A stretch of 64,000 bases of DNA from SAR202 cluster bacterium. Its GTDB lineage: Bacteria; Chloroflexota; Dehalococcoidia; Lucifugimonadales; Australimonadaceae. The notes under the pieces are model-generated. The model was not told where the DNA came from. It did no database searches and saw only the letters and a program-made list of their open reading frames with translations. The DNA lies in assembly GCA_016872415.1 (NCBI GenBank), contig VGZX01000002.1, positions 19,447-83,446 of the forward strand. Reading direction: 5' to 3'. The first letter of the stretch is position 1, and each line of letters starts with the position of its first letter. The position numbers were made by a program, and so were the translations under genes. This document shows, one piece after another, positions 1-64,000 of this stretch.

Positions 1-156
1 ACCACCGAGGGCGGGCTGGAACCGGCGATGCGCCTGGCCCATTGGTTCTCGTTCTTCGCGTTCGGCGTGCTGTTCGTCTACATGACCATGCTGCGGAGCG
101 GCCAGCACCACGACGAAGAACGGATCGACGAGCTCCGCCGTACTACCATCGAGTGA
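1..156 (+). CDS. ccmC: Heme exporter protein CcmC, C-terminal fragment (gene starts upstream of the window)
   Basis: Frame 1 is open from the window edge to TGA at 154-156. The tail ...RLAHWFSFFAFGVLFVYMTMLRSGQHHDEERIDELRRTTIE is a final TM helix plus a charged end. It lies directly upstream of the ccmD-like and ccmE genes (canonical ccmC-D-E order). Identity is inferred from context only. Confidence 0.4.
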   Translation, partial: TTEGGLEPAMRLAHWFSFFAFGVLFVYMTMLRSGQHHDEERIDELRRTTIE

Positions 157-182
157 CCTGCCCTCGTGCTGAAGGAGCGACC

Positions 183-428
183 ATGCGCGCCCGCATAACG
201 TTCGTCCTGCTCGCCATCGCCGCGCTGCTCGTGACGCCGCGAGCCGCGCTGGCGCAGACCGGCACCGGCACGCCGGAGGATGGTCTGGGCTACGTGCTGG
301 CCGCCTTCGGTCTCGCGTGGGCATTGTTCTTCGCTTACGTCTTCTACTTGGAGCGTAAGAGCCGCCAGCTGCGGCGCGACCTGGACGCCGTGCGCCGCGA
401 CGCCGCCGAGCATCAGCGGCGGGCCTGA
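183..428 (+). CDS. ccmD: CcmD-family small membrane protein (variant with N-terminal signal peptide)
   Basis: The internal ATG at 183 of ORF 42-428 gives an 81-aa protein. It has a signal-like N-terminus (MRARITFVLLAIAALLVTPRAALA). It then has one TM helix followed by a basic stretch (YVLAAFGLAWALFFAYVFYLERKSRQLRRDL), as in CcmD. It occupies the position between ccmC and ccmE. Confidence 0.5.
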   Translation: MRARITFVLLAIAALLVTPRAALAQTGTGTPEDGLGYVLAAFGLAWALFFAYVFYLERKSRQLRRDLDAVRRDAAEHQRRA

Positions 429-500
429 CGGCCGGGCCGCGCTTGCCCGCCGGCCGCGCGCTCCATAAGATAGTGCGGAGCATCACAATCGGAGATTCGC

Positions 501-980
501 GTGCAATACACGCCAGCCGCGCCACCGAGTGAACCCCAACCCCGCTCGTTCCTCACGGGCAAGGTGAAACTGGCCGTCCTCGGCGTGATCCTCGTGCTTG
601 CCTTCAGCTACGTGGGCTACTTGGCGGTGAAGAACACCGCCGACTTCTACAGCGTGGACGAACTGGTGGACAACGGTGGCGCCATCGCCAACCGGAACGT
701 GCTGGTCGAGGGCAAGCTCGTTTACGAGAGCTTCAGCCGCGGCGGCACGACACTCGCCAACTTCACGCTCCAGGGCGAGACGCACACGCTGCCCGCCAAC
801 TTCCGCGGCGCCCTGCCCGACCTCTTCTTCAACCCGCATTCGACCATCATGCTCGACGGCCATTACGATCCGCAGGGCTATTTCGTGGCCCAGCGCGTGC
901 TGGTGAAGTGTCCGTCGAAGTACCGTTCGCTGGACCTGGAGCTGCCGCCGGACTATCAACAGCCGCCGCCTTCGGCCTGA
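501..980 (+). CDS. ccmE: Cytochrome c-type biogenesis heme chaperone CcmE, Cys (CxxxY) variant
   Basis: GTG start at 501 with GGAGA 5 nt upstream. An N-terminal membrane anchor is followed by an OB-fold-like region. By eye it aligns with E. coli CcmE around G-x-LPDLF ... VL-x-K-[H]-x3-Y. Here the sequence is GALPDLFF ... RVLVKCPSKY, with Cys137 (codon 909-911) in place of the heme-binding His. Confidence 0.85.
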   Translation: MQYTPAAPPSEPQPRSFLTGKVKLAVLGVILVLAFSYVGYLAVKNTADFYSVDELVDNGGAIANRNVLVEGKLVYESFSRGGTTLANFTLQGETHTLPANFRGALPDLFFNPHSTIMLDGHYDPQGYFVAQRVLVKCPSKYRSLDLELPPDYQQPPPSA

Positions 981-1429
981 TGCGGGGCGAGCCGCCACGC
1001 GAGTTCGCGCGCGGCACCCGCCAGGCGCTGGACGCGCGCTGGCTAGCCTATCTCGCCGAGTCGGCCATCCACCCGGCCGAACCGACCGTCCCGCATCCGC
1101 TATTCGCCCGCGCCGTGTACGAGTTCAACGGCGGCCGCTGCCTGGAAAGCCACGAGACATGGGAGCTGGCCTGGCGCGACACGCCATATCCGGAGCGGCT
1201 GTTTCACCTGGCGCTCGCGAAGATCGGCGCCGCATTCGCGCATGCCCAGCGGGGCAACGCGCACGGAGCGCGGCGCCTGCTGACGGACGGCCTGCACGTG
1301 CTGGAGCCGTTCCGGCCCTCGTATCACGGCATCGACGTGGAGCGTTTCGAGCGTGAAGCGCGGGCGTGGCTGGCGGCATACGACGGGCGGGACCCGGCGC
1401 TCGAGCAGCCGAGACTGCACGCGGGGTAG
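980..1429 (+). CDS. DUF309 domain protein
   Basis: ARAVYEFNGGRCLESHETWELAW resembles the DUF309 signature (F-N-x-G-x-x-x-E-x-H-E-x-x-E-x-x-W). The ATG at 980 overlaps the ccmE stop (TGATG). The upstream part of ORF 908-1429 overlaps ccmE and is probably not translated. Confidence 0.6.
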   Translation: MRGEPPREFARGTRQALDARWLAYLAESAIHPAEPTVPHPLFARAVYEFNGGRCLESHETWELAWRDTPYPERLFHLALAKIGAAFAHAQRGNAHGARRLLTDGLHVLEPFRPSYHGIDVERFEREARAWLAAYDGRDPALEQPRLHAG

Positions 1430-1502
1430 CGCGCCCGCGCCGCTCAGACGAGCAGGCGCCCCGATGGCCGGAGCGCCTGCTGTGTTCGGGGTTCAACGAA
1501 AC

Positions 1503-1679
1503 CTATGCCGCTTGCGAGCCTCGACGCGAGGGCGCCTTGGTTTTCACCGGCACCGTCACCATCGCCGGCTTCAGGTCAACCACGTGGCCGCATTGCACGC
1601 ATTGGTTGTATGGCCCATAGATGTCGCCGGAAACGTGCAGGTCGCCACCACACCTCGGGCAAGCCTTGAACAAGATCAT
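1503..1679 (-). CDS. Small zinc-ribbon protein (58 aa), function unknown
   Basis: The internal ATG at 1679 of ORF 1503-1796 is preceded by GGAGGTGGAC (a GGAGG Shine-Dalgarno). The product MILFKACPRCGGDLHVSGDIYGPYNQCVQCGHV... has two CxxC knuckles. It is divergent from hspR. Confidence 0.5.
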   Translation of the reverse strand: MILFKACPRCGGDLHVSGDIYGPYNQCVQCGHVVDLKPAMVTVPVKTKAPSRRGSQAA

Positions 1680-1865
1680 CGTCCACCTCCTTGATCCTTC
1701 CGCCTCCCCCACTGGTACGTGCGTTCCAATTTCCGGTAACGCCGTTTGCCGTGCGGGCCCGTCGGGCACCGCAATATGTACGCGCTCCTCTATCATTACG
1801 TTTTCCGTGCACCCATGTCAGGCGTCACCATGGTTGGATGCGGGCGAATGCATATATGATGCAGG

Positions 1866-1895
1866 TTGACACGGAGCATATCAACTCGGTATCAT
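1866..1895 (+). promoter_or_regulatory. Sigma-70-like promoter upstream of hspR-grpE-dnaK
   Basis: TTGACA (1866-1871), an 18-nt spacer, then TATCAT (1890-1895). It lies about 65 nt upstream of the hspR ATG. Confidence 0.5.
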
Positions 1896-1959
1896 ACGCC
1901 ACGGAAAGCATTCGTTCAACCTTTTCATCCCCAAGGCCGGGAAGCCACGGGAGCGATCG

Positions 1960-2478
1960 ATGGGTAGCCGAACAGCACGCCACTCCAGAACCAAGGACTC
2001 CCGCCCGTTCGTGGAGTCGATCTCGATGCCGATCGAGCTGCTGCAACGCGACGCGATGCAGCAGCGCCGCCGGACGGAACAGGAGCTGACGCCGGAAGCC
2101 GATGTGCAGGTGCAGGGCGTCTACATCATCAGCGTGGCCTGCCGGATCCTAGGGATGCATCCGCAAACGTTGCGGAAATACGAGCGCATGGGCCTCATCC
2201 GGCCCTCGCGCACGGCGGGGCATCTCCGTCTCTATTCAGACAAGGATATCGCCCGCTTGCGCATGATCAAGCACTTGGTGGACGAATTGCGTCTTAACCT
2301 GGCGGGCGTGGAGATGGTGATGGCACTTGTGGAACGATTGGACACATTGCGCCAGCGGGTTTCGCCGGACACCGGCATCGGGGATGTTTTCGAGGCGTTC
2401 GAGCGCGAAGTCCAAGACATCTTGCAGATGCTGCAGGGACTCGACCAACTGAGCACCGAGGAGGCGGAGGAATCGTGA
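1960..2478 (+). CDS. hspR: MerR-family heat-shock repressor HspR
   Basis: The MerR helix-turn-helix GVYIISVACRILGMHPQTLRKYERMGLIRPSRTAGHLRLYSDKDIARLRMIKHL is typical of HspR. It lies directly upstream of, and overlaps, grpE. ATG 1960 has GGGAG 6 nt upstream; the alternative ATG at 2023 also has a GGAG. Confidence 0.8.
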   Translation: MGSRTARHSRTKDSRPFVESISMPIELLQRDAMQQRRRTEQELTPEADVQVQGVYIISVACRILGMHPQTLRKYERMGLIRPSRTAGHLRLYSDKDIARLRMIKHLVDELRLNLAGVEMVMALVERLDTLRQRVSPDTGIGDVFEAFEREVQDILQMLQGLDQLSTEEAEES

Positions 2479-3026
2479 GCCAGGAAGAGCAACAACAGCA
2501 AACCGAGGGGCAGGCCGCGAACGAGACGCCGCAGGCCGGACCGGAGTTGGAGGAGGCGCGTCGCGAACGCGACCAGTTCCGGGCGATGGCGCAGCGGGCG
2601 CAGGCCGACCTCATCAACTACCGCCGTCGCACCGACGAGGAGCGCCAGCAGCTCTCGCGCAATGCGACCAACCAGATGCTGATGCGTTTCGTGCCGGTGG
2701 TTGACGATTTGCAGCGCGCGGTCGGCGCGTTGCCCGCCGATGCGCCCGAGTCGTGGAGGCAGGGTGTGATGCTCATTCTGCGCCATCTCCAGCAGCTCAT
2801 CGAGAACGAGGGCTTGGTGGCGTACAATCCCGAACCCGGGGCGTCGTTCGACCCGGTTTTGCACGAGGCCGTCTACTTCCAGCCAACCACGGAGCACGAG
2901 CCGGGCACGGTGGTCACCAGCGTCCGTGCCGGCTACCGCAGCAGCGACCGCATTCTGCGGCCGGCGCAGGTGGTGGTGGCGCAACCGAAAGACGAAGCCG
3001 CGCGGAGCGCGTCGGGCGGCCAGTAA
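2475..3026 (+). CDS. grpE: Nucleotide exchange factor GrpE
   Basis: An acidic/Gln-rich N-terminus is followed by QRAQADLINYRRRTDEERQQL ... VVDDLQRA ... HEAV, a GrpE pattern. The GTG start overlaps the hspR stop. It lies upstream of dnaK. Confidence 0.9.
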   Translation: MSQEEQQQQTEGQAANETPQAGPELEEARRERDQFRAMAQRAQADLINYRRRTDEERQQLSRNATNQMLMRFVPVVDDLQRAVGALPADAPESWRQGVMLILRHLQQLIENEGLVAYNPEPGASFDPVLHEAVYFQPTTEHEPGTVVTSVRAGYRSSDRILRPAQVVVAQPKDEAARSASGGQ

Positions 3027-3071
3027 ATAATCGCACCGTCCCGGTCAGCCGGGGCAGAGGAGAATGAGGCA

Positions 3072-4976
3072 GTGGCTAAGGTAATCGGAATCGACCTCGG
3101 GACGACAAACTCCTGCGTCGCCGTGATGGAGGCGGGAGAGCCATTGGTTCTGGAGAACGCGGAGGGCGCCCGCACCACGCCATCCGTCGTCGCCGTGAAC
3201 CCGAAGAGTGGCGAGCGCTATGTCGGCCTCACGGCGAAGCGCCAGGCGGTGACCAATCCGCAGAACACCATCTACTCGGTGAAGCGGTTGATCGGCCGCA
3301 AGTTCAACGAAGTGCAGAGCGAGATCAAGACGCTCGGCTACGAGGTGGTCGCCGGCAAGAACGGCGACGCCGCGGTGAAGATGGGCGACCGCATCTATTC
3401 GCCGCCCGAGGTATCGGCGATGGTGTTGGCGAAGCTGAAGGCCGACGCGGAGGCCAAGCTGGGCGAGCCGGTGCGCCAGGCGGTGATCACGGTGCCCGCC
3501 TACTTCAACGACAGCCAGCGCCAGGCGACCAAGGACGCCGGGACCATCGCGGGGCTCGAGGTGCTGCGGATCATCAACGAGCCCACGGCGGCGTCGCTCG
3601 CCTACGGCTTGGACAAGAAGAAGGACGAGACCATCGCCGTTTACGACCTGGGCGGCGGCACGTTCGACATCTCGATCCTGCACATCGGCGAGGGCGTGTT
3701 CGAAGTCAAATCGACCAACGGCGACACGCGCCTGGGCGGCGACGACTTCGACCAGCGCATCATCGACTGGCTCGCCACGGAGTTCCAGAAGGACCAGGGC
3801 ATCGACCTCCGCAAGGACCGCATGGCCCTGCAGCGCCTGAAGGAAGCCGCCGAGCGGGCGAAGATCGAGCTGTCGTCCGCGATGCAGACGGAGATTAACC
3901 TGCCGTTCATCACGGCGGACGCCTCGGGCCCGAAGCACCTGACCATAAGCCTGACGCGGGCGAAGCTGGAGCAGATCACCGCCGACCTCATCGAGCGGAC
4001 TGTCGGCCCGGTGCAGCAGGCGCTGAAGGATGCGGGCGTGACGGCGCGCGATATCAACGAGGTGGTGCTGGTGGGCGGCATGACCCGCATGCCTGCCGTC
4101 ATCGCCAAGGCGAAGGAGCTGTTCAGCAAGGACCCGCACCGCGGGGTGAACCCGGACGAGGTGGTCGCCATCGGCGCCGCCATTCAGGCCGGCGTGCTGC
4201 AGGGCGAGGTGAAGGACATTCTGCTGCTGGACGTGACGCCGCTGACGTTGGGCATCGAAACGCTGGGCGGCGTGATGACGCCGCTTATCAAGCGCAACAC
4301 GACGATTCCCACCTCGAAGAGCGAGGTGTTCACGACGGCGGCGGACGGCCAAACGAGCGTGGAGGTGCACGTCCTCCAGGGCGAGCGGCCGATGGCGAAC
4401 CAGAACAAGACGATCGGGCGCTTCTCGCTCGATGGCATCCCCCCCTCACCGCGCGGCATGCCGCAGATCGAGGTGACGTTCGACATCGACGCGAACGGCA
4501 TCTTGAACGTGTCGGCGAAGGACCGCGCGACGGGCAAGAGCCAGCGCATCACGATCACGGCATCGTCCGGCCTCGCCAAGGACGAGGTCGAGAAGCTGGT
4601 GCGCGAGGCGGAAGCGCACGTCGAGGAGGACCGCCGCGCCCGCGAGCTGATCGAGGTGCGGAATCAGGCGGACAATGCGGTGTACCAGGCGGAAAAGAGC
4701 CTGCGCGAGCATGGCGACAAGGTTGGCGACGACGTGAAGTCGGAGGTGCAGCGCGGCATCGACAACGTGAAATCGGCCATGCAAGGCGAGGACGCGGCGC
4801 GCATTCGCGCGGCGGTGGACGGCCTGATGCAGGCGCTGACGAAGATCGGCCAGGCTGTTTACTCGGCCACCGGCGGCGGCGCGCAGCCGGGCGCCGGCCC
4901 CGAGGGCGGTAACCCGCCACCTCCCGGCGCCCGGAAGCCGGACGACACGGTCGAGGGCGAGTATCGGGAAGTGTAG
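3072..4976 (+). CDS. dnaK: Molecular chaperone DnaK (Hsp70)
   Basis: 634 aa. It has canonical Hsp70 motifs ([31 protein letters not shown], substrate-binding domain) and an acidic C-terminus ending in EGEYREV. Confidence 0.98.
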
Positions 4977-4996
4977 CATCGCGCTCGGTGGAGATT

Positions 4997-5025
4997 CGGA
5001 AGGGGCGGCCAGGTGCCGCCCCTTC
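4997..5025 (+). terminator. Stem-loop downstream of dnaK (putative intrinsic terminator without a clear U-tract)
   Basis: A perfect 12-bp stem, GGAAGGGGCGGC (4997-5008) paired with GCCGCCCCTTCC (5014-5025), with loop CAGGT. It starts 21 nt after the dnaK stop. Confidence 0.55.
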
Positions 5026-5047
5026 CCACGCCAGGAGCATTGGAGTC

Positions 5048-5209
5048 ATGCCCACCATGGACGTCATCAAGTGCACGGTCTGCGGAGCGGAAGAAACGGT
5101 GCCGTGCGGCGTGACGCGGATGCCGCTGCACGACAACGCCCAGGCGCTCCAGGCCGGGGTGCCGTGCCGCGGCAGCACCGGCGCGTTCGTCCGCACCGTG
5201 GAACGCTAG
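5048..5209 (+). CDS. Small Cys-containing protein (53 aa), function unknown
   Basis: Internal ATG at 5048 of ORF 4988-5209; the upstream part of that ORF is occupied by the dnaK hairpin. AGGAG and GGAG lie upstream. Third codon positions are almost uniformly G/C, which looks coding. The product is MPTMDVIKCTVCGAEETVPCGVTRMPLHDN...VPCRG. Confidence 0.4.
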   Translation: MPTMDVIKCTVCGAEETVPCGVTRMPLHDNAQALQAGVPCRGSTGAFVRTVER

Positions 5210-5299
5210 CGGCCTCGCCGGACGCGTGGAGGTGGAGCGAGGCCACGCCGCCGCGGTTTCCGTCATGCCTGCCGCTACCACCGTGTTGGAGGTGTCACG

Positions 5300-6136
5300 A
5301 TGGATGCCATCCGCGCCGAGCGCAAGCACGTCACCGTCAATGGCCTGCGGCTGTCCTATCTCGACTGGGGCGGCGCTGGGCGGCCGTGGCTGCTGTGCCT
5401 GCACGGCTTCACGGAGCAGGCGCACATCTTCGATGAGTTCGCCGAGGCCGTCTCGCCGCGCCACCGCGTGCTGTCGCTCGACTTCCGAGGCCACGGCGAG
5501 AGCCAGTGGGCGCCGGACGGCTACACGCGCGACAAATACCTGGCCGACGTGACCGCGTTCGTCGGCGCGCTCGGCATCGACGAGGCAACCATCGTCGGGC
5601 TGTCGCTGGGCGGTATCGTGGGCATGCTGCACGCGGCCGCGCAGCCGCGCGGGGTCAAGCGGCTCGTGCTGGCGGACATCGGCCCCGAGACGGGCGATGG
5701 CGCCACGAGGCAGCGCGCCGGCCGCCCACCGCGGCCGATGGGGTTCGCCTCGTTCGACGACGCGTTCGCCTGGTCGCGCTCGGGCAGCTGGTTTTCAGGC
5801 CCGGACGAGCAGGTGCGGAAGGACCTCGCGAACAAGCTCCGCCGGCGCGACGACGGCAAGTGGGTCTGGAAGCTCGACCCTGCCCTCTTCGAGCCGCCGG
5901 CGCGGCCCGACCCCATCACCACGGAGCGGCTGTGGCGGGCGTTCGAAGCCATCGCCTGCCCCATCATGCTCGTGCGCGGGAAGGATAGCGCGTTCGTTGA
6001 CGATGGCATTCTCGCCAGGATGCGCCGGGCGCAGCCGTCCCTGCGCCACGCCGACGTGGAGCGCGCGGCGCACATCGTGACGGTCGACAACCCGCGGGGC
6101 TTCATCGCGGCGACCAGGGAGTTCTTGGCGGCCTGA
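5300..6136 (+). CDS. Alpha/beta-fold hydrolase
   Basis: HGF oxyanion motif (LLCLHGFTEQ), a nucleophile elbow GLSLGG, and a late acid/His region (AAHIVTVDNP). GGAGG lies 7 nt upstream of the ATG. Confidence 0.8.
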   Translation: MDAIRAERKHVTVNGLRLSYLDWGGAGRPWLLCLHGFTEQAHIFDEFAEAVSPRHRVLSLDFRGHGESQWAPDGYTRDKYLADVTAFVGALGIDEATIVGLSLGGIVGMLHAAAQPRGVKRLVLADIGPETGDGATRQRAGRPPRPMGFASFDDAFAWSRSGSWFSGPDEQVRKDLANKLRRRDDGKWVWKLDPALFEPPARPDPITTERLWRAFEAIACPIMLVRGKDSAFVDDGILARMRRAQPSLRHADVERAAHIVTVDNPRGFIAATREFLAA

Positions 6137-6214
6137 CCGGCGGCGCGGCGGGAGGGGGACGGCCCGGCAAAGCCGCTGCCCTACCCGCGCCCGCGTCCAC
6201 CGGTCGGAAGACGG

Positions 6215-7135
6215 CTATCGTACCTTTTGGTTCTTCAGGTCGAACACGTCCTTCGCCAGCGTCGCCATCATCTGAAATGCGCGCTCGTGGTCCTTCGTCC
6301 CCTCGATGTCGGGCCAGTTGTACCAGTCGATCACGATGTACGGCACGCCGAGCGCCTCCAGGCCCTTCACGTCCTCGCGGACCTGCTCCAGCGTGCCGGT
6401 GCCCATGCGGCGGTCGGCGGCGGTGATCGGCTCCTTCGTGATGTGCATGCCGATGCGGACGTTCACCTGCGGCACGGGCCGCCCGGCGGCCTCGGCTTCG
6501 GCCTTCAGCAACGGGAGCCACTGGTCGCGCAGGCTGGCGAGCGACACGCGGTTGGGGTGCCACGCATCGCCGTACTTCACCGCGCGCTTCACGGAGCCTT
6601 CGCTGTTGCCGCCGACCCAAATGGGCGGGTGCGGCTTTTGGCGCGTCGCGATGGCGGAGATGCGGTCGAACTTGATGTAGCCACCGTGGTGCGTGACCTC
6701 GCCGCTGCCCGTCCACAGCGCCTTCATCGCGGCCAGCATGTCGCTGGACCAGGGACCCCGCTTGTTGTGCGGCACGCCCAGCGTCGCGAACTCGTCGGCG
6801 GCGTTGCCGATGCCCACGCCGAAGATGAAGCGCCCGTTGCTGAGCTGGTCGAGGTTCGCCACGTGGCGCGCCAAGAGTATCGGGTGCCGGTAGGGCAACA
6901 CGATGATGGTGGTGCCGAGGTCGACGCGCTTGGTCTGTCCGGCGAGCCACGAGAGCGTGATGAGAGCGTCGTAGAACGGCTCCGGGTACCGCTCGCGCAC
7001 CGATGGCGTGATCGCGACGTGGTCGGAGATGAAGATGCCGTGGTAGCCGATGCCCTCGACGACCTGCCCCCAGCGGGCGACGGAGTCGGGCGTGATGCCG
7101 GGACCGAAATTCAAGAGGTTGACGCCGACCTTCAC
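6215..7135 (-). CDS. Luciferase-like (LLM class) F420-dependent oxidoreductase
   Basis: VKVGVNLLNFGP ... FISDHV ... LGTTIIVLPYRHPILLARHVANLDQLSNGRFIFGVGIG is the typical LLM/TIGR03619-like pattern. I place the start at GTG 7135 (GGTGGGGG 7 nt upstream), not at the ORF-track start 7249. Confidence 0.8.
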   Translation of the reverse strand: MKVGVNLLNFGPGITPDSVARWGQVVEGIGYHGIFISDHVAITPSVRERYPEPFYDALITLSWLAGQTKRVDLGTTIIVLPYRHPILLARHVANLDQLSNGRFIFGVGIGNAADEFATLGVPHNKRGPWSSDMLAAMKALWTGSGEVTHHGGYIKFDRISAIATRQKPHPPIWVGGNSEGSVKRAVKYGDAWHPNRVSLASLRDQWLPLLKAEAEAAGRPVPQVNVRIGMHITKEPITAADRRMGTGTLEQVREDVKGLEALGVPYIVIDWYNWPDIEGTKDHERAFQMMATLAKDVFDLKNQKVR

Positions 7136-7207
7136 GTATGAGCCCCCACCGAGTGTAGTGTGCCGGTAGTATACGGGGTGAGCGCCCCCACCATCGCCCT
7201 TCGAGCC

Positions 7208-7921
7208 ATGATGACGTTCGACGAAGTGATCACGTATTTCGAGGCGCACGCCAAGCCGCGCAACCGCGAAGGCATGGCGCGGTACGGCATCGACGTCTCC
7301 AACACCTACGGCCTCAACACTCCCGACTTACGGGGGCTGAAGCGGCGCATCCAGCGCGATCACGCCCTGGCGCTCCGGCTGTGGGAGCATGGCTCGCGGG
7401 ACGCGCGCCTGCTCGCGGCGATGATCGCCGACCCAATGCAACTGTCCGCCGCGCAAGCAGACAGTTGGGTGGCCGGCCTCACCAGTTGGGACGTTTGCGA
7501 TGGCCTTTGCTCCGAGTTGCTGGCGCGCATGCCCCGCGCGTCGGCAAAGGCGCTGGAATGGGCGGCCGACGACCGCGAATTCTTCAAGCGCGCGGGCTTC
7601 ACGGTGATGGCGCGCATCGCCGTCAGCGACCGGGCCGCGCCGGACGAGGCTTTCGAGCCGTTCCTGGCGGCGGTGCTGGCCCACGGCGCCGACAGCAGCA
7701 ACTTCGTGCGTAAGGCCGTGAGCTGGGCGCTACACCAGATCGGCAAGCGCGACGAGCATCTGCGCCGGCGGTCGCTAGCGACGCCGCGCTCGCTGCTCGC
7801 GAGCGGCGAACGCGAGGGCCGGTGGGCCGCGATGGATGCCATCCGCGAGCTGGAGGGCGAGGCGGTCATTCGGCGGTCGGGCGCGGCTACAGCACGGCGC
7901 GCGCGATCGTCCAAAGGTTGA
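7208..7921 (+). CDS. DNA alkylation repair (AlkD-like HEAT-repeat) protein
   Basis: ...HAKPRNREGMARYGIDVSNTYGLNTPDLRGLKRRI...LWEHGSRDARLLAAMIADP...FVRKAVSWALHQIGK matches the DNA_alkylation repeat family pattern. The start is taken at the ATGATG at 7208. Confidence 0.7.
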   Translation: MMTFDEVITYFEAHAKPRNREGMARYGIDVSNTYGLNTPDLRGLKRRIQRDHALALRLWEHGSRDARLLAAMIADPMQLSAAQADSWVAGLTSWDVCDGLCSELLARMPRASAKALEWAADDREFFKRAGFTVMARIAVSDRAAPDEAFEPFLAAVLAHGADSSNFVRKAVSWALHQIGKRDEHLRRRSLATPRSLLASGEREGRWAAMDAIRELEGEAVIRRSGAATARRARSSKG

Positions 7922-8717
7922 GGCCGACGAGGGCGGCGCCGACCATTACGCCGATGACGCGGGCGGGCATGTGCCTGGCGAGGTAGGCGCCCAACGGGGC
8001 CGTGAGGAAGCTGCCCGCCATGAGGGCGACCGGCAGCGCCCAGCCGAAGCCTGACCACTTGATTTGCGAGATGACGGTGGCGGCCGTCGCGAACGCCACG
8101 AAGAACTCTACGAAGTTCACGGTGCCAATGGCGTGGCGCGGGTGCCCGCCCTTGAGCAGGATCACCGACGAGGTGGCGATGGGGCCGAACGCGCCGCTCA
8201 TGCCGTTGAGCACGCCGGCGGAAAAGCCCACGACACCCAGCTTCGCGCTGTCGGGCGCGTCGGCGATCGTGAGGCGAATGCGCGCGAGCCGGCCCGGCGC
8301 GAGGGCGACGTCGTCGCTGCCGCCGGCCACTGGCGGCACGGTCGCCGCGCCGGTGAGGAAGCGCCGGAGGATGAAAAATCCGACTCCCAACAGCAGCACC
8401 GGCACCAAGAAGCGGGACGCTTCCACGGGCAGGTGCGTGAGGACGAGACCGGCCAGCACGCCGCCGGCGACGGCGGGGACGGCCAGCGGCAGCACCCAGG
8501 AGCGCTCGACATTGCCGAACCGCAAGTGCGACAGGGCCGATGCCATGCCGCTGCCGACCTTGGCAAGGTTGACCGTGGCGACGACCACCGCCGGCGTGAC
8601 GCCGCCCGCGAGCATGATGGAGCCGGAGAAGGCGCCGAAGCCCATGCCGGCAACGGTGTCGAGAAATTGGCCGAGCGCGCCGGCGCCGATCGCTATCAGT
8701 ATCACCCACCAGACCAT
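7887..8717 (-). CDS. TauE/SafE-family anion (sulfite) exporter
   Basis: A polytopic membrane protein. It starts MVWWVILIAIGAGALGQFLDTVAGMGFGAF... and has a second repeat ...GVLNGMSGAFGPIATSSVILLKGG. I place the start at ATG 8717. Confidence 0.8.
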   Translation of the reverse strand: MVWWVILIAIGAGALGQFLDTVAGMGFGAFSGSIMLAGGVTPAVVVATVNLAKVGSGMASALSHLRFGNVERSWVLPLAVPAVAGGVLAGLVLTHLPVEASRFLVPVLLLGVGFFILRRFLTGAATVPPVAGGSDDVALAPGRLARIRLTIADAPDSAKLGVVGFSAGVLNGMSGAFGPIATSSVILLKGGHPRHAIGTVNFVEFFVAFATAATVISQIKWSGFGWALPVALMAGSFLTAPLGAYLARHMPARVIGVMVGAALVGLNLWTIARAVL

Positions 8718-8755
8718 CGCATCCACCTTCCCATCGGACCCCCGCGACGCGCGGG

Positions 8756-8792
8756 CAAACGAAAAGCCCCCGCGGACTGCGCCGGGGGGCTT
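8756..8792 (-). terminator. Putative intrinsic terminator downstream of the deacetylase gene
   Basis: On the minus strand the hairpin AAGCCCCC...GGGGGCTT (arms at 8764-8771 and 8785-8792) is followed by TTTTCGTTTG. Confidence 0.4.
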
Positions 8793-8932
8793 GCTGATCG
8801 ACATTCGTGGTTTCGCGCTAACGCCTACAACCGCACGTACTCAGCCATCCCCTCCGGGGCACAGCAGTCACACATGCAACAACAGGTGTTGGCGCGCATC
8901 GCGACCTATTATGCCAGCGTGGGCGGAATCCG

Positions 8933-10066
8933 TCAACCGGTGGTGAGGCCGTGCGATGGGAAAACGAGCCTCCGCAGCTCCTCGACCTGCTGGCGGGCGA
9001 ACCGCCGCGTCTGGTCCACGATGTCCGGGTCGATGTCGGCGTCGGCGTCGCGTAAGCGCTCGCTGGTCAGGAAGGCGTCCGCGCCGGCCGGCAGCTCGTC
9101 GGGCCATTCGCGGCCAAGCATCACGCCGTAGGCCATGGTCCAGCAGCGAGCGACGACGTCAAGGTCGTAGCCGCCGCCGCCGAACGCGAGCCACGGCAGG
9201 CCCAGGCCCGCGAAGTAACGCACGAGGTCGATGTAGTCCCGGCTCGTGAGCGCCAGGTGCGAGAGCGGGTCGCGGCCGTGCGCGTCGACGCCGAGTTGGG
9301 TCGCGATCACGTCCGGCGCGAATGCGCGGAGCAGGGGCGGCACCACGGCGTCGAACGCCTCGCGGTACACGGCGTCGCCGGTGTAGGGGAACAACGGCAG
9401 GTTCACCGAGAAGCCCCTACCCGCGCCCTCGCCAAGCTCGGCGACCTCGCCGGTGCCGGGGAAGAGGTAGCGCCCCGACTCATGCAGGGAGATGGTGAGC
9501 ACATGAGGGTCATCGTAGTAGGCGGCTTGCACGCCGTCGCCGTGGTGGGCGTCGATGTCGATGTAGGCCACGCGCAGCCCGCGCCGGCGCAACACGTTGA
9601 TGGCGACGACGGCGTCGTTGAATATGCAGAAGCCCGACGCGCGCCCGGCGGCGGCATGGTGCAGCCCGCCGGCCGGCGCGAATGCGACGCGCGCAAACTT
9701 GTCGGCGACCAGCTCGGCCGCGCGCACCGAGGCGCCGCACGCCAGCAGCGCGGCCTCGTACATGCCGGGATAGACGGGATTGTCGCCGAATTTGGCGAAC
9801 CCATGGCGCTCCGCATCCCTGGTGGATGCACCGTTGCTGTAGGCGCGCACGGCCTCAACGTAATCGCGCTCGTGGAACGACAACAGCTCTTCCTCGGTGG
9901 CGGGCCGAGGCTGGATGAGCCGCGACGCGCCGCCGTCGAACGCGCCGTATGCCTTGGCGAGGGCATAGGTGTATTGGAGCCGCACGGGCCGCATGGGGTG
10001 GCCTTCGCGCAAGACGTGTTGAGACATCCGCGGGTCATAGACGTAGGCGGCGAACTGGTCAGTCAC
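8933..10066 (-). CDS. Histone deacetylase-family protein (AcuC/acetoin utilization-like)
   Basis: Class I HDAC motifs: GGLHHA, FCIFND and DIDAHHGDGVQAAY. Confidence 0.85.
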   Translation of the reverse strand: MTDQFAAYVYDPRMSQHVLREGHPMRPVRLQYTYALAKAYGAFDGGASRLIQPRPATEEELLSFHERDYVEAVRAYSNGASTRDAERHGFAKFGDNPVYPGMYEAALLACGASVRAAELVADKFARVAFAPAGGLHHAAAGRASGFCIFNDAVVAINVLRRRGLRVAYIDIDAHHGDGVQAAYYDDPHVLTISLHESGRYLFPGTGEVAELGEGAGRGFSVNLPLFPYTGDAVYREAFDAVVPPLLRAFAPDVIATQLGVDAHGRDPLSHLALTSRDYIDLVRYFAGLGLPWLAFGGGGYDLDVVARCWTMAYGVMLGREWPDELPAGADAFLTSERLRDADADIDPDIVDQTRRFARQQVEELRRLVFPSHGLTTG

Positions 10067-10085
10067 GTGCGATCCCCTGGTTGGG

Positions 10086-11030
10086 TTAGAGCCAATCCCG
10101 CTTCCAGAAAAACGCGAGCATGCCGATGGAGAGCACGGCCATGCCCCCCACGATGGAGGCGAACGCGAACATGCTGCCTTGGCCGGGGAGCCCGACGTTC
10201 ATGCCATAGAGGCCGGTGATCACCGTGAGAGGCAGCATGATGCTGGCGAACAGGGTAAGCACGCGGATGACCTCGTTCGTATGCTCCGACGTCACGGCGG
10301 CGTGCGTTTCCTGCAGCCCTTCCGACACCTCTTTCAGCTCTTCCAGCTCGACCCAGATGCGGCGCATCTGGTCGGCCTGGTCGCCGAAGTAGACGCCGGA
10401 CTCCAGCTTGAGGAAGGGGAATTCCTTGTTCTCGAGCGTCTCCAGCACTTGTATCTGTGGGCGGACGACGCGCCGGTAAGAGAGGATGTCGCGACGCGCG
10501 ACGGCCAACTCTTGCAGCACGCCGCTGGTGCGCTCCAGCATCTGCGACTCCACGGTGTCGACGTTGGAGATGAGCTTGTTGAGGATAGGACCGCAATAGT
10601 CGACCAGGCGGTCGAGCAGCGTGTAGAGCAGGAAACCCGATCCGTGCCCCATCGCGTCTTTCCGTACCTCCGCGCTCACCAGGGCGTCTTGAAACAGCTT
10701 CGTGAGCGGGCGCAAATCGCCGCTGTGCACGCTGACGATGTAGGTGGGGCCGGCGAACACCGCGACCTGGCTTGGACGGGTGAGGCGCTGGCGGGCGTCG
10801 TAGAGGGGGAAGTGGAGCACCATGAAAACGTAGCTGGGGTATTCGTCCAGCTTGGGCAGCTGCACGCGCGAGCGGCAGTCGTCGAGGTCGAGCGGGTGGA
10901 ACGGGAAGTGGTTCTTCAGGTACTCCATCTCGGCGAGGCCGGGATGGCGCAGGTCATACCAGGCCAGGCCGCCATGCTCGACGACCTGGATGTTCAGCTG
11001 CTGGGTGCCGGTGACGTCGATGGTGGCCAC
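10086..11030 (-). CDS. corA: Magnesium/cobalt transporter CorA
   Basis: 314 aa. A cytoplasmic domain is followed by two C-terminal TM helices carrying the signature YGMNVGLPG (GMN motif). Confidence 0.9.
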   Translation of the reverse strand: MATIDVTGTQQLNIQVVEHGGLAWYDLRHPGLAEMEYLKNHFPFHPLDLDDCRSRVQLPKLDEYPSYVFMVLHFPLYDARQRLTRPSQVAVFAGPTYIVSVHSGDLRPLTKLFQDALVSAEVRKDAMGHGSGFLLYTLLDRLVDYCGPILNKLISNVDTVESQMLERTSGVLQELAVARRDILSYRRVVRPQIQVLETLENKEFPFLKLESGVYFGDQADQMRRIWVELEELKEVSEGLQETHAAVTSEHTNEVIRVLTLFASIMLPLTVITGLYGMNVGLPGQGSMFAFASIVGGMAVLSIGMLAFFWKRDWL

Positions 11031-11117
11031 GGCGTTTCCTACCTGTCCTGCTCATGGGGCAATTGTAGCATGGGGCTGGCCGCATCGCGCCGCGCGCCGC
11101 GACACGATCGAGGCGGT

Positions 11118-13415
11118 TCAGCCGCCCGCCGGGACCACGCCGCCGGTGAGGTCGCGGAGGAAACGTATCGCGACCTCCTTGTCTAGCGGCCGGTTGTTGT
11201 TGCCACACTTGGGAGACTGGATGCACGAGGGGCAACCGTCGGCGCATGGACACTCGCCGACCGTCGCCAGGGTGGCGGCCCACAGCTCGTCCACGATCTC
11301 GTAGCCGTGCTCGGCGATGCCGACGCCGCCGGGGTGGCCGTCGTAGATGAACACGGCGGGGCCGCCGGTGTCCGGGTGCATGGCGGTCGACACGCCGCCG
11401 ATGTCGTTGCGGTCGCAGAGGGCGAATAGCGGCAGCACGCCGATGGCGGCATGCTCCATGGCGTGCAACCCGCCGGCAAGGTCCTTGCGCTCGCGCAATG
11501 CCCAACGCAGCGTGTCGCGCGGCAGGTCGAACCAGACGGCGACCGTGCGAAACGGCCGCGCCGGCAAGTCCAGCGGCTCCTCGCCCATGTCCTCGTCGGC
11601 GTAGATGCCCTTGCGCTTGAAGCTGACGATGGCGCGGGAGACTTCCACCTCGCCGACGTGCACGGTCGCGCCCTGGATCTGCTTGCTGGCCTGCGAGGAG
11701 AGGACGCGGATGTCGGTGAGGTCGCGCGTCTCGGTGTAATAGGGCGCGTCGCTCTGCCGCAGGTAGGCGGTATGGCTCGCAAGGTCCAGGTGCTCCACGA
11801 CGTAACTCTCGCCCTGGTGAAGGTAGACGGCGCCGGTGTGCAGCTGACTGAACGCCGAGAACTCCTCGACGCGCTCCAAGATGCGCCCCGTGCCCGCCTC
11901 GACCGCGAAGTAATCGCTGCCCCACGCGGAGCGGATGTTGACCTGCCGCGCGGGGTAGCCGAAGGATGGCGACGGGTACCAGCGTTCGCCGTGCTGGCGC
12001 AGCTGGCCCGTGGCCTCGAGTCCGATGACCTCGGTCTTTAACGAAGGGCCGAAGAGGGCCGCGTCGGCTGGAGTCAGCGGCAGCTCGTACGCGGCGGCGG
12101 CCAGGTGCGGGCCGAGGACATGCGGGTTGTCCGGGCGCAGGCGCGCATGCTCGTGCGGACGCCCGAAGAAGAACTCCGGATGCCGCATGAGGAACTGGTC
12201 GAGCGGGTTATCCTGGGCTATCAGCACGCTCAATGATTCGGCTCCGCACCGCCCGCTGCGTCCCGCCTGCTGCCAGGTGCTCGCAACGCTGCCGGGATAG
12301 CCGGTGAGCAGCGTCGCGTCGAGGTCGCCGATGTCGATGCCCAGCTCCAGCGCGTTCGTCGCGACGACCCCCAGCAAGCGGCCGTCGGCCAGGCCGCGCT
12401 CGACGGCCCGGCGGTCCTCCGGCAGATAGGTCGCGCGGTAGGGGCGCACGCGCTCCGCGAGGCCCACGGAGGTCTCGCGCAGGCGGTCGCGCACGTTGCG
12501 ATACACCAGTTCGGCTTGCCTCCTGGTGCGGACGAAGGCCAGGGTACGCACATCGCGCTTCAGCAGCATCTCCATCAGCTGCGCCGCTTCGCCGCCGGCG
12601 CCCGCGCGCTTCTGGCGCTCGTCGCCGACCAGGGGAGGGTTCCAGAACACGAAGTGCTTCGCGCCGTGTGGCGCGCCGTCCTCGTCCACCACGTCGTGCG
12701 GCTTTCCCGTGAGGCGCTCGGCGAGGTCGCCCGCGTTCGCCACCGTGGCCGAGCTGCAGATGAAGCGCGGGTGGGCGCCGTGGCGGGCGCAGACCCGGCG
12801 CAGACGCCGCAGCACGTTGGCAACGTGCGAGCCGAAGATGCCGCGATAGACATGCGCCTCGTCGACGACGATGTAGCGCAGGCCGCCCAGGAACCGCGAC
12901 CAGGCCGGGTGATTCGGCAGGATGCCAATGTGCAGCATGTCGGGGTTGGTGAGCACCACCTGCCCGCTCCGGCGGATGCCCGCACGGTCGGCGTGCGGGG
13001 TGTCGCCGTCGAAAATGGTGACGCGCGGACGAAGCTCGTCCGGCAGCAGCGCTTGGAGGCTCCACAACTGGTCTTGGGCGAGGGCCTTGGTGGGGAATAG
13101 GTAGAGCGCCCGTGAACCGAGGTCGTCGAGCAGGGCTTGGATCACCGGCACGTTGTAACAAAGGCTCTTGCCGCTGGCGGCGGGCGTCACGACGGCCACA
13201 TCGCGTCCGTCGAGCACCAGGTCGATCGCCGTGGCCTGGTGTTTATACAGCGGCAGCAGGCCTCGCGCGCGCAACGCCTGGTCCAAACGGGGGTGCAGGC
13301 CATGGCGGAGCGCGCCACGCTCCGCCTCCTTCGCGGGCAGGTATTGGACGTGGGCCACGCGCTCCTTGAGGTTCGGAGCGGCGCGGAGGTGGTTGACGAA
13401 CAGGTCGGCGCGCAT
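11118..13415 (-). CDS. DEAD/DEAH-box helicase with C-terminal DUF1998 zinc domain (YprA/MrfA-like)
   Basis: Walker A PAASGKS, the DEAH box VVDEAH, and helicase C motifs (TNALELGIDIG, QQAGRSGR). The C-terminal four-Cys cluster is CPCADGCPSCIQSPKCGNNNRPLDK. Confidence 0.85.
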   Translation of the reverse strand: MRADLFVNHLRAAPNLKERVAHVQYLPAKEAERGALRHGLHPRLDQALRARGLLPLYKHQATAIDLVLDGRDVAVVTPAASGKSLCYNVPVIQALLDDLGSRALYLFPTKALAQDQLWSLQALLPDELRPRVTIFDGDTPHADRAGIRRSGQVVLTNPDMLHIGILPNHPAWSRFLGGLRYIVVDEAHVYRGIFGSHVANVLRRLRRVCARHGAHPRFICSSATVANAGDLAERLTGKPHDVVDEDGAPHGAKHFVFWNPPLVGDERQKRAGAGGEAAQLMEMLLKRDVRTLAFVRTRRQAELVYRNVRDRLRETSVGLAERVRPYRATYLPEDRRAVERGLADGRLLGVVATNALELGIDIGDLDATLLTGYPGSVASTWQQAGRSGRCGAESLSVLIAQDNPLDQFLMRHPEFFFGRPHEHARLRPDNPHVLGPHLAAAAYELPLTPADAALFGPSLKTEVIGLEATGQLRQHGERWYPSPSFGYPARQVNIRSAWGSDYFAVEAGTGRILERVEEFSAFSQLHTGAVYLHQGESYVVEHLDLASHTAYLRQSDAPYYTETRDLTDIRVLSSQASKQIQGATVHVGEVEVSRAIVSFKRKGIYADEDMGEEPLDLPARPFRTVAVWFDLPRDTLRWALRERKDLAGGLHAMEHAAIGVLPLFALCDRNDIGGVSTAMHPDTGGPAVFIYDGHPGGVGIAEHGYEIVDELWAATLATVGECPCADGCPSCIQSPKCGNNNRPLDKEVAIRFLRDLTGGVVPAGG

Positions 13416-13416
13416 G

Positions 13417-13710
13417 CTAGAGGACTTCCATCACTTCGCGCTCGACCTCGATCAGCTCGGCGTCGACGTGCTGCGCGTATACGAATTTGACGATAGCGTC
13501 GAGTTGCTCGCCCACGTAGGCGCTGTTGCCGCTGGCGCACGCGATACCGAGCACGAGCGTTTGGTGGCGGTCGATGGCATCCACCTCGGCGATGGAGCCG
13601 TTGAAGCGCCGGCGCACGCGGCCGATCAAGGACTGCGCCACCTGGCGCTTACCCTTGAGCGAATCATCACACTCCAGATGGAAGGTGAGGCGGCACACGC
13701 CTATGTGCAT
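13417..13710 (-). CDS. DUF503 (YlxP-like) protein
   Basis: 97 aa: MHIGVCRLTFHLECDDSLKGKRQVAQSLIGRVRRRFNGSIAEVD..., the typical DUF503 pattern. GGAGG lies 6 nt upstream. The stop abuts the helicase start. Confidence 0.75.
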   Translation of the reverse strand: MHIGVCRLTFHLECDDSLKGKRQVAQSLIGRVRRRFNGSIAEVDAIDRHQTLVLGIACASGNSAYVGEQLDAIVKFVYAQHVDAELIEVEREVMEVL

Positions 13711-13905
13711 GGCGATCCTCCAAGGCGCGGCGATGCCGTCGGCATGCCGTCACTATAGCATCGAAGGAGGCGTCCGCCGCCGCCGGCGGGATGGCGCGTT
13801 TGTTGACGTCGCAAGCGTCCGTTGACTACTATCTGCATGGTAGCCGCATCGCCGTCCCGTCGCGTGGGGCGTCCGATCCACGAACCTCGCTAATCGAGCC
13901 CATTC

Positions 13906-14541
13906 ATGGCAGCTTCGCAAGACGTCCCCGAGGTCGTCATCGAGCGATTGCCGCAATACTTGCGGGCGCTCACATCGCTCCTCAGTAACGGCGTCGAGGT
14001 CATTAGCTCGCAGCAGCTCGGCGAGCAATTGCAAGTCACCCCGGCGCAGATCCGCAAGGACCTCAGCTATTTTGGCAGGTTCGGGAAGCAGGGCCGCGGC
14101 TACAGTATCCGCCACCTGGTGGACCGGCTGCGGCACATCTTGGCGCTCGACCAGACGTGGAACGTGGCCGTGGTGGGCGTGGGCCGGCTCGGACGCGCCA
14201 TCATCGGGTATCCCGGCTTCCAGTCGGAGGGTTTCCGCATCGTTTGCGCCTTCGATTCGGACCCGCGCTTGGTGGGGCAGCTGGCGGGCGGGCTGATGAT
14301 CCACCACATGTCGCACTTCAAGGAAGTGATCGAGCGCGAGCAGGTGCGAATCGCCATCGTGGCGGTGCCGGCGACCCACGCGCAAGGCGTGATCGACGCG
14401 GTGGTGGAGGCCGGCATCAAGGTCGTGCTCAACTACGCGCCGACGCCCACGCACGCGCCGCGCGGGGTACACGTCCGCGCCGTCGACCCGGTGCTGGCGC
14501 TACAGTCGATGACGTATTACCTGCGGAACGCGCGCGACTAG
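13906..14541 (+). CDS. rex: Redox-sensing transcriptional repressor Rex
   Basis: A winged helix (RLPQYLRALTSLLSNGVEVISSQQLGEQLQVTPAQIRKDLSYFGRFGKQGRGYSI) is followed by a Rossmann fold (VAVVGVGRLGRAI). Confidence 0.9.
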   Translation: MAASQDVPEVVIERLPQYLRALTSLLSNGVEVISSQQLGEQLQVTPAQIRKDLSYFGRFGKQGRGYSIRHLVDRLRHILALDQTWNVAVVGVGRLGRAIIGYPGFQSEGFRIVCAFDSDPRLVGQLAGGLMIHHMSHFKEVIEREQVRIAIVAVPATHAQGVIDAVVEAGIKVVLNYAPTPTHAPRGVHVRAVDPVLALQSMTYYLRNARD

Positions 14542-14580
14542 GCCGCCGCTTCGCCGCGTGGCCATCTGGGCGCGAACGCA

Positions 14581-14604
14581 GGGCCCCGCCGCATGGCGGG
14601 GCCC
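14581..14604. terminator. Shared stem-loop between convergent rex and atpC
   Basis: A perfect 10-bp GC stem, GGGCCCCGCC (14581-14590) paired with GGCGGGGCCC (14595-14604), with loop GCAT. It lies between the two stop codons at 14541 and 14637. Confidence 0.6.
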
Positions 14605-14636
14605 CGTTTCGACTTCGCATGAACCGGCGCTTCGAA

Positions 14637-15089
14637 CTAGGACGGACGGCTCGTCGAGCTGGGCCCCGACGGGATCGTCGGTGGACGGCGGTGCCGGCGG
14701 ACGGCGGACACCCGCAGCTGAGCGCGGCGCAGCGCATGGAGCTCTTGCTCCAGCTCGATGTCCTCGGCGCGGCTGGCGATGCGCTCTTGAGTTCGGCGCA
14801 TGGCCTCCAGCGCGCGGGCCTCGTCGATCTCCTCGACGCGCTCGGCGGCGTCGGCGAGCACGATCACATGCCCGCCGGTGACTTCCATGAATCCGCCGCT
14901 GACGGTGAGGTAGTCCTCGCGGGTGCCCACCCGGTAGCGCAACTCGCCCTCTTGCAGCATCGTCATCAGCGCCGCGTGATGCGGCAGTATGCCAAGCTCG
15001 CCCTCCGTGCCGGGCGCGACGAGGGCGTCCACCTGCCCATCGAAGAGCAGGCGTTCGGCCGTGATGATCTCAAGGCGCATCGTAGCCAT
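14637..15089 (-). CDS. atpC: F1 ATP synthase epsilon subunit
   Basis: Only the last 150 codons of ORF 14637-16352 are the gene: MATMRLEIITAERLLFDGQVDALVAPGTEGELGILPHHAALMT... The ATG is at 15089, 15 nt after the atpD stop. Confidence 0.9.
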   Translation of the reverse strand: MATMRLEIITAERLLFDGQVDALVAPGTEGELGILPHHAALMTMLQEGELRYRVGTREDYLTVSGGFMEVTGGHVIVLADAAERVEEIDEARALEAMRRTQERIASRAEDIELEQELHALRRAQLRVSAVRRHRRPPTIPSGPSSTSRPS

Positions 15090-15103
15090 GGGTAGCCCCT
15101 GCC

Positions 15104-16540
<1,437 letters not shown>

Positions 16541-16585
16541 CTAGGCTCGCGGCCCAAAACGGATAAGACGGCGGGGCTGCTCGGG

Positions 16586-17455
16586 CTAGCCTTCCAACGC
16601 GGCCACGCCGCCGACAATGTCCAACAACTCTTTCGTGATCGAGTCCTGCCGCGCCTTGTTCAGCTGGAGCGTTAGCTCATCGACCATGTCGTTCGCGGCC
16701 TCGGTCGCGTTACGCATGGCGACCATCCGCGCCGACTGCTCGCTCGCGATGCTTTCGAGTATGGCTGCATAGAAGGTCACTTCGAGGAATCGCGGCGCGA
16801 GCGCGCCCAGCACGGTGCTTGCGCTCGGCTCGTAGATGTATTCCGTGGCGGAGCCGGGGTTCGTCGCGGCCAGCGCGCCGACGTCGACGGGCAGCACGCG
16901 CGTGACCGCGGGCTCCTGGGTGATGGTGTTGACGAAGCGGGTGTAGGCGAGGAACACCTCGTCGACCTCGCCCTCGCGAAACATGCGCTCCGCGAGGTGG
17001 GTGATGGCGATGGTGTCGACCAGCGATGGGCGGTCGCCGAGGTCGGTGAACGTCGCCTTCACGTCGCGGCCCGCGCGCACCATGAAATCGCGGCCCTTCT
17101 TGCCGATGGTGATGAGCGACACCGGCACGGGCGAGCGCAGGACGTGGAGCGCCGTCGCACGGTTGATGTTGCCCGGCAACCCGCCGCACAAGCCGCGGTC
17201 GGGCGTGATTTCGACGATGAGCGAGCGCTGGACGGGCCGCTGCGTGAGCAACGGGTGCAGCGTTTCGCCGGGCGGCGCTTGCCGCGTGAGATCGGCCATG
17301 ACGGTCCGCAGACGCTCGGCATAGGGGCGCGTGGCCGCGACACGCTCTTGGGAGCGGCGTGTCTTGGATGCGGCCACCATTTGCATTGCACGCGTCACCC
17401 GCGCCGTGTTCTTCACGCTGCGGATACGCTGACGGATTTGCCGTACGCTGGCCAC
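16586..17455 (-). CDS. atpG: F1 ATP synthase gamma subunit
   Basis: 289 aa: MASVRQIRQRIRSVKNTARVTRAMQMVAASK... with C-terminal NKARQDSITKELLDIVGG. Confidence 0.93.
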   Translation of the reverse strand: MASVRQIRQRIRSVKNTARVTRAMQMVAASKTRRSQERVAATRPYAERLRTVMADLTRQAPPGETLHPLLTQRPVQRSLIVEITPDRGLCGGLPGNINRATALHVLRSPVPVSLITIGKKGRDFMVRAGRDVKATFTDLGDRPSLVDTIAITHLAERMFREGEVDEVFLAYTRFVNTITQEPAVTRVLPVDVGALAATNPGSATEYIYEPSASTVLGALAPRFLEVTFYAAILESIASEQSARMVAMRNATEAANDMVDELTLQLNKARQDSITKELLDIVGGVAALEG

Positions 17456-17476
17456 GGTTACCTCAACTCTCCGGGG

Positions 17477-18985
<1,509 letters not shown>

Positions 18986-19011
18986 TCCACGTCCTCCATG
19001 TCCGCGAGGGG

Positions 19012-19554
19012 CTAGGTCAGCGAGCCTTCGGCAAGGCGCTGCTTCAAGCGTTGCAGCTTGGTCCGCACGCTGCCGTCGATCACCTGGTCCCCGATCCGCA
19101 CGACGACTCCGCCGATGATGCTGTCGTCCACGCGGGCTTCCAGCACCACGTCTTTCTCGAACAGGTCACGCAGCCGTCGTCGCAGCTGCTCTTGCTGGGG
19201 CTTAGTCAGCGTCACGGCGCTCGTCGCGGTCGCTTGCAGGCGCCCCAGGTGGGCATTCAGCATCTCCCCGTAGGCGAGCGTGACGTCGGGCAGCAGCGTT
19301 ATCGCCCGCCTCGTGGCGAGCAGGCCCAGGAACTTCACGACCGTCGCGTCCGCGCCCGGCGCCAACTCAGCCGCCGCCTGCTGCTTGCGGCCAAGGGGCA
19401 CGTTGGGCAGATTGAAATAGAAGCGCACGGTGGGGTCGTCGAGCGCCTTGGCCACGCCGCGCAGCGCGTCCATCCACCGCTCGACCGCGTGCTGCCCCAA
19501 GGCCAAGTCGAACAACGCCTGGGCATAGCGCTTGGCGGTTGGACGCTTCGCCAC
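19012..19554 (-). CDS. atpH: F1 ATP synthase delta (OSCP) subunit
   Basis: 180 aa: [12 protein letters not shown]... with C-terminal [20 protein letters not shown]. It occupies the position between atpF and atpA. Confidence 0.88.
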
Positions 19555-19555
19555 G

Positions 19556-20101
19556 TTATCCCCCGCGCCGCGCCGGCTGCCCGCCGTCCGTCAGTACCTC
19601 GTCGATGAGCTGACGGTGGGTCTGGGTGTCCAGCGACTTGTGAATGATGCGCCCCGCGGCGATGACGGCAAGGCCGGCGAATTCGCGGCGCACCTGCTCC
19701 ACCGCGGCATCACGCTCCCGTTGTATCTCGCCGCGAGCGCGCTCCATCAGGGCATCCGCCTCGGCACGGGCCTGGGCGGCCTGCTCTTGACGGTAGCGCT
19801 CGGCGGCGGCCTGCGCCTGGGCCAGCATGCGCTGGGCTTCGACGCGGCTTTCGTCGAGCGCGCGTTGCATCTCGATCTGGCGCTGCTCCGACTCGCGCCG
19901 CACGCGCTCGGCCTGTTCCAGGCTGTCCTTGATGCGGTTGGAGCGTTGGTCCAGCATCGCCAGCAGGGGCTTGTAGGCGAACAGCGACAGCACGACGACG
20001 AGCAGCCCGAAAGTGACCAGGTAGGCGATGATGCTGCCCAGGTCGAACCCCAGCGCGCCGATGCCGGTCGCTTCCTCGACCAAAAGAGGTGCTGCTAGCA
20101 C
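19556..20101 (-). CDS. atpF: Fo ATP synthase b subunit
   Basis: A single N-terminal TM helix is followed by a long charged coiled coil (YKPLLAMLDQRSNRIKDSLEQAE...). GTG start with GGAGG 8 nt upstream. Confidence 0.88.
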   Translation of the reverse strand: MLAAPLLVEEATGIGALGFDLGSIIAYLVTFGLLVVVLSLFAYKPLLAMLDQRSNRIKDSLEQAERVRRESEQRQIEMQRALDESRVEAQRMLAQAQAAAERYRQEQAAQARAEADALMERARGEIQRERDAAVEQVRREFAGLAVIAAGRIIHKSLDTQTHRQLIDEVLTDGGQPARRGG

Positions 20102-20143
20102 GTCAGCAGCCTCCTTTCACGTGTTCCAAAGCTGTTTCCGTTT

Positions 20144-20434
20144 CTAGGCCACGAAGATGAGCAGGATGGCCGTGACCAGCGCGTAGATGCCGATGGCCTC
20201 GGTGAAGGCCAGGGCCAACACCATGTTCGGCGCGATCGCGGTGCGGGCCTCCGGGTTGCGGCCGAGGGCGTTCATCGCGCTGGCGCCGAGGATGCCAAGG
20301 CCGATACCGACGCCTGCCAGGGACAAGCCGGCCAAACCCACGGCCAAGAACTTGAAAGCGTTGGCGCTAAACGCACCGGCCGCGGCCACCTCTTCGGTCA
20401 CCGCCTGCGCTCCGACAAGCAGCGCGTCGATCAT
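20144..20434 (-). CDS. atpE: Fo ATP synthase c subunit (with about 20-aa N-terminal extension)
   Basis: A helical hairpin with the loop GRNPEA and the carboxylate in AFTEAIGIYALV (E followed by A, the proton type). AGGAGGA lies 8 nt upstream of ATG 20434, which supports the extended N-terminus. Confidence 0.92.
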   Translation of the reverse strand: MIDALLVGAQAVTEEVAAAGAFSANAFKFLAVGLAGLSLAGVGIGLGILGASAMNALGRNPEARTAIAPNMVLALAFTEAIGIYALVTAILLIFVA

Positions 20435-20512
20435 GTGAGCACTCCTCCTGGTAAGTTCACCGTTGTTCTCTAACTAACGCGCTCCGGTGCGTGCACCGCA
20501 GCATGTAGTCGC

Positions 20513-21442
20513 CTAGGCAACGATTCCACCCGCTTGATGCTGGGGAGCCACGGCCGCGTGAGTCGTTTGCACCGCATGGCCGCCTGGCTCGTCCTCATGG
20601 CCTTCCTGGTGCGAGACCGCCATGAACGTGAAGACCAGCGTGAGGCCGGTGAAGATGAGGGCCTGCACCCCGCCCACCAACAGTTCCAACATGTAGAACA
20701 CGATGGGCGCGGTGAACACCGTGAGGAAGGTGACCATGAAGAGGACGATTTCACCGGCCAGCATGTTGCCGAAGAGACGGAAGGTGAAGCTGACGATGCG
20801 GATGAAGTGGCTGAGCAGCTCGATCAGGCCGATGGGGCCCTGGATCGGGTGCAGCCGGAAAAACTCCTTGAGATACCCGAACCCGTGGGCCTTGAAGCCC
20901 CAGAACTCGATGAAGAGGAAGGCGACGATCGCCAGTGACAGCGGCATGTTGACGTCGGTGCCGGCGGACCGCAGCAGGTGCGTCGTCACGTGGTCGGAGC
21001 CCTCGGCCTTGAAGCCGACGCTGGGATAGATGGGCAGGAGCGCCATCCAGGCGTTGAACGCGACGAAGAGGAAGATGGTGGCGAGGATCGGGAAGAAGCG
21101 TCGCGCGAGCTTCTCGCCGGCGACGCTCGACATGAAGCCGAAAAGCGCCTCGATGAACATTTCGAGGATGCCTTGCAGGCGCCCGGGGATGAAGTTGACT
21201 TTGCGCGTGCCGCCGACGAACAGGACGACGATCACGATGGTCGTCAGCCAGGCCGACAGCAGCGTGTTCGTGACGGCGAAGGCGCCGACGTGGAACACCG
21301 GCTGCGGGGCCAGGTGCACCTCGGGTTGGGGGACGAACGGGTCTCGCCCAAAAAGCGCGGCGCCGATCGCGCCAATCGCGAGCCCCACCAGCAACAGGAC
21401 GCCGGCCAGCCCGGCGATCGGCAATAGCACGCGTGAATTCAA
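20513..21442 (-). CDS. atpB: Fo ATP synthase a subunit
   Basis: A polytopic protein with the conserved Arg region SFTFRLFGNMLAGE. Confidence 0.92.
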   Translation of the reverse strand: MNSRVLLPIAGLAGVLLLVGLAIGAIGAALFGRDPFVPQPEVHLAPQPVFHVGAFAVTNTLLSAWLTTIVIVVLFVGGTRKVNFIPGRLQGILEMFIEALFGFMSSVAGEKLARRFFPILATIFLFVAFNAWMALLPIYPSVGFKAEGSDHVTTHLLRSAGTDVNMPLSLAIVAFLFIEFWGFKAHGFGYLKEFFRLHPIQGPIGLIELLSHFIRIVSFTFRLFGNMLAGEIVLFMVTFLTVFTAPIVFYMLELLVGGVQALIFTGLTLVFTFMAVSHQEGHEDEPGGHAVQTTHAAVAPQHQAGGIVA

Positions 21443-21451
21443 GTCTTGCCC

Positions 21452-21682
21452 CTAGCGCTTGTTGTCACGCTGACCGGCGATGAACGGCGCCATCATCCGA
21501 TAGGTGCCGTAGAACGCCACCACCAACCCAGCGAACAGGCCCCCCAGCAAAAGCAGCGGTGATGTTCCCAGTCGCCTATCCAACCACACTCCGGCGAATG
21601 TACCGATGAGAATGGCCGTTACGATGTACCAGCCGATGCCGGTGAACACGAGGCCCGTGACCCACCACGGTCGGCTGTTCAT
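21452..21682 (-). CDS. AtpZ/AtpI-type small membrane protein preceding the atp genes
   Basis: 76 aa from ATG 21682 (GAGGCGAGG immediately upstream). It has two TM helices (WWVTGLVFTGIGWYIVTAILIGTFAGVWLDRRLG...). It is the first gene of the operon. Confidence 0.7.
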   Translation of the reverse strand: MNSRPWWVTGLVFTGIGWYIVTAILIGTFAGVWLDRRLGTSPLLLLGGLFAGLVVAFYGTYRMMAPFIAGQRDNKR

Positions 21683-21697
21683 GCCTCGCCTCAACGA

Positions 21698-21715
21698 TAG
21701 TGAACATTATCACAA
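21698..21715 (-). promoter_or_regulatory. Candidate Rex operator overlapping the atp -10 box
   Basis: The minus-strand sequence TTGTGATaatgTTCACTA matches the Rex consensus TTGTGAA-N4-TTCACAA at 12 of 14 defined positions. The -10 hexamer TAATGT is embedded in it. Confidence 0.5.
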
Positions 21716-21733
21716 CCGATCAAACAGGGTCAA
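21704..21733 (-). promoter_or_regulatory. Sigma-70-like promoter of the atp operon
   Basis: On the minus strand: TTGACC (21733-21728), an 18-nt spacer, then TAATGT (21709-21704). This predicts a very short leader that contains only the Shine-Dalgarno of atpZ. Confidence 0.5.
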
Positions 21734-21769
21734 GGAAACTATAGCCCTTGCGCCTATCCCTGCATAGTC

Positions 21770-21799
21770 AGCGAGCCTGGGATGGCTCCCAGGCTCGCT
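21770..21799 (-). terminator. Strong stem-loop between the nuclease gene and the atp promoter
   Basis: A perfect 12-bp stem, AGCGAGCCTGGG (21770-21781) paired with CCCAGGCTCGCT (21788-21799), with a 6-nt loop. It lies 44 nt downstream of the stop at 21843. There is no U-tract. Confidence 0.5.
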
Positions 21800-21842
21800 A
21801 GTCCTCATGATCGTTGCTCGTTGCGCCCGCGTGGGGGGGCGG

Positions 21843-22397
21843 TCAGCTCTTGCCGAGCTCGTCCAACCCCTTCAGGTCCTTCAGGAAGTCGGAAAAGGCC
21901 GACAGGTTCTTGATCTCTTCCTCGCTCAACGCGGCCTGGCCCTTGTCGCCCTTGCGGGCCGTCTCGTCCATCATGGGCTTGCCGGTTTCCTTGTCCATCA
22001 CGATGCCGGCCTTGTCCAGCACCATGTCCTCGACGTAGATGGGCACGCTGGCGCGCACGGCCACCGCGATGGCGTCGCTGGGGCGGCAGTCGACCTCGAT
22101 GGCGCCGTTTTCGCCGTCGCGCGCGAGCACGAGCTTGGCGAAGAAGGTGTCGTTCGAGAGGTCGGACACGACCACGCGTTCGACCCGCGCGCCGAGGGTC
22201 TTGATCACGGAGCCCAGCAGGTCATGGGTGAGCGGGCGGGGCACCGAGACGTCTTGCAGCTTCACCGCGATGGCGTCGGCCTCGGGCGACCCAATCCATA
22301 TCGGCAGGTATCGCTCAGCCTCGCGCTGCTTCAGGATGACCACCCGCTGGTAGTTCATCAGGCTCACGCGAATGCTGTCTATCACCATCTCTAGCAT
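21843..22397 (-). CDS. Bifunctional nuclease (BFN/DUF151) family protein
   Basis: VILKQREAERYLPIWIGSPEADAIAVKLQDVSVPRPLTHDLL ... FFAKLVLARDGENGAIEVDCRPSDAIAVAVRASVPIYV is the characteristic BFN pattern. Confidence 0.8.
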   Translation of the reverse strand: MLEMVIDSIRVSLMNYQRVVILKQREAERYLPIWIGSPEADAIAVKLQDVSVPRPLTHDLLGSVIKTLGARVERVVVSDLSNDTFFAKLVLARDGENGAIEVDCRPSDAIAVAVRASVPIYVEDMVLDKAGIVMDKETGKPMMDETARKGDKGQAALSEEEIKNLSAFSDFLKDLKGLDELGKS

Positions 22398-22430
22398 GAT
22401 CCCGCCGTCCTTTTCGCACGCCTTCAGGCC

Positions 22431-22460
22431 ATTGTATGCACCGCCTTAAAACAGTGTCAA
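22431..22460 (-). promoter_or_regulatory. Sigma-70-like promoter of the BFN gene
   Basis: On the minus strand: TTGACA (22460-22455), an 18-nt spacer, then TACAAT (22436-22431). Confidence 0.55.
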
Positions 22461-22655
22461 TGAACACCTCGGCTCTCGACGGCGCATCGGACGAAGGCCC
22501 GCAACCGCGCAAACCCGGTGGCCGAGCCCCCTTCCCGAAAGTCGGATGCGGCGTCTACCTTCCGCCTATCCCGCGCCGCATGGCCGTTCCGTATCTTGTT
22601 CGATTGAGGGAAAGCCCTCACCGGGCAGGGGTGAACCCGCCATGCCAAGGAGCGT

Positions 22656-23051
22656 ATGCACACTCAACCGAGCCTTCATCGTCTGAACCGATTCACGCGG
22701 ACCGCCCATCTAGCGATCGTCGGGGCGATCTTGCTGCTGGTGGCCGCGGCATGCTCGGGACAACCGCCCGCGCCAACCGCCACGCCCACGCCGGCCGCGA
22801 CGGCCACGCCGGAGGCCAAAGAGCCAGCCGGTGAGCGCCACCGGCACGACGCCCAACGAAACGATGCCCGGGCCGAGCGCGCGATACAGGGGAACGAATG
22901 TGATCGAGTAGAAAACGGTGGCCAACGCCACCAAGGCGATACGCAGGTCGACACGCTCGACGCCGATGGCGCGCCGGTCGATTCCGAATTGCCCCTTGAT
23001 CGTCACCGCTTCCGATTGATGCAATGCCACGTGCGAGGCTCCTCCTTATAG
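22656..23051 (+). pseudogene. Probable 5' remnant of a lipoprotein gene (signal peptide, lipobox and Pro/Thr linker only)
   Basis: The ORF starts MHTQPSLHRLNRFTRTAHLAIVGAILLLVAAACSGQPPAPTATPTPAATATPEAKEP. After about 22845 the G/C bias at third codon positions collapses. The translation then becomes an R/H/D-rich string typical of a wrong frame, and it overlaps the opposite-strand ORF. Confidence 0.3.
22710..23030 (-). CDS. Small membrane protein or 5' remnant of a membrane protein gene
   Basis: GTG 23030 has GGAGGA 9 nt upstream. The first ~73 aa look genuine (two TM helices: RIALVALATVFYSITFVPLY, IVSLGVVPVALTGWLFG). The remaining RRGRRGRRGRGGWRGR... is the antisense of the Pro/Thr-coding DNA. 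Confidence 0.4.
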   Translation of the reverse strand: MALHQSEAVTIKGQFGIDRRAIGVERVDLRIALVALATVFYSITFVPLYRALGPGIVSLGVVPVALTGWLFGLRRGRRGRRGRGGWRGRLSRACRGHQQQDRPDDR

Positions 23052-23252
23052 TGACCCCGGTCTATGGGCGCCACGACGGCCCGGCCCAGCATGCGACCCC
23101 CGCATTGGCGTGCGTGCGTGCCCACAGGCCCGCCGAGGCGCGACCCCCATAGACACCCGCCGTTTGTTTGAGGCGTCTTATGAACAATTCACGCCGCGCC
23201 CACGCGACGGCAAGGCGTGGGCGTTCGACGTGGCCGTGGAGCCGTTGCCGCG

Positions 23253-23281
23253 TTGACCGCGCATGGGCCGCCTGCTATAGT
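23253..23281 (+). promoter_or_regulatory. Sigma-70-like promoter upstream of bioY
   Basis: TTGACC (23253-23258), a 17-nt spacer, then TATAGT (23276-23281). Confidence 0.55.
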
Positions 23282-23343
23282 CCAGGGGTTGTCGCGGGCA
23301 AGGCTCATATCTTTGCCTAGCATTACGCAGAGGTCAGCAGCAC

Positions 23344-24036
23344 ATGGCGGCCACGACACAGCGCACCACCATCGTCGACGCGGTCGTGCCCGGGCAAGGG
23401 CTGCTGCGCGACTTGGCCCTCGTCGGCGCGTTCACCGTGCTCGTCGCCGTCCTGGCACAGATCGCCGTGCGGTTGCCGTTCACCACGGTCCCCATCACCG
23501 GCCAAACGCTCGCCGTGCTCCTCACGGGCGGCGCGCTCGGCGCCAGGCGTGGTGCCGTCACCCTAGGCCTGTACCTCCTGCTGGGCACCGTCGGGGTTCC
23601 GGTGTTCTCGCCGGCGGGCTCGGCGCTCGGCGGGCAGACGCTGCACGTCATCCTGCCGTGGAAAGGGCTTGGCGCCCCCGTGTGGCTGATCACGAGCGGC
23701 GGCTACATCGTCGGCTTCGTGGCGGCGGCATTCTTGGTGGGCCGGCTTGCCGAGCGTGGCTGGGAGCGCGGGTGGCGCGTGACACTGGCGATGCTCGCCG
23801 GCAGCATCGCCATCTACGTGCCGGGGCTGCTGTGGCTCGGCTACTGCATCGGCACCGGCGCGCTGAACTCGCGCCTGGGATTCGACCTCGCGGCCGTCAT
23901 TCCCGGCTCGTCAACACTCGACAAGACGCTGGTGGGCGGCCTCTATCCGTTCATCGTGGGCGACCTCATCAAGCTCTACATCGCGTCCATCGCGCTGCCG
24001 GGCGCGTGGGCCCTCATCGGGCGAAGGCGAGGCTAG
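23344..24036 (+). CDS. bioY: Biotin transporter BioY (solitary; no bioM/bioN adjacent)
   Basis: TTVPITGQTLAVLLTGGALGARRGAVTLGLYLLLGTVGVPVFS ... SGGYIVGFV ... YPFIVGDLIKL is the BioY family pattern. Confidence 0.85.
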   Translation: MAATTQRTTIVDAVVPGQGLLRDLALVGAFTVLVAVLAQIAVRLPFTTVPITGQTLAVLLTGGALGARRGAVTLGLYLLLGTVGVPVFSPAGSALGGQTLHVILPWKGLGAPVWLITSGGYIVGFVAAAFLVGRLAERGWERGWRVTLAMLAGSIAIYVPGLLWLGYCIGTGALNSRLGFDLAAVIPGSSTLDKTLVGGLYPFIVGDLIKLYIASIALPGAWALIGRRRG

Positions 24037-24041
24037 GACGC

Positions 24042-24695
24042 ATGGAGATCGTGTGGCTCGGGCACGCCGCCTTCCGCATTCGCAGCGGCAACAGCAGCTT
24101 GCTCATGGACCCCTACCCGCCGCAGCTGGGTCTTCGCATTCCCCCGGCGCACGCGCAAGCCGGGCTCGTCACGGTGAGCAATGGCGCCGCCGAGCACGCG
24201 GCCGTCCCGACGGTCGCCGGCGGCGAGCAAGCCACCGTGCTTCGCGGTCCGGGCGAATACGAGCTTGCGGGGCTCACGGTCAAGGGCGTGCGCGTGCGCG
24301 GCGCCGCCAGCTCGCCCGACACATGGAGCACGGTCTTCGTCGTCGAGGCGGAAGGCTTGTCCGTTTGTCATCTCGGAAACCCAGGGATGCTTCCCATCAG
24401 CCGGCAGATCGAAGCGATCGGCACGCCACATATACTGCTGCTGCCCATTGGAAGCCCCGGCGGCCTCAATGCCGCGGATGCGGTCGAGATCACGAACAGT
24501 TTGTCGCCACGCATCGTGGTGCCGATGCTGCACGCGCACCCCGGCAACACGGCGAACCTCCGCCCCATCGACGCCTTCTTGCAAGAGATGGGCGTCAAGG
24601 CTCCAGAGCCGCAGCCACGGCTGACGGTGACGCGCAACGCGCTGCCCGAGGAAACGCAGGTCGTCGTGCTGACGCCGGCCGTACAGCCCGCGTAG
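24042..24695 (+). CDS. MBL-fold metal-dependent hydrolase (UPF0173-like)
   Basis: The ATG at 24042 within ORF 23217-24695 gives MEIVWLGHAAFRIRSGNSSLLMDPY... . The upstream 275 codons of that ORF overlap bioY in another frame and are not credible. Confidence 0.7.
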   Translation: MEIVWLGHAAFRIRSGNSSLLMDPYPPQLGLRIPPAHAQAGLVTVSNGAAEHAAVPTVAGGEQATVLRGPGEYELAGLTVKGVRVRGAASSPDTWSTVFVVEAEGLSVCHLGNPGMLPISRQIEAIGTPHILLLPIGSPGGLNAADAVEITNSLSPRIVVPMLHAHPGNTANLRPIDAFLQEMGVKAPEPQPRLTVTRNALPEETQVVVLTPAVQPA

Positions 24696-24744
24696 GCGCG
24701 GTCGCCAGCGGCGGCCGACGACGATGGACGCCGGCGCCCCGGGG

Positions 24745-25254
24745 CTAGGCCCGGCGCGCCAACAGCCTGAACCCCAGCAACACGCCGCCAAACGCCAGCA
24801 TCGCTCCCCCTCCGATCCCGCCAATCAGGAGCCACGGCACCTGGACCGGCGCTTCCCGCACGCCGGCGGCGGCCGGCGGCGCGAACTCCAACGTCACGGT
24901 TTCGACTCGCGGTTGAGACAGCGCGGGGAACGGGTACGACAGCGTCGCGCGCGCGCCGTTCAGCTCGAACGTGACCTCCTGGCCGACGTACGATTGACTG
25001 GGCGGGCTGACAATGAGCAGGTATCGACCGTCGGGTTGCCGCTCGGCGCGGCGCGACCAGTCGCCGACCGTCACCGTGACGCCGCCCAGGTTGACCACCG
25101 GCTCGCCGGCGACGTTTGCCTTGAGGTCCGCATAGACGAGCGGCAACGGTGGCGGGCCCCCCTCCTGAGCGTTCGCCACACTCACCGTGGCGGCCAGCCA
25201 GCACACCAGCAATAGCACATACAAAGGCACGCGGCGGTCCATCGCTGCACGCAC
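24745..25254 (-). CDS. Secreted protein with C-terminal membrane anchor, unknown function
   Basis: A signal peptide (LYVLLLVCWLAATVSVANA/QE), a ~110-aa beta-rich domain, then the C-terminal TM WLLIGGIGGGAMLAFGGVLLGFRLLARRA. GGAGGAGG lies 8 nt upstream of GTG 25254; ATG 25242 is an alternative start. Confidence 0.6.
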   Translation of the reverse strand: MRAAMDRRVPLYVLLLVCWLAATVSVANAQEGGPPPLPLVYADLKANVAGEPVVNLGGVTVTVGDWSRRAERQPDGRYLLIVSPPSQSYVGQEVTFELNGARATLSYPFPALSQPRVETVTLEFAPPAAAGVREAPVQVPWLLIGGIGGGAMLAFGGVLLGFRLLARRA

Positions 25255-25281
25255 TCCTCACACCTCCTCCAGTGTTCCCAT

Positions 25282-25316
25282 AAAAAGGCCTCCCTCCCGC
25301 GAAGGGGAGGGAGGCC
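25282..25316 (-). terminator. Canonical intrinsic terminator of the surface-protein gene
   Basis: On the minus strand a perfect 12-bp stem, GGCCTCCCTCCC paired with GGGAGGGAGGCC (25316-25305 and 25298-25287), has a 6-nt loop and is followed by TTTTT (25286-25282). It starts 40 nt after the stop at 25356. Confidence 0.8.
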
Positions 25317-25355
25317 TCGGACTATCCCTATCACGCTATCCGAGCCGTGGGGCCG

Positions 25356-28160
25356 TTACGGTACGAACGTGCCGTCGCGGGTGAACCAGACCCAGTAGCC
25401 GGTGCCGTTCAGAATGTTCGGGTGGGCGGCCGTGCCGACACGCTGCCAGGCGTTCGTAGTGGTGCTGAAGGTGTAGATCACACTAATGTTCGCGAAGCTG
25501 GTGCCGAAGTAGACCGCCGGGGTGGTAACGAGACCACCAGGTCCGCCACCAGCCGGGGACAGGGTCAGGTCGGTCACCGGGAGCAGGTTCCAACCGGTGG
25601 TCACCGCGATGGTCGGCAGCACCGCGGCCGGGTCACGCTCGGGGATGAGCGTGCTGATCGGCGTGAAGGCCGTCGTCTGCACCCAGTAGGCGCGGTTGGA
25701 GGTGATCGTCGTCAGCGTGCCGGTCCAGTTGCCACTGGCGCCGCGGGTCGCGACCAGCCAGGGGCCCTTCGGGTCCGTCGGAGCGTAGGTCAGGACCGAG
25801 GTCGCCGGGTGCGACGGCGGGATCACGGCGTCGATCGACTTGTCCACCGGGTTACCGGGCAGGGAGATCAGGTTGTAACCGGGGCTCAATGGGACGCTGT
25901 ATGGCTTGCGATCGATCACCGTGAACACGTAGGCCTGGGACGCCAGGGCGTTGCCCGAGACATCCGTGGCCGTAACGGTAAGCGTGTGCGTGCCAATCGA
26001 CAGGCTCTTAGCAGCGACGATGAAGCTGTCGGTGGTGCCAGAGACCAAGGTCGAACCAGCCAGCACGTCGGCGCCATCAATCTTCAGGGATGTGAGTGTC
26101 ACGGCGTTACCCGTGTCAATCTCTTGGCTGGTCGGCGTGGCACCGACGACCGCCACGGCAGCACCGGTGGGCGAGCAGGTCGCGGTACCGCCAGTGGGCG
26201 TGCCACAGTCATACCGATCGAAAGGCGTGCCAGAGGCGTTGACCGCGGTCGCGAGGGAGTACTCCGCGCGCTCGGAGAAGTTGATGCGAATGAACGGGCT
26301 CTTGCTCTCCGTCGTGTTCGGCGTGCCGGCGGGGGCCGGGGTCAGCACGAACGCCGGACTGGCAATGGCGGAGTCCACTTCGAACAGTGTAGCCGTGGCC
26401 AGGTTGACCTTCGTGCTACCGGCCGTCGGCGCGGCGCCGCTCGCTATACCATTCACGTCAGTACCGGTCACAACCACCCAAATGAGGCCGTTCGCGGCCG
26501 GGGCGCCCGCAGTCTGCTTGACTTCCCAGGTGTTCGCCAGCCCGGAGACCGCGGCAGGAGCCAGGGTGCTAGAGGCTTGACCAGCCACGAGCACATCAGC
26601 GTTGGCCACGGCCGCATTCGCGACAGTCAGGAGGATGACGGAAGGAGCGGTGCCGAGGGGCTCGTCCGAGACGACACGGATAACCGCTTCGTTGCCGGTC
26701 GTGCCCTTGACGATCTGGCGAGTCGTCTGACCGTTGACCGTCACCGTGAACCGAGCCGGAATGCCGTCGGTTATGCCGGCGAAGTCAGCCGCGGCGGCGG
26801 TGTTGCCCGCAAGGTCTTGCACTGCGCCAAAGATCGTAACCTTTGGCTTGGCATTACCAGTAAGCTCGCTGGCGAGCTTCAAGAACACGGTATTGCGGAG
26901 GTCTTCGCTGCCAGCGATGTTCGGATCCACGGGGTGGTTCGGGTAGATGACACCCGTCACCGTGTTGCCCGCAACCGCGAACGAGGCAGCGCTAACCGTA
27001 GCCGCATTCAGGAAGTCGGCGCCATTGGCATCGGTGAACGTCAGCTTGATCGACGTGCGGTCGGCCGAGGTGGACGTCTTCTTGTTAGTGGCGTCGTAGC
27101 CCTTGCCCGTCTGGGCAGTCGCAATGCTGGGAGCCGAAGTGTCGATGGTCAACTTGAACGCCTGGCTACCGGTAATCACGGCGTCCGCGTCAGTGGCGGC
27201 AATGTTGCCTGCGCGGTCACGGGCCGCAATGTTCCACCAGTGCGTGCCGCTGGTCAGCAACCGAGTGGACAGCAGACTGAACCCATTGGTGACAGGGGTC
27301 CACAAAGCCGTCTCGGAGAAGTCGGTGCCAGTCACCCCGATCACGTCGGCGCTGGGAGTGGCAATGGTTGACTGCAAAATGCGGCGGATCTTCACGTCCA
27401 CCGCTTGCCCCTTGGCGAAGGGAGAGGTGCCGGTGTAGTCGACCACGCCAACACCGTACTTGATCGGCTCATTCGCGCTGATGCCGTTACCGTCGTGGTC
27501 GCTCGACGTCGAGGAGCCAGGCGCGGTGGTGCTCAGTGTGTTGGTGTCCGGACGCATGCCGGAACCGGCGTCCGTGATGGTGGCAGAGAAGTCAATTGTC
27601 GTCGAACGGGTGATCGTGTTGTGCGCGGGGCCGCTCACGGCGATCGTGGGCTTCACCGTGTCAACCGTCATATTGGCGACGTCGCCAGTGGCAGAGAAGG
27701 CAACTCGGATAGTGTTGCCGTCGGAAGTGGCGATGTCGGTCGTGGCGCTCGCCACGGTGGCGACAACGAAAATGGTACCGGTGAAGATACCGGTGTTGTT
27801 ACCGGTCTCGGTGAGCGTGCGACCTCCACTGATGCTGGTGTTGGTCGTCTGGTTGGTCACTGTGACGCTGATGGTGTCAACAGCGCCAGCGGCGGCGTTT
27901 GACGCAGCGTGAGTCACGGTGATTAACACTTGGTTGAATGCCGCGCTGCTGTTGGCGACGTACAACGTGGTGCCGACCCGGGTGTCCTGCGTGACGCCGG
28001 CTTCCACGCCGGTGCCCGTGCCACCCTGGACCTGCAACACAATCGCGCCACCACCGATGGACGTGCCGGCGAACGCGGGCACCGCCGTCACGATGATGGC
28101 CATCATGGCGGCTAGCGCCACGATGATACCGACCGGAGTAAACCTACTCTTCAATCTCAC
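25356..28160 (-). CDS. Large secreted cell-surface protein, candidate S-layer (glyco)protein with Ig-like repeats
   Basis: 934 aa, GTG start with AAGGGGGT upstream. The signal peptide ends ...VTAVPAFA/GT. The composition is dominated by T/A/G/V/N/S, with only two Cys and many N-x-S/T sequons. Recurrent Ig-like strands are visible (e.g. TLTVTATDVSGNALASQAYVFTV, DTVKPTIAVSGP). The gene has its own strong promoter and terminator. Confidence 0.8.
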   Translation of the reverse strand: MRLKSRFTPVGIIVALAAMMAIIVTAVPAFAGTSIGGGAIVLQVQGGTGTGVEAGVTQDTRVGTTLYVANSSAAFNQVLITVTHAASNAAAGAVDTISVTVTNQTTNTSISGGRTLTETGNNTGIFTGTIFVVATVASATTDIATSDGNTIRVAFSATGDVANMTVDTVKPTIAVSGPAHNTITRSTTIDFSATITDAGSGMRPDTNTLSTTAPGSSTSSDHDGNGISANEPIKYGVGVVDYTGTSPFAKGQAVDVKIRRILQSTIATPSADVIGVTGTDFSETALWTPVTNGFSLLSTRLLTSGTHWWNIAARDRAGNIAATDADAVITGSQAFKLTIDTSAPSIATAQTGKGYDATNKKTSTSADRTSIKLTFTDANGADFLNAATVSAASFAVAGNTVTGVIYPNHPVDPNIAGSEDLRNTVFLKLASELTGNAKPKVTIFGAVQDLAGNTAAAADFAGITDGIPARFTVTVNGQTTRQIVKGTTGNEAVIRVVSDEPLGTAPSVILLTVANAAVANADVLVAGQASSTLAPAAVSGLANTWEVKQTAGAPAANGLIWVVVTGTDVNGIASGAAPTAGSTKVNLATATLFEVDSAIASPAFVLTPAPAGTPNTTESKSPFIRINFSERAEYSLATAVNASGTPFDRYDCGTPTGGTATCSPTGAAVAVVGATPTSQEIDTGNAVTLTSLKIDGADVLAGSTLVSGTTDSFIVAAKSLSIGTHTLTVTATDVSGNALASQAYVFTVIDRKPYSVPLSPGYNLISLPGNPVDKSIDAVIPPSHPATSVLTYAPTDPKGPWLVATRGASGNWTGTLTTITSNRAYWVQTTAFTPISTLIPERDPAAVLPTIAVTTGWNLLPVTDLTLSPAGGGPGGLVTTPAVYFGTSFANISVIYTFSTTTNAWQRVGTAAHPNILNGTGYWVWFTRDGTFVP

Positions 28161-28566
28161 GTCCTACCCCCTTGTTTGTATCCGATGTTCGAAACGACCA
28201 GGTCAGGTTCCTGAGTCATCACATGCCGCCCTCCTTCAGGGATGGCGCGGCAGGAATGGACTGTGCGTGGGGCCTCTCGCTGAGAACGATGAGGAGAATT
28301 CCACCGTTCAACCTCTTCCTGCCCAAATCCGCGAGATTTTTACCCGACTCGCGGGCATTTGTCAATCTGGAATCGAGACACTAAGCAGGCCACGTCCGTG
28401 GCCCCTTCCTCGTGCCTTCCCCGCGTCCCGCCGGCATTCCAAGCCGTTGCCAAGTGCGCTCATCCGAGTCCTGGCCTCATGTGCCTCGCGGGCCCCGGGA
28501 CTCGCCCGCTCGCAACGCCAGGAAGCAGACAACCACCAGTGGAAATGCCCTTTATAGCTCTAGGGG

Positions 28567-28596
28567 ACTATAGGTTACGACTAGGGGGGGTGTCAA
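28567..28596 (-). promoter_or_regulatory. Strong sigma-70-like promoter of the surface-protein gene
   Basis: On the minus strand: TTGACA (28596-28591), an 18-nt spacer, then TATAGT (28572-28567). This predicts a leader of about 400 nt before the GTG at 28160. Confidence 0.6.
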
Positions 28597-28840
28597 GAGG
28601 TTCACGGCGCCGTCTCCAGGGACTTTCGTCCTACCCCTCGTGCAACTCATGTACCCTCGGTACGATTCCAGCAACAAGAAACGTGAATCCGCGTGACACG
28701 TCAGGGTACTCGCACCCGCGGCGCAAATAGCACGCCTGCCACGCGCCAGCCTACTCGGGTAGTGTGTAGGTGATCGCCAGCTGTGGGCGGTAGGCCGCCA
28801 CCACCGCCTCGCCCGACTCGAATCGCCGGGTCGTGTGGTT

Positions 28841-29683
28841 CTACGCCTCTCCGCCAACGATGATCCATCCGTGGCTCGACGATGGATCGGATATCCATCG
28901 GTTGACGTCAGCCAGCAGCTGAGGCGTGGATTCCCAGATGATCGACCCGTCGATCCCCAATACCATAGTGGCGCTTGGGGCGTTGACGTAGTCGCCTCCG
29001 GGCGTCGTCCACTGGCTGGAGCCGTAGTTGTTGTGGGTCCACGTCGGGTCGCCCGCCGTGGCAGCGGCGCCATATTCCCCACCGCCGCTGTTCGATGTGC
29101 CTTCGCCCCACGGCGTCACGACGCGGTTGAGGCTGAACGACACCTCGTTTTGCGACGAGGGCGACGTGCTGAGCCGTATCGAGAGGCGCACGCTCTGCAC
29201 TTGCGCGCCCGGCGGCAGGCGGTTCTGGATGTCGAAGCGAATCAGCGCCCGGCGGGAGTCACCGAACAGGTTCTTGCCGGCATAGAGATAGGGCCCCTGG
29301 GCGTCGGCGTTGGCGGCAACCTCCGAGAACAGGGTTGTGTCGAAGTCCGCCTGAATCAACGCGAGCATGGGCACACGCGTGGGCGTGGGCATGAGCGTTG
29401 CCGTTGGAGTGGGCGTGGGGCCGGCAAGCGTGGGCGTCGGCGATGCGGTCGGCGTCGGCGTTGGCGTCGCGATCGCCGTCGGCGTCGTCGCGGGTCGAGG
29501 AGTCGGCGTGGGGGTCGCGGCCGACCGCGACGTCGCGGTCGGGGTTGGGGTCGCAAGCGCGATGGTTGGCGTGGCGGTCGGAAGGGGCGTGGGAGTGGGG
29601 TCGCGGCCACAGGTGACGAGGCCAGCGCTCAACACGGCCATTGCGGCGATTCCAACCCCGCGGATGGAAAACTTCATCGTCAC
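28841..29683 (-). CDS. Secreted lipoprotein with a long Pro/Thr linker and a C-terminal beta-rich domain of unknown function
   Basis: Signal plus lipobox-like AGLVTCG, then ~80 aa of (T/A)P repeats, then ~175 aa ([26 protein letters not shown]...WGEG...). The last part is reminiscent of DNRLRE/carbohydrate-binding-like modules, which is unverified. Confidence 0.7.
29371..29605 (-). repeat. Low-complexity Pro/Thr-coding repeat DNA
   Basis: An irregular reiteration of GGCGTNGG/GTCGGC units on the plus strand. It encodes [12 protein letters not shown]...[13 protein letters not shown]. Confidence 0.7.
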
Positions 29684-29826
29684 GCCTCGCTACCCTCGGT
29701 GTTACGGCCCTAGGACAGCGACGCGTGTTACCGCAGATGCGACAGCGCCGTCTGCGATCTGGCGCTTCCACCTGAGCGACTCACCGTTCGGCCGAACGGG
29801 TGCTGGCGGAGGCGTCTCGGCGGCCG

Positions 29827-31161
29827 CTAGATCTCCTTGGTGAGCGTCGTGAGGAACTCTTGGTTGTTCTTGGTGCGGCCGAGGCGGTCGATGACGCGCT
29901 CGGTGGCCTCGTAGGCGTTGATGGTGTCCGAGGCGATCATCGAGCTCATGCGGCGCAGCAGCCAGACCTGACGCAGCGTGAGGTCGTCGAGCAGCAGCTC
30001 CTCGCGGCGCGTGCCGCTGCGCTGGATGTCGATGGCGGGGAAGGTGCGCCGCTCGGCCAGCTTGCGGTCCAGGTGCAGTTCCATGTTGCCGGTGCCCTTG
30101 AACTCCTCGTAGATCACGTCATCCATGCGACTGCCGGTGTCGACCAGACATGCGGCGAGGATGGTGAGGCTGCCGGCCTCCTCCGTGTTCCGCGCGGCGC
30201 CGAAGAAGCGCTTGGGGGGATAGAGGGCGACCGGGTCGATGCCGCCGGAGAGGGTGCGGCCACTGGTGGGCACCGCGAGGTTGTAGGCGCGGGTGAGGCG
30301 GGTGATGCTGTCGAGCAGGATGACGACGTCGCGGCCGCTCTCGACGAGGCGCTTGGCGCGCTCGAGGCACAGCTCGGCGACGCGGCAGTGGTCCTCGACG
30401 GGCTCGTCGAACGTGGAGCTGTAGACCTCGCCCAGCACGGAACGCTTGATGTCGGTGACTTCCTCGGGGCGCTCGCCGATCAGCGCGACCATCATGTGGA
30501 TGTCGCCATAGTTGTGGGAGATGCCGGCGGCGATCTGCTTGAGGAGGGTCGTCTTGCCGGCCTTGGGTGGGGCGACGATGAGCCCACGCTGGCCGCGGCC
30601 GATGGGGGCCAGCAGGTCGATCATGCGCGTGGCGAGGTTGTCGCGGGCGGTTTCGAGCTTGATTTGCTTGTTCGGGAAGATGGGCGTGAGGTTCTCGAAG
30701 TTCACGCGCCGGCGCGCGGTGTCGGGGTCGACGCCGTTCACCGCCTCGACGCGGGTGAGGCCGAAGTAGCGCTCGTTGTCTTTCGGGGGACGCACTTGGC
30801 CGAGGACGAGGTCGCCGGTCCGCAATGCGAAGCGCCGCACCTGCGACTGCGAGACGTAAACGTCGCCTTGCGAGGGGCGTCGGCCGTTGTGCCGCAGGAA
30901 GCCATAGCCGTCGGGCATGAGCTCCAACACGCCGCTGGCGAGCAGGAACCCCTCGCGTTCGGCGTAGGAGTTGAGCAAGACGTACAGCAGCTCGTCGCGG
31001 CGCGGGTTGTCGCGCAGGACGGGGCTGACGATGCCGAGCTCCGCGATTCTCCGCGCGATCTCTTCGTCCGGCCATCCCTGAATTTCGGCGATGTTCACGG
31101 AGCGGGTGCTGACTGCGGATTGCTGGCCTTCGCCAGTGTGCTCAAGTTCCACGGTGTCCAC
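29827..31161 (-). CDS. rho: Transcription termination factor Rho
   Basis: 444 aa. It has an N-terminal insertion and RNA-binding domain ([14 protein letters not shown]), the Walker A PPKAGKT and the Rho Q/R loops. Confidence 0.95.
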
Positions 31162-31479
31162 TTTCAGTGAGTTTGAGTTGTTCGGCGGGGAGGGCCGCCG
31201 GCATGCCGCGAGGGTGCGCGAAAATTAGATAAATAAGAGCGGTGATGATGGGGAACGCGGGGTTTCGTTCGACCCAGGTCTGCGCCTATGCGGTTCACCA
31301 GTTCGCCTAGAAATGCCTGCGGGTGCAGTGCGGACGCTGCGGGGATCTATCGGCGTGGGCGGTGAAACAATCACTGCCATCAACGCGGCGTGGGGGGCAC
31401 GCCACTCAGCAGTTCATCTGTGATAGTAATTGAACTGGATCGCAGGTTGCAAGCGTTCGGCATGCGCTGGCTCGGCCGC

Positions 31480-33141
31480 TCAAGCGGGCTGCCTGGCGGG
31501 CGCCGCGTCCAGCGGCAGCTGCGTGCCTTCGCGCAGCACGCGGGTGGTGGCGCCGATGAACTCGCGGAACAGCGGGTGCGGCGTCTGCGGTCGCGAGCGG
31601 AACTCCGGATGGAACTGCACGCCGACCATGAACGGGTGCTCGACCTGCTCGACGACCTCGACCAGCGCGCCGTCGGGCGAAAGGCCGCTCGCCAACAGCC
31701 CCACGCTCTGCAACGGCTCGCGATAGCGGTTGTTGAACTCGAAGCGGTGGCGATGACGCTCGACGATCTCTTCCTGCCCATAGGCGCGCGCCACGATCGA
31801 GCCCGCGCGCAATACGCAGGGGTAGTTGCCCAAGCGCATCGTCCCGCCCATGTGCTTCACGCTGCGCTGGTCCTCCATGAGGTCGATCACAGGCGCGCGC
31901 GTGGCGGGGTTGAACTCCGTGGAGTTCGCGTCCCCGTGGCCCAGCAGGTGGCGAGCGTGCTCGATCACCATCACCTGCATGCCGAGGCACAGCCCGAGGT
32001 AGGGAATGCCGTTCGTGCGCGCGTACTCGACGCTCTGGATCATGCCTTCGATGCCGCGCGAACCGAAGCCGCCGGGCACGACGATGCCGGCCACGTTCGA
32101 CAGCAGCGCGTGAGGCCCTACCCGCTCGATATCCTCCGATTGCACCCACGAGATCTGCACGTCGCGTTGGTGGTGCAGCCCGGCGTGCCGCAACGCCTCG
32201 CGCACCGATATGTAGGCGTCAGGCAGGTCGGCGTACTTGCCGACGACCGCGACGGGCAACGGCTCTTTCGGCGCGACCATCTGGTCCACCATGTCGCGCC
32301 ACTCCGACAGGTCGCCATCGCGCGCCTGGAGGCGGAGTTCGCGCACGAGCAGGTCGCCGACGCCCTCCCGTTCCAGAATCAGCGGCACCTGGTAGATGTT
32401 CGGCACAGTGGTGAGCGAAACGACGGCATCCCTCGGCACGTCGCAGAAGAGCGACACCTTTTCCTTTACGTCGGCGGGGATGTCATGGTCGGCCCGGCAG
32501 ATGATGGCATCCGGTTGGATGCCCATGGCGCGCAGCTCCTTCACGCTGTGCTGCGTCGGCTTGGTCTTCAGCTCGCCCGTCGAGCCGATATGGGGCAAGA
32601 GCGTCACGTGGACGTAAAAGGTGTTGTCGCGTCCGGCCTCGCGGCGCATCTGCCTGATGGCCTCGAGGAACGGCTGGCCCTCGATGTCGCCGACGGTGCC
32701 GCCAACTTCGATCAGCATGACCTCCGCGCCGGACTCGCGGCCGAGGCGGAGCATGTATTCCTTGATGGCGTTGGTGACGTGCGGCACGATCTGAATCGTC
32801 CCGCCCAAGTAATCGCCTTGGCGCTCGCGGGCGATGACGTTGCTGTAGATTTGGCCGGCCGTGACGTTGGAGATGCGCGTGAGCTCGATGTCGATGAAGC
32901 GTTCGTAGTGGCCGAGGTCGAGGTCCGTTTCGCAGCCGTCCTTCGTGACGAACACCTCTCCGTGCTGGTACGGCGACATGGTGCCGGGGTCGACGTTCAA
33001 ATAGGGGTCCAGCTTCTGCACGGAGACGCTGATGCCGCGGTTCTTTAGTATGCGGCCGATGGATGCGGCGCTGATGCCCTTGCCGATGGAGCTGACCACG
33101 CCGCCGGTGACGAAAATGTATTTAGGTGTCATGCACAACAC
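31480..33141 (-). CDS. pyrG: CTP synthase
   Basis: 553 aa: KYIFVTGGVVSSIGKGI at the N-terminus and the glutamine amidotransferase GLCLGMQ active site. Confidence 0.97.
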   Translation of the reverse strand: MLCMTPKYIFVTGGVVSSIGKGISAASIGRILKNRGISVSVQKLDPYLNVDPGTMSPYQHGEVFVTKDGCETDLDLGHYERFIDIELTRISNVTAGQIYSNVIARERQGDYLGGTIQIVPHVTNAIKEYMLRLGRESGAEVMLIEVGGTVGDIEGQPFLEAIRQMRREAGRDNTFYVHVTLLPHIGSTGELKTKPTQHSVKELRAMGIQPDAIICRADHDIPADVKEKVSLFCDVPRDAVVSLTTVPNIYQVPLILEREGVGDLLVRELRLQARDGDLSEWRDMVDQMVAPKEPLPVAVVGKYADLPDAYISVREALRHAGLHHQRDVQISWVQSEDIERVGPHALLSNVAGIVVPGGFGSRGIEGMIQSVEYARTNGIPYLGLCLGMQVMVIEHARHLLGHGDANSTEFNPATRAPVIDLMEDQRSVKHMGGTMRLGNYPCVLRAGSIVARAYGQEEIVERHRHRFEFNNRYREPLQSVGLLASGLSPDGALVEVVEQVEHPFMVGVQFHPEFRSRPQTPHPLFREFIGATTRVLREGTQLPLDAAPARQPA

Positions 33142-33294
33142 ATTGACTCATCCACCTGGGATGATTCCTTGGACTTCGGAAAGGATTACCGCGATGATCG
33201 TTGGGGAGGGCTTGCCACCGAGGGCCCGGACCGGCCGGTGCCCCCGTGAACGGGTCGATGGTGTCACGGCCGTCTCTCGACAAGCGCACGCCCG

Positions 33295-33324
33295 ATTCTA
33301 GGAACGCCATGAAACCGGTGTCAA
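33295..33324 (-). promoter_or_regulatory. Sigma-70-like promoter of pyrG
   Basis: On the minus strand: TTGACA (33324-33319), an 18-nt spacer, then TAGAAT (33300-33295). This predicts a leader of about 145 nt. Confidence 0.55.
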
Positions 33325-33356
33325 GGCGAAAATCGCCGCATGGGCGCTGCCACGGC

Positions 33357-34271
33357 CTATTCCGTGGTCCCTGACGAGGAATCGTCTTTCCGTGACCGGC
33401 GAAGGAACTCTTCCAAGTCCCGCACGGCTTCCTGCGGGTCCGGCATCTCGATCCCGTCGTCGTCGGCTGTCCCGCCGGAGCCAAGGGCGCGGTCCCACTG
33501 CGCCTCCAGCCGGCGGACATAATTGGCGACATCGGCCTCGTTCAGCAGCGCCTGGGCGACGCGGCGCTCGAACGACGCTCCCTGGCTACGCAGCGCGCCG
33601 GCGTCGATGCGCACGCGCACGATCTGCTCCATCGCCTCGACGAGCCGCAGGCTCACCTTCGGGTTCGGCGCGACTTGCAAGTAGTGCGGCGCGTGGCCCC
33701 AGATGCTGACCGATGGGACGTCGGCGCGCCGGAGCGCGTCCATCAACACGCCGGAGATGCCGGTTGGGCCGACGTAGCGGGAGCGCCGCATTTCGACGCC
33801 TTTGAGCAGGGCTTGCAGCTCCGGGCTGGTGGCGGTGCCGGTGATGCGCGTCTCCCGGGTGTGCGGCACGGCGTCGAGAAGCGCGCCGACGTGCACCACG
33901 CGGCTCGTGCCCAAATCCTTGATCAGATGAACCAGCGACTCCGAGAAGGTGCGCCACTTGAGGCTTGGCTCGATGCCGGTGAACACGACGATATCCTCCG
34001 CGTCACCCTCGCTTTTCCAGAAGAAGAACTGATTCGCCGGCCAGGTGATCTTCCGGTTTCCATCCGCGTCGTAGCCTGTCTGTGGGCGCACCTGGGTGAA
34101 ATCGTAGAACTCTTCGGGGTCGACCTCGGCGAATTTGGTCGCGCCGAACTGCTGCACGACGTACTTCAGCGCATGCGTGGCCGACTCGGCGGCATCCGTC
34201 CAGCCGGCGAACGCGAACATGAAAACCGGGTTGCGCACGTCAGGGCGTTCGAAGTGCTTCAGAAATTCCAT
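33357..34271 (-). CDS. PAC2 (proteasome assembly chaperone 2-like) family protein
   Basis: RNPVFMFAFAGWTDAAESATHALKYV ... VVFTGIEPSLKW ... GPTGISGVL is the pattern of bacterial PAC2-family proteins. Confidence 0.7.
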   Translation of the reverse strand: MEFLKHFERPDVRNPVFMFAFAGWTDAAESATHALKYVVQQFGATKFAEVDPEEFYDFTQVRPQTGYDADGNRKITWPANQFFFWKSEGDAEDIVVFTGIEPSLKWRTFSESLVHLIKDLGTSRVVHVGALLDAVPHTRETRITGTATSPELQALLKGVEMRRSRYVGPTGISGVLMDALRRADVPSVSIWGHAPHYLQVAPNPKVSLRLVEAMEQIVRVRIDAGALRSQGASFERRVAQALLNEADVANYVRRLEAQWDRALGSGGTADDDGIEMPDPQEAVRDLEEFLRRSRKDDSSSGTTE

Positions 34272-34348
34272 CCAGTGTCCCTTCCTCCGCCATGGCTGCC
34301 ATCATCAGTCTACCACCGGAGCCAAGCCAAGACGCCCTGCGCCGGCGA

Positions 34349-35188
34349 TTAATCGCCATCGAGGAGCAGGTTGTCGATGAGCCGCGTCGCGCCCATGCGG
34401 ACGGCTACCGCCAGCATCGGACGCCCGGCCCCTTCCCAGGGCGCCATCGTGTCGGCGTCGACCAGCGCGACGTAGTCGATCCTGGTGATCTCGCGCACGC
34501 CGGCCAAGGCCTGCCCGCAGGCGGCTTCGAGCGCGGCGCGATCACGCTCGCCGGCCACGTACCGCCGGCGCGCGGCCAGCAACCCACGGTGGACGGCCGG
34601 GGCCGCCGCACGCTGATCGGGCGATAGATACACATTGCGGCTGCTCATCGCGAGTCCATCGGGCTCGCGGACGGTAGGCCCCACGACGATGTCCACGGGA
34701 ATGTGCAGATCGCGCACCAGGCGGCGCACCACGGCCACTTGCTGGCCGTCCTTCTGGCCGAAGTAGGCGCGATCGGGCGCCGCCGCCAGCAACAGCTTCG
34801 CCACGACCGTCGCCACGCCGGCGAAATGTCCGGGCCGCATGGCGCCCTCGAGCGGCAGCGCCGGGCCGCCGACGGCGATGGTGGTCGCGAATCCAGGCGG
34901 GTACATCTCGGCGGCATCCGGGGTGAAGGCGGCGTCGGCGACGGAATCGCGGAGCATGGCAAGGTCGCGGTCGATCGGCCGGGGGTACTGGGCGAGGTCC
35001 TCGTCGGCGGCGAACTGGGTCGGGTTCACGAAGATGGACACGACCACCGTGCGGCAGTCGTCGCGGGCGGCGTCGACGAGGCTGATGTGCCCGGCGTGCA
35101 GCGCGCCCATGGTGGGCACGAGGCCGATTGGGCGCGGGGCTGCCGCGATGTAGCGCCGCAGAGCGGCCACCGTCTCGATCCGGCGCAT
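34349..35188 (-). CDS. panC: Pantoate--beta-alanine ligase
   Basis: IGLVPTMGALHAGHISLV (HIGH-like motif) and FGQKDGQQ. The ATG overlaps the panB stop (ATGA). Confidence 0.93.
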   Translation of the reverse strand: MRRIETVAALRRYIAAAPRPIGLVPTMGALHAGHISLVDAARDDCRTVVVSIFVNPTQFAADEDLAQYPRPIDRDLAMLRDSVADAAFTPDAAEMYPPGFATTIAVGGPALPLEGAMRPGHFAGVATVVAKLLLAAAPDRAYFGQKDGQQVAVVRRLVRDLHIPVDIVVGPTVREPDGLAMSSRNVYLSPDQRAAAPAVHRGLLAARRRYVAGERDRAALEAACGQALAGVREITRIDYVALVDADTMAPWEGAGRPMLAVAVRMGATRLIDNLLLDGD

Positions 35189-36039
35189 CAGTGCCTGCTC
35201 CGGTAGTGCCGTTGCAGCCTTTCGAGCACGTCCGGCTCCAATTGGTGGCCGTGATCCAGGGTCGGGAACTGGCGGGCGCGCACCTCGTCGACGTAAGCCG
35301 TGAGCGCCGCCCGTATCGTGGCGTTGAGGTCGGCGAAGAGCTTGGCGTGCTTGCGCGGCCGCGCCGTGATGAGGCCCAGCATCTCGTAGAGCACCTGCAC
35401 CTCGCCGTCGCAGTAGGGCCCGGCGCCGATACCGATGGTCGGAATGCGTAGCTCCCGCGTCACGATGCGCGCCAGCTCGACCGGGATGGTTTCGAGGACG
35501 ATGCTGAAGGCGCCGGCCTGTTCCAGCTCCTTGGCATCCTCGATCAATCGTGCGGCTTCCTCGTATGAGCGTCCCTGCACGCGGTAGCCGCCGAATTGAT
35601 TGACGGACTGTGGGGTGAGCCCCAGGTGCCCCATCACGGGAATGCCGGCCTGCGCCAGCCGGTGCACGGTTTCCGCCGTGCGGTGGCCGCCCTCCACCTT
35701 CACCGCCTGGGCGCCTCCCTCTTGCAGCAGGCGTCCGGCGTTACGCAGCGCCTCTTCCGGGCTGACCTGGAACGTCATGAACGGCATGTCGGCGACGACC
35801 ATCGCCTTGGACGATCCGCGCACCACCGCCTTCGTGTGGTGCAAGATGTCATCGAGCGTCACGTGCACGGTCGAATCGTGGCCGAGCACGACGTTTCCAA
35901 GGCTGTCCCCGACGAGTAGCAGGGGGATGCCGATTTCGTCGGCGATGCGCGCGGTCGGGTAGTCGTACGCCGTGACCGTGGGAATGCGCTCCCCTTGTTG
36001 CTTCATCTCCAGAAATTTCAGCGTCCGGACACGTACCAC
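35188..36039 (-). CDS. panB: 3-methyl-2-oxobutanoate hydroxymethyltransferase
   Basis: IPTVTAYDYPTARIADEIGIPLLLVGDSLGNVVLGHDST ... VKVEGG. I place the start at GTG 36039 (GGAGGA, with 5 nt between it and the GTG), not at the ORF-track start 36375. Confidence 0.9.
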   Translation of the reverse strand: MVRVRTLKFLEMKQQGERIPTVTAYDYPTARIADEIGIPLLLVGDSLGNVVLGHDSTVHVTLDDILHHTKAVVRGSSKAMVVADMPFMTFQVSPEEALRNAGRLLQEGGAQAVKVEGGHRTAETVHRLAQAGIPVMGHLGLTPQSVNQFGGYRVQGRSYEEAARLIEDAKELEQAGAFSIVLETIPVELARIVTRELRIPTIGIGAGPYCDGEVQVLYEMLGLITARPRKHAKLFADLNATIRAALTAYVDEVRARQFPTLDHGHQLEPDVLERLQRHYRSRH

Positions 36040-36941
36040 GTGCGTCCTCCACGGTCGATCTCGCTCGCGGATGGGTTCGAGGCCGTCAACAGGCGCGCGG
36101 CGGCGTCCCATCCGCCGTGCGTTTCCGCGTCCCCCGCGCCCCTCCGCGCCAACGCCACCGACCGCGCGCCCACGGCCCGGTAGAGCGATAGCAGGTCCGG
36201 GGAGGCATCGCCCAGGGCGCGCAGGTGCAGCTCGATGGTACCCGCGTCTCCACGCGCGGCAGGGCCGGTGAGCGCCGCTTCCGGGCCAAGCGCGCGCGCG
36301 TTGTCGACGGTCTGCCGGGCCAACAGGCACAACGCCGATGTCCCGGCCTTCGGGTCCAGCCCCGCCGCTTGCCATAGGGCCGCCGCGTCCGCGAGCAACG
36401 TCGCCACGTAGCCGCAGGAGAGCACCGCGGCGGCGTGATAGAGGGCGCGCCCTTCCGGCGGCACCTCGATCGGGCTGCCGCCGACGTCGCGCGCCATGGC
36501 GTGGAGCGCATCGCGGAGCGCACCGTCGCCCTCGACGCCGAACGTCACGCCGTTCAAGAACGTGGCGTCACGCGCGAACGTCTGCACCGGGTGGAGCGAG
36601 CCCACGTCGGCGCCCTGGGCGGCCGCCGCCGCGAGGGGAGCCAGAGTTAGGGCGCCGGAGCAATGCACGGCCGCCACGCCGGCCCGCCACCGCAGCGCGG
36701 AGGCGACCGGCCCAATCGCGTCGTCCGGCGTGGTGATGAACACGAGGTCGCTCTGGTCGACGACGTGCCGCGGCGCGGTCGCGCGGGCTTCGCGAAGTGC
36801 GCTCGCCATGCGCTCCGCCGATACCGGTGACTTGCTCGCCACGGCGACGACGCGGTAGCCGGCCGCCTCCAGCGCGGCCGCCAGTGCCCGCGCCACGCGC
36901 CCGGCGCCGATGAATCCCACGCGTGGCCGGTCCTTAGCCAT
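36018..36941 (-). CDS. Rossmann-fold/DUF2520 oxidoreductase (candidate ketopantoate reductase substitute)
   Basis: ATG 36941 within ORF 36018-37322 gives MAKDRPRVGFIGAGRVARALAAAL... (dinucleotide fold). The C-terminal ...ALTGPAARGD... is characteristic of DUF2520. It overlaps both neighbouring genes. Confidence 0.65.
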   Translation of the reverse strand: MAKDRPRVGFIGAGRVARALAAALEAAGYRVVAVASKSPVSAERMASALREARATAPRHVVDQSDLVFITTPDDAIGPVASALRWRAGVAAVHCSGALTLAPLAAAAAQGADVGSLHPVQTFARDATFLNGVTFGVEGDGALRDALHAMARDVGGSPIEVPPEGRALYHAAAVLSCGYVATLLADAAALWQAAGLDPKAGTSALCLLARQTVDNARALGPEAALTGPAARGDAGTIELHLRALGDASPDLLSLYRAVGARSVALARRGAGDAETHGGWDAAARLLTASNPSASEIDRGGRTWYVSGR

Positions 36942-37932
36942 CGTGGTCCACCTCGCCCATCGAGGGAATGCCGTGGAGCCCGGTGGCGTGACGCACCGCG
37001 TGCACGATGGCCCGCGCGGTGGCGGTGGGCGCCAGCGCGCATAGGCGCGGAAACTCGTCCGGCGCGTCCACCTTCCCGGTCGCCAGGGCGAACACGGTGT
37101 CGCCGTCGTGTACGGTGTGGCATGGGCGGATCGCCAACGCGAGGCCGTCGTGGGCGACCATCGCGAGGCGGTTCGCCTGCGCCTTGCTGAGACGAACGTT
37201 CGTCGCGACCACCGCGAGCGTCGTATTGCCGAGCGCGGCGGGGGGCTCCGCGACGGGCGCGACGCCATGGCGGCCATAGACGGGCGAAGCGTAGACTTCC
37301 ACGCTGTCTCGTGGCCTTCCATCCTGTCCGCGCGGGCCCGCGAGCAGTCGACCCGAGGCGGGCTCCACCACGCCGCCTATCGCATTGACGACGGCCAGCG
37401 CGGCGATGACGACGCCTTCGCCGAGGTCGATGCTGGCAGAGCCGACGCCGCCCTTCATGGCGCGGCTCCGGCCGAGCGCCTTGCCCACGGTGGCGCCGGT
37501 GCCCGCGCCCACGGTGCCTTGCGGGGTGGCGGCGGCGCTCGCGGCGCTCGCGGCGGCATAGCCTTCCGCCTCGCCGGGCCTGACGGTGCTGCTGCCGATG
37601 CCAAGGTCGAAGACGATGGCGCCGGGCACGATGGGAACGACGAACGGGCCAACGCGATGCCCGACGCCCCGCTCCTCCAAGTATCGCATGACCCCGGTTG
37701 CCGCGGCCAAGCCGAAGGCGCTGCCGCCGGACAGGAGCAGGCCGTGGACGCCCAGCACCATGTTCTCCGCGCGGAGCAGATCGGTTTCACGCGTGCCAGG
37801 AGCGGCACCGCGCACGTCGACCCCGCCGGTGGCGCTATCGCGGCAAAGCACGACAGTGCAGCCGGTGGCGCTCGCCAGGTCCGTGTAGTGTCCGACCTCC
37901 AGGCCACTCACATCCGTAAGCGTTCCGTTCAT
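36934..37932 (-). CDS. Peptidase family S58 (DmpA/BapA-like aminopeptidase)
   Basis: VSGLEVGHYTDLASATGCTVVLC ... GAAPGTRETDLL ... LLSGGSAFGL ... NTTLAVVATN is the DmpA/P1 aminopeptidase pattern. Confidence 0.8.
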   Translation of the reverse strand: MNGTLTDVSGLEVGHYTDLASATGCTVVLCRDSATGGVDVRGAAPGTRETDLLRAENMVLGVHGLLLSGGSAFGLAAATGVMRYLEERGVGHRVGPFVVPIVPGAIVFDLGIGSSTVRPGEAEGYAAASAASAAATPQGTVGAGTGATVGKALGRSRAMKGGVGSASIDLGEGVVIAALAVVNAIGGVVEPASGRLLAGPRGQDGRPRDSVEVYASPVYGRHGVAPVAEPPAALGNTTLAVVATNVRLSKAQANRLAMVAHDGLALAIRPCHTVHDGDTVFALATGKVDAPDEFPRLCALAPTATARAIVHAVRHATGLHGIPSMGEVDHDG

Positions 37933-38202
37933 CGTCCTCCCACGCCGTTAAGCGAAAAATCCCGGGCACCCCCGGGACACGCGACGCGAAGAGCCTTGCG
38001 AGCTATCGCCTCTTCGAGCGCCGTCTCGGTCCTCTTGGGTTCCCAGCGGCTTCGTGCTATGCGGTTGTACGGCCCGTGGCTCATCTCCTAGCGGTAGACG
38101 GCAGGCTAAGGATACGGCCCGGCGGCGGGGCGGTCAACCGCGCGCAAACGGCGAGGCCCCGGTTTCCCGAGGCCTCGTTCGACGTCTTACGGAGCGTGCG
38201 CC

Positions 38203-39354
38203 CTATATCTGGCCGGAGCGTTGGAAGATCTTGCCCTCGGTCGCGATGGTCGGCGCGACGACGAGCTCGGCCTTCTGGTGGAATTCCTCGATCGTCGTAG
38301 CGCCCACCATGCTCATGCTGACCTTCAGCGCGCCGACCAGGTTGTGCGTGCCGTCGGTACGGTGGCTGGGGCCGAACAGCAATTGTTCGAGGGACGTGTT
38401 CACGCCGACGTTGATGCGCGTGCCGCGTGGCAGGGCGGGGTGCGGGCTCGCCATGCCCCAGTTGAAGCCACGGCCGGGCGCTTCCTTGGTCTGCGCGAAG
38501 GGCGTGCCGATCATCACGCCGTCGGCGCCGGCCGCGATGGCCTTGCACAGGTCGCCACCCGTGCGAATGCCGCCGTCCGTGATGATGACCACCCGCTTGC
38601 CGGTGCGCGCGTAGAATTCGTCGCGTGCCGCCGCGGAGTCCATCGTCGCGGTCACCTGCGGAACGCCGACACCCGTCACGTCGCGCGTCGTGCACGCGGC
38701 GCCGGGGCCGACGCCGATCAGGAGTCCATCGATGCCCTGTTCCATGAGCTCCAATGCCGCGCTTGTCGTCACGCTGTTGCCGACGAGAACGGGAATGCGG
38801 ATCTGCGCCTTCAGCTCGGACAGGTTGAGGCCGCGGAAGGAGTTGGAGATGTGCCTGGCGGTGGTGACGGTCGACTGCACGACGAGGATGTCGGCGCCGG
38901 CCTCGACCGCGATGGGCGCCAGCTTCTTCGTCACCGCGGGGGTCATCGAGACCGCCGCCACGGCGCCGGTCGCCTTGATCTCGCGCACGCGCCGCGCAAC
39001 GAGGCTTTCCTTGATCGGCTCGGTGTAGAGCCGCTGAAAGACTTCCGTTACTTTTTCCTTGGGCGCGGAGGTGATCTGGTCGAACACCGGGGTGGTGTCC
39101 TCGTAACGCGTCCAAATCCCCTCGAGGTTCATCACGGACAGGCCGCCGGCCTTGCCCATGAGGCCAGCGAACGAGGGGCTGGCGACAGCGTCCATGGCCG
39201 ACGCGACGATCGGGATGGAGAAGCGGAAGGGGCCGATCTGCAGGTCGGTGGTGGAGAGCTCCGGGTTGGTCGTGACGTCGCCCGGGACGATCGCGACCTC
39301 TTCGAATCCGTAGGTCCTGCGGAGTTCACGAACCTGGACTCGCGGAAGCACCAT
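38203..39354 (-). CDS. guaB3: GuaB3-type IMP dehydrogenase-related protein (no CBS domains)
   Basis: RRTYGFEEVAIVPGDVT ... PIVASAMDAV ... a TIM-barrel IMPDH-like sequence lacking the CBS insertion. ATG 39354 has GGGGGAAGGAG 8 nt upstream. Confidence 0.85.
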   Translation of the reverse strand: MVLPRVQVRELRRTYGFEEVAIVPGDVTTNPELSTTDLQIGPFRFSIPIVASAMDAVASPSFAGLMGKAGGLSVMNLEGIWTRYEDTTPVFDQITSAPKEKVTEVFQRLYTEPIKESLVARRVREIKATGAVAAVSMTPAVTKKLAPIAVEAGADILVVQSTVTTARHISNSFRGLNLSELKAQIRIPVLVGNSVTTSAALELMEQGIDGLLIGVGPGAACTTRDVTGVGVPQVTATMDSAAARDEFYARTGKRVVIITDGGIRTGGDLCKAIAAGADGVMIGTPFAQTKEAPGRGFNWGMASPHPALPRGTRINVGVNTSLEQLLFGPSHRTDGTHNLVGALKVSMSMVGATTIEEFHQKAELVVAPTIATEGKIFQRSGQI

Positions 39355-39410
39355 TTCGTCAGCTCCTTCCCCCTTATTAATCCGGCAAGGCACCGAGGGG
39401 TATTTGGCTG

Positions 39411-39440
39411 ACAGTAGCACCATGTATGAGAGCGTGTCAA
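39411..39440 (-). promoter_or_regulatory. Candidate promoter of guaB3
   Basis: On the minus strand: TTGACA (39440-39435), an 18-nt spacer, then TACTGT (39416-39411). Confidence 0.45.
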
Positions 39441-39444
39441 CGCT

Positions 39445-39462
39445 TTGCGTAATATTTCACAA
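39445..39462. promoter_or_regulatory. Rex-box-like 18-mer just upstream of the guaB3 -35
   Basis: TTGCGTAatatTTCACAA against TTGTGAA-N4-TTCACAA. The right half is perfect and the left half matches at 5 of 7 positions. Confidence 0.35.
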
Positions 39463-39483
39463 GTGACGATTGCCCCTGCGCGC

Positions 39484-39521
39484 CCTCGTAAGACGACCCC
39501 GGTTGACCTCGTCTTACGAGG
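39484..39521. other. Perfect 12-bp inverted repeat (hairpin) in the guaB3/hrcA intergenic region
   Basis: CCTCGTAAGACG (39484-39495) and CGTCTTACGAGG (39510-39521) are separated by 14 nt. Function unknown. Confidence 0.4.
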
Positions 39522-39590
39522 AATCCGTAATTGCACGGGCGGCCGGCGGCTGGCCCTGGCAACGGTGACCTACAACGGGCGCGGAGCGGC

Positions 39591-39620
39591 TTGACGCGCT
39601 CTTCCGCGCGATGCTACATT
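39591..39620 (+). promoter_or_regulatory. Sigma-70-like promoter of hrcA-dnaJ-prmA
   Basis: TTGACG (39591-39596), an 18-nt spacer, then TACATT (39615-39620). It lies immediately upstream of the CIRCE element. Confidence 0.5.
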
Positions 39621-39625
39621 CGCCA

Positions 39626-39652
39626 CTAGCACTCATTCGACCTGACTGCTAA
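39626..39652 (+). promoter_or_regulatory. CIRCE operator (HrcA binding site)
   Basis: CTAGCACTC-N9-GACTGCTAA matches the consensus TTAGCACTC-N9-GAGTGCTAA at 16 of 18 positions. It is located between the promoter and the hrcA Shine-Dalgarno (AGGAG at 39653). Confidence 0.85.
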
Positions 39653-39663
39653 AGGAGTGGCGC

Positions 39664-40716
39664 ATGGATGCAGCCAAGCCGCCGCTGAACTCTCGGCGTC
39701 AGGCCATTCTCGAGATCCTCGTCACCGACTACATCCGCACCGCGATGCCCGTCGCATCGCAGCAGATCGCGGCGCGCGGCGACCTGAGTGTCTCGCCGGC
39801 GACCATCCGCAACGACATGGCCGAGCTGGAGGAGCTGGGCTTCATCTCGCGGCCGCACACGTCGGCCGGCGGCGTGCCGGCGGACCTGGCCTACCGCTTC
39901 CACGTCGAGAGGAGCGGCGGCACGGCCCGCGCTCCCCGCGAGTTCGAGTTGCTGGTCCGCCGCTCCATCAACGTCGAGGACGCCGACTTCGACAGCTGGG
40001 CACGTGCCGCCGCGAACGTCCTCGCGCGGACGATCCAGAACGGCGCCATCGCGACGGCGCCGCGCGTGTTCCAAACGCGCTTGAAGCAGCTGCAACTGGT
40101 GTCGCTCGGCGAGTTCCACGCGCTGCTGGTGCTGGTGATGCAAGAGGCGCGCGTGCGGCAGCATTTGATCCAGTTCCCCACGCACGTCATACAGGACCAG
40201 CTGACGGCGCTCGCCCTGAAGCTGAACACCACGATGTCGGGCAAGACGCCGCAGGAGATCCGCGCCACCTGGGACTCGCAGGAGCACGACGCGCTCAGCG
40301 ACCTGGTCATCGCGGAGGCCGTGCAGCTGATGGTCCAAGAGGAGCAGGACGAGCCGCAGCGGTCGTACGTCGATGGCCTCCGCCACATCCTCGGCCAGCC
40401 GGAGTTCGCGAGCGGCCTGCGCGCCCGCGAGGCGGCCGAGGTGCTGGAGGATACCCGCGTGCTGCGCCCCGTGCTCAACGAGGGTCAAGAGCCCGGCCAA
40501 GTGCGCGTGATCATCGGCGAGGAGCACGCCGACCAGCAGCTGCGGCCCTATAGCATCGTGCTGGCGCAATACGGCGTGCCGGGCGAGGCGACGGGCGTGC
40601 TGTGCGCCATCGGTCCGACGCGCATGGACTATAGTCGCAGCATCGCCACCGTGCGTTACCTCGCCGACTTTCTGACGCGGCTCACCGCGGCGCTGGAACA
40701 GAAAGAGCCGAAGTAG
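39664..40716 (+). CDS. hrcA: Heat-inducible transcription repressor HrcA
   Basis: 350 aa: RRQAILEILVTDYIRTAMPVASQQIA...VSPATIRNDMAELEELGFISRPHTSAGGVP is the HrcA N-terminal winged helix. It is preceded by CIRCE and followed by dnaJ. Confidence 0.9.
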   Translation: MDAAKPPLNSRRQAILEILVTDYIRTAMPVASQQIAARGDLSVSPATIRNDMAELEELGFISRPHTSAGGVPADLAYRFHVERSGGTARAPREFELLVRRSINVEDADFDSWARAAANVLARTIQNGAIATAPRVFQTRLKQLQLVSLGEFHALLVLVMQEARVRQHLIQFPTHVIQDQLTALALKLNTTMSGKTPQEIRATWDSQEHDALSDLVIAEAVQLMVQEEQDEPQRSYVDGLRHILGQPEFASGLRAREAAEVLEDTRVLRPVLNEGQEPGQVRVIIGEEHADQQLRPYSIVLAQYGVPGEATGVLCAIGPTRMDYSRSIATVRYLADFLTRLTAALEQKEPK

Positions 40717-40790
40717 CATCCTTGCGCGGCTTCGCGCCCGCCACCGGTGTGGTAGCCTAATCCAAGTGCCGCCCGGCGGCCGAACGCATC

Positions 40791-41906
40791 ATGACCACCA
40801 AACGCGACTATTACGTCATCCTAGAGGTGCCGCGGAGCGCCTCCGAAGAGGAAATTCGGAAGGCGTTCCGCAAGAAGGCCCTCGAATACCATCCGGACCG
40901 GAACAAAGCGACCGATGCCGCCGAGCGGTTCAAGGAGGTCAACGAGGCCTACCAGGTGCTCACCGACCCGGAGCGGCGCTCGCAGTACGACCGCTTCGGC
41001 CACGCGGCCACGCGCGGCGCGCCGGGAGGCCGCCCGCAGGGGTTCGAGGATGCCGACCTGTTTGGCGGTTTCGGCGACATTTTCGATGCCTTCTTCGGCA
41101 ACGGCTTCGGCGGCGCGGCACGCGGCCGCCCGCGCCAGGGCCGCGACCTCGAGACGGCTCTGCACATCGAGTTCGAGGAGGCCGTCTTCGGCGCCAAGAA
41201 GGAGATCGAGATACAGCGCACCGACCGCTGCTCGCGGTGCAAGGGCATGCGGGCCGAGCCGGGCAGCCCGCCGCAGGCCTGCGTCAACTGCCACGGCAGC
41301 GGCCGAGTCCGCAGGGCGCAGCGCAGCGTCTTCGGACAGTTCGTGACCGAGGCGCCGTGCAACGTGTGCGGCGGCACCGGGCAGACCATCCCTGTCGCGT
41401 GCGCCCAGTGCAAGGGCGCCGGTCGCGAGCGCGTCAAGAAGAAACTATCGTTCAACGTGCCGGCCGGCATCGAGGACGGCATGCAGCTGAACCTCCAAGG
41501 CGAGGGCGACGCGGGCGACGCCGGCGCGCCTCCCGGCGATTTGCAAATCACGGTGCGCGTGGCGCCGCATCCGGTGTTCCACCGTCAGAACGACGACATC
41601 GTGTATCTGCTGGACATCAGCTTTCCACATGCCGCGCTGGGCACGGAAGTCGAAGTGCCGACGCTGCGCGGCAAGGAGAAACTGAAAGTCCCGCCCGGCA
41701 CGCAGACGGGCGCGGTGTTCTACCTGAAAGGTCAGGGCGTGCCCCACCTCAACAGGCCAACGACACGCGGCGACGAGATCGTGACCGTGCGCGTCGCCAC
41801 GCCGGAGAAGCTGACGAAGCGCCAGCGCGAGCTGCTGGAGGAGCTGCAACGCACCATCGGCGAGGAGTCGGCCGACAAGGGGCGCGGTTGGTTCGGCAAG
41901 AACTAG
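40791..41906 (+). CDS. dnaJ: Co-chaperone DnaJ
   Basis: A J domain with HPD (YHPDRN), a G/F region, and four CxxCxGxG zinc motifs (CSRCKGMR, CVNCHGSG, CNVCGGTG, CAQCKGAG). Confidence 0.95.
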   Translation: MTTKRDYYVILEVPRSASEEEIRKAFRKKALEYHPDRNKATDAAERFKEVNEAYQVLTDPERRSQYDRFGHAATRGAPGGRPQGFEDADLFGGFGDIFDAFFGNGFGGAARGRPRQGRDLETALHIEFEEAVFGAKKEIEIQRTDRCSRCKGMRAEPGSPPQACVNCHGSGRVRRAQRSVFGQFVTEAPCNVCGGTGQTIPVACAQCKGAGRERVKKKLSFNVPAGIEDGMQLNLQGEGDAGDAGAPPGDLQITVRVAPHPVFHRQNDDIVYLLDISFPHAALGTEVEVPTLRGKEKLKVPPGTQTGAVFYLKGQGVPHLNRPTTRGDEIVTVRVATPEKLTKRQRELLEELQRTIGEESADKGRGWFGKN

Positions 41907-41921
41907 CCACCGAGATGACAC

Positions 41922-42851
41922 GTGCCTAAACGCCCTTGGATCGAACTGAGCATCCGCCTACCGTTCGAGTTCGTCGAGCCCGCCGCCGAGCTTTTCAGGC
42001 GCTACGGCAAGGGGGGCGTCGCCATCGAGGAGGCCGGCGGCTACAACCCCGACGAGGGCGAGGGGCCTCCCTCGCGCCAGAGCGCCATCGTCCGCACCTA
42101 CATGCCGCAGACCGCCGCATTCCGGGTCAACCGCGAGATGGTGCACATCGGCATCCAGCTCATCGGCCACATCACCGACCTGCCGCCGATGGAGGAGCGG
42201 GAGATACGCGAGGAGGAGTGGGAGGCGGCGTGGAAGGCGCATTTCACGCCCCTTCGCATCGGCGAGCGCCTGCTGGTGCAGCCCCCGTGGCACCGAGACA
42301 GCGTGACGCCGGACGACGTGGTCGTCGAGATCGACCCGGGAATGGCATTCGGCACGGGCCACCACCCGACCACCTATCGCGTGTTGCACACGCTGCAACT
42401 CGTGCTGCCGCGCCACCCGCGGGCGCGGGTCGTCGACGTCGGCGCGGGCTCCGGCATTCTGAGCATTGCCGCCGTCAAGCTCGGCGCGCGCTCCGTGACG
42501 GGCATCGAAATCGACAAGGTCGCGGCGAAGGCCGGGCGCGGCAACATCCGCGCTAACCGCGTGGGGCGACGCGCTCGGCTGCTCACGGGCACGCTGCCCA
42601 ACCCCGACATCCCACCCGGGGAAGCGGACCTCGTGCTCGCGAACATCAACTCGGTCGTCCTCGTGAAGATGGCCGTGGAGCTGCGTCGCCTGTTGAAGCC
42701 GGGCGGCGAGATCATCGCATCCGGCGTCCTGCAAGAACGGCGGCAGTCCGTCGTCGATGCGTTCGGCGAGGCAGGTCTTGGGATACGCCAGGAATTCCAC
42801 GACGACGATTGGGTGACGCTGCTCGCCAGCGCGGGCCCGGAACCGGCCTAG
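41922..42851 (+). CDS. prmA: Ribosomal protein L11 methyltransferase
   Basis: ...IDPGMAFGTGHHPTT...VVDVGAGSGILSIAA...ANI... is the PrmA pattern. The dnaJ-prmA linkage is common. Confidence 0.85.
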   Translation: MPKRPWIELSIRLPFEFVEPAAELFRRYGKGGVAIEEAGGYNPDEGEGPPSRQSAIVRTYMPQTAAFRVNREMVHIGIQLIGHITDLPPMEEREIREEEWEAAWKAHFTPLRIGERLLVQPPWHRDSVTPDDVVVEIDPGMAFGTGHHPTTYRVLHTLQLVLPRHPRARVVDVGAGSGILSIAAVKLGARSVTGIEIDKVAAKAGRGNIRANRVGRRARLLTGTLPNPDIPPGEADLVLANINSVVLVKMAVELRRLLKPGGEIIASGVLQERRQSVVDAFGEAGLGIRQEFHDDDWVTLLASAGPEPA

Positions 42852-43858
42852 GCGTGCTCCGGCTTTGGCGCGCGCCCCATCAGCTCCGCGATGGCGTCCC
42901 GCACGCCGAGGCCCTCGAATAGCACGCGCCGCGTCGTCTCGGTGATGGGCATTTCGACCCCAAGGGCCTTCGCCAGGTCCAGCGCCGCCGGCGTCGTCGA
43001 AACGCCCTCGGCCACCTCGCCGCCAAGCTCGTTCAGCGCCTGTTGGAGCGTGAGCCCCCGCGCGAGCGCCGCGCCGACGCGATGGTTACGGCTCAACGCG
43101 CTGTAGCAGGTCGCGATGAGATCGCCAAGGCCGGCGAGGCCGGCGAACGTCAGCGGGTGGGCGCCGGCGGCGACGCCGAGGCGGGTGATTTCCGCCAGCC
43201 CGCGGCCAACGAAGCCGGCCTTGGCGTTGTCTCCCAGGCGCAGGCCGTCGCAGATGCCCGCGCCGATGGAGATGATGTTCTTCAGCGCGCCGCCCAGCTC
43301 CGTGCCGACCACATCGCTGTTGGTGTAAACGCGCAACGTGTTGGAGTTGATGAGCGCCTGCGCGCGGAGAGCGGCGGAGTCGTCCGCCGAGGCGACGACG
43401 GTCGACGCGGGCAACCCCAACACGATCTCGTGCGCGAGGTTGGGTCCCGACAGCGCGCAGATCGGATTGGCGCCGCCCAGCTCCTCGCGCAGCACCACGC
43501 TCATGCGCTTCGCGGTGGCCTGCTCGAGGCCCTTGCACGCGGATATCACCACGGCGCCGCGCGGAATGCGCGGCGCCAGCTCCCGCGCGTTGCGCCGCAG
43601 CGTTTGGCTGGGCACCGCGAAGACGACCATCGCCGCGTCGGCCAATGTCGTGGCATCGGCTGTGACGCGCATCGATGGCGGGAAGCGCTGGCCCGGCAGC
43701 CGCGCCCCATGCTCGCGCGAAGCCTCGAGGCGAGCAGCCTCCGCCGGCGAGCGCGCGAGCAGCAGCACCGGCAGGCCGCGGCGGGCCAACGTCAGCGCGA
43801 GGGTCGTCCCCCATGTCGTCGTGCCGACGATGGCCGTCGACGCGCCCAAGGCGTTCAT
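42848..43858 (-). CDS. gpsA: NAD(P)H-dependent glycerol-3-phosphate dehydrogenase
   Basis: N-terminal GTTTWGTTLA (dinucleotide fold) and GALKNIISIGAGI. Confidence 0.9.
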   Translation of the reverse strand: MNALGASTAIVGTTTWGTTLALTLARRGLPVLLLARSPAEAARLEASREHGARLPGQRFPPSMRVTADATTLADAAMVVFAVPSQTLRRNARELAPRIPRGAVVISACKGLEQATAKRMSVVLREELGGANPICALSGPNLAHEIVLGLPASTVVASADDSAALRAQALINSNTLRVYTNSDVVGTELGGALKNIISIGAGICDGLRLGDNAKAGFVGRGLAEITRLGVAAGAHPLTFAGLAGLGDLIATCYSALSRNHRVGAALARGLTLQQALNELGGEVAEGVSTTPAALDLAKALGVEMPITETTRRVLFEGLGVRDAIAELMGRAPKPEHA

Positions 43859-43921
43859 GGAGCGCCGCCGTGGGGCGATGTCGAGCCATGCAGCGAGGCG
43901 TCGCGGTGCCGCATGCCGGGC

Positions 43922-45676
43922 CTACCGCCGGTCCGCGACTGCATCTTGCATGCGGGCGATGATGTCGCCAGTCGGCACGATCTTGAGGTCTTCGCCGCTC
44001 CGGAGCCGCACCGCGGCTCCGTTGGCTTCTGCTTCCTTGTCGCCGACCACCAGCATGTACGGCACCTTTTGCAGCTGAGCGTCGCGGATCTTGGCGTTCA
44101 TGCGCTCGTTGCGGTCGTCCACCTGAACGCGGAAGCCGGCGGCCGTCAGCGTGCTCCGCAGCTCTTGCGCGTAGGCGACGTGGCGGTCGGCGATGGGGAT
44201 GACCGTCGCCTGCACCGGCGCGAGCCACAGCGGGAACGCACCGCCATAGTGCTCGATCAGCACCCCGAAGAAACGTTCAAGAGACCCGAATAATGCGCGG
44301 TGCACCATGAATGGCTGATGCTCCACGCCGTCTTGACCGGCATACGTCAGGCCGAACCGAGCCGGTAGGTTGAAGTCGAACTGGACGGTGGTGCACTGCC
44401 AAGCCCGACCGATCGCGTCCTTCACTTTGATGTCGAGCTTCGGGCCGTAGAAGGCGCCGCCGCCCTCGTCCACGGAATAGGCGATGTTCTTGCGCTCCAG
44501 CGCGCGCCGCAGCGAATCGGTCGCGTGCCGCCAGTCCTCGTCGCGGCCGACGGCCTTCTCCGGTTTGGTGCTGAGGTATACGTCGTAGTCGGTGAAGCCG
44601 AAGGCGCCGAGCAAGGAGAACGCGAAGTCGAGCACGCCGATCACCTCGTCCTCTACCTGCTCGGGGCGGCAGAAGATGTGGGCATCGTCCTGCGTGAAGC
44701 CGCGCACGCGCATGAGCCCGTGCAGCACGCCGCTGCGCTCGTAGCGGTACACCGTGCCCATCTCCGTCAGCCGCATCGGCAGTTCGCGGTACGAGCGCTT
44801 GGCCGACTTGTAGACCTGGATGTGGAACGGGCAGTTCATGGGCTTCGCGAAATACTCTTGGTCGTCGACCTCCATCGCGTCATACATGTTCTCGCGGTAG
44901 AAGCCCAGGTGCCCGCTCGTCTCCCACAGCGCGCCGCGTCCGATGTGCGGCGAATACACGAGCTCGTAACCCCGGCGCAGGTGCTCGGAGCGCCAGTGTT
45001 CCTCCATGATGGAGCGGATGCGCGCCCCCTTCGGATGCCAGATGATGAGGCCCGGCCCCACCTGGTCCGAGATCGAGAAGAGGTCGAGGTCCCGTCCCAG
45101 CTTGCGGTGGTCGCGCCGGTTCGCCTCCTCTAGTCGGCGCAGGTAGGCGTCCAGCGCCTCGCGCGATTCCCACGCGGTGCCGTAGATGCGCTGGAGCATG
45201 GGGTTGCGCTCGTCGCCGCGCCAGTAGGCGCCCGCGACGCTCATCAGCTTGAGGGCCGGCACCTGGCCGGTGGATTCTACGTGAGGGCCGCGGCACAGGT
45301 CGACGAAGCCGCCGTGCCGGTACACTGTGATGGGCGCGCCCTCCGGAATCGCGTCGATGATCTCCAGCTTGAACGGCTGGTCGGCGAAGCGGCGCTTCGC
45401 CTCGTCCCGGCTGACCTCGACCAACTCGAACTCATGGTTGGCCTCGATCTCCCGCTTCATCGCCTCTTCGATCTTGGCGAGGTCTTCCGGCGTGAAGGGC
45501 TTGTCCGCCATGAAATCATAGTAAAAGCCATCCTCGGTCGCCGGCCCGATGGCGAATTTGGTGCCGGGATAGAGCCTCGTCACCGCGTCCGCCATGATGT
45601 GCGCGGCCGAGTGCCGCAAACGGCGGCGCCGGTCTTCCAGCCGCGCCTCGGCTTCGCTCTTCTCTTTTACTGGCAT
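43922..45676 (-). CDS. thrS: Threonine--tRNA ligase (short form lacking the N-terminal TGS domain)
   Basis: 584 aa. The editing-domain motif HSAAHIMA appears about 22 aa from the N-terminus. Class II catalytic core and anticodon-binding domain patterns follow. Confidence 0.95.
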   Translation of the reverse strand: MPVKEKSEAEARLEDRRRRLRHSAAHIMADAVTRLYPGTKFAIGPATEDGFYYDFMADKPFTPEDLAKIEEAMKREIEANHEFELVEVSRDEAKRRFADQPFKLEIIDAIPEGAPITVYRHGGFVDLCRGPHVESTGQVPALKLMSVAGAYWRGDERNPMLQRIYGTAWESREALDAYLRRLEEANRRDHRKLGRDLDLFSISDQVGPGLIIWHPKGARIRSIMEEHWRSEHLRRGYELVYSPHIGRGALWETSGHLGFYRENMYDAMEVDDQEYFAKPMNCPFHIQVYKSAKRSYRELPMRLTEMGTVYRYERSGVLHGLMRVRGFTQDDAHIFCRPEQVEDEVIGVLDFAFSLLGAFGFTDYDVYLSTKPEKAVGRDEDWRHATDSLRRALERKNIAYSVDEGGGAFYGPKLDIKVKDAIGRAWQCTTVQFDFNLPARFGLTYAGQDGVEHQPFMVHRALFGSLERFFGVLIEHYGGAFPLWLAPVQATVIPIADRHVAYAQELRSTLTAAGFRVQVDDRNERMNAKIRDAQLQKVPYMLVVGDKEAEANGAAVRLRSGEDLKIVPTGDIIARMQDAVADRR

Positions 45677-45802
45677 GGCCCATCCTCATTCATGCGCCCC
45701 CGCGCGTGGCGGCGGGCGCTGTCCGGCTTCGTTATCCGTCGCATCATAGCGGTGGTGCCCCGCGCCGCAAAGGTCGCCGGCCTGGGGGCCATCGCGTTGG
45801 GC

Positions 45803-45828
45803 AAAGAAAAGGGGCGCCAGGGCGCCCC
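45803..45828 (-). terminator. Intrinsic terminator/attenuator in the thrS leader
   Basis: On the minus strand GGGGCGCC-CT-GGCGCCCC (45828-45811) is followed by TTTTCTTT (45810-45803). It lies 127 nt upstream of the thrS ATG and 26 nt downstream of the leader-ORF stop. Confidence 0.75.
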
Positions 45829-45853
45829 TCCCCGCGATCGTCGCTCCGCGCGC

Positions 45854-45952
45854 CCTAGCCGGTAACGGCCACGGCCGCCATGACACACGCCCCGGCAGCC
45901 GTGGCCTGCGTAATCGGCGGCGTCGTGGTGGCGGTGCAGTGGCCGTCGCGCA
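45854..45952 (-). CDS. Thr-rich leader peptide ORF upstream of thrS (32 codons)
   Basis: My manual translation gives MRDGHCTATTTPPITQATAAGACVMAAVAVTG, then TAG. GAGGAGA ends 3 nt upstream of ATG 45952. It is too short to appear in the ORF track. Confidence 0.5.
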
Positions 45953-46030
45953 TCGGTCTCCTCGCGTTTGACCCCATCAGCATATCGTCCGACAATCCTG
46001 TCTGTCCATCGCCTCCCGGACGTGAGGAGC

Positions 46031-47575
46031 ATGCGCGAGCGTTACGACTACATCGTCATCGGCAGCGGCATCGCGGGGCTGTTCGCGGCGCTCGCCGCCC
46101 AGGAGCACGGCTCCGTGCTGCTCATCACTAAGGGCAGCATTGAGGACTGCAACACCCTGTTCGCGCAAGGAGGCATCGCCGCCGCCGTCGGGCGCGACGA
46201 CACAGCCGATCTGCACCTGCGCGACACGCTGGCGGCGGGCGCCGGCCTCGTCGACGCCGACGCGGCGAGGGTGCTCACCACGGAGGGCCCGCAGCGTGTC
46301 GCCGAGCTGATCAAGATGGGCGTCGCGTTCGACGCCGTCCACGGCGAGGTGGCGCTGGCCCGCGAGGGCGCCCACAGCCGCGCGCGGGTGCTGCACGCGG
46401 GCGGAGACGCGACCGGCGCGCACATCGAAACCACGCTGGCGAGCGCCGCGCGAGACTCGCGGGTGCGGGTGCTGGAGTACGCGCTGGCGATGTCGATCCG
46501 CACCGACCCCCGCACCGGCGCGGCCGAGGGCGTCGACGTGCTCGACATCCGCATTGGTTTCACGGTCCATGTCGCCGCCCGGCACATCATCCTCGCCACG
46601 GGTGGAGCGGGTCAGCTCTTCCGGTCAACCACGAACCCCGAGGTGGCGACCGGCGACGGCGTCGCGCTGGCGTTCCGCGCCGGCGCACGGTTGATGGACA
46701 TGGAGTTCTACCAGTTCCATCCCACGGCGTTGGTGGTGCCCGGCGCGCCGCGCTTCCTCATCTCCGAGGCGGTGCGCGGCGAGGGCGGCATCCTGCGGAA
46801 CGGCAATGGCGAGGCCTTCATGGCGCGCTACCACGAGCTGAGGGACTTGGCCCCACGCGACATCGTGGCACGCGCCATCGTGAGCGAAATGCGCGCGGCG
46901 AACACCGATCACGTATACCTGGATGTGACGCACCTGCCGGTGGAGGTGGTCACGACCCGCTTCCCGACGATCTCTCACACCTGCCGGCAGTACAGCATCG
47001 ACATCACGAGGCAGTCGATTCCCGTCGCGCCCGCCGCGCACTATATGATGGGCGGCGTGCGGACGAACCTTTGGGGCGAAACGTCGGTGCCGAACCTGTA
47101 CGCGGCGGGCGAGGTTACCTGTACCGGCGTGCACGGCGCCAACCGGCTCGCCAGCAACTCGCTGCTGGAAACCATCGTCTTCGCGCGGCGCGTCATCCAG
47201 CGCACGCTTGGCGAGGGCGGCGAGGCCGGGGGCCGGGGGCGCGCGGAGGAAATCGTCCGCGTGACGCACCGCGACGGCGCGGCGGCGGAGCGCCCGGACC
47301 GTGAGGCGTTGCAGTCGCTGATGTGGAACAACGTCGGCATCCTGCGCGACGAGCAACGCCTGACGAGCGCCGCCGACCGGCTGAGCGCGTGGGCGCTGGT
47401 GCCGCCGCACGCCAACGACCGCGCGAGCCACGAGGTCGCGAACATGTCGCTGGTTGGCTGGCTCATGGCGGAGGCGGCATTGCGCCGCACGGAGAGCCGT
47501 GGCGCGCATTACCGCACCGACCACCCGGAAACGCGCCCCGAGTGGGAGAGGCACCTCGTGCTGGTGCGGGGCTAG
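46031..47575 (+). CDS. nadB: L-aspartate oxidase
   Basis: YDYIVIGSGIAGLFAA (FAD fold), HPTA..., RGEGG, and the C-terminal SRGAHYRTDHP. The start is taken at ATG 46031 (MRERYDY...); GTG 46022 is possible. Confidence 0.9.
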   Translation: MRERYDYIVIGSGIAGLFAALAAQEHGSVLLITKGSIEDCNTLFAQGGIAAAVGRDDTADLHLRDTLAAGAGLVDADAARVLTTEGPQRVAELIKMGVAFDAVHGEVALAREGAHSRARVLHAGGDATGAHIETTLASAARDSRVRVLEYALAMSIRTDPRTGAAEGVDVLDIRIGFTVHVAARHIILATGGAGQLFRSTTNPEVATGDGVALAFRAGARLMDMEFYQFHPTALVVPGAPRFLISEAVRGEGGILRNGNGEAFMARYHELRDLAPRDIVARAIVSEMRAANTDHVYLDVTHLPVEVVTTRFPTISHTCRQYSIDITRQSIPVAPAAHYMMGGVRTNLWGETSVPNLYAAGEVTCTGVHGANRLASNSLLETIVFARRVIQRTLGEGGEAGGRGRAEEIVRVTHRDGAAAERPDREALQSLMWNNVGILRDEQRLTSAADRLSAWALVPPHANDRASHEVANMSLVGWLMAEAALRRTESRGAHYRTDHPETRPEWERHLVLVRG

Positions 47576-47577
47576 CC

Positions 47578-48186
47578 ATGCCGGGCGTCGCCGCGCTGCT
47601 GCTGGCCGCCGGGGAATCGTCGCGCATGGGCGAGCCGAAGGCGCTCCTGCCCTGGCTGGGCGGCCGCGCGTTGCTCGCGTGGGGCGTGGAGTCGCTGCGG
47701 GAGGCCGGTTACTCGCCCATCGTGGTCGTGCTCGGCCACGCCGCCGAGCGCCTCCGCGCGGAAGTGCCGAGCCATCCGGGCGTCTCGATCGTCGTCAACG
47801 ACGGCCATGCCGGGGGCCGCTCGACCTCCATCGTGGCCGGGGTGCGCGCCGTCCCCGCCGACGCCGACGCGGTACTCGTCGCCAGCATCGATCAACCCCG
47901 CTCCGTGACGCTCTTACGCGACTTGAGAGTTGCGTGGGAGGCTTCGCGGCCACTCATCGCGGTGCCGGCGCTGGATGGTAGGCCCGGGCATCCGCCGCTG
48001 TTCAGCGCGGTCTTACGCGATGAGCTACTGAACGTGAGCGAAGCGTCCGAGGGTTTGCGCGCGGTCGTGTCGCGGCACCGGGCGGAGCGGCTGCTCGTGC
48101 CGTCGGACGATCCGCTGGCGCTGGCGAACCTCAACACGCGCGCCGATTACGAGGCGGCGCTACGGCTCGCATCGGGAGGTGTCTAG
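47578..48186 (+). CDS. MobA/MocA-like nucleotidyltransferase
   Basis: ATG 47578 lies 3 nt after the nadB stop. AALLLAAGESSRMGEPKALLPWLG is the typical N-terminal NTP-transferase motif. Confidence 0.7.
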   Translation: MPGVAALLLAAGESSRMGEPKALLPWLGGRALLAWGVESLREAGYSPIVVVLGHAAERLRAEVPSHPGVSIVVNDGHAGGRSTSIVAGVRAVPADADAVLVASIDQPRSVTLLRDLRVAWEASRPLIAVPALDGRPGHPPLFSAVLRDELLNVSEASEGLRAVVSRHRAERLLVPSDDPLALANLNTRADYEAALRLASGGV

Positions 48187-48190
48187 TCCC

Positions 48191-49402
48191 CTACCCGGCG
48201 CCCACCACGTCCTCGGCCACCAGCTCGGCGACCTGCTGGTCGGTCAAGCGCAGCACCTCGCGCAGCACCTCGGCGGTATGCTCGCCGAGTTGCGGCGCCA
48301 CGAAGCGCGGTCCGCTGGGCGTGCGTGACATTTTGATCGGGTTGCCGGTCGACTTCCATGTCCCGAAAACCGGGTGCGGCAGGTCGACGAACATCTCGCG
48401 GTGACGCATCTGGGGGTCGCTCGCCACCTCGGCGATGTTCTGCACCGGCCCCACCGGCAGCCCCATGTCGCCGAGTATCTCCACCCACTCGGCGTTCGTC
48501 TTCCGGAGGAACGCCTCGTTGAGGTGCGGGATCAGCTCGTCGTAGCGTTGCGTGCGCTTCCAGCCGGTGTCGTAGCGCTCGTCGTCGATCCATTCGGGAT
48601 GATCGAGGGCGGCACAGAGCAGCGGCCATTGATCGGTGCCGCCGCCCATGATGGCGACGACGACGTGTCCGTCCTTCGTCTTGAACGCCTGGAACGGCGT
48701 GGAGCTGGGGTGCCGCGAACCGAGGCGCCGGGGGACCTCGCCCAACGTGAAGTAGCGCGAGAAGGCGTTTTCCATGATCGCCACCTGGCAGTCCATCATG
48801 CCGATGTCGATGTATTGGCCCTTGCCGGAGCGTTCTCGCTCCAACAGCGCGGCCAGCACGGCATTGCCGGTGAACAGCGCGGCGGTGATGTCGCCGATGC
48901 TGGTGCCGACGCGCACCGGCTCGCCGCCGGGCTCGCCCGTGATGCTCATGAGGCCGCCCATGCCCTGCACGATGACGTCGAGCGCGGGCCGCGCCGCGTA
49001 GGGCCCTGTTTGCCCGAAGCCGGAGATGCTCGCCATGACGAGCCGCGGGTTCACCTGGCTCAACACGTCGTAGGTCAGGTTGAATTTTCGCATCGTGCCG
49101 GGACGGTAGTTCTCCAGCAGCACGTCGAAGTGGGGCACCATGCGCAGGAACAGATCGCGGCCCTTGGGCGAATTGAGGTCGATGGCGACGCCGCGCTTGT
49201 TGCGGTTGATGGACATGAAGTAGGAACTGAAGCGGTTCTCCTTGTCCATGAACGGCCCGTTGCCGCGCGCCGGGTCGCCGTTGTCCGGCTCCTCGACCTT
49301 CACCACGTCAGCGCCCAGGTCGGCGAGCACCATGCTGCAGAACGGGCCCGATAGGATGCGGGTGAGGTCGAGAACGCGGATACCGTCAAGTGGGCCGGGC
49401 AT
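48191..49402 (-). CDS. Family III CoA-transferase (CaiB/BaiF family)
   Basis: MPGPLDGIRVLDLTRILSGPFCSMVLADLGADVVKVE... . GGAGG lies 8 nt upstream of ATG 49402. The remaining upstream 225 codons of ORF 48191-50077 are not credible. Confidence 0.85.
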   Translation of the reverse strand: MPGPLDGIRVLDLTRILSGPFCSMVLADLGADVVKVEEPDNGDPARGNGPFMDKENRFSSYFMSINRNKRGVAIDLNSPKGRDLFLRMVPHFDVLLENYRPGTMRKFNLTYDVLSQVNPRLVMASISGFGQTGPYAARPALDVIVQGMGGLMSITGEPGGEPVRVGTSIGDITAALFTGNAVLAALLERERSGKGQYIDIGMMDCQVAIMENAFSRYFTLGEVPRRLGSRHPSSTPFQAFKTKDGHVVVAIMGGGTDQWPLLCAALDHPEWIDDERYDTGWKRTQRYDELIPHLNEAFLRKTNAEWVEILGDMGLPVGPVQNIAEVASDPQMRHREMFVDLPHPVFGTWKSTGNPIKMSRTPSGPRFVAPQLGEHTAEVLREVLRLTDQQVAELVAEDVVGAG

Positions 49403-49589
49403 GTGCGACACCTCCAGCGAGACATGGGCCGATTGTAGCGGTACGTGGCCACCACGGCACGTCGCCGATGCCGTGTCGCGACACGAGGCGCCTTGGCGGC
49501 ACGTCCGGCGCGCCGTCCATCGCACGGACGCGATTGCCGGTGGGTGGCCGCCTCCGTATGATGCGGTCAACGTGCGACGGAGGGCTATC

Positions 49590-50384
49590 GTGGACCTAGG
49601 ACTCGCCGGCAAGGTCGCCATCGTCGGTGGCGCGAGCAAGGGCATCGGCTTCGCGGCCGCGCACGCGCTCGCGGCCGAGGGCGCGCGGGTCGCCATCGTC
49701 GCGCGCAACGCCGCCGAGGTCGCCGACGCCATCAAGCGGATAGGCAACGCCACCGAGCCGGGCCGCGTGCTCGGCGTGGCCGCCGACCTCGGGACCGGCG
49801 CCGGCGCTGAGTCCGCGTTCGCGGAAGCCTCGCGACGCTGGGGGGCGGTCGACATCGTCGTGAACAACCTCGGCGGACCGCCGCCCGGCCAGCCGTCGGC
49901 GATCACCGACGAACAGTGGCTGGCGGCGTTCAACCTCAACTTCTTCAGCGCCGTGCGGCTCAACCGCCTCGCGCTGCCGGGCATGCGCCAGCGCAAGTTC
50001 GGCCGCATCGTCACCGTGCTCTCGCTCGCGATCAAGCAGCCGGAGGACAACCTCGCCACGTCGACCGTCGCGCGCACGGCCGCCGCCGCCTACGCCAAGG
50101 TGCTCTCGACCGAGGTCGCGGCGGAGGGCATCACGGTCAACAACGTGCTGCCCGGCTCCATCGCGACGGGGAGGTTGCAGGCGGTCGCCGAGATGCAGGC
50201 CCGGTTCCACAACCGCGACGTGAGCACGGCGATGCAGCAGCGGCTGGAGCTGATCCCCGCGCGCCGCTTCGGCGAGCCGGAGGAGGTCGGCGGCCTCATC
50301 GCGTACCTCGCGTCGACGCGGGCGGGGTTCATCACGGGCCTCAGCATCCCCGTGGACGGCGGCCAGCTGCGGTCGATGTTCTAA
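49590..50384 (+). CDS. Short-chain dehydrogenase/reductase (SDR)
   Basis: GTG 49590 has GGAGG 6 nt upstream. It has GKVAIVGGASKGIG (TGxxxGxG-type) and NNLG, plus a catalytic-type region AAAAYAKVL... followed by PG. Confidence 0.85.
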   Translation: MDLGLAGKVAIVGGASKGIGFAAAHALAAEGARVAIVARNAAEVADAIKRIGNATEPGRVLGVAADLGTGAGAESAFAEASRRWGAVDIVVNNLGGPPPGQPSAITDEQWLAAFNLNFFSAVRLNRLALPGMRQRKFGRIVTVLSLAIKQPEDNLATSTVARTAAAAYAKVLSTEVAAEGITVNNVLPGSIATGRLQAVAEMQARFHNRDVSTAMQQRLELIPARRFGEPEEVGGLIAYLASTRAGFITGLSIPVDGGQLRSMF

Positions 50385-50400
50385 CGAACGGAGGTCCGGC

Positions 50401-51573
50401 ATGGCGACTCCCTTGCGGCAGGCGCAAGAGTTCCTCGTGGCGAGCGACGCGATGGACGCCTGGCTGGTGTACGACTACCAGGGCATGAACCCCGCCTTCG
50501 CCGACCTCGTCGGCGCGACGGGCTTCCTCACGCGCCCCGTGTTCCTGCTCGTCCCGCCCGCCGGGCGGCCGGTGCTGCTGCACGCGGGCGTCGATGGCGG
50601 GCGCATCGACGTGCCGGAAGTCGATGCGCGGCGCTACGTCGGCCTCGACGATTGCCACCGCCAATTGCGGGCGCTGCTGCGACCGTACCGGCGCCTGGCG
50701 ATGGAATATTCGCCGATGCGCCGCTTGCCCCGCGCCTCGCGCGTCGACGCCGGCACGGTCGAGCTCGTGCGCTCGTTCGGCATCGAGGTGGTCTCCTCGG
50801 CGGAGCTGCTGCAATACGCGACGCAGCGTTGGACGGCGGCGGGATTGGCGTCGCACCGGCGCGCCGCGGAGGCCATCCACCGCATCGTCATCGAGGCCTT
50901 CGGTCGCATCGGCGAGCGGTTGGCGAGCGGCGTGACCGAGCACGACATCGCGGAGTTCATTCGCTCGCGCTTCGGCGAGGAGGGGCTGTGGACGGACCAC
51001 GGCCCGGTGGTCGCGGCGAACGGCCACGCGTCAGAGCCGCACTTCGAGCCGTCGCCGGAGCACGGCGCCCGCTTCGAGCGCGGCGATTGGGTGCTCATCG
51101 ACCTCTGGGCGCGCGACCCCGGCCCGGACGGCATCTTCGCCGATATCACTTGGGTCGGCTATGTGGGCGACAAGGTGCCCGCGGCGCACCAGCGCATCTT
51201 CGACCTCGTGGCCGGCGCGCGCGACATCGCCGCCGAATTCCTGCGCGAGCGCATCGCCAGCGGGCGCAACGCCCAGGGGTGGGAGGTCGACAAGGTGGCG
51301 CGCGACCACATCGCGCGGTCGGGCCACGGCGACCGGTTCTTTCACCGCCTGGGGCACAGTCTCGGCAGGCAGGTGCACGCGGGCGGCGTGAACCTCGACA
51401 GCACCGAGACGCACGACGAGCGCACGTTCTTGCACGGGCTGGGCTTCACCATTGAGCCGGGCGTCTACCTGCCCGAGTTCGGGGTACGCTCCGAGATCGA
51501 CCTACATATCGGCCCGGCAGGCCTCGAGATCACGACGCCGGTGCAGCGCGAGGTGGTGCGGATTGCCGGCTAG
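50401..51573 (+). CDS. M24-family metallopeptidase (Xaa-Pro aminopeptidase-like)
   Basis: A pita-bread-fold C-terminal half with metal ligands in DLWARD..., FHRLGHSLG and FTIEPGVY. Confidence 0.8.
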   Translation: MATPLRQAQEFLVASDAMDAWLVYDYQGMNPAFADLVGATGFLTRPVFLLVPPAGRPVLLHAGVDGGRIDVPEVDARRYVGLDDCHRQLRALLRPYRRLAMEYSPMRRLPRASRVDAGTVELVRSFGIEVVSSAELLQYATQRWTAAGLASHRRAAEAIHRIVIEAFGRIGERLASGVTEHDIAEFIRSRFGEEGLWTDHGPVVAANGHASEPHFEPSPEHGARFERGDWVLIDLWARDPGPDGIFADITWVGYVGDKVPAAHQRIFDLVAGARDIAAEFLRERIASGRNAQGWEVDKVARDHIARSGHGDRFFHRLGHSLGRQVHAGGVNLDSTETHDERTFLHGLGFTIEPGVYLPEFGVRSEIDLHIGPAGLEITTPVQREVVRIAG

Positions 51574-51621
51574 CGACCATGACGCGCCGCGGACCTGCCG
51601 GGGTTCACCCGTGAGCAGGCG

Positions 51622-51830
51622 ATGTCGCGCCCTAATGTGACCCTCACCCGAGAAGAAGGCGGCCGGTATCGCGTGGCCGTGCCGCCCCCGCCTGGTTGCC
51701 AGGCGTGGAACGAAACGCATGAGGAGGCAATGGTCGTGGCGAACAGGCCATTGACCGCTACCCCGACGATCTCCGCGCGCATGACGAGCCGGTCCCGCCC
51801 GAGGACACGATTGTCGTCGCGGCCGGCTGA
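51622..51830 (+). pseudogene. hicB: HicB-family antitoxin gene, frameshifted and without hicA
   Basis: Frame A reads MSRPNVTLTREEGGRYRVAVPPPPGCQAWNETHEEAMVVAN. From 51744 a different frame continues QAIDRYPDDLRAHDEPVPPEDTIVVAAG, ending at TGA 51828-51830. Joined together they give a typical ~69-aa HicB N-terminal domain. A 1-nt loss near 51743 explains the break. Confidence 0.6.
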
Positions 51831-51866
51831 AGGCGCCGCGATGGACGGCACCTCGCGCGCCGTTGC

Positions 51867-53429
51867 CTAGTCGCCCTTCATAAGCGCGTCGCCGACCTCG
51901 TTGATCGCGACCGACTCGATGGCGATCTCCGGGGCGTGGACGATCTCGTCGGCGTTCCAAACCACCGTCGGCTTCTTCTCGCGCCCAATGCCGATGATGC
52001 CGTTCAATATGCGGTGCGTGTTGTCGTTCAGGCGCACCGCGTTGGGCTGCAGCGGCTTGCCGAGGCGGCCGTCTTTGATGAGGTAGGAATCGCCGATGAC
52101 GGTGCAGGTGAAGTCACCCTGCGTGATGCCGTTGATGGGGTACGTGTACCAGATGCGGCCGATGTAGATGCCGTCGCCGACGCGGCGCAACAGCTCGTCG
52201 GTCGGCACCTCCTCCGTTCCTTCCACCATCACGTTCGTCGCGGCGATGCCCGGTGGCTGCGTGAAGTGCCGTCCGCCGCCCATGCCGAAGCGGAAGCCGT
52301 TGCGCGGCGCGATGGCCGCCACGTAAAGGTTGGGATCGACTCCCAGCTTCCTCGCGCCCTCGGGATCGTGCAGCGCGCGCTGGTGCTCGTACCAGTTGGC
52401 GAGCAGCCCCACCAGGCGGCCATGCCGGATGAGGTCGGTGCGACCTGTGGGCAGGCCTTCGTCGGTGACCCCCTTGCTCGCCGCGAGGCCGCGCAGCGCG
52501 CCGTGGTCGTACATGCTGAGCGTGCGCGACGCGATCTGCTTGCCAAGCTTGCCCTGGAACGGCGAGGCCCATGCGTGGAACAGCCCCAGGCTGAGCCCCG
52601 GCAGCACGAGGTTGTTCAGGATGTCGGTCACCGGTTGCGGCCCCAGCACCACCCGGTATTCACCCTCCGGTATCCGCACTCCATCGGCGGCGCGAATCGC
52701 GTTGCGGGCGGCATCGTCGCCGGGGCCGTCGCCGAAGCCCGCAAGCGTGCCGCCCACGTGCCAGCCGGTGCCCTTGGTGTTGCGCCGCTCGACCATCGAC
52801 GTGGCGACGGACGAGATGAGGGCCGTCTCGTCGCCGATCACGGCGCCCTCGACGGTGTTGCCCACCGCAACGCGCTCTTGAATCACCATCATGTCGCCGG
52901 TCAGAATCAGCCCCAGGTCCTTCACGGTATCGGGCGACCTCGACCACTCCAGCAACGCCTCGGACGACTGGAATACCTCCAACGCCCCATCGACGACGCG
53001 CCAGCCGAGATCGACCAGGCCGGCGTCGTCCAGTTTCATCAGGGCAGGGTCGTGATATTTGATGAGCGAGCGTCGCGGCTTCGCGCCCATGCGCGGCAGC
53101 GACACGAACTCAGGGTCGGGCACCGCGCCGCGGCGGGCCTTGTCAAGCGCTTGCGCGACGCCGGCCAGGGTCATGTCGCTCGGCTCGCTGCCGAACCCCT
53201 GCTTGATGCCGCCGCCGTCGCGGAACACGACGCGTAGCCCCACGCCGAACGACTCGTTCGACTTTGGCTCCTCGACGCCGTTGGATGGAATGTGCGACGT
53301 GAACGCCAGCCGCGTGATGAGGTTGGCGTTCGCGGCCATGAAGACCTCCGCCTCTTGCACGTCCGGCACGGTCCGCAGATAGGCGATGGCGTCGGCCACG
53401 GCTCGCTTCAGTTGAGGCACGGTAAGCAT
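51867..53429 (-). CDS. TldE/PmbA-type partner of the TldD metalloprotease (no HExxxH)
   Basis: 520 aa with TldD/PmbA-family features (...GVGLRV..., a C-terminal beta-rich region). I found no HExxxH motif. The ATG overlaps the rmuC stop (TAATG). Confidence 0.75.
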   Translation of the reverse strand: MLTVPQLKRAVADAIAYLRTVPDVQEAEVFMAANANLITRLAFTSHIPSNGVEEPKSNESFGVGLRVVFRDGGGIKQGFGSEPSDMTLAGVAQALDKARRGAVPDPEFVSLPRMGAKPRRSLIKYHDPALMKLDDAGLVDLGWRVVDGALEVFQSSEALLEWSRSPDTVKDLGLILTGDMMVIQERVAVGNTVEGAVIGDETALISSVATSMVERRNTKGTGWHVGGTLAGFGDGPGDDAARNAIRAADGVRIPEGEYRVVLGPQPVTDILNNLVLPGLSLGLFHAWASPFQGKLGKQIASRTLSMYDHGALRGLAASKGVTDEGLPTGRTDLIRHGRLVGLLANWYEHQRALHDPEGARKLGVDPNLYVAAIAPRNGFRFGMGGGRHFTQPPGIAATNVMVEGTEEVPTDELLRRVGDGIYIGRIWYTYPINGITQGDFTCTVIGDSYLIKDGRLGKPLQPNAVRLNDNTHRILNGIIGIGREKKPTVVWNADEIVHAPEIAIESVAINEVGDALMKGD

Positions 53430-54559
53430 TAGCTATCCTTCTCGTCCGATATGTCCGCCGCGACGAGCGCCAGGTCGGGCTCCTCGCCGGGCGCGACGTC
53501 GATGCCGCGTTGCTGGCGCAGCGCCTCGATCCGGTCGAGCGGGCGTTGGAGCCGACGCTTGCGCGGACCCACCGCTTCGTCGAAGGCCTTTTGCGTCGAC
53601 GCCAGCCGCCTGCCGATCAGCTCCAGGCTGCCGTTGAATTTGGCCCACTCCTCGTTGAAGCGGCCGATCAGCGCGACGATCTGCTCCGACTCCCGTTGCA
53701 GGGCAAAGGTGTCGACCGCCTGCCGCACGACGGCGAGCACGGCGAACAGTGTCATCGGCGAGCAGCAGATCACGCGGCTCCGCAGCGCCGCATCGAGCAC
53801 GCCGGTGTCCTGCTCGTGGATGAACGCGTACAGCGACTCGTTCGGAATGAACAGCAGCACGTAGTCAACCGTGCCACCCTCGGGATCGATGTATTCGCGC
53901 CCCGTGACCTCGCGCACTCGCGCGCGCACGTCGCGCAGAAACGCCGCCTTCCGCGCCTCGCGATCGCCGTCGGACTGGGCGGCGAGGTAGCCGAGGTAGT
54001 TGTCCAGCGGAAACTTCACGTCCATGTTCATGCGGAGCCCGCCGGGCAGCAGGAACACGAAATCAGGACGCGAGCCGGCGCCCTCGACCACCGCCTGCTT
54101 GCGGTAGTTCACGCCCTCGACGAACCCGATGAGCCGCAGGATGTCGTCGGCCATGCGCTCGCCCCACTGGCCGCGAGCGCGCGTGCTGCTCAACGCCTCG
54201 CGCAGCGTCGAAGTGGTGGTGGTGAGCGCGGCGGTCTGCTCGCCGACGAGCTTCAGCTGCGTACTCAATGCGCTGAACTGGCCCGCCCGCTCCTTCTCGA
54301 CGCCCTGCACGAAGGTCGTGACCTGTTGCAGTGTCGCGCCCATCTGCTCAAGCCGCTGGTCGATGAGTGCTTTCTTGCCGGTGAGGTCCGACGCGGCTGC
54401 CTCGGCCTGGCGGGCGAAGCGTTGCTCGGCGAGCGTCAGCAGCTGCTCCGAGGCGCGGGCGAGGTCGGCTGACTTGGAGCCCTGCCGACGCAGCGCCATC
54501 GCCAGCGCGATGGCGAGCAGCCCCACCGCGACCGCGAGCACGACGACGGCGGCTTCCAT
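53429..54559 (-). CDS. rmuC: DNA recombination protein RmuC (PD-(D/E)xK-like nuclease domain)
   Basis: An N-terminal TM and a coiled coil are followed by ...SRPDFVFLLPGGLRMNMDVKFPL...VDYVLLFIPNESLYAF...VICCSPMTLFAVLAVVRQ, which is colinear with E. coli RmuC. Confidence 0.85.
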   Translation of the reverse strand: MEAAVVVLAVAVGLLAIALAMALRRQGSKSADLARASEQLLTLAEQRFARQAEAAASDLTGKKALIDQRLEQMGATLQQVTTFVQGVEKERAGQFSALSTQLKLVGEQTAALTTTTSTLREALSSTRARGQWGERMADDILRLIGFVEGVNYRKQAVVEGAGSRPDFVFLLPGGLRMNMDVKFPLDNYLGYLAAQSDGDREARKAAFLRDVRARVREVTGREYIDPEGGTVDYVLLFIPNESLYAFIHEQDTGVLDAALRSRVICCSPMTLFAVLAVVRQAVDTFALQRESEQIVALIGRFNEEWAKFNGSLELIGRRLASTQKAFDEAVGPRKRRLQRPLDRIEALRQQRGIDVAPGEEPDLALVAADISDEKDS

Positions 54560-54561
54560 TA
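54552..54561. repeat. Left copy of the 10-bp direct repeat GCTTCCATTA flanking the foreign ORF
   Basis: An exact 10/10 match with 56156-56165. It spans the rmuC start codon and the foreign ORF stop codon. Confidence 0.9.
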
Positions 54562-56163
54562 GATGCCCTTCTTCGATCCGGGTGACGGTAAATGCATTTC
54601 GAATAAAGCAGTAAGAAAACCTTCCCTACCAATAACGAAGAATGTCCTGTAGATATTCCAGACACCCTTCGATGGCACATCTGTCTCGTGCTCTGAGATG
54701 TTGCGCTTGCTAAGAAGTTCTGTTTCTAACCATCGCAGCGGCCCATCTCGAAATTGGAGCACCTTTGCATTCGTTAGTCCTTTCTTGCGTAGCAGCTCAC
54801 CAAATCTGGAGGTTCGAAAAAGAAATGCCCAGTCTGCCAGTGTAGCTTTGGCCGGTAGCGATGCTCTAACAGGAGGCTGCTTGGATCGCCTAGTTTTTAG
54901 ATGTTCCGTGAGTGCTCTGTCTGATAATAGAGAACCAAAGAACAGATCAAAGATTGCTTCTGTTACCGTCTGCAGGCAGTTGAGAGCCATTGCCGCCGGT
55001 GTCGGTTCTTCAGCAAATACAATGTCGTCTGCAGCGATAAAGCGATCGCGAGCTCGCTGCGGGAATAGATTCCACATCTGGTCGTTGACAAAATAGCGTC
55101 TCAGCCGCTGTTCTGCTGCTCGTTTCGCTGGCCCAGGCTCTTGAGAATTTAGTACTTCCTTTAGGTATGGGTAAATATTCTCTCTTGAGAGTAAAGACTT
55201 ATGCTTAGCCACTGCGGCTGCAATTTCCAGTTGCCAATTCGGATCTATATCGTCTTCGTTCGCTTCCCTCATGGCGTCTAGGAAATCCAGAACCTTGCGG
55301 CCCCCTGCCTCATCCGTAAGTGCCCTATCTTCAACCAATTCGTAGCCTTGCCACAGATAGCTAAACGCCATGTCCCCGGCATTGAGGGGCTCGTTATTAG
55401 ATGCCAGCGGGTCAGTTGTGGACTCGTCCCAATCAATCAATGACGGTATGAATTTGATTGGCCATCGATACTTCACAGTTTGGCCGTAAGCGTCAATATC
55501 CATGAAGCTTGTGAACCGCACAAGAGTCGGTAACGAAAAGCTAGGTGGGTGCTCTGCTTCGTGCTCATAGTGACTGAAGTCATATCTAAAAGCCGGGTCC
55601 CACACTTCCATTGTCTTCCGTATCGCAGCAGTTGCATGCTCTAGACTACCAACGTGATCTTTGTTGTATCGCCTGAGATCCAGTAGTGCCCAGTGCGCCC
55701 AGCCAGCCAATGCGTGGGCACCCAATTCATTCACAGGGAGCTCATGGGTAAGGTCGTTACCTCCCCACTCAGGCTGCAATATCGCTAGCCCAGAGAGAAC
55801 TCGCTCCCAAGCGGGCTCGCACCTTTCGGTTGGTTGGTAGTAATCGATGTGCATAAAGCACTGGCCGATGACGCATGCTAAATGGGCATTGGCAAGTAAG
55901 CGCTCAGGAGAAGGCTTCTCATCCGGTTGCCGTCTGCTAGCGTGCTCCTCAAGCTGAAAAATATGATTAGCTAGCCATTCGTAGTCATCGGTCGAGGGGT
56001 ACGTTCCCTCGTCCGGGCGATGAACGATCCATGCGAGATCGATAGCCTGACTTACAAACTCCGACTCCGATGAACTTTGTTCTCTGTAGAGAGCAATGAA
56101 AGCACGCCCCTCGGATCGATGCTCGCGGCTTGGTGGTAGGTGCGGAATCGGCAATGCTTCCAT
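54559..56163 (-). CDS. Compositionally foreign hypothetical protein (534 aa) with a C-terminal R-N-x3-H (HEPN-like) motif
   Basis: A long uninterrupted ORF in a region far lower in GC than its surroundings. The ATG at 56163 lies 10 nt after the tldD stop (GGGGG in between). Its stop overlaps the rmuC start (TAATG). There is no TM segment or signal peptide. KRNISEH is encoded at 54688-54708. Confidence 0.8.
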   Translation of the reverse strand: MEALPIPHLPPSREHRSEGRAFIALYREQSSSESEFVSQAIDLAWIVHRPDEGTYPSTDDYEWLANHIFQLEEHASRRQPDEKPSPERLLANAHLACVIGQCFMHIDYYQPTERCEPAWERVLSGLAILQPEWGGNDLTHELPVNELGAHALAGWAHWALLDLRRYNKDHVGSLEHATAAIRKTMEVWDPAFRYDFSHYEHEAEHPPSFSLPTLVRFTSFMDIDAYGQTVKYRWPIKFIPSLIDWDESTTDPLASNNEPLNAGDMAFSYLWQGYELVEDRALTDEAGGRKVLDFLDAMREANEDDIDPNWQLEIAAAVAKHKSLLSRENIYPYLKEVLNSQEPGPAKRAAEQRLRRYFVNDQMWNLFPQRARDRFIAADDIVFAEEPTPAAMALNCLQTVTEAIFDLFFGSLLSDRALTEHLKTRRSKQPPVRASLPAKATLADWAFLFRTSRFGELLRKKGLTNAKVLQFRDGPLRWLETELLSKRNISEHETDVPSKGVWNIYRTFFVIGREGFLTALFEMHLPSPGSKKGI

Positions 56164-56165
56164 TA
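56156..56165. repeat. Right copy of the 10-bp direct repeat GCTTCCATTA flanking the foreign ORF
   Basis: An exact 10/10 match with 54552-54561. It spans the foreign ORF start codon. Confidence 0.9.
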
Positions 56166-56173
56166 TGCGCCCC

Positions 56174-57742
56174 CTACGGCCCGACGACGCGCGCGACGCT
56201 GCGCATGGTGGGCCCGCCGTTGCTCATGCGCTTGGCCTGCATGGGCTGGCCCTTGCCGCAGTTAGGAATGGGGTACAGGTGGAAATCGTTCCCGACCCCG
56301 TCGACGCGCATGAAATAGTCCTTGGAGTCCGACATGACGGCTCCATCGCGGTACAGCCGCCCAATCTCGCCGTGGTTGATCTCGTATACCTGCTTCGCGC
56401 TGATGCGGAAGTTCTCGCGCGACTCGGAGATCGACGGTATGCGGTGGCCCTTCACGTAATAGCCGTGGTCGATGTCCTTGAAGAGCTCCTCCGGGGGCGT
56501 GTCGCCGCTGACGAAAAAGGTGTTGGTCATGCGGACGAGCGGCACCATCGACGCGTCGGTCGCGACGTAGCCGCCATTCGCCTCGACACCGGCGATCGCC
56601 GCCGTCTGACGGCTGGTGAGGAACTCCTCCAGCACGCCATCGCGGATGTGCCACACGCGCCGCGCCTTCGTGCCCTCGTGGTCATACGGGAAGTAACCGA
56701 AGCCCTCGATGGACGCATCGGAGACGGCGTTCACCAGCGGCGAGGCGATCCGCTTGCCGACCTGCGACTCGCCGAGGTCGTTCAGCAGCCACGATCGCCC
56801 GGCGTAACCCGCCTCCATCTTGAGCGCGCGGTCCAGCTCGACGGGGTGGCCGACGATCTCGTGCACCAGCAGCGTGTTGTAGTGCGGATCGGTAACGACG
56901 GGCACGGGGCCCTCGCTCGACGGCAGTGGCGGCGCGTCGGCGGTCTCGACGGTGACCTTGGTCAAGTCGAGGGCGAAGTCGCGCAGCGACGGCAACTGGA
57001 TCGAGGCGTGGTCGTAGCCGCGCTGGAGCACCTCCCACCCGCGTTGGTGCCCGCTGAAGTCATAGAGCTCCATCGGCCCCGTTTCGCCGTTCGCCATCAC
57101 GAACACGAACGCCTCCGACTGCGCGAACGTGTGGTCGATGTTGGCGCCCTCGGAGGAGCAGTAGAGGTTGCGGATGAGCACCGACGACGCGCCGATGCCG
57201 TTGTAGCGCACGGTGGCGCTAAAGCCGGCCACCGCCTTCGATATCTTCCCGACTTCGGCCGCGATCGCCCCAAGCGACAGCGACCGAGGGTCGATCTCGA
57301 AGATCGCGGGCACGGTGTCGACGTGGGCCCGTACCGGCGCGAGCCGCGTGTCGTAGAGGTTGTCGGCGAGGCGGCCGAAACGCCCGCGCGTCGCCGCCTT
57401 GCGCGCGGCGGACGCCCGCGCCCGCTCGTGGGCGTGCTTGACGCCCTCGCGGACGATGGCGCTCATGCGGTGGACGTCGGCGGTGCCGAGCGTGCGTCCG
57501 AAGTAGCCTGGCGCCACGGCGCCCCCGGACTCGGCGAGCACGCGGACGCCGAACGACAGGCCGCGCTCCTCCTGTGTGCTCTTTGGCGCGCCGTTCTCGG
57601 CGTAGACGCCGACGCCCTCGCTTGCCTCGACGCGGATGTCGCAGTGGAGCAAGCCGGCGAGACGCTTGGCGTAGCCCTTGGCGATCCGGGCGATCGCCGG
57701 GCGGACGCGCTCGATGACTTCGATTCCAACGTGCTCGGCCAT
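56174..57742 (-). CDS. tldD: TldD-type zinc metalloprotease
   Basis: TldD/PmbA family with the catalytic HExxxH present (VHEIVGHPVE). ATG 57742 is preceded by GGGAGGGG; the ORF-track GTG at 57760 is an alternative start. Confidence 0.85.
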   Translation of the reverse strand: MAEHVGIEVIERVRPAIARIAKGYAKRLAGLLHCDIRVEASEGVGVYAENGAPKSTQEERGLSFGVRVLAESGGAVAPGYFGRTLGTADVHRMSAIVREGVKHAHERARASAARKAATRGRFGRLADNLYDTRLAPVRAHVDTVPAIFEIDPRSLSLGAIAAEVGKISKAVAGFSATVRYNGIGASSVLIRNLYCSSEGANIDHTFAQSEAFVFVMANGETGPMELYDFSGHQRGWEVLQRGYDHASIQLPSLRDFALDLTKVTVETADAPPLPSSEGPVPVVTDPHYNTLLVHEIVGHPVELDRALKMEAGYAGRSWLLNDLGESQVGKRIASPLVNAVSDASIEGFGYFPYDHEGTKARRVWHIRDGVLEEFLTSRQTAAIAGVEANGGYVATDASMVPLVRMTNTFFVSGDTPPEELFKDIDHGYYVKGHRIPSISESRENFRISAKQVYEINHGEIGRLYRDGAVMSDSKDYFMRVDGVGNDFHLYPIPNCGKGQPMQAKRMSNGGPTMRSVARVVGP

Positions 57743-58063
57743 GACCCCTCCCTCGCGCACTCGGTTCAGGTCTCTCCGCCGCTAAGCCCGCGACGCGGCA
57801 TGGCAGCGGGCGATACCGCGACGCGGGAGCGGACTTGCCTTCCGCTCGCGCCGCCTCCAGCCACCGGGCCCTGGCGACCCGCGATTCGCGCGGCGCCCGC
57901 TCCGGGGTATCCCCCAATGCCGAACGAACCTCCGAATCGGGGATCGTCGATCTCCTAAAGCGATGTCACCTCGATGCCGAACTCGATGGCGGTATGCCTA
58001 TCCGAGCAAATCACATCGCGGTCGCTCGTTCAATGCGCTGTTTTTCTGACGGCATCGTGGCCC

Positions 58064-59764
58064 CTACCAGGTGCTGCCCTTGAGGCCTGGACTGGTGACG
58101 GCACCCTCGCTGGCCGACGACACCGTCAGCGCGTATTTCGCGAAGATGCCGGTGGTATAGCGCGGCGCCGGCGGCGTCCAGCCCTGCCGGCGACGGGCCA
58201 GCTCCGCGTCCGACACCTCGACGTTCAGCTCCCGCTTCGCCACGTCGAGAACGATGATGTCGCCCTCGCGCACGAAGGCGATGTTGCCGCCGCGGTACGC
58301 CTCGGGCGCGATGTGGCCCAGCATCAGCCCGCGCGTGCCGCCGGAGAAACGGCCGTCGGTGATGAGCGCGACCTTCTCGCCGAGGCCCGCGCCGGCGATC
58401 GCGGCCGTGACGCCGAGCATCTCGCGCATGCCGGGGCCGCCGGCCGGCCCCTCGTAGCGCACCACCACCACGTCGCCCGGCTTGATCTTGCCGGCCTGCA
58501 CGGCGGCGAAGCACTCCTCCTCTCGGTCGAACACGCGAGCGGGGCCCCGGTGCAAGGTGCGCTCGTGCCCCGCCAGCTTCACTACGCAACCCTCCGGCGC
58601 GAGGTTGCCGCGCAAGATGGCGATGCCGCCCGATTTCTTGAACGGCTTCTTGTGCGACACGACGACCTGCTGCCCCGGCGTCTCCACCGCTGTCGCCGCG
58701 ACCTGGCCGAGCGTTTGGCCCGTGACGCTGCGCTCCTCGGGGTGGGCGACGCCGGCCGCCACCAGCTCGCGCGACACCAGCCCATAGCCGCCGGCATTGT
58801 AAAGGTCCTCGGCCACGTACAGGCCGCCCGGCTTCATCGTCGCGACGATGGGGGTGCGCTCCGAGATGTCGTCGAAGTCATCGATTTCCAGCGGCACGCC
58901 GGCCTCGCGGGCGATCGCCAGCAGGTGCAGCACCGCGTTCGTCGAACCGCCGGTGGCGGCCACGCCGGCGATGGCGTTCTCGAACGCGCCGCGGGTCAAG
59001 ATGTCCTTCGGCTTCAGATCGCGCTTGACCAGCTCCATCACGAGCTCGCCGGCCTTCCGCGCGGCCTCCGCCTTCGCCTTGCCCAGCGCGGGCACGGCAT
59101 TGGCGCCCGCCGGGCTGAGGCCCAGGAACTCGATCGCCATCGCCATCGTGTTCGCCGTGAACTGTCCGCCGCAGGCGCCCGCGCCGGGACAGGCGGCGTT
59201 CTCGATCGCCGTCAGCTCCTCCAGCGACATCTTGTTGGCGCCGTACGCGCCCACGGCCTCGAACACGTCCACCACGGTGAGGTCGCGGCCCTTGTATTTA
59301 CCCGGCGCGATGGACCCGTTGTAGAGCGCGAGGCCCGGCAGGTTTAGCCGCGTCAGCGCCATGGCCGAGCCGGGGCCGGTCTTGTCGCAGCCAAACAGCG
59401 TCACGATGCCGTCGAACGAGTGCGCGCGCGCAACGAGCTCGATGGAGTCGGCGATGACCTCGCGGCTGACGAGCGAGCCCTTCATCCCCTCGGTGCCCAT
59501 GGTCACGCCATCCGACACCGAAATGGTGTTGAACTCCATGGGCGTGCCGCCGGCGGCGCGGATGCCCTCCTTGACGTACGCCGCCAACTCGCGCTGGTTG
59601 TAGTTGCAGGGCATCGTCTCGATCCATGTCGTCGCGACGCCGATGATCGGCTTGGCGAGGTCTTCGTCGGTGAATCCCATCGCCTTGAGCATTGCTCGCG
59701 CGGGCGCGCGCGACGGGCCGTCCGTCATCACCGCGCTGTGCCGCTTGTAAGGGTTCGTCGCCAT
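58064..59764 (-). CDS. ilvD: Dihydroxy-acid dehydratase
   Basis: 566 aa. The IlvD/Edd family blocks are [24 protein letters not shown] and TDGRFSGGT. Confidence 0.95.
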
Positions 59765-59848
59765 GAATGGGCTCCTGTCACGAGGTAGTGCAGGGCATTA
59801 TACGGCGCGGTCTCGCCATGGCGTGCGGTAGACTAGCGGCGCGCCCTC

Positions 59849-60901
59849 GTGGCGCACTCCGTTTCGAGGCCCCCATTGATTCACGTGTTCCACGGCGACG
59901 ACTCCTTCTCCATTCACGAGGCGCTTCGGGCGTTGCGGGAGGCCGTCGGCCCGCGCGAGGCGTGGGATTCCAACATCTCGCGGTTCGAGGGCGACTCGTT
60001 CGACCTCAACAAGTTCGCCGGGGCCGCCATGGTGATGCCCTTCCTCGGCGAGCGCCGTCTGGTGATCGTCCACGGCCTGCTCACGGCCGCCGAATCGCAG
60101 CGTCCCGCCAGGCGGGGCCAACGCGCCCGGCCGGAGCCGGCGACGAGCCCGCACGCGCAGCTCGCGGGCATGCTGGAACAGTTGCCGCCGACCACCGACG
60201 TCGCGTTCGTGGACGGGGCGCTGAAGCGCGACAACCCGCTGCTGGCGGCGCTTGGCAGACTCGGCGGCAAGGCGCGCATGGTCGAGTTTCAGCCGCCGCG
60301 CCACGAAGGGCTGGAGAAGTGGGTGCGCGACCGCGCCGCCGCGCGGGAAATCGCGATCTCGAACGAGGCGGTGAGCCTGATGGCGGAGTACGTCGGCGGC
60401 GACCTGTGGCAGATGAGCAACGAGATCGAAAAGCTGGCCGTGCACGCGGGCGGGCGGCCGATCGAGGCGGAAGCCGTGCGGGCGCTGGTGTCGACCGCGC
60501 GGGAGAGCACCGTGTTCGAGCTCGTGGATGCCGTCATGGAGCGCCGCCTGGATGCCGCGCTGGCCCACCTGGAGCGGTTGCTGCGCGACGGCTCGTCCGG
60601 CCAATCGCTCATCGCGATGATCGCGCGGCAGGCGCGGCTGGTCGCCCTCGCGCAGGCGCTCATGCGCGAGCGGGTGCCTCAGGTAGAGTGGGGCCGGCGT
60701 TTGGGCATCCAGCAGGAGTTCGTGCTGCGGAAGACGGCCGACCAAGCACGCCGCTTTTCGGAGGCCGACGTGCGCGGGCTCTACCGGCTGCTGCTGGCCG
60801 CCGACCTTGCCATGAAGACGGGCGAAACGACGGACGAGCTCGCATTGGTCGACTTGCTGACGCGCGCGGTGGGCCTGCGCTCGCCGAGCGTCCGTCGCTG
60901 A
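59849..60901 (+). CDS. holA: DNA polymerase III delta subunit
   Basis: ...IHVFHGDDSFSIHEALRAL... with ...LWQMSNEIEKLA... further downstream; the pattern is HolA-like. TTG 59876 (GAGG 6 nt upstream) is an alternative start to GTG 59849. Confidence 0.75.
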   Translation: MAHSVSRPPLIHVFHGDDSFSIHEALRALREAVGPREAWDSNISRFEGDSFDLNKFAGAAMVMPFLGERRLVIVHGLLTAAESQRPARRGQRARPEPATSPHAQLAGMLEQLPPTTDVAFVDGALKRDNPLLAALGRLGGKARMVEFQPPRHEGLEKWVRDRAAAREIAISNEAVSLMAEYVGGDLWQMSNEIEKLAVHAGGRPIEAEAVRALVSTARESTVFELVDAVMERRLDAALAHLERLLRDGSSGQSLIAMIARQARLVALAQALMRERVPQVEWGRRLGIQQEFVLRKTADQARRFSEADVRGLYRLLLAADLAMKTGETTDELALVDLLTRAVGLRSPSVRR

Positions 60902-60930
60902 CCGCATCACGAAATGAAAGGCTGAGTTGG

Positions 60931-61446
60931 ATGCAGATCATATACATCGCGGCCGCGTTCGCGGTGGGCGCGGGCAATGCGGTCCAGCTGGCGATGATTA
61001 GCGCGATGGGCCGCCAGCGGGCGCCGTTGGAGGCGTCGTGGACATCGCTCATGGGCACCGTCGCGGGGTTCGCGCTCGTCCTGGGCATCAAGTCGTTGAC
61101 GAACGCCCACGTCGTGCTCCCTGCCCCGTTCGACCGAGTTTCCGCGTGGGCCGTCCTCGCCGTCGCATCCAGCGTCGCGTTGGGGCTCGTCATGCGGGGC
61201 CTGCCGGCCTACCTCGCGATCACGGGCTTCTTCGCCATCGCCCTGCTCACGGGGGTGGCGTTCTTCGGCCCGAAAATCGGCATCGGGCTGTTCCTCGGCG
61301 CCCTGCTCGCGGGCCAGCTCGTGGCGGCGGTGGTGCTGGACCATATCGGCGCGTTCGGCTCGCCGGTGCGCCACATCCACGTTCCGCGCGCGCTGGGCAT
61401 CGTCGCGTTGCTCGGCGGAGTCGCCCTCATCCGTGGCGTTAAATAG
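60931..61446 (+). CDS. DMT-superfamily membrane protein (DUF606/YdcZ-like)
   Basis: ATG 60931 within ORF 59767-61446. It is 171 aa with five predicted TM helices: MQIIYIAAAFAVGAGNAVQLAMISAMG... ...VVLDHIGAFG. Confidence 0.65.
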   Translation: MQIIYIAAAFAVGAGNAVQLAMISAMGRQRAPLEASWTSLMGTVAGFALVLGIKSLTNAHVVLPAPFDRVSAWAVLAVASSVALGLVMRGLPAYLAITGFFAIALLTGVAFFGPKIGIGLFLGALLAGQLVAAVVLDHIGAFGSPVRHIHVPRALGIVALLGGVALIRGVK

Positions 61447-61526
61447 GCATTAAACGACGGCGCTGTTGATAAGCCGCCGGCGAGTGCTATGCTGACGACG
61501 TTGGATCCGCCCAAGGGGAGGGGCTT

Positions 61527-61721
61527 ATGCCGTTCGGATTAGGCTGGCCGGAACTGATCATCGTCTTGGTCATCGTGTTGGTCATCTTTGGCGCCAGCCG
61601 CTTGGCCGACATCGGCGGATCGCTCGGCAAGGGCATCCGCGAGTTCAAGAAGGGCGCGACGGGCGAGGACGAGAAGAAGCCCGAGGCGGCCTCCGAGCCG
61701 AAGACCGAGGCGAAGGGCTAG
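61527..61721 (+). CDS. tatA: Twin-arginine translocase subunit TatA/E
   Basis: [43 protein letters not shown] is the canonical TatA N-terminus (TM, hinge, amphipathic helix). GGGGAGGGG lies upstream. Confidence 0.9.
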
Positions 61722-61763
61722 CCTCGACGCTCATTCCCCGGTCCGTGATCGCTCGGCATCGCC

Positions 61764-61797
61764 GGGCCGCTACCCCCTCGCGGTGGCGGCCCTTTTT
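61764..61797 (+). terminator. Intrinsic terminator after tatA
   Basis: An 11-bp stem, GGGCCGCTACC paired with GGTGGCGGCCC (one G-U pair), with a 7-nt loop and followed by TTTTT (61793-61797). It also abuts the stop of the convergent MFS gene. Confidence 0.75.
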
Positions 61798-63065
61798 CAT
61801 GCCGGCGAGCGCCAAGGCCGCCGCGCCAACGTGACGAGCACCGTGCCGAGGCCGGCCATGCCCCCGAAGGTAAGGAAGGCGGCCCGGTAGCTGTCGGTCA
61901 GGTCGTGGAACAGCCCGGCGAGCAGCGGGCCCAGCGCCGCCCCCAGCCCCGCGGCGAGGAGGCTCACGCCGGAGATGGAGCCGATGGACTCGCGCCCGTA
62001 GTAGGCCGTCAACAGCAGCGTCGGCAGCACCATGAAGCAGCCGACGAGCACACCGAACACGAACGCGAACGCGAACACCTCCGCGATGCCGTCGACCGCG
62101 AGCAGCAGGCCGATGGACAGCGAGAGCAACGCGAACGCGGCCATCGCCAGGCGCCTCGTCGGCACGTGGTCGGCCAGCCAGCCGAACGAGCCACTGCCGG
62201 CCGCGACGCCCACGGAGCCGATGCTCACCGCCGCGGCGCCGGCCGTGACGGCCACGCCACGCTCGATGTAGTAGGACACCTGGTGGAAGCTGACGCCGAT
62301 GAGCACGGTGCTGGACAGCCCCGTCGCCGCCACCAGCAGCCATAGCGTCGGCGTCCGCATCGCCTCGGCCAGGGTCCACGGGTTCGCGTCGGCTTGGAGC
62401 GTGGCGCGGTGGAGCGTGGACTCGACGACGCCCCCGTCGCCGTCCGGGCGCAGGCCCATGTCCTCGGGCCGCCTGACGAGCAAGGCGGCCGCGGGCAGCA
62501 CGCCGAGCAACAGCGCCAGCGTGCCGAGCACCACCCAACCCGCGCGCCAGTTGGTCGCGTTGATGATGAGTTGGAGGCCGAGCGGCGCGATGATGAGCGT
62601 GATCGCCGATGCGGCGAACAGCACGGCGGTGGCCGTGCCGCGCCGGCGGACGAACCACTTGGCGACGGCGACGGGAGTCGCCAGCTGCACCGTGGTCTGA
62701 CCGCCGAAGCGAACGAAGCCGTAGGCGATGACGAAGACGAGGCTGCTGCTGACGCCCGCCACGATGAAGCAGCCGACGGCGACGACGCCCACGGCGACGG
62801 GGATGACGACGCGAGGGCCGTAACGGTCGAGCAGGCGACCGGTGAGCGGGCCGGCCAGGGCGCTGGCGAGCGCGCCGATGCTGGTGGCGCTGGCGATGAG
62901 CGCGCGGCTCCAGCCGAACTCACGGGCGAACACAGGCATGAACACTGACGATACTTCGACCGCGCTGGCGACGCGTGACATGTTCGACGCCGCGGCCACG
63001 GCGACGATGACCCAACCATAGTAAAACGGCATGGACGCCGCCGCCCGCCGGACGACGGTGTTCAA
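61797..63065 (-). CDS. MFS transporter
   Basis: 422 aa with about 12 TM helices. The loop 2-3 motif is PLTGRLLDRYGPR. Confidence 0.8.
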   Translation of the reverse strand: MNTVVRRAAASMPFYYGWVIVAVAAASNMSRVASAVEVSSVFMPVFAREFGWSRALIASATSIGALASALAGPLTGRLLDRYGPRVVIPVAVGVVAVGCFIVAGVSSSLVFVIAYGFVRFGGQTTVQLATPVAVAKWFVRRRGTATAVLFAASAITLIIAPLGLQLIINATNWRAGWVVLGTLALLLGVLPAAALLVRRPEDMGLRPDGDGGVVESTLHRATLQADANPWTLAEAMRTPTLWLLVAATGLSSTVLIGVSFHQVSYYIERGVAVTAGAAAVSIGSVGVAAGSGSFGWLADHVPTRRLAMAAFALLSLSIGLLLAVDGIAEVFAFAFVFGVLVGCFMVLPTLLLTAYYGRESIGSISGVSLLAAGLGAALGPLLAGLFHDLTDSYRAAFLTFGGMAGLGTVLVTLARRPWRSPA

Positions 63066-63069
63066 CGAC

Positions 63070-63828
63070 TTACCTCCGGGCCGGGACTTTGGCCGCGGCC
63101 GGCGTGGCGCCGCGCAACCGCTGGCCCACCCACGCGAGACCGATGCCCAGCTCGTAGAGCACGATGACGGGGACCGCGACGAGCGCCTGATTCACCGGGT
63201 CGAATGTCGGCGTGATGATGGCGCCGACCACGAATGCCAGCACGTAGGCGAAGCGGCGGAAGCGGTGCAGCATGCGCGGGGTGAGCACGCCGACGCGCGC
63301 GAGCAGGAACATGACCACGGGCAGCTCGAACACGACGCCCATCCAGAACATCATCATTGTGAGGACGTTGATATAGCTGGAGATGCGGATGGTGGGGTCG
63401 GCGTATTCGGCCTCGAACGTGAAGAGGAAGTTGAACGCCGGCGGGAAAATGACGTAGTAGCCGAACAGCACGCCCCCCAGGAACGCAAGCAGCGTGCCCG
63501 GCAGCATCAGGTAGAGATAGGTTTTCTCCTGCCGCGTCAGCGCGGGCGCGATGAACAACACCACTTGCAGCAGCACGACCGGCATCGCGAACACGAGGCC
63601 GGCGGTGAACGCCACCTTCATCACCACGCCCACCAGCTCGGCCACCTCGGTATACACCGGCTTGAAGTCGACCTGGTCGAAGCCCGGCCGCAGCAGCCAC
63701 GCCAGCAGCCGGTCGCGGAAGGCGAACGCCGCCGCCGTCGTCGCGACGACGAAGACCGCCGTGATCGTGAGCCTCCGCCGCAGCTCCTCCAGGTGGTCGC
63801 GAAGCGTCATGGCCTGCTCGCTAGCCAC
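63070..63828 (-). CDS. tatC: Twin-arginine translocase subunit TatC
   Basis: MTLRDHLEELRRRL... with six TM helices and ...FNFLFTF.../...TPTFDPVNQ.... ATG 63810 is an alternative start to GTG 63828. Confidence 0.9.
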   Translation of the reverse strand: MASEQAMTLRDHLEELRRRLTITAVFVVATTAAAFAFRDRLLAWLLRPGFDQVDFKPVYTEVAELVGVVMKVAFTAGLVFAMPVVLLQVVLFIAPALTRQEKTYLYLMLPGTLLAFLGGVLFGYYVIFPPAFNFLFTFEAEYADPTIRISSYINVLTMMMFWMGVVFELPVVMFLLARVGVLTPRMLHRFRRFAYVLAFVVGAIITPTFDPVNQALVAVPVIVLYELGIGLAWVGQRLRGATPAAAKVPARR

Positions 63829-64000
63829 GGCCGCGCTCCTGCTCGGCGGACGGGTCGGGCGTCGCCCCTGCCTGCGGCTCTTGGGGCTTCTTCGCCACCA
63901 CGTCGTCGGGCGGCAGCAACGGCTCGCGGGGTATCAGGTCCTTCACTTCCTTCACGTCGAACTGCCTCGTCGCCTCGTCCGCCGTTTCCCGCAACACGCG
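63821..64000 (-). CDS. C-terminal fragment of a gene upstream of tatC (possibly a TatA/B-family protein)
   Basis: The frame is open from the window edge to TAG at 63823-63821. The tail is charged and Pro-rich: ...RVLRETADEATRQFDVKEVKDLIPREPLLPPDDVVAKKPQEPQAGATPDPSAEQERGRG. The function is guessed only from position and composition. Confidence 0.35.
   Translation of the reverse strand, partial: RVLRETADEATRQFDVKEVKDLIPREPLLPPDDVVAKKPQEPQAGATPDPSAEQERGRG

Follow-up and report, generated by a model that had tools for sequence, protein, structure and literature searches.

The window analysed here, a stretch of 64,000 nucleotides, belongs to a 2.0-Mb assembly with a GC content of 68%, 106 contigs and a completeness of 93%. 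It carries a complete ATP synthase operon on the minus strand in the order atpZ-B-E-F-H-A-G-D-C, in which atpB to atpC span 14637..21442. The genes and features needed in the following are given one per line.

13803..13832, plus strand: predicted promoter of rex itself, TTGACG-18-TACTAT, from the promoter scan
13906..14541, plus strand: rex, NADH/NAD+-sensing repressor, with PF06971 and PF02629 (Rossmann)
14581..14604, both strands: G+C-rich 10-bp hairpin GGGCCCCGCC-GCAT-GGCGGGGCCC between rex and atpC, from folding
14637-15095, minus strand: atpC, from Pfam
15104-16522, minus strand: atpD, from Pfam
16586-17455, minus strand: atpG, from Pfam
17477-18985, minus strand: atpA, from Pfam
19012-19554, minus strand: atpH, from Pfam
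19556-20101, minus strand: atpF, from Pfam
20144-20434, minus strand: atpE, from Pfam
20513-21442, minus strand: atpB, from Pfam
21452..21682, minus strand: atpZ, AtpI-like small membrane protein and first gene of the operon, PF09527 at 3.9e-15, with its ATG at 21682 behind GAGGCGAGG
21704..21714, minus strand: predicted extended -10 region inside the putative operator, TG-a-TAATGT or TG-t-GATAAT
21728..21733, minus strand: predicted -35 hexamer TTGACC of the atp promoter, from direct reading and the consensus promoter scan
21769..21800, minus strand: 14-bp hairpin after the upstream bifunctional-nuclease gene, from folding
39445..39462, minus strand: TTGTGAAATATTACGCAA, a further Rex-like box, placed 4 nt before the -35 of an IMPDH-family gene

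Upstream of the operon lies a bifunctional-nuclease gene (21843-22397, Pfam BFN_dom), which is set apart from the atp promoter by the hairpin at 21769-21800. An 18-mer palindrome, TTGTGATAATGTTCACTA, can be read directly from the sequence at 21715-21698 on the minus strand. The order on this strand is TTGACC (21733-21728), 12 nt, TTGTGATAATGTTCACTA, 15 nt including GAGGCGAGG and the ATG of atpZ at 21682, the start codon standing 16 nt from the end of the box. In comparison to the Rex consensus TTGTGAA-N4-TTCACAA the palindrome agrees at 12 of 14 positions, with mismatches at positions 7 and 17, and its core GTGA-N6-TCAC is perfect. This match just before atpZ had been described in an earlier note on the same DNA and was borne out both by direct reading and by the consensus scan. 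The promoter proposed there, TTGACC, an 18-nt spacer and TAATGT (21709-21704), is likewise present in the sequence as claimed, whereas the consensus promoter scan prefers TTGACC-16-GATAAT with a TG before the hexamer (21733-21706). In both readings the -10 falls within the left half of the atp box. The TG-a-TAATGT reading is homologous to TG-a-TAGGAT in relatives, and a hexamer of the TTGAC/TTTGC type is found 17–18 nt 5' of TAnnnT in nearly all of them.

We assessed how often such a match would be expected by chance. The figure of 0.2 matches with two or fewer mismatches per 64 kb put forward previously is right for equal base frequencies (862/4^14 x 64000), and the lower rate foreseen for GC-rich DNA amounts to 0.016 per 64-kb window at 68% GC, corresponding to 0.49 per 2.0-Mb genome. 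Observed were two sites in the window and five in the genome, among which only the atp site has a perfect core. Raising the threshold to three mismatches yielded 24 sites in the whole-genome consensus scan; only the clearly intergenic ones were annotated, the ORF-based annotation being crude and too noisy at 68% GC. Perfect-core sites number 43 genome-wide as opposed to 15.6 in shuffles; this excess was not counted in favour of the site, since coding DNA is enriched in GTGA and TCAC through codon usage. Could the palindrome nevertheless be a functionless match in A+T-richer intergenic DNA? The atp intergenic region has a GC content of 59% compared to 68% for the genome, which raises the chance rate, and several of the intergenic sites with two or fewer mismatches, at glnA, gltX and a GNAT gene, have no obvious link to redox metabolism. 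Even 200 kb of intergenic DNA at 58% GC, however, should hold only 0.26 such matches, and the conservation described below also speaks against this explanation.

Rex senses the NADH/NAD+ ratio and represses respiratory and fermentative genes. The gene at the other end of the operon codes for a 211-aa protein with an N-terminal winged helix and a C-terminal NAD(H)-binding Rossmann fold with GxGxxG, the features by which the Rex family is defined. NCBIfam Rex equivalogs score above their cut-off, and the protein aligns over its full length with T-Rex in the DNA-bound structure 3IKT (E 3e-45). The recognition-helix motif RKDLSYFG is identical to that of T-Rex and the GxGxxG motif is kept as VGVGRLG. 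Judged by these signatures the product of 13906-14541 is a genuine Rex, and since its recognition helix is that of T-Rex the same DNA specificity is expected. Coordinates and strands agree with the convergent arrangement of rex (plus strand) and atpC (minus strand) noted before. According to gene coordinates rex lies directly behind atpC, in convergent orientation, in about 35 relatives as well; exceptions include the genomes G031, G033 and G035. The two genes had also been said to share a terminator hairpin. A hairpin is indeed found between them at 14581-14604, while its action as a terminator is our inference: neither strand shows a proper U-run after it, and it is absent from the list of the terminator scan. 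No box suggestive of rex autoregulation was found, the best Rex-like match in 13380-13960 having five mismatches. A small DUF503 gene (window 13417-13710, minus strand) is located between rex and a MrfA-like helicase gene (11118-13415).

The closest relatives of AtpB are encoded in MAGs labelled Dehalococcoidia, Chloroflexota or SAR202 cluster. The presence of the site at orthologous atp promoters, which the earlier note had named as a check, was confirmed: a box with three or fewer mismatches stands just before atpZ in 44 of the 52 loci encoding AtpB relatives, and two more (L006 and L031) have a box with four mismatches and an intact GTGA-N6-TCAC core. By comparison, about 450 kb of DNA flanking the 52 atp loci contain five other hits with three or fewer mismatches. 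The form found in most relatives is TTGTGATAGGATTCACGC. After removal of sequences more than 80% identical, 26 non-redundant promoters of Dehalococcoidia relatives were left, in which TTGTGATA-nnn-TTCAC is invariant while the flanks drift. Positions 3–8 (GTGATA) and 12–16 (TTCAC) reach an information content of 2.0 bits each, followed by positions 1 and 2 with 1.8 and 1.4 bits. Spacer positions stay below 0.8 bits, as do the flanks with the exception of the -35-like TTGAC/TTTGC hexamer, and positions 17–18 hold only 0.2–0.3 bits. In the right half-site the outer AA is not conserved, which makes the atp box asymmetric. These promoters were picked by their match to the consensus, which introduces some bias; the threshold was only 10 of 14 matches, however, and positions 7 and 8 are invariant, although the former departs from the search pattern and the latter was left free. 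That 26 non-redundant lineages with diverged flanks have all kept the site where it is effectively refutes a chance match, to which we assign a negligible probability.

Two loci (L018 and L034) show a different situation about 330 nt upstream of atpB: CGTGATAGCCT is kept, TTCGGC takes the place of TTCAC and rex is present. The loss of the TCAC half-site looks like a case of natural operator decay. In three loci of Chloroflexia and Herpetosiphonaceae (L048-L050) the atp promoters have two Rex-like boxes flanking a separate TATACT -10, one over the -35 and spacer and the other, of the form TTGTGAnAnATTTCTCAA, downstream. The link between Rex and atp therefore seems to extend across the phylum, the architecture in Chloroflexia being another one.

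We also determined which regulators accompany the box. A rex gene with PF06971 was detected in 48 of 50 relatives, including every box-bearing genome, and the two genomes without rex (L046 and L047) have no box; the relatives are not phylogenetically independent and this co-occurrence rests on only two rex-less genomes. The palindrome could also be read as the site of a CRP/FNR-family regulator, the core of which, TGTGA-N6-TCACA, agrees with TTGTGATAATGTTCACTA at 9 of 10 positions. Among the proteins of this genome are two of the Crp/Fnr type, one of them with a CRP-like R-E-x-x-x-R recognition helix. Homologues of this CRP-like protein, however, were found in only 9 of 50 relatives, among them both box-less genomes. 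A cNMP-binding domain is missing from 11 of 33 relatives, of which 10 nevertheless have the box, and in many others the cNMP-domain hits are confined to open frames of about 180 aa, which is less than a Crp requires. While rex is present in all box-bearing genomes and linked to the atp operon, no linkage to atp was seen for the CRP-like protein. A CRP/FNR-type factor was rejected on this phyletic distribution, since many box-bearing genomes do not have such a protein, and we consider it very unlikely as the cognate regulator.

The genome scan for Rex boxes at respiratory genes, also proposed beforehand, returned Rex-like boxes at coxB, nuoA, nadA and the IMPDH-family gene. When a degenerate consensus, TTGT[GT]AA-N4-TT[CA]ACAA, was used, eight sites with two or fewer mismatches were obtained in the genome in comparison to about one expected. 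The box of coxB (cytochrome c oxidase subunit II) reads TTGTGATATCCGTAACAA (contig C15:30542-30559), begins 11 nt after a TTGACC and is kept in the form cTGTGATAtnnGTAACAA by about 20 relatives (loci L129-L149). Its right half matches the TTAACAA type described for Rex of Clostridiaceae, and the promoter is laid out like that of atp: a -35, 11–12 nt and TTGTGATA. Upstream of nadA (quinolinate synthase) ATGTGACGCGCATCACAA is located downstream of a TACAAT -10 (contig C14:36314-36331). This box occurs in four genomes, the three closest orthologues (L120-L122) having GCGTGAATCATTTCACAA or something similar in the corresponding position, which suggests that NAD synthesis may be under NADH/NAD+ control. 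The IMPDH-family gene (38203-39354, minus strand) has no CBS domains, is divergent from hrcA and has a promoter TTGACA-18-TACTGT; its box is kept at the same place as TTGTGAAAT...CAA in at least 13 relatives.

The box in the nuoA leader, TCGTGAACGAGCGCACAA, was found only in this genome and one relative. We therefore rejected nuoA as a conserved Rex target, most relatives having a TTGACG-17-TAGCAT promoter without the box. In most relatives (loci L090-L119) the nuoA start codon follows TTGACG-17-TAGCAT after about 7 nt, as opposed to a leader of 26 nt here, and the nuo transcript is probably leaderless in them. A further site, TTGTGAAAGATTTGTCAA, is located 47 nt upstream of glnA (contig C6:39118-39135) beside a gene for a small MarR/TrmB-like regulator and could be the site of a nitrogen regulator rather than of Rex.

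A last alternative holds that the conserved block at atp is an extended -10 (TGnTAnnnT) joined to a conserved start region, its likeness to a Rex box being incidental. The key positions of an extended -10, TG, TA and T, do coincide with box positions 4–5, 7–8 and 12, and L018 and L034 keep the promoter positions without TCAC, so that the promoter part evidently does not need the right half-site. Five conserved positions can thus be put down to the promoter as well. The other eight (TTG, A6 and TCAC) are left unexplained by TGnTAnnnT, and other promoters of the lineage, TTGACG-17-TAGCAT of nuoA and the TACAAT of nadA, do without the block. TGTGATA occurs 33 times in the genome, and a -35-like hexamer precedes only the atp and cox copies, both of which have the palindromic right half. 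At nadA and the IMPDH-family gene the palindrome lies away from the -10, and in the Chloroflexia atp promoters the -10 is a separate element between the two boxes. The motif is therefore found in three different positions relative to promoters, as would be expected of a factor acting in trans but not of a promoter element. We regard an element of the promoter alone as improbable, if somewhat less so than a CRP/FNR-type site.

In summary, TTGTGATAATGTTCACTA is very probably a Rex operator. That the 18-mer functions to repress the atp operon by occluding the -10 appears likely to us; that Rex binds, in which direction it regulates and where transcription starts, the predicted start being at about 21697-21700, we infer from the sequence. 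Redox control through occlusion of the -10, as the earlier note had suggested, is supported by the conservation of the box, by the Rex-like boxes at respiratory and NAD genes, by the co-occurrence and linkage of rex and by the precedent in Streptomyces. We propose that the 18-mer would be the operator of the Rex encoded at the far end of the atp operon, fused with the extended -10 of the atpZBEFHAGDC promoter. Box positions 4–5 (TG), 7–8 (TA) and 12 (T) would serve RNA polymerase, and TTGTGA and TCAC the two winged-helix domains of Rex. The extended -10 TGnTAnnnT would also account for a T at box position 7 instead of the A of the consensus. At a low NADH/NAD+ ratio a Rex dimer would occupy about -17 to +1 and keep RNA polymerase off the -10; as NADH rises Rex would leave and the F1Fo operon would be derepressed. 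The cytochrome c oxidase promoter probably responds likewise, because its arrangement of -35, 11–12 nt and TTGTGATA matches that of atp.

A broader picture can be drawn more tentatively, and we hold it with slightly more doubt than confidence. In SAR202-type Dehalococcoidia rex may since long have been inherited together with the atp operon as one unit, found in modified form in Chloroflexia, with TTGTGATA-nnn-TTCAC being both extended -10 and Rex operator and the cytochrome oxidase promoter repeating this layout. If so, Rex would be the master switch of oxidative phosphorylation (complexes IV and V), NAD synthesis and the IMPDH-family enzyme in these abundant uncultured marine bacteria, unlike the usual fermentation switch. 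Independently of this broader picture, the finding provides a well-supported regulatory link in an uncultured lineage whose gene control is hardly known at all. Transcription of ATP synthase, and probably that of cytochrome oxidase too, appears to be set by the NADH/NAD+ ratio in this lineage, and the box would be a clean example of one sequence acting as both -10 element for the polymerase and operator for a repressor.

Searches of the literature accessible here for Rex in Chloroflexi or Dehalococcoides returned nothing. Ravcheev et al. reportedly covered Chloroflexi in a comparative study of Rex regulons in 2012. Known Rex operators follow TTGTGAA-N4-TTCACAA in S. aureus and Streptomyces and TTGTTAA-N4-TTAACAA in Clostridiaceae. 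The box described here shares with generic Rex operators the 18-bp inverted repeat and its spacing, and the targets are in both cases respiratory, fermentative or NAD-related. In the cox box TTGTGATATCCGTAACAA the two known half-site types are combined. Two differences concern the outer AA of the right half, which is not conserved at atp, and the candidate regulon, which has its focus in complexes IV and V together with nadA and the IMPDH-family gene, in contrast to the fermentation genes of generic Rex. CRP/GlxR-type sites (TGTGA-N6-TCACA) have the same core and spacing as the atp box, with the cognate regulator missing from most box-bearing genomes.

The nearest known system is the atpIBEFHAGDC operon of S. 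avermitilis, where Rex was shown by EMSA, ChIP and DNase footprinting to bind the atpI promoter at the operator TTGTGATACGGTTCACGA (PMC5355995). In the rex deletion mutant atpI is derepressed, and NADH releases Rex from the DNA (PMC5355995). Expression of atp in S. avermitilis nonetheless falls under oxygen limitation despite Rex (PMC5355995), therefore other regulators may also set the physiological outcome. Both systems combine a regulator of the Rex family with an F1Fo operon starting with atpI or atpZ, and the operators are near-identical: TTGTGATACGGTTCACGA there, TTGTGATAATGTTCACTA here and TTGTGATAGGATTCACGC in most relatives. Promoter occlusion relieved by NADH is established by experiment in S. 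avermitilis and predicted here. The arrangement differs in that the S. avermitilis footprint extends from -50 to -22 over the -35 and spacer, whereas the box here covers the predicted extended -10. In Streptomyces rex is part of a rex-hem operon away from atp, whereas it is convergent with atpC here, and the two systems belong to different phyla, Actinomycetota and Chloroflexota. Repression of atp by Rex is already established in Streptomyces, and our finding extends this known biology without changing it.

Follow-up and report, generated by a model that had tools for sequence, protein, structure and literature searches.

The question raised by this locus is how a single low-GC gene came to lie between two genes of a housekeeping operon, in a position where its start and stop codons are supplied by two copies of the same short sequence. 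The window analysed here, i.e., the whole stretch of 64 kb of DNA from a SAR202 cluster bacterium, contains ORF534, a reading frame for 534 residues with an ATG start; the features of the locus are listed in Table 1. The initial annotation described this frame as much poorer in GC than everything around it, with a drop that begins and ends at its borders. The complete gene has a GC content of 0.505 and a GC3 of 0.501, against GC3 values of 0.89–0.93 in the neighbouring genes (0.933 for ilvD; see Table 1 for the others). The sliding GC profile shows the discontinuity clearly, with values of 0.66–0.72 outside ORF534, 0.47–0.54 within it, and a recovery past the borders. Nowhere else in the 64 kb do consecutive 300-nt windows fall below 0.58 GC; isolated windows below this value are located at approx. 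1.6 kb and 28.1 kb. A two-change-point likelihood fit, used to locate the compositional borders, placed the right one at 54554 (support 54542–54589) and the left one at 56101 (support 56090–56176). Both support ranges take in the repeat copies; the left border is more diffuse than the initial annotation claimed. Codon usage differs sharply, since glutamate is encoded by GAA and GAG 22 and 24 times in ORF534 and 3 and 25 times in rmuC. The GC3 value, the sole low-GC stretch, the change points at the repeats and the codon usage indicate a foreign origin, and ORF534 is very probably an inserted foreign gene.

Table 1. Features of the ORF534 locus (positions in the window, in order of transcription).
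Feature	Position	Strand	Evidence
tldD-like metallopeptidase	56174..57760	-	Pfam PmbA_TldD_3rd 6.7e-38; GC3 0.919
Upstream copy of the repeated translation-initiation region, GGGCGCA-TAATGGAAGC (mRNA sense)	56156..56172	-	Exact 10-mer 56156-56165
ORF534, single gene of very probable foreign origin	54559..56163	-	GC 0.505, GC3 0.50
ORF534 N-terminal region, residues 1-346	55126..56163	-	Predicted helical, no detectable relative
ORF534 C-terminal conserved helical domain, residues 347-525	54589..55125	-	Common to 14 remote homologs
R487-N-I-S-E-H492 codons, Rx4H motif, candidate HEPN-type active site	54688..54705	-	Invariant R/H columns in alignment A2
Downstream copy of the repeated translation-initiation region, GGGCATC-TAATGGAAGC	54552..54568	-	Exact 10-mer 54552-54561
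rmuC, native gene	53429..54559	-	Pfam RmuC 1.5e-68; GC3 0.894
pmbA/tldE-like metallopeptidase, last gene of the tldD-(ORF534)-rmuC-pmbA block	51867..53429	-	Pfam PmbA_TldD_3rd 5.6e-32

The 10-mer reported at both borders, TAATGGAAGC, has exactly two sites in the window, both on the minus strand, where 0.03 are expected, and two matches appeared in 0 of 100 shuffles. Concern that it might be a common start-region word was not borne out in the window, where ATGGAAGC is confined to the same two sites. The ungapped match reaches 14 of 17 bases (GGGCnnnTAATGGAAGC; GGGCATCTAATGGAAGC versus GGGCGCATAATGGAAGC), and this extended match holds an SD-like GGG at an equal 6-nt spacing in both copies. The reading frames at the repeats are those originally described. 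From the upstream copy ORF534 obtains an SD-like run of G, a spacer of 6 nt and the ATG with the next 5 nt (ATG GAA GC), and the TAG stop of tldD, the upstream operon neighbour, lies 10 nt ahead of this ATG; the downstream copy comprises the end of ORF534 (its last codons and TAA), an SD-like AAGGG and the first bases of rmuC (ATG GAA GC). ORF534 fills all of the 1594 bp between the repeats, taking its ATG from one copy and its TAA from the other, and in silico removal of one copy plus the 1594 bp yields the plain junction that had been predicted, tldD-TAG-GGGGCGCATA-ATGGAAGCCGCC. The start of rmuC overlaps the stop of ORF534 (TAATG), and the stop of rmuC overlaps the start of pmbA in the same manner. 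RNA folding predicted nothing notable for the start regions, and a scan of 51.5–60.2 kb for sigma-70-like sites does not discriminate, since it detected none at all.

The repeat is probably the footprint of the event that inserted ORF534. It could also be a coincidence, or the product of convergent selection for an efficient SD-spacer-TAATG-GAA context, in which case the gene would have come by an unrelated route. The TAATG overlap is indeed present at the rmuC/pmbA junction (GCTAATGCTT), 5 of the 10 repeated bases being therefore functionally constrained, and RmuC relatives start with ME followed by I, A or V, i.e., with a native Met-Glu. Nevertheless, GAAGC (5 nt) and the TA before the upstream ATG must match too, for which we estimate a chance of approx. 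1e-4, and no gene ends at that upstream TA; the match also runs upstream to GGGC at the same spacing, ATGGAAGC is found nowhere else in the window, and the rmuC/pmbA junction has only TAATG in common with the repeat. Such an origin of the repeat is thus unlikely. If the repeat is a footprint, its source may be either partner: GAA accounts for 3 of 28 glutamate codons in host genes, where it is rare, and for 22 of 46 in ORF534, where it is common; therefore the 10-mer could equally have arrived with the foreign DNA, and it does not have to be host sequence duplicated at the target site.

A search for an empty site in related genomes had been proposed in the initial annotation, and one was found in a Dehalococcoidia metagenome-assembled genome (L009, OZ252022.1), a distant relative with 54–63% amino-acid identity. 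In this genome tldD (5372–6994), a 6-nt spacer, rmuC (7001–8170) and pmbA (8167–9729) follow one another with nothing between them. Its tldD, directly preceding rmuC, is 54.5% identical to the one described here, and the window is collinear with this locus once the cassette is removed in silico. Because this operon has no intervening gene, ORF534 represents an insertion into a conserved operon. The best explanation is that it was recently acquired, between tldD and rmuC of the conserved tldD-rmuC-pmbA operon of this SAR202/Dehalococcoidia genome. The closest relative of RmuC (P0003, 78% identity, on a contig of 1187 bp) has Ile as residue 3, where RmuC from this window has Ala.

Regarding the route of entry, the statement that no integrase, transposase, tRNA or terminal inverted repeats accompany ORF534 was confirmed. 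Recombinase, integrase and transposase genes are absent from the surveyed neighbourhood (41.9–63.8 kb), where all neighbours are housekeeping genes; the 64 kb contain no tRNA, and a subterminal inverted repeat of 8 bp, the only one present, is not significant (p ~0.055). Insertion sequences and transposons generate target-site duplications, e.g., of 9–12 bp in the IS4 family, and a direct repeat of approx. 10 bp around the inserted segment is what ORF534 shares with them; in contrast, it has no transposase domain and no significant terminal inverted repeats, and it is a bare ORF without a start or stop of its own, so this class was rejected. With integron gene cassettes it has in common the organization of a promoterless single-ORF unit downstream of resident expression signals, but there is no attC, no GTTRRRY core at the borders, no 3' imperfect palindrome and no nearby integrase, and the ORF fills the whole unit; an integron cassette was also discarded. 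An integrase-mediated genomic island was dismissed given the lack of a tRNA in the 64 kb and of an integrase among the neighbours. Finally, Rfam covariance models gave no match at E-values up to 1 in positions 53000–57500 and no gathering-level match in the window, and a self-splicing intron, a retron or another structured RNA was rejected on this basis. Transposition or site-specific recombination was probably not the route taken by ORF534.

The foreign composition, the absent machinery and the 10-nt identity at both joins can be seen directly. On balance, we favour a microhomology-type mechanism over a dedicated element, the most likely event being a one-off, recombinase-free insertion by microhomology, which may have proceeded by double illegitimate recombination, microhomology-mediated end joining or a replicative template switch. 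The single-copy site prior to such an insertion would read ...GCGCATAATGGAAGCCGCC... The insertion would have doubled the translation-initiation region of rmuC, which consists of an SD-like run of G, a spacer of 6 nt and ATG GAA GC; with the start region duplicated, the operon promoter would probably drive ORF534 and one copy would serve its translation, and rmuC would retain the other, overlapped by the ORF534 TAA (TAATG) and possibly translationally coupled to it. Both the promoterless state and the coupling are read from the nucleotide sequence. Double and homology-facilitated illegitimate recombination at microhomologies, in the transformation of Acinetobacter baylyi, were reportedly described by de Vries and Wackernagel in 2002 and by Hülter and Wackernagel in 2008. 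That foreign DNA can integrate through microhomology, with no recombinase taking part, has been described; double illegitimate recombination and SPDIR are such processes (bioRxiv 10.1101/2023.11.22.568220). The ORF534 locus resembles double illegitimate recombination, homology-facilitated illegitimate recombination and SPDIR in the absence of a recombinase, a transposase or a specific site, in the short identical sequences at the joins, and in that any foreign segment can be inserted, also into an operon. It differs from them in two aspects: the identity (10 nt, or 14/17) is long for such events; and exactly one ORF with start and stop from the repeat is not predicted by those mechanisms. A gene-precise insert is not explained by a random microhomology event.

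The initial annotation went further and suggested an undescribed kind of element. According to this possibility, a promoterless ORF carrying the repeat, e.g., at a circular or tandem junction that would read GGGCATCTAATGGAAGCATTGCC, integrates at gene starts resembling its own, and a single crossover or a host-encoded site-specific activity leaves flanking direct repeats and puts the ORF under host translation signals. The exactly ORF-sized insert, with ATG and TAA from separate copies, agrees with this idea; on circularization, the SD-like AAGGG of the 3' end (GAAGAAGGGCATCTA) would come to lie 6 nt before the cassette ATG, the Ala at RmuC residue 3 is compatible with a cassette that overwrote the first codons, and the homologous family consists of AT-rich single genes in several unrelated contexts. 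The shared GAA codon, typical of the cassette and rare in the host, points in the same direction, an argument that is weakened because start-proximal codons are often AT-rich in GC-rich genomes. However, there is one instance only, and seven loci with homologs of ORF534 showed neither border repeats nor a duplicated translation-initiation region; neither an attC-like structure, a GTTRRRY core or a significant inverted repeat nor, in 41.9–63.8 kb, a recombinase gene is present, and searches of viral contigs, plasmids, phages and JGI metagenomes yielded no copy of ORF534. We regard such a mobile class as improbable. What stands of the original proposal is a single gene of foreign composition without mobility genes, an rmuC-like start, the TAATG overlap and the empty site in the distant relative; the claim of an undescribed element is not supported, in view of the single occurrence, the seven homolog loci and the fact that recombinase-free integration by microhomology has already been described.

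Our best reading is that of a clean single case of recombinase-free gene acquisition, and not of a demonstrated new mobile element. If it holds, ORF534 would be an unusually clean natural example of a single foreign gene entering an operon without mobile-element machinery, and it would have been expressed at once, owing to the copy of the ribosome-binding and start sequence of the adjacent rmuC that precedes it. It is improbable that translation-initiation regions (SD, spacer, ATG and first codons) serve as recombination sites for promoterless ORF-only cassettes. If that were true, a cassette bearing a start-region copy at its junction would integrate, without its own recombinase, where a gene start is similar; the duplication thus produced would keep the resident gene as well as the incoming defence gene translated, i.e., a general plug-in route for orphan defence genes into housekeeping operons; a recurrent duplication of start regions would amount to a new route of gene-cassette mobility, which with one instance is speculation.

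Two other explanations are very improbable. An assembly or binning artefact, in which a low-GC fragment of another organism was joined into the SAR202 contig, is suggested by the metagenomic source of the genome and the sharp compositional change at the flanks; nevertheless, both junctions exist in a second assembly, because an independent Logan contig of SRR7990526 (L001, 4105 bp) is identical to positions 52139–56243 of the window with 0 mismatches, the 10–17 nt shared at the joins are too short to mislead assemblers using k of 21 or more, and a chimeric join would not be expected to give 534 codons in perfect frame, with the ATG of one repeat copy and the TAA of the other. Ancestral presence of ORF534 in the tldD-rmuC-pmbA block, followed by loss in L009 and other relatives and with a low GC not due to foreign origin, draws on the fact that the sole available empty site is from a distant relative, but a GC3 of 0.50 in an operon at 0.89–0.93 is incompatible with long residence, no ortholog was found in the two protein collections searched (5.8 billion clustered proteins and 1.84 billion representative ones), and ORF534 is absent from 12 of 12 related loci carrying ilvD and rmuC.

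The protein encoded by ORF534 is in large part an orphan. Its only full-length match among the clustered proteins is itself (P0001, NCBI 'MAG: hypothetical protein FJ318_00935 [SAR202 cluster bacterium]'), with none in another genome or metagenome protein of either collection; no relatives of residues 1–346 were detected anywhere searched, and the AF2 model built from the sequence alone is of low reliability (pLDDT 40.7). ORF534 had no match in Pfam, NCBIfam, PHROGs or PADLOC. Residues 347–525, in contrast with the N-terminal region, have 14 remote homologs among the representative proteins (phmmer E 3e-8 to 6e-4), whose N-termini differ; with 15 members among 1.84 billion proteins, this is a rare and undescribed family. 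The AF2 model of the C-terminal domain, obtained with alignment A2, is all helical (pLDDT 84.7, pTM 0.80). R148 and H153 of the alignment, which correspond to R487 and H492 of ORF534, are invariant in 15/15 sequences, and the residue after the arginine is N or D in 14 of them (RN or RD) and R in the other one. In the model, this Rx4H motif is located at the C-terminal end of helix 126–153, followed by a loop and helix 159–170; a nearly invariant acidic residue (E63 of the alignment, E402 of ORF534) lies in a preceding long helix, 51–75, and further helices fill 77–121 ahead of the motif helix.

These features recall the HEPN domain, which has an Rx4-6H motif with a polar residue (N, D or H) after the conserved arginine, and a four-helix core of two alpha-hairpins in which the motif ends helix 3, an insert separates helices 2 and 3, and helix 2 has an acidic residue (PMC3710099). 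The motif is conserved throughout the ORF534 family, the polar residue in all members except one, and the predicted layout of the motif helix, the insert and the acidic helix is compatible with that description. As with the HEPN RNases RnlA, AbiV, Csm6/Csx1, PrrC and RloC (PMC3710099), the N-terminal fusions are variable and restriction and mobile genes are found nearby. Unlike them, the family has no significant profile or structure match to any HEPN family, and ORF534 has no evident partner antitoxin or MNT gene. Pfam profiles did not match ORF534, 10 full-length homologs or the 15 C-terminal domains at E-values up to 10; a PDB profile search returned nothing relevant, and of the PADLOC-DB 2.0 defence models none matched ORF534, with only two matches, at chance level, for the homologs. 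Foldseek found no significant match for the domain model (best E 0.57 in PDB and 1.6 in BFVD), with a weak tail that contains RnlA (TM 0.41–0.44) and the Csm6 and Csx1 HEPN structures. The motif, the modelled helix layout, the variable N-termini and the gene neighbours of the homologs fit a HEPN-like RNase without proving it, and tip the balance slightly in favour of ORF534 being a HEPN-like defence RNase. In that case the C-terminal domain would be a metal-independent RNase effector of the defence or abortive-infection type and the variable N-terminus a sensor or regulator, which makes the family a candidate new HEPN-like defence effector that is cheap to test. Four of the remote homologs (P0124, P0125, P0127 and P0131) match over the same domain the C-terminal half of NF041917, 'HP0729 family protein', with E-values from 1e-3 to 6e-2; these scores (12–18 bits) are far under the 250-bit cut-off, ORF534 itself has no match, and the NF041917 family is without known function. 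HP0729, an uncharacterised gene of Helicobacter pylori, has been listed as rapidly evolving (PMC3561388).

The homologs mostly adjoin restriction, defence or mobile genes. The one at locus L093 is next to Eco57I/BsuBI restriction genes and Uma2, that at L094 to GmrSD, a DDE transposase and AAA_15, that at L095 to two Uma2 genes, and that at L091 to IS66, IS21, an integrase, a STAND NTPase and DUF4435. At five of the seven loci the homolog gene is AT-richer than its own flanks. P0127 and P0135 are encoded after polA, among housekeeping genes and outside defence islands.

The gene ORF534, which lies in minus-strand order between ilvD and a tldD-like gene on one side and rmuC and a pmbA-like gene on the other, was confirmed as a reading frame of 534 aa. 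Along the window, the GC content falls from 0.66–0.72 outside to 0.47–0.54 across this gene, and there are no further extended stretches below 0.58 GC in the whole 64 kb. Likewise, GAA represents 22 of its 46 Glu codons versus 3 of 28 in host genes. Together with the GC3 values, this confirms the foreign composition that the initial annotation had assigned to ORF534. It had also been claimed that the GC drop begins and ends at the borders of the gene; a two-change-point likelihood fit gave support ranges that take in both copies of the border repeat, although the left edge is softer than claimed.

A profile of RmuC retrieved 86 loci from the representative genomes of GTDB, and one of them, L009, from the Dehalococcoidia MAG chromosome OZ252022.1, carries the same block without the intervening gene, with the spacer CTGTCC between tldD and rmuC. 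At the DNA level, tldD can be aligned well with this locus over its 3' end, and the window devoid of the cassette is collinear with it. Other relatives show ilvD, a 31-aa ORF and rmuC, and lack tldD, pmbA and ORF534. No full-length relative of ORF534 was found in 5.8 billion clustered proteins, nor in 1.84 billion representatives searched exhaustively with HMMER. Since an empty-site relative, an orphan gene and an un-ameliorated composition are found together, only a recent insertion accounts for the data economically, and it is very probably the correct reading, the empty site being that of a distant relative (54–63% amino-acid identity). The closest RmuC (P0003, 78% identity) is encoded in a contig of 1187 bp (JGI 3300056388), and no RmuC above 63% identity was found in GTDB representative genomes.

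The tldD-rmuC-pmbA block, with rmuC nested between two genes of the TldD/PmbA peptidase family, is common to two Dehalococcoidia lineages, and its genes have overlapping stop and start codons, i.e., TAATG in the window and a 4-nt overlap in L009. No paper was found that makes a functional link between RmuC and TldD.

Positions of the genes, repeats and compositional boundaries discussed in the text (window coordinates unless a locus is named)
Feature	Position	Strand	GC3	Remark
ilvD			0.93	
tldD	56174-57760	-	0.92	
ORF534	54559-56163	-	0.50	
rmuC	53429-54559	-	0.89	
pmbA	51867-53429	-	0.89	
tldD to pmbA block	51867-57760	-		
Upstream repeat copy	56156-56165			17-nt form 56156-56172
Downstream repeat copy	54552-54561			17-nt form 54552-54568
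Left compositional boundary	56101			support 56090-56176
Right compositional boundary	54554			support 54542-54589
ORF534 codon 4	56152-56154	-		TTG
rmuC codon 2	54554-54556	-		GAA
rmuC/pmbA overlap	53427-53431			TAATG
Subterminal inverted repeat	54573-54587 / 56105-56119			
Logan contig	52139-56243			4105 bp
tldD, L009	5372-6994			
rmuC, L009	7001-8170			
pmbA, L009	8167-9729			
tldD to pmbA block, L009	5372-9729			
P0127/P0135 gene, locus L089	8001-9587			
P0127/P0135 gene, locus L092	8001-9599			

The 10-mer TAATGGAAGC is present exactly twice in the window, at the two borders of ORF534, versus an expected number of 0.03, and no shuffled sequence contained two copies. Even the 8-mer ATGGAAGC is confined to these sites in the window, which speaks against the possibility, raised initially, of a common start-region word. 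The ungapped match widens to 14 of 17 bases (GGGCATCTAATGGAAGC versus GGGCGCATAATGGAAGC). In the mRNA sense each copy forms a whole translation-initiation region, in which an SD-like element rich in G (GGGGG or AAGGG) is separated by 6 nt, the last two being TA, from the ATG and the GAAGC that follows it; the reading frames of ORF534 and rmuC at these copies agree with those first described. ORF534 starts 10 nt past the tldD stop, and its own stop shares one base with the start of rmuC. When one copy and 1594 bp are deleted in silico, the junction becomes tldD-TAG-GGGGCGCATA-ATGGAAGCCGCC. The repeat is too specific for chance. Five of its bases could be functional, because a TAATG overlap is also used at the rmuC/pmbA junction; nevertheless, function does not explain GAAGC, the TA before the ATG of the upstream copy, at which no gene terminates, or the equally spaced GGGC.

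Codon 4 of ORF534, the first complete one past the repeat, could serve as a start codon, so that the foreign segment may span a native TTG start to the native TAA stop; the evidence for this is weak, given a chance of about 5% of finding a start-type codon there. On the rmuC side, codon 2 is one of just three GAA among the 28 Glu codons of this gene, and residue 3 is Ala (MEA) in place of the Ile (MEI) of P0003. These are hints that the insertion may have altered the first rmuC codons.

With regard to how ORF534 arrived, a transposition that simply duplicated a 10-bp target is implausible, because what moved would be an ORF deprived of its start and stop, accompanied by neither a transposase nor terminal repeats. 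The most satisfactory account available is an insertion that happened once, without a recombinase, in which foreign DNA would have been joined at microhomology by double illegitimate recombination, by end joining, or by a replicative template switch in which the start region of rmuC was copied anew. If host sequence was duplicated, the allele of the empty site would read GGGGCGCATAATGGAAGCCGCCGTC and hold the 10-mer in its one original copy, and the rmuC start before the insertion would read ATGGAAGCC. Recombinase-free integration processes of this kind are known from work on foreign-DNA uptake in Acinetobacter. Microhomology-type integration during the uptake of foreign DNA is described in a preprint (bioRxiv 10.1101/2023.11.22.568220).

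Alternatively, the foreign DNA could have carried the 10-mer at its two ends, as a circular or tandem form of a new kind of cassette, whose junction would read GAAGGGCATCTAATGGAAGCATTGCCGATT; the rmuC start without the insertion would then be ATGGAGATC, GAAGC having come with the cassette. The exactly gene-sized insert, the shared second codon, rare in the host and common in the cassette, and the RmuC residue that differs from the closest relative would all fit this proposal, but the homolog loci show neither border repeats nor a duplicated start region, and none of the collections searched contains the cassette a second time, so that we consider it unlikely. An assembly artefact at the junctions of this metagenome-assembled contig (96,473 bp; NCBI protein entry 'MAG: hypothetical protein FJ318_00935 [SAR202 cluster bacterium]') is scarcely credible, given that an independent Logan assembly of SRR7990526 produced an identical contig spanning both junctions, that the joins share only 10–17 nt, not enough to misguide an assembler that works with k-mers, and that a perfectly framed 534-codon ORF is not expected from a chimera. 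The interpretation initially proposed is thus partly supported: ORF534 is very probably a recent acquisition of a single gene into a conserved operon, with the start region of the resident gene in two copies, but the data do not demonstrate a mobile element of a new kind.

Known classes of mobile DNA were also considered. The surrounding genes are thrS, a flavoprotein gene, a CoA-transferase gene, an M24 peptidase gene, ilvD, holA, an MFS transporter gene and tatC. A tRNA island and a structured RNA element were rejected, as the window contains no tRNA and no Rfam match; so were an integron cassette, as there is neither an attC-like palindrome nor a GTTRRRY core, and an IS element or transposon, given the lack of transposase and terminal repeats. 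An inverted repeat of 15 nt (80% complementary, with the core TCGATCCG/CGGATCGA) occupies subterminal positions, 12–26 nt and 37–51 nt inside the respective repeat copies; on resampling, 5.5% of random window pairs did as well as its 8-bp core or better (p ~0.055), and it is attributed to chance. No copies of ORF534 were detected in plasmids or phages with tblastn, nor in viral contigs scanned with ORF534 and the alignment A3. In JGI metagenomes the junction word GTAGGGGGCGCATAATGGAAGC had 0 matches and A3 yielded no relative that could be confirmed; the alignment A2, described below, was too divergent for locus scans. The absence of border repeats from all homolog loci examined excludes them as a family-wide property. 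RmuC matches the PADLOC model RTasRmuC (DRT) over its nuclease domain (E 9.5e-24); this looks like a domain-level similarity and not a DRT defence system, since there is no reverse transcriptase nearby.

From its anatomy, ORF534 would be promoterless and rmuC translationally coupled to it. A promoter scan does not discriminate on this point, because no sigma-70-like site was found anywhere in 51.5–60.2 kb. RNA structure sequestering the start regions was rejected, as these show nothing unusual (z-scores of 0.76, 0.41 and -0.62).

ORF534 gave no match in Pfam, NCBIfam, PHROGs or PADLOC, and nothing relevant in PDB sequence and profile searches; a word-indexed protein search returned only itself and the profile version only P0129. 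The exhaustive search detected 14 remote homologs (192–679 aa, E 3e-8 to 6e-4), all over residues 347–525 only, a domain located at the C-terminus of each; no Pfam domain was detected in any of these proteins. The domain has an invariant R and H in the motif R-[N/D]-x3-H (RNISEH in ORF534, R487 to H492), preceded by a nearly invariant LN..(Q)..A.E segment that includes E402. AlphaFold2 with A2, the alignment of 15 sequences of this domain, gave a confident, all-helical model (pLDDT 84.7, pTM 0.80), in which the motif closes a long helix (126–153) followed by a loop and another helix, with extra helices between the E-bearing helix (51–75) and the motif helix; the full-length single-sequence model was unusable (pLDDT 40.7). 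In HEPN domains, helix 3 ends in Rx4-6H, the R is followed by a polar residue, helix 2 bears an acidic residue and an insert separates helices 2 and 3 (PMC3710099), a layout to which the predicted model would correspond. Foldseek with the C-terminal model gave nothing significant (best E 0.57 in PDB, 1.6 in BFVD), and its weak tail holds HEPN RNases, i.e., RnlA twice, Csm6 twice and Csx1-Crn2 three times. Four homologs (P0124, P0125, P0127 and P0131) match weakly but consistently the C-terminal half of NCBIfam NF041917 (E 1e-3 to 6e-2), which ORF534 itself does not match; HP0729, which gives this 'HP0729 family protein' entry its name, comes from Helicobacter pylori, is uncharacterised and is listed with the genes that evolve rapidly (PMC3561388).

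The homolog genes have a GC content of 0.47–0.57, below their flanks in five of seven cases. P0124 adjoins an Eco57I/BsuBI-type restriction gene and Uma2; P0125 adjoins GmrSD, a DDE transposase and an AAA_15 ATPase; P0126 is flanked by two Uma2 genes; and P0128 lies amid IS66, IS21, an integrase, a STAND NTPase and DUF4435. The gene family is rare and undescribed, with HEPN-like hallmarks, and ORF534 may well be a HEPN-like RNase effector that acts in conflict or defence and senses through its variable N-terminus, short of an established HEPN membership. P0127 and P0135 are 47% identical orthologs from two related metagenomic genomes; their genes (GC 0.49–0.53 versus 0.63–0.66 in the flanks) directly follow polA, 29–38 nt downstream, and precede a Lit-family gene. 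The family is found twice beside genes of DNA metabolism, polA in these genomes and rmuC in the case of ORF534.
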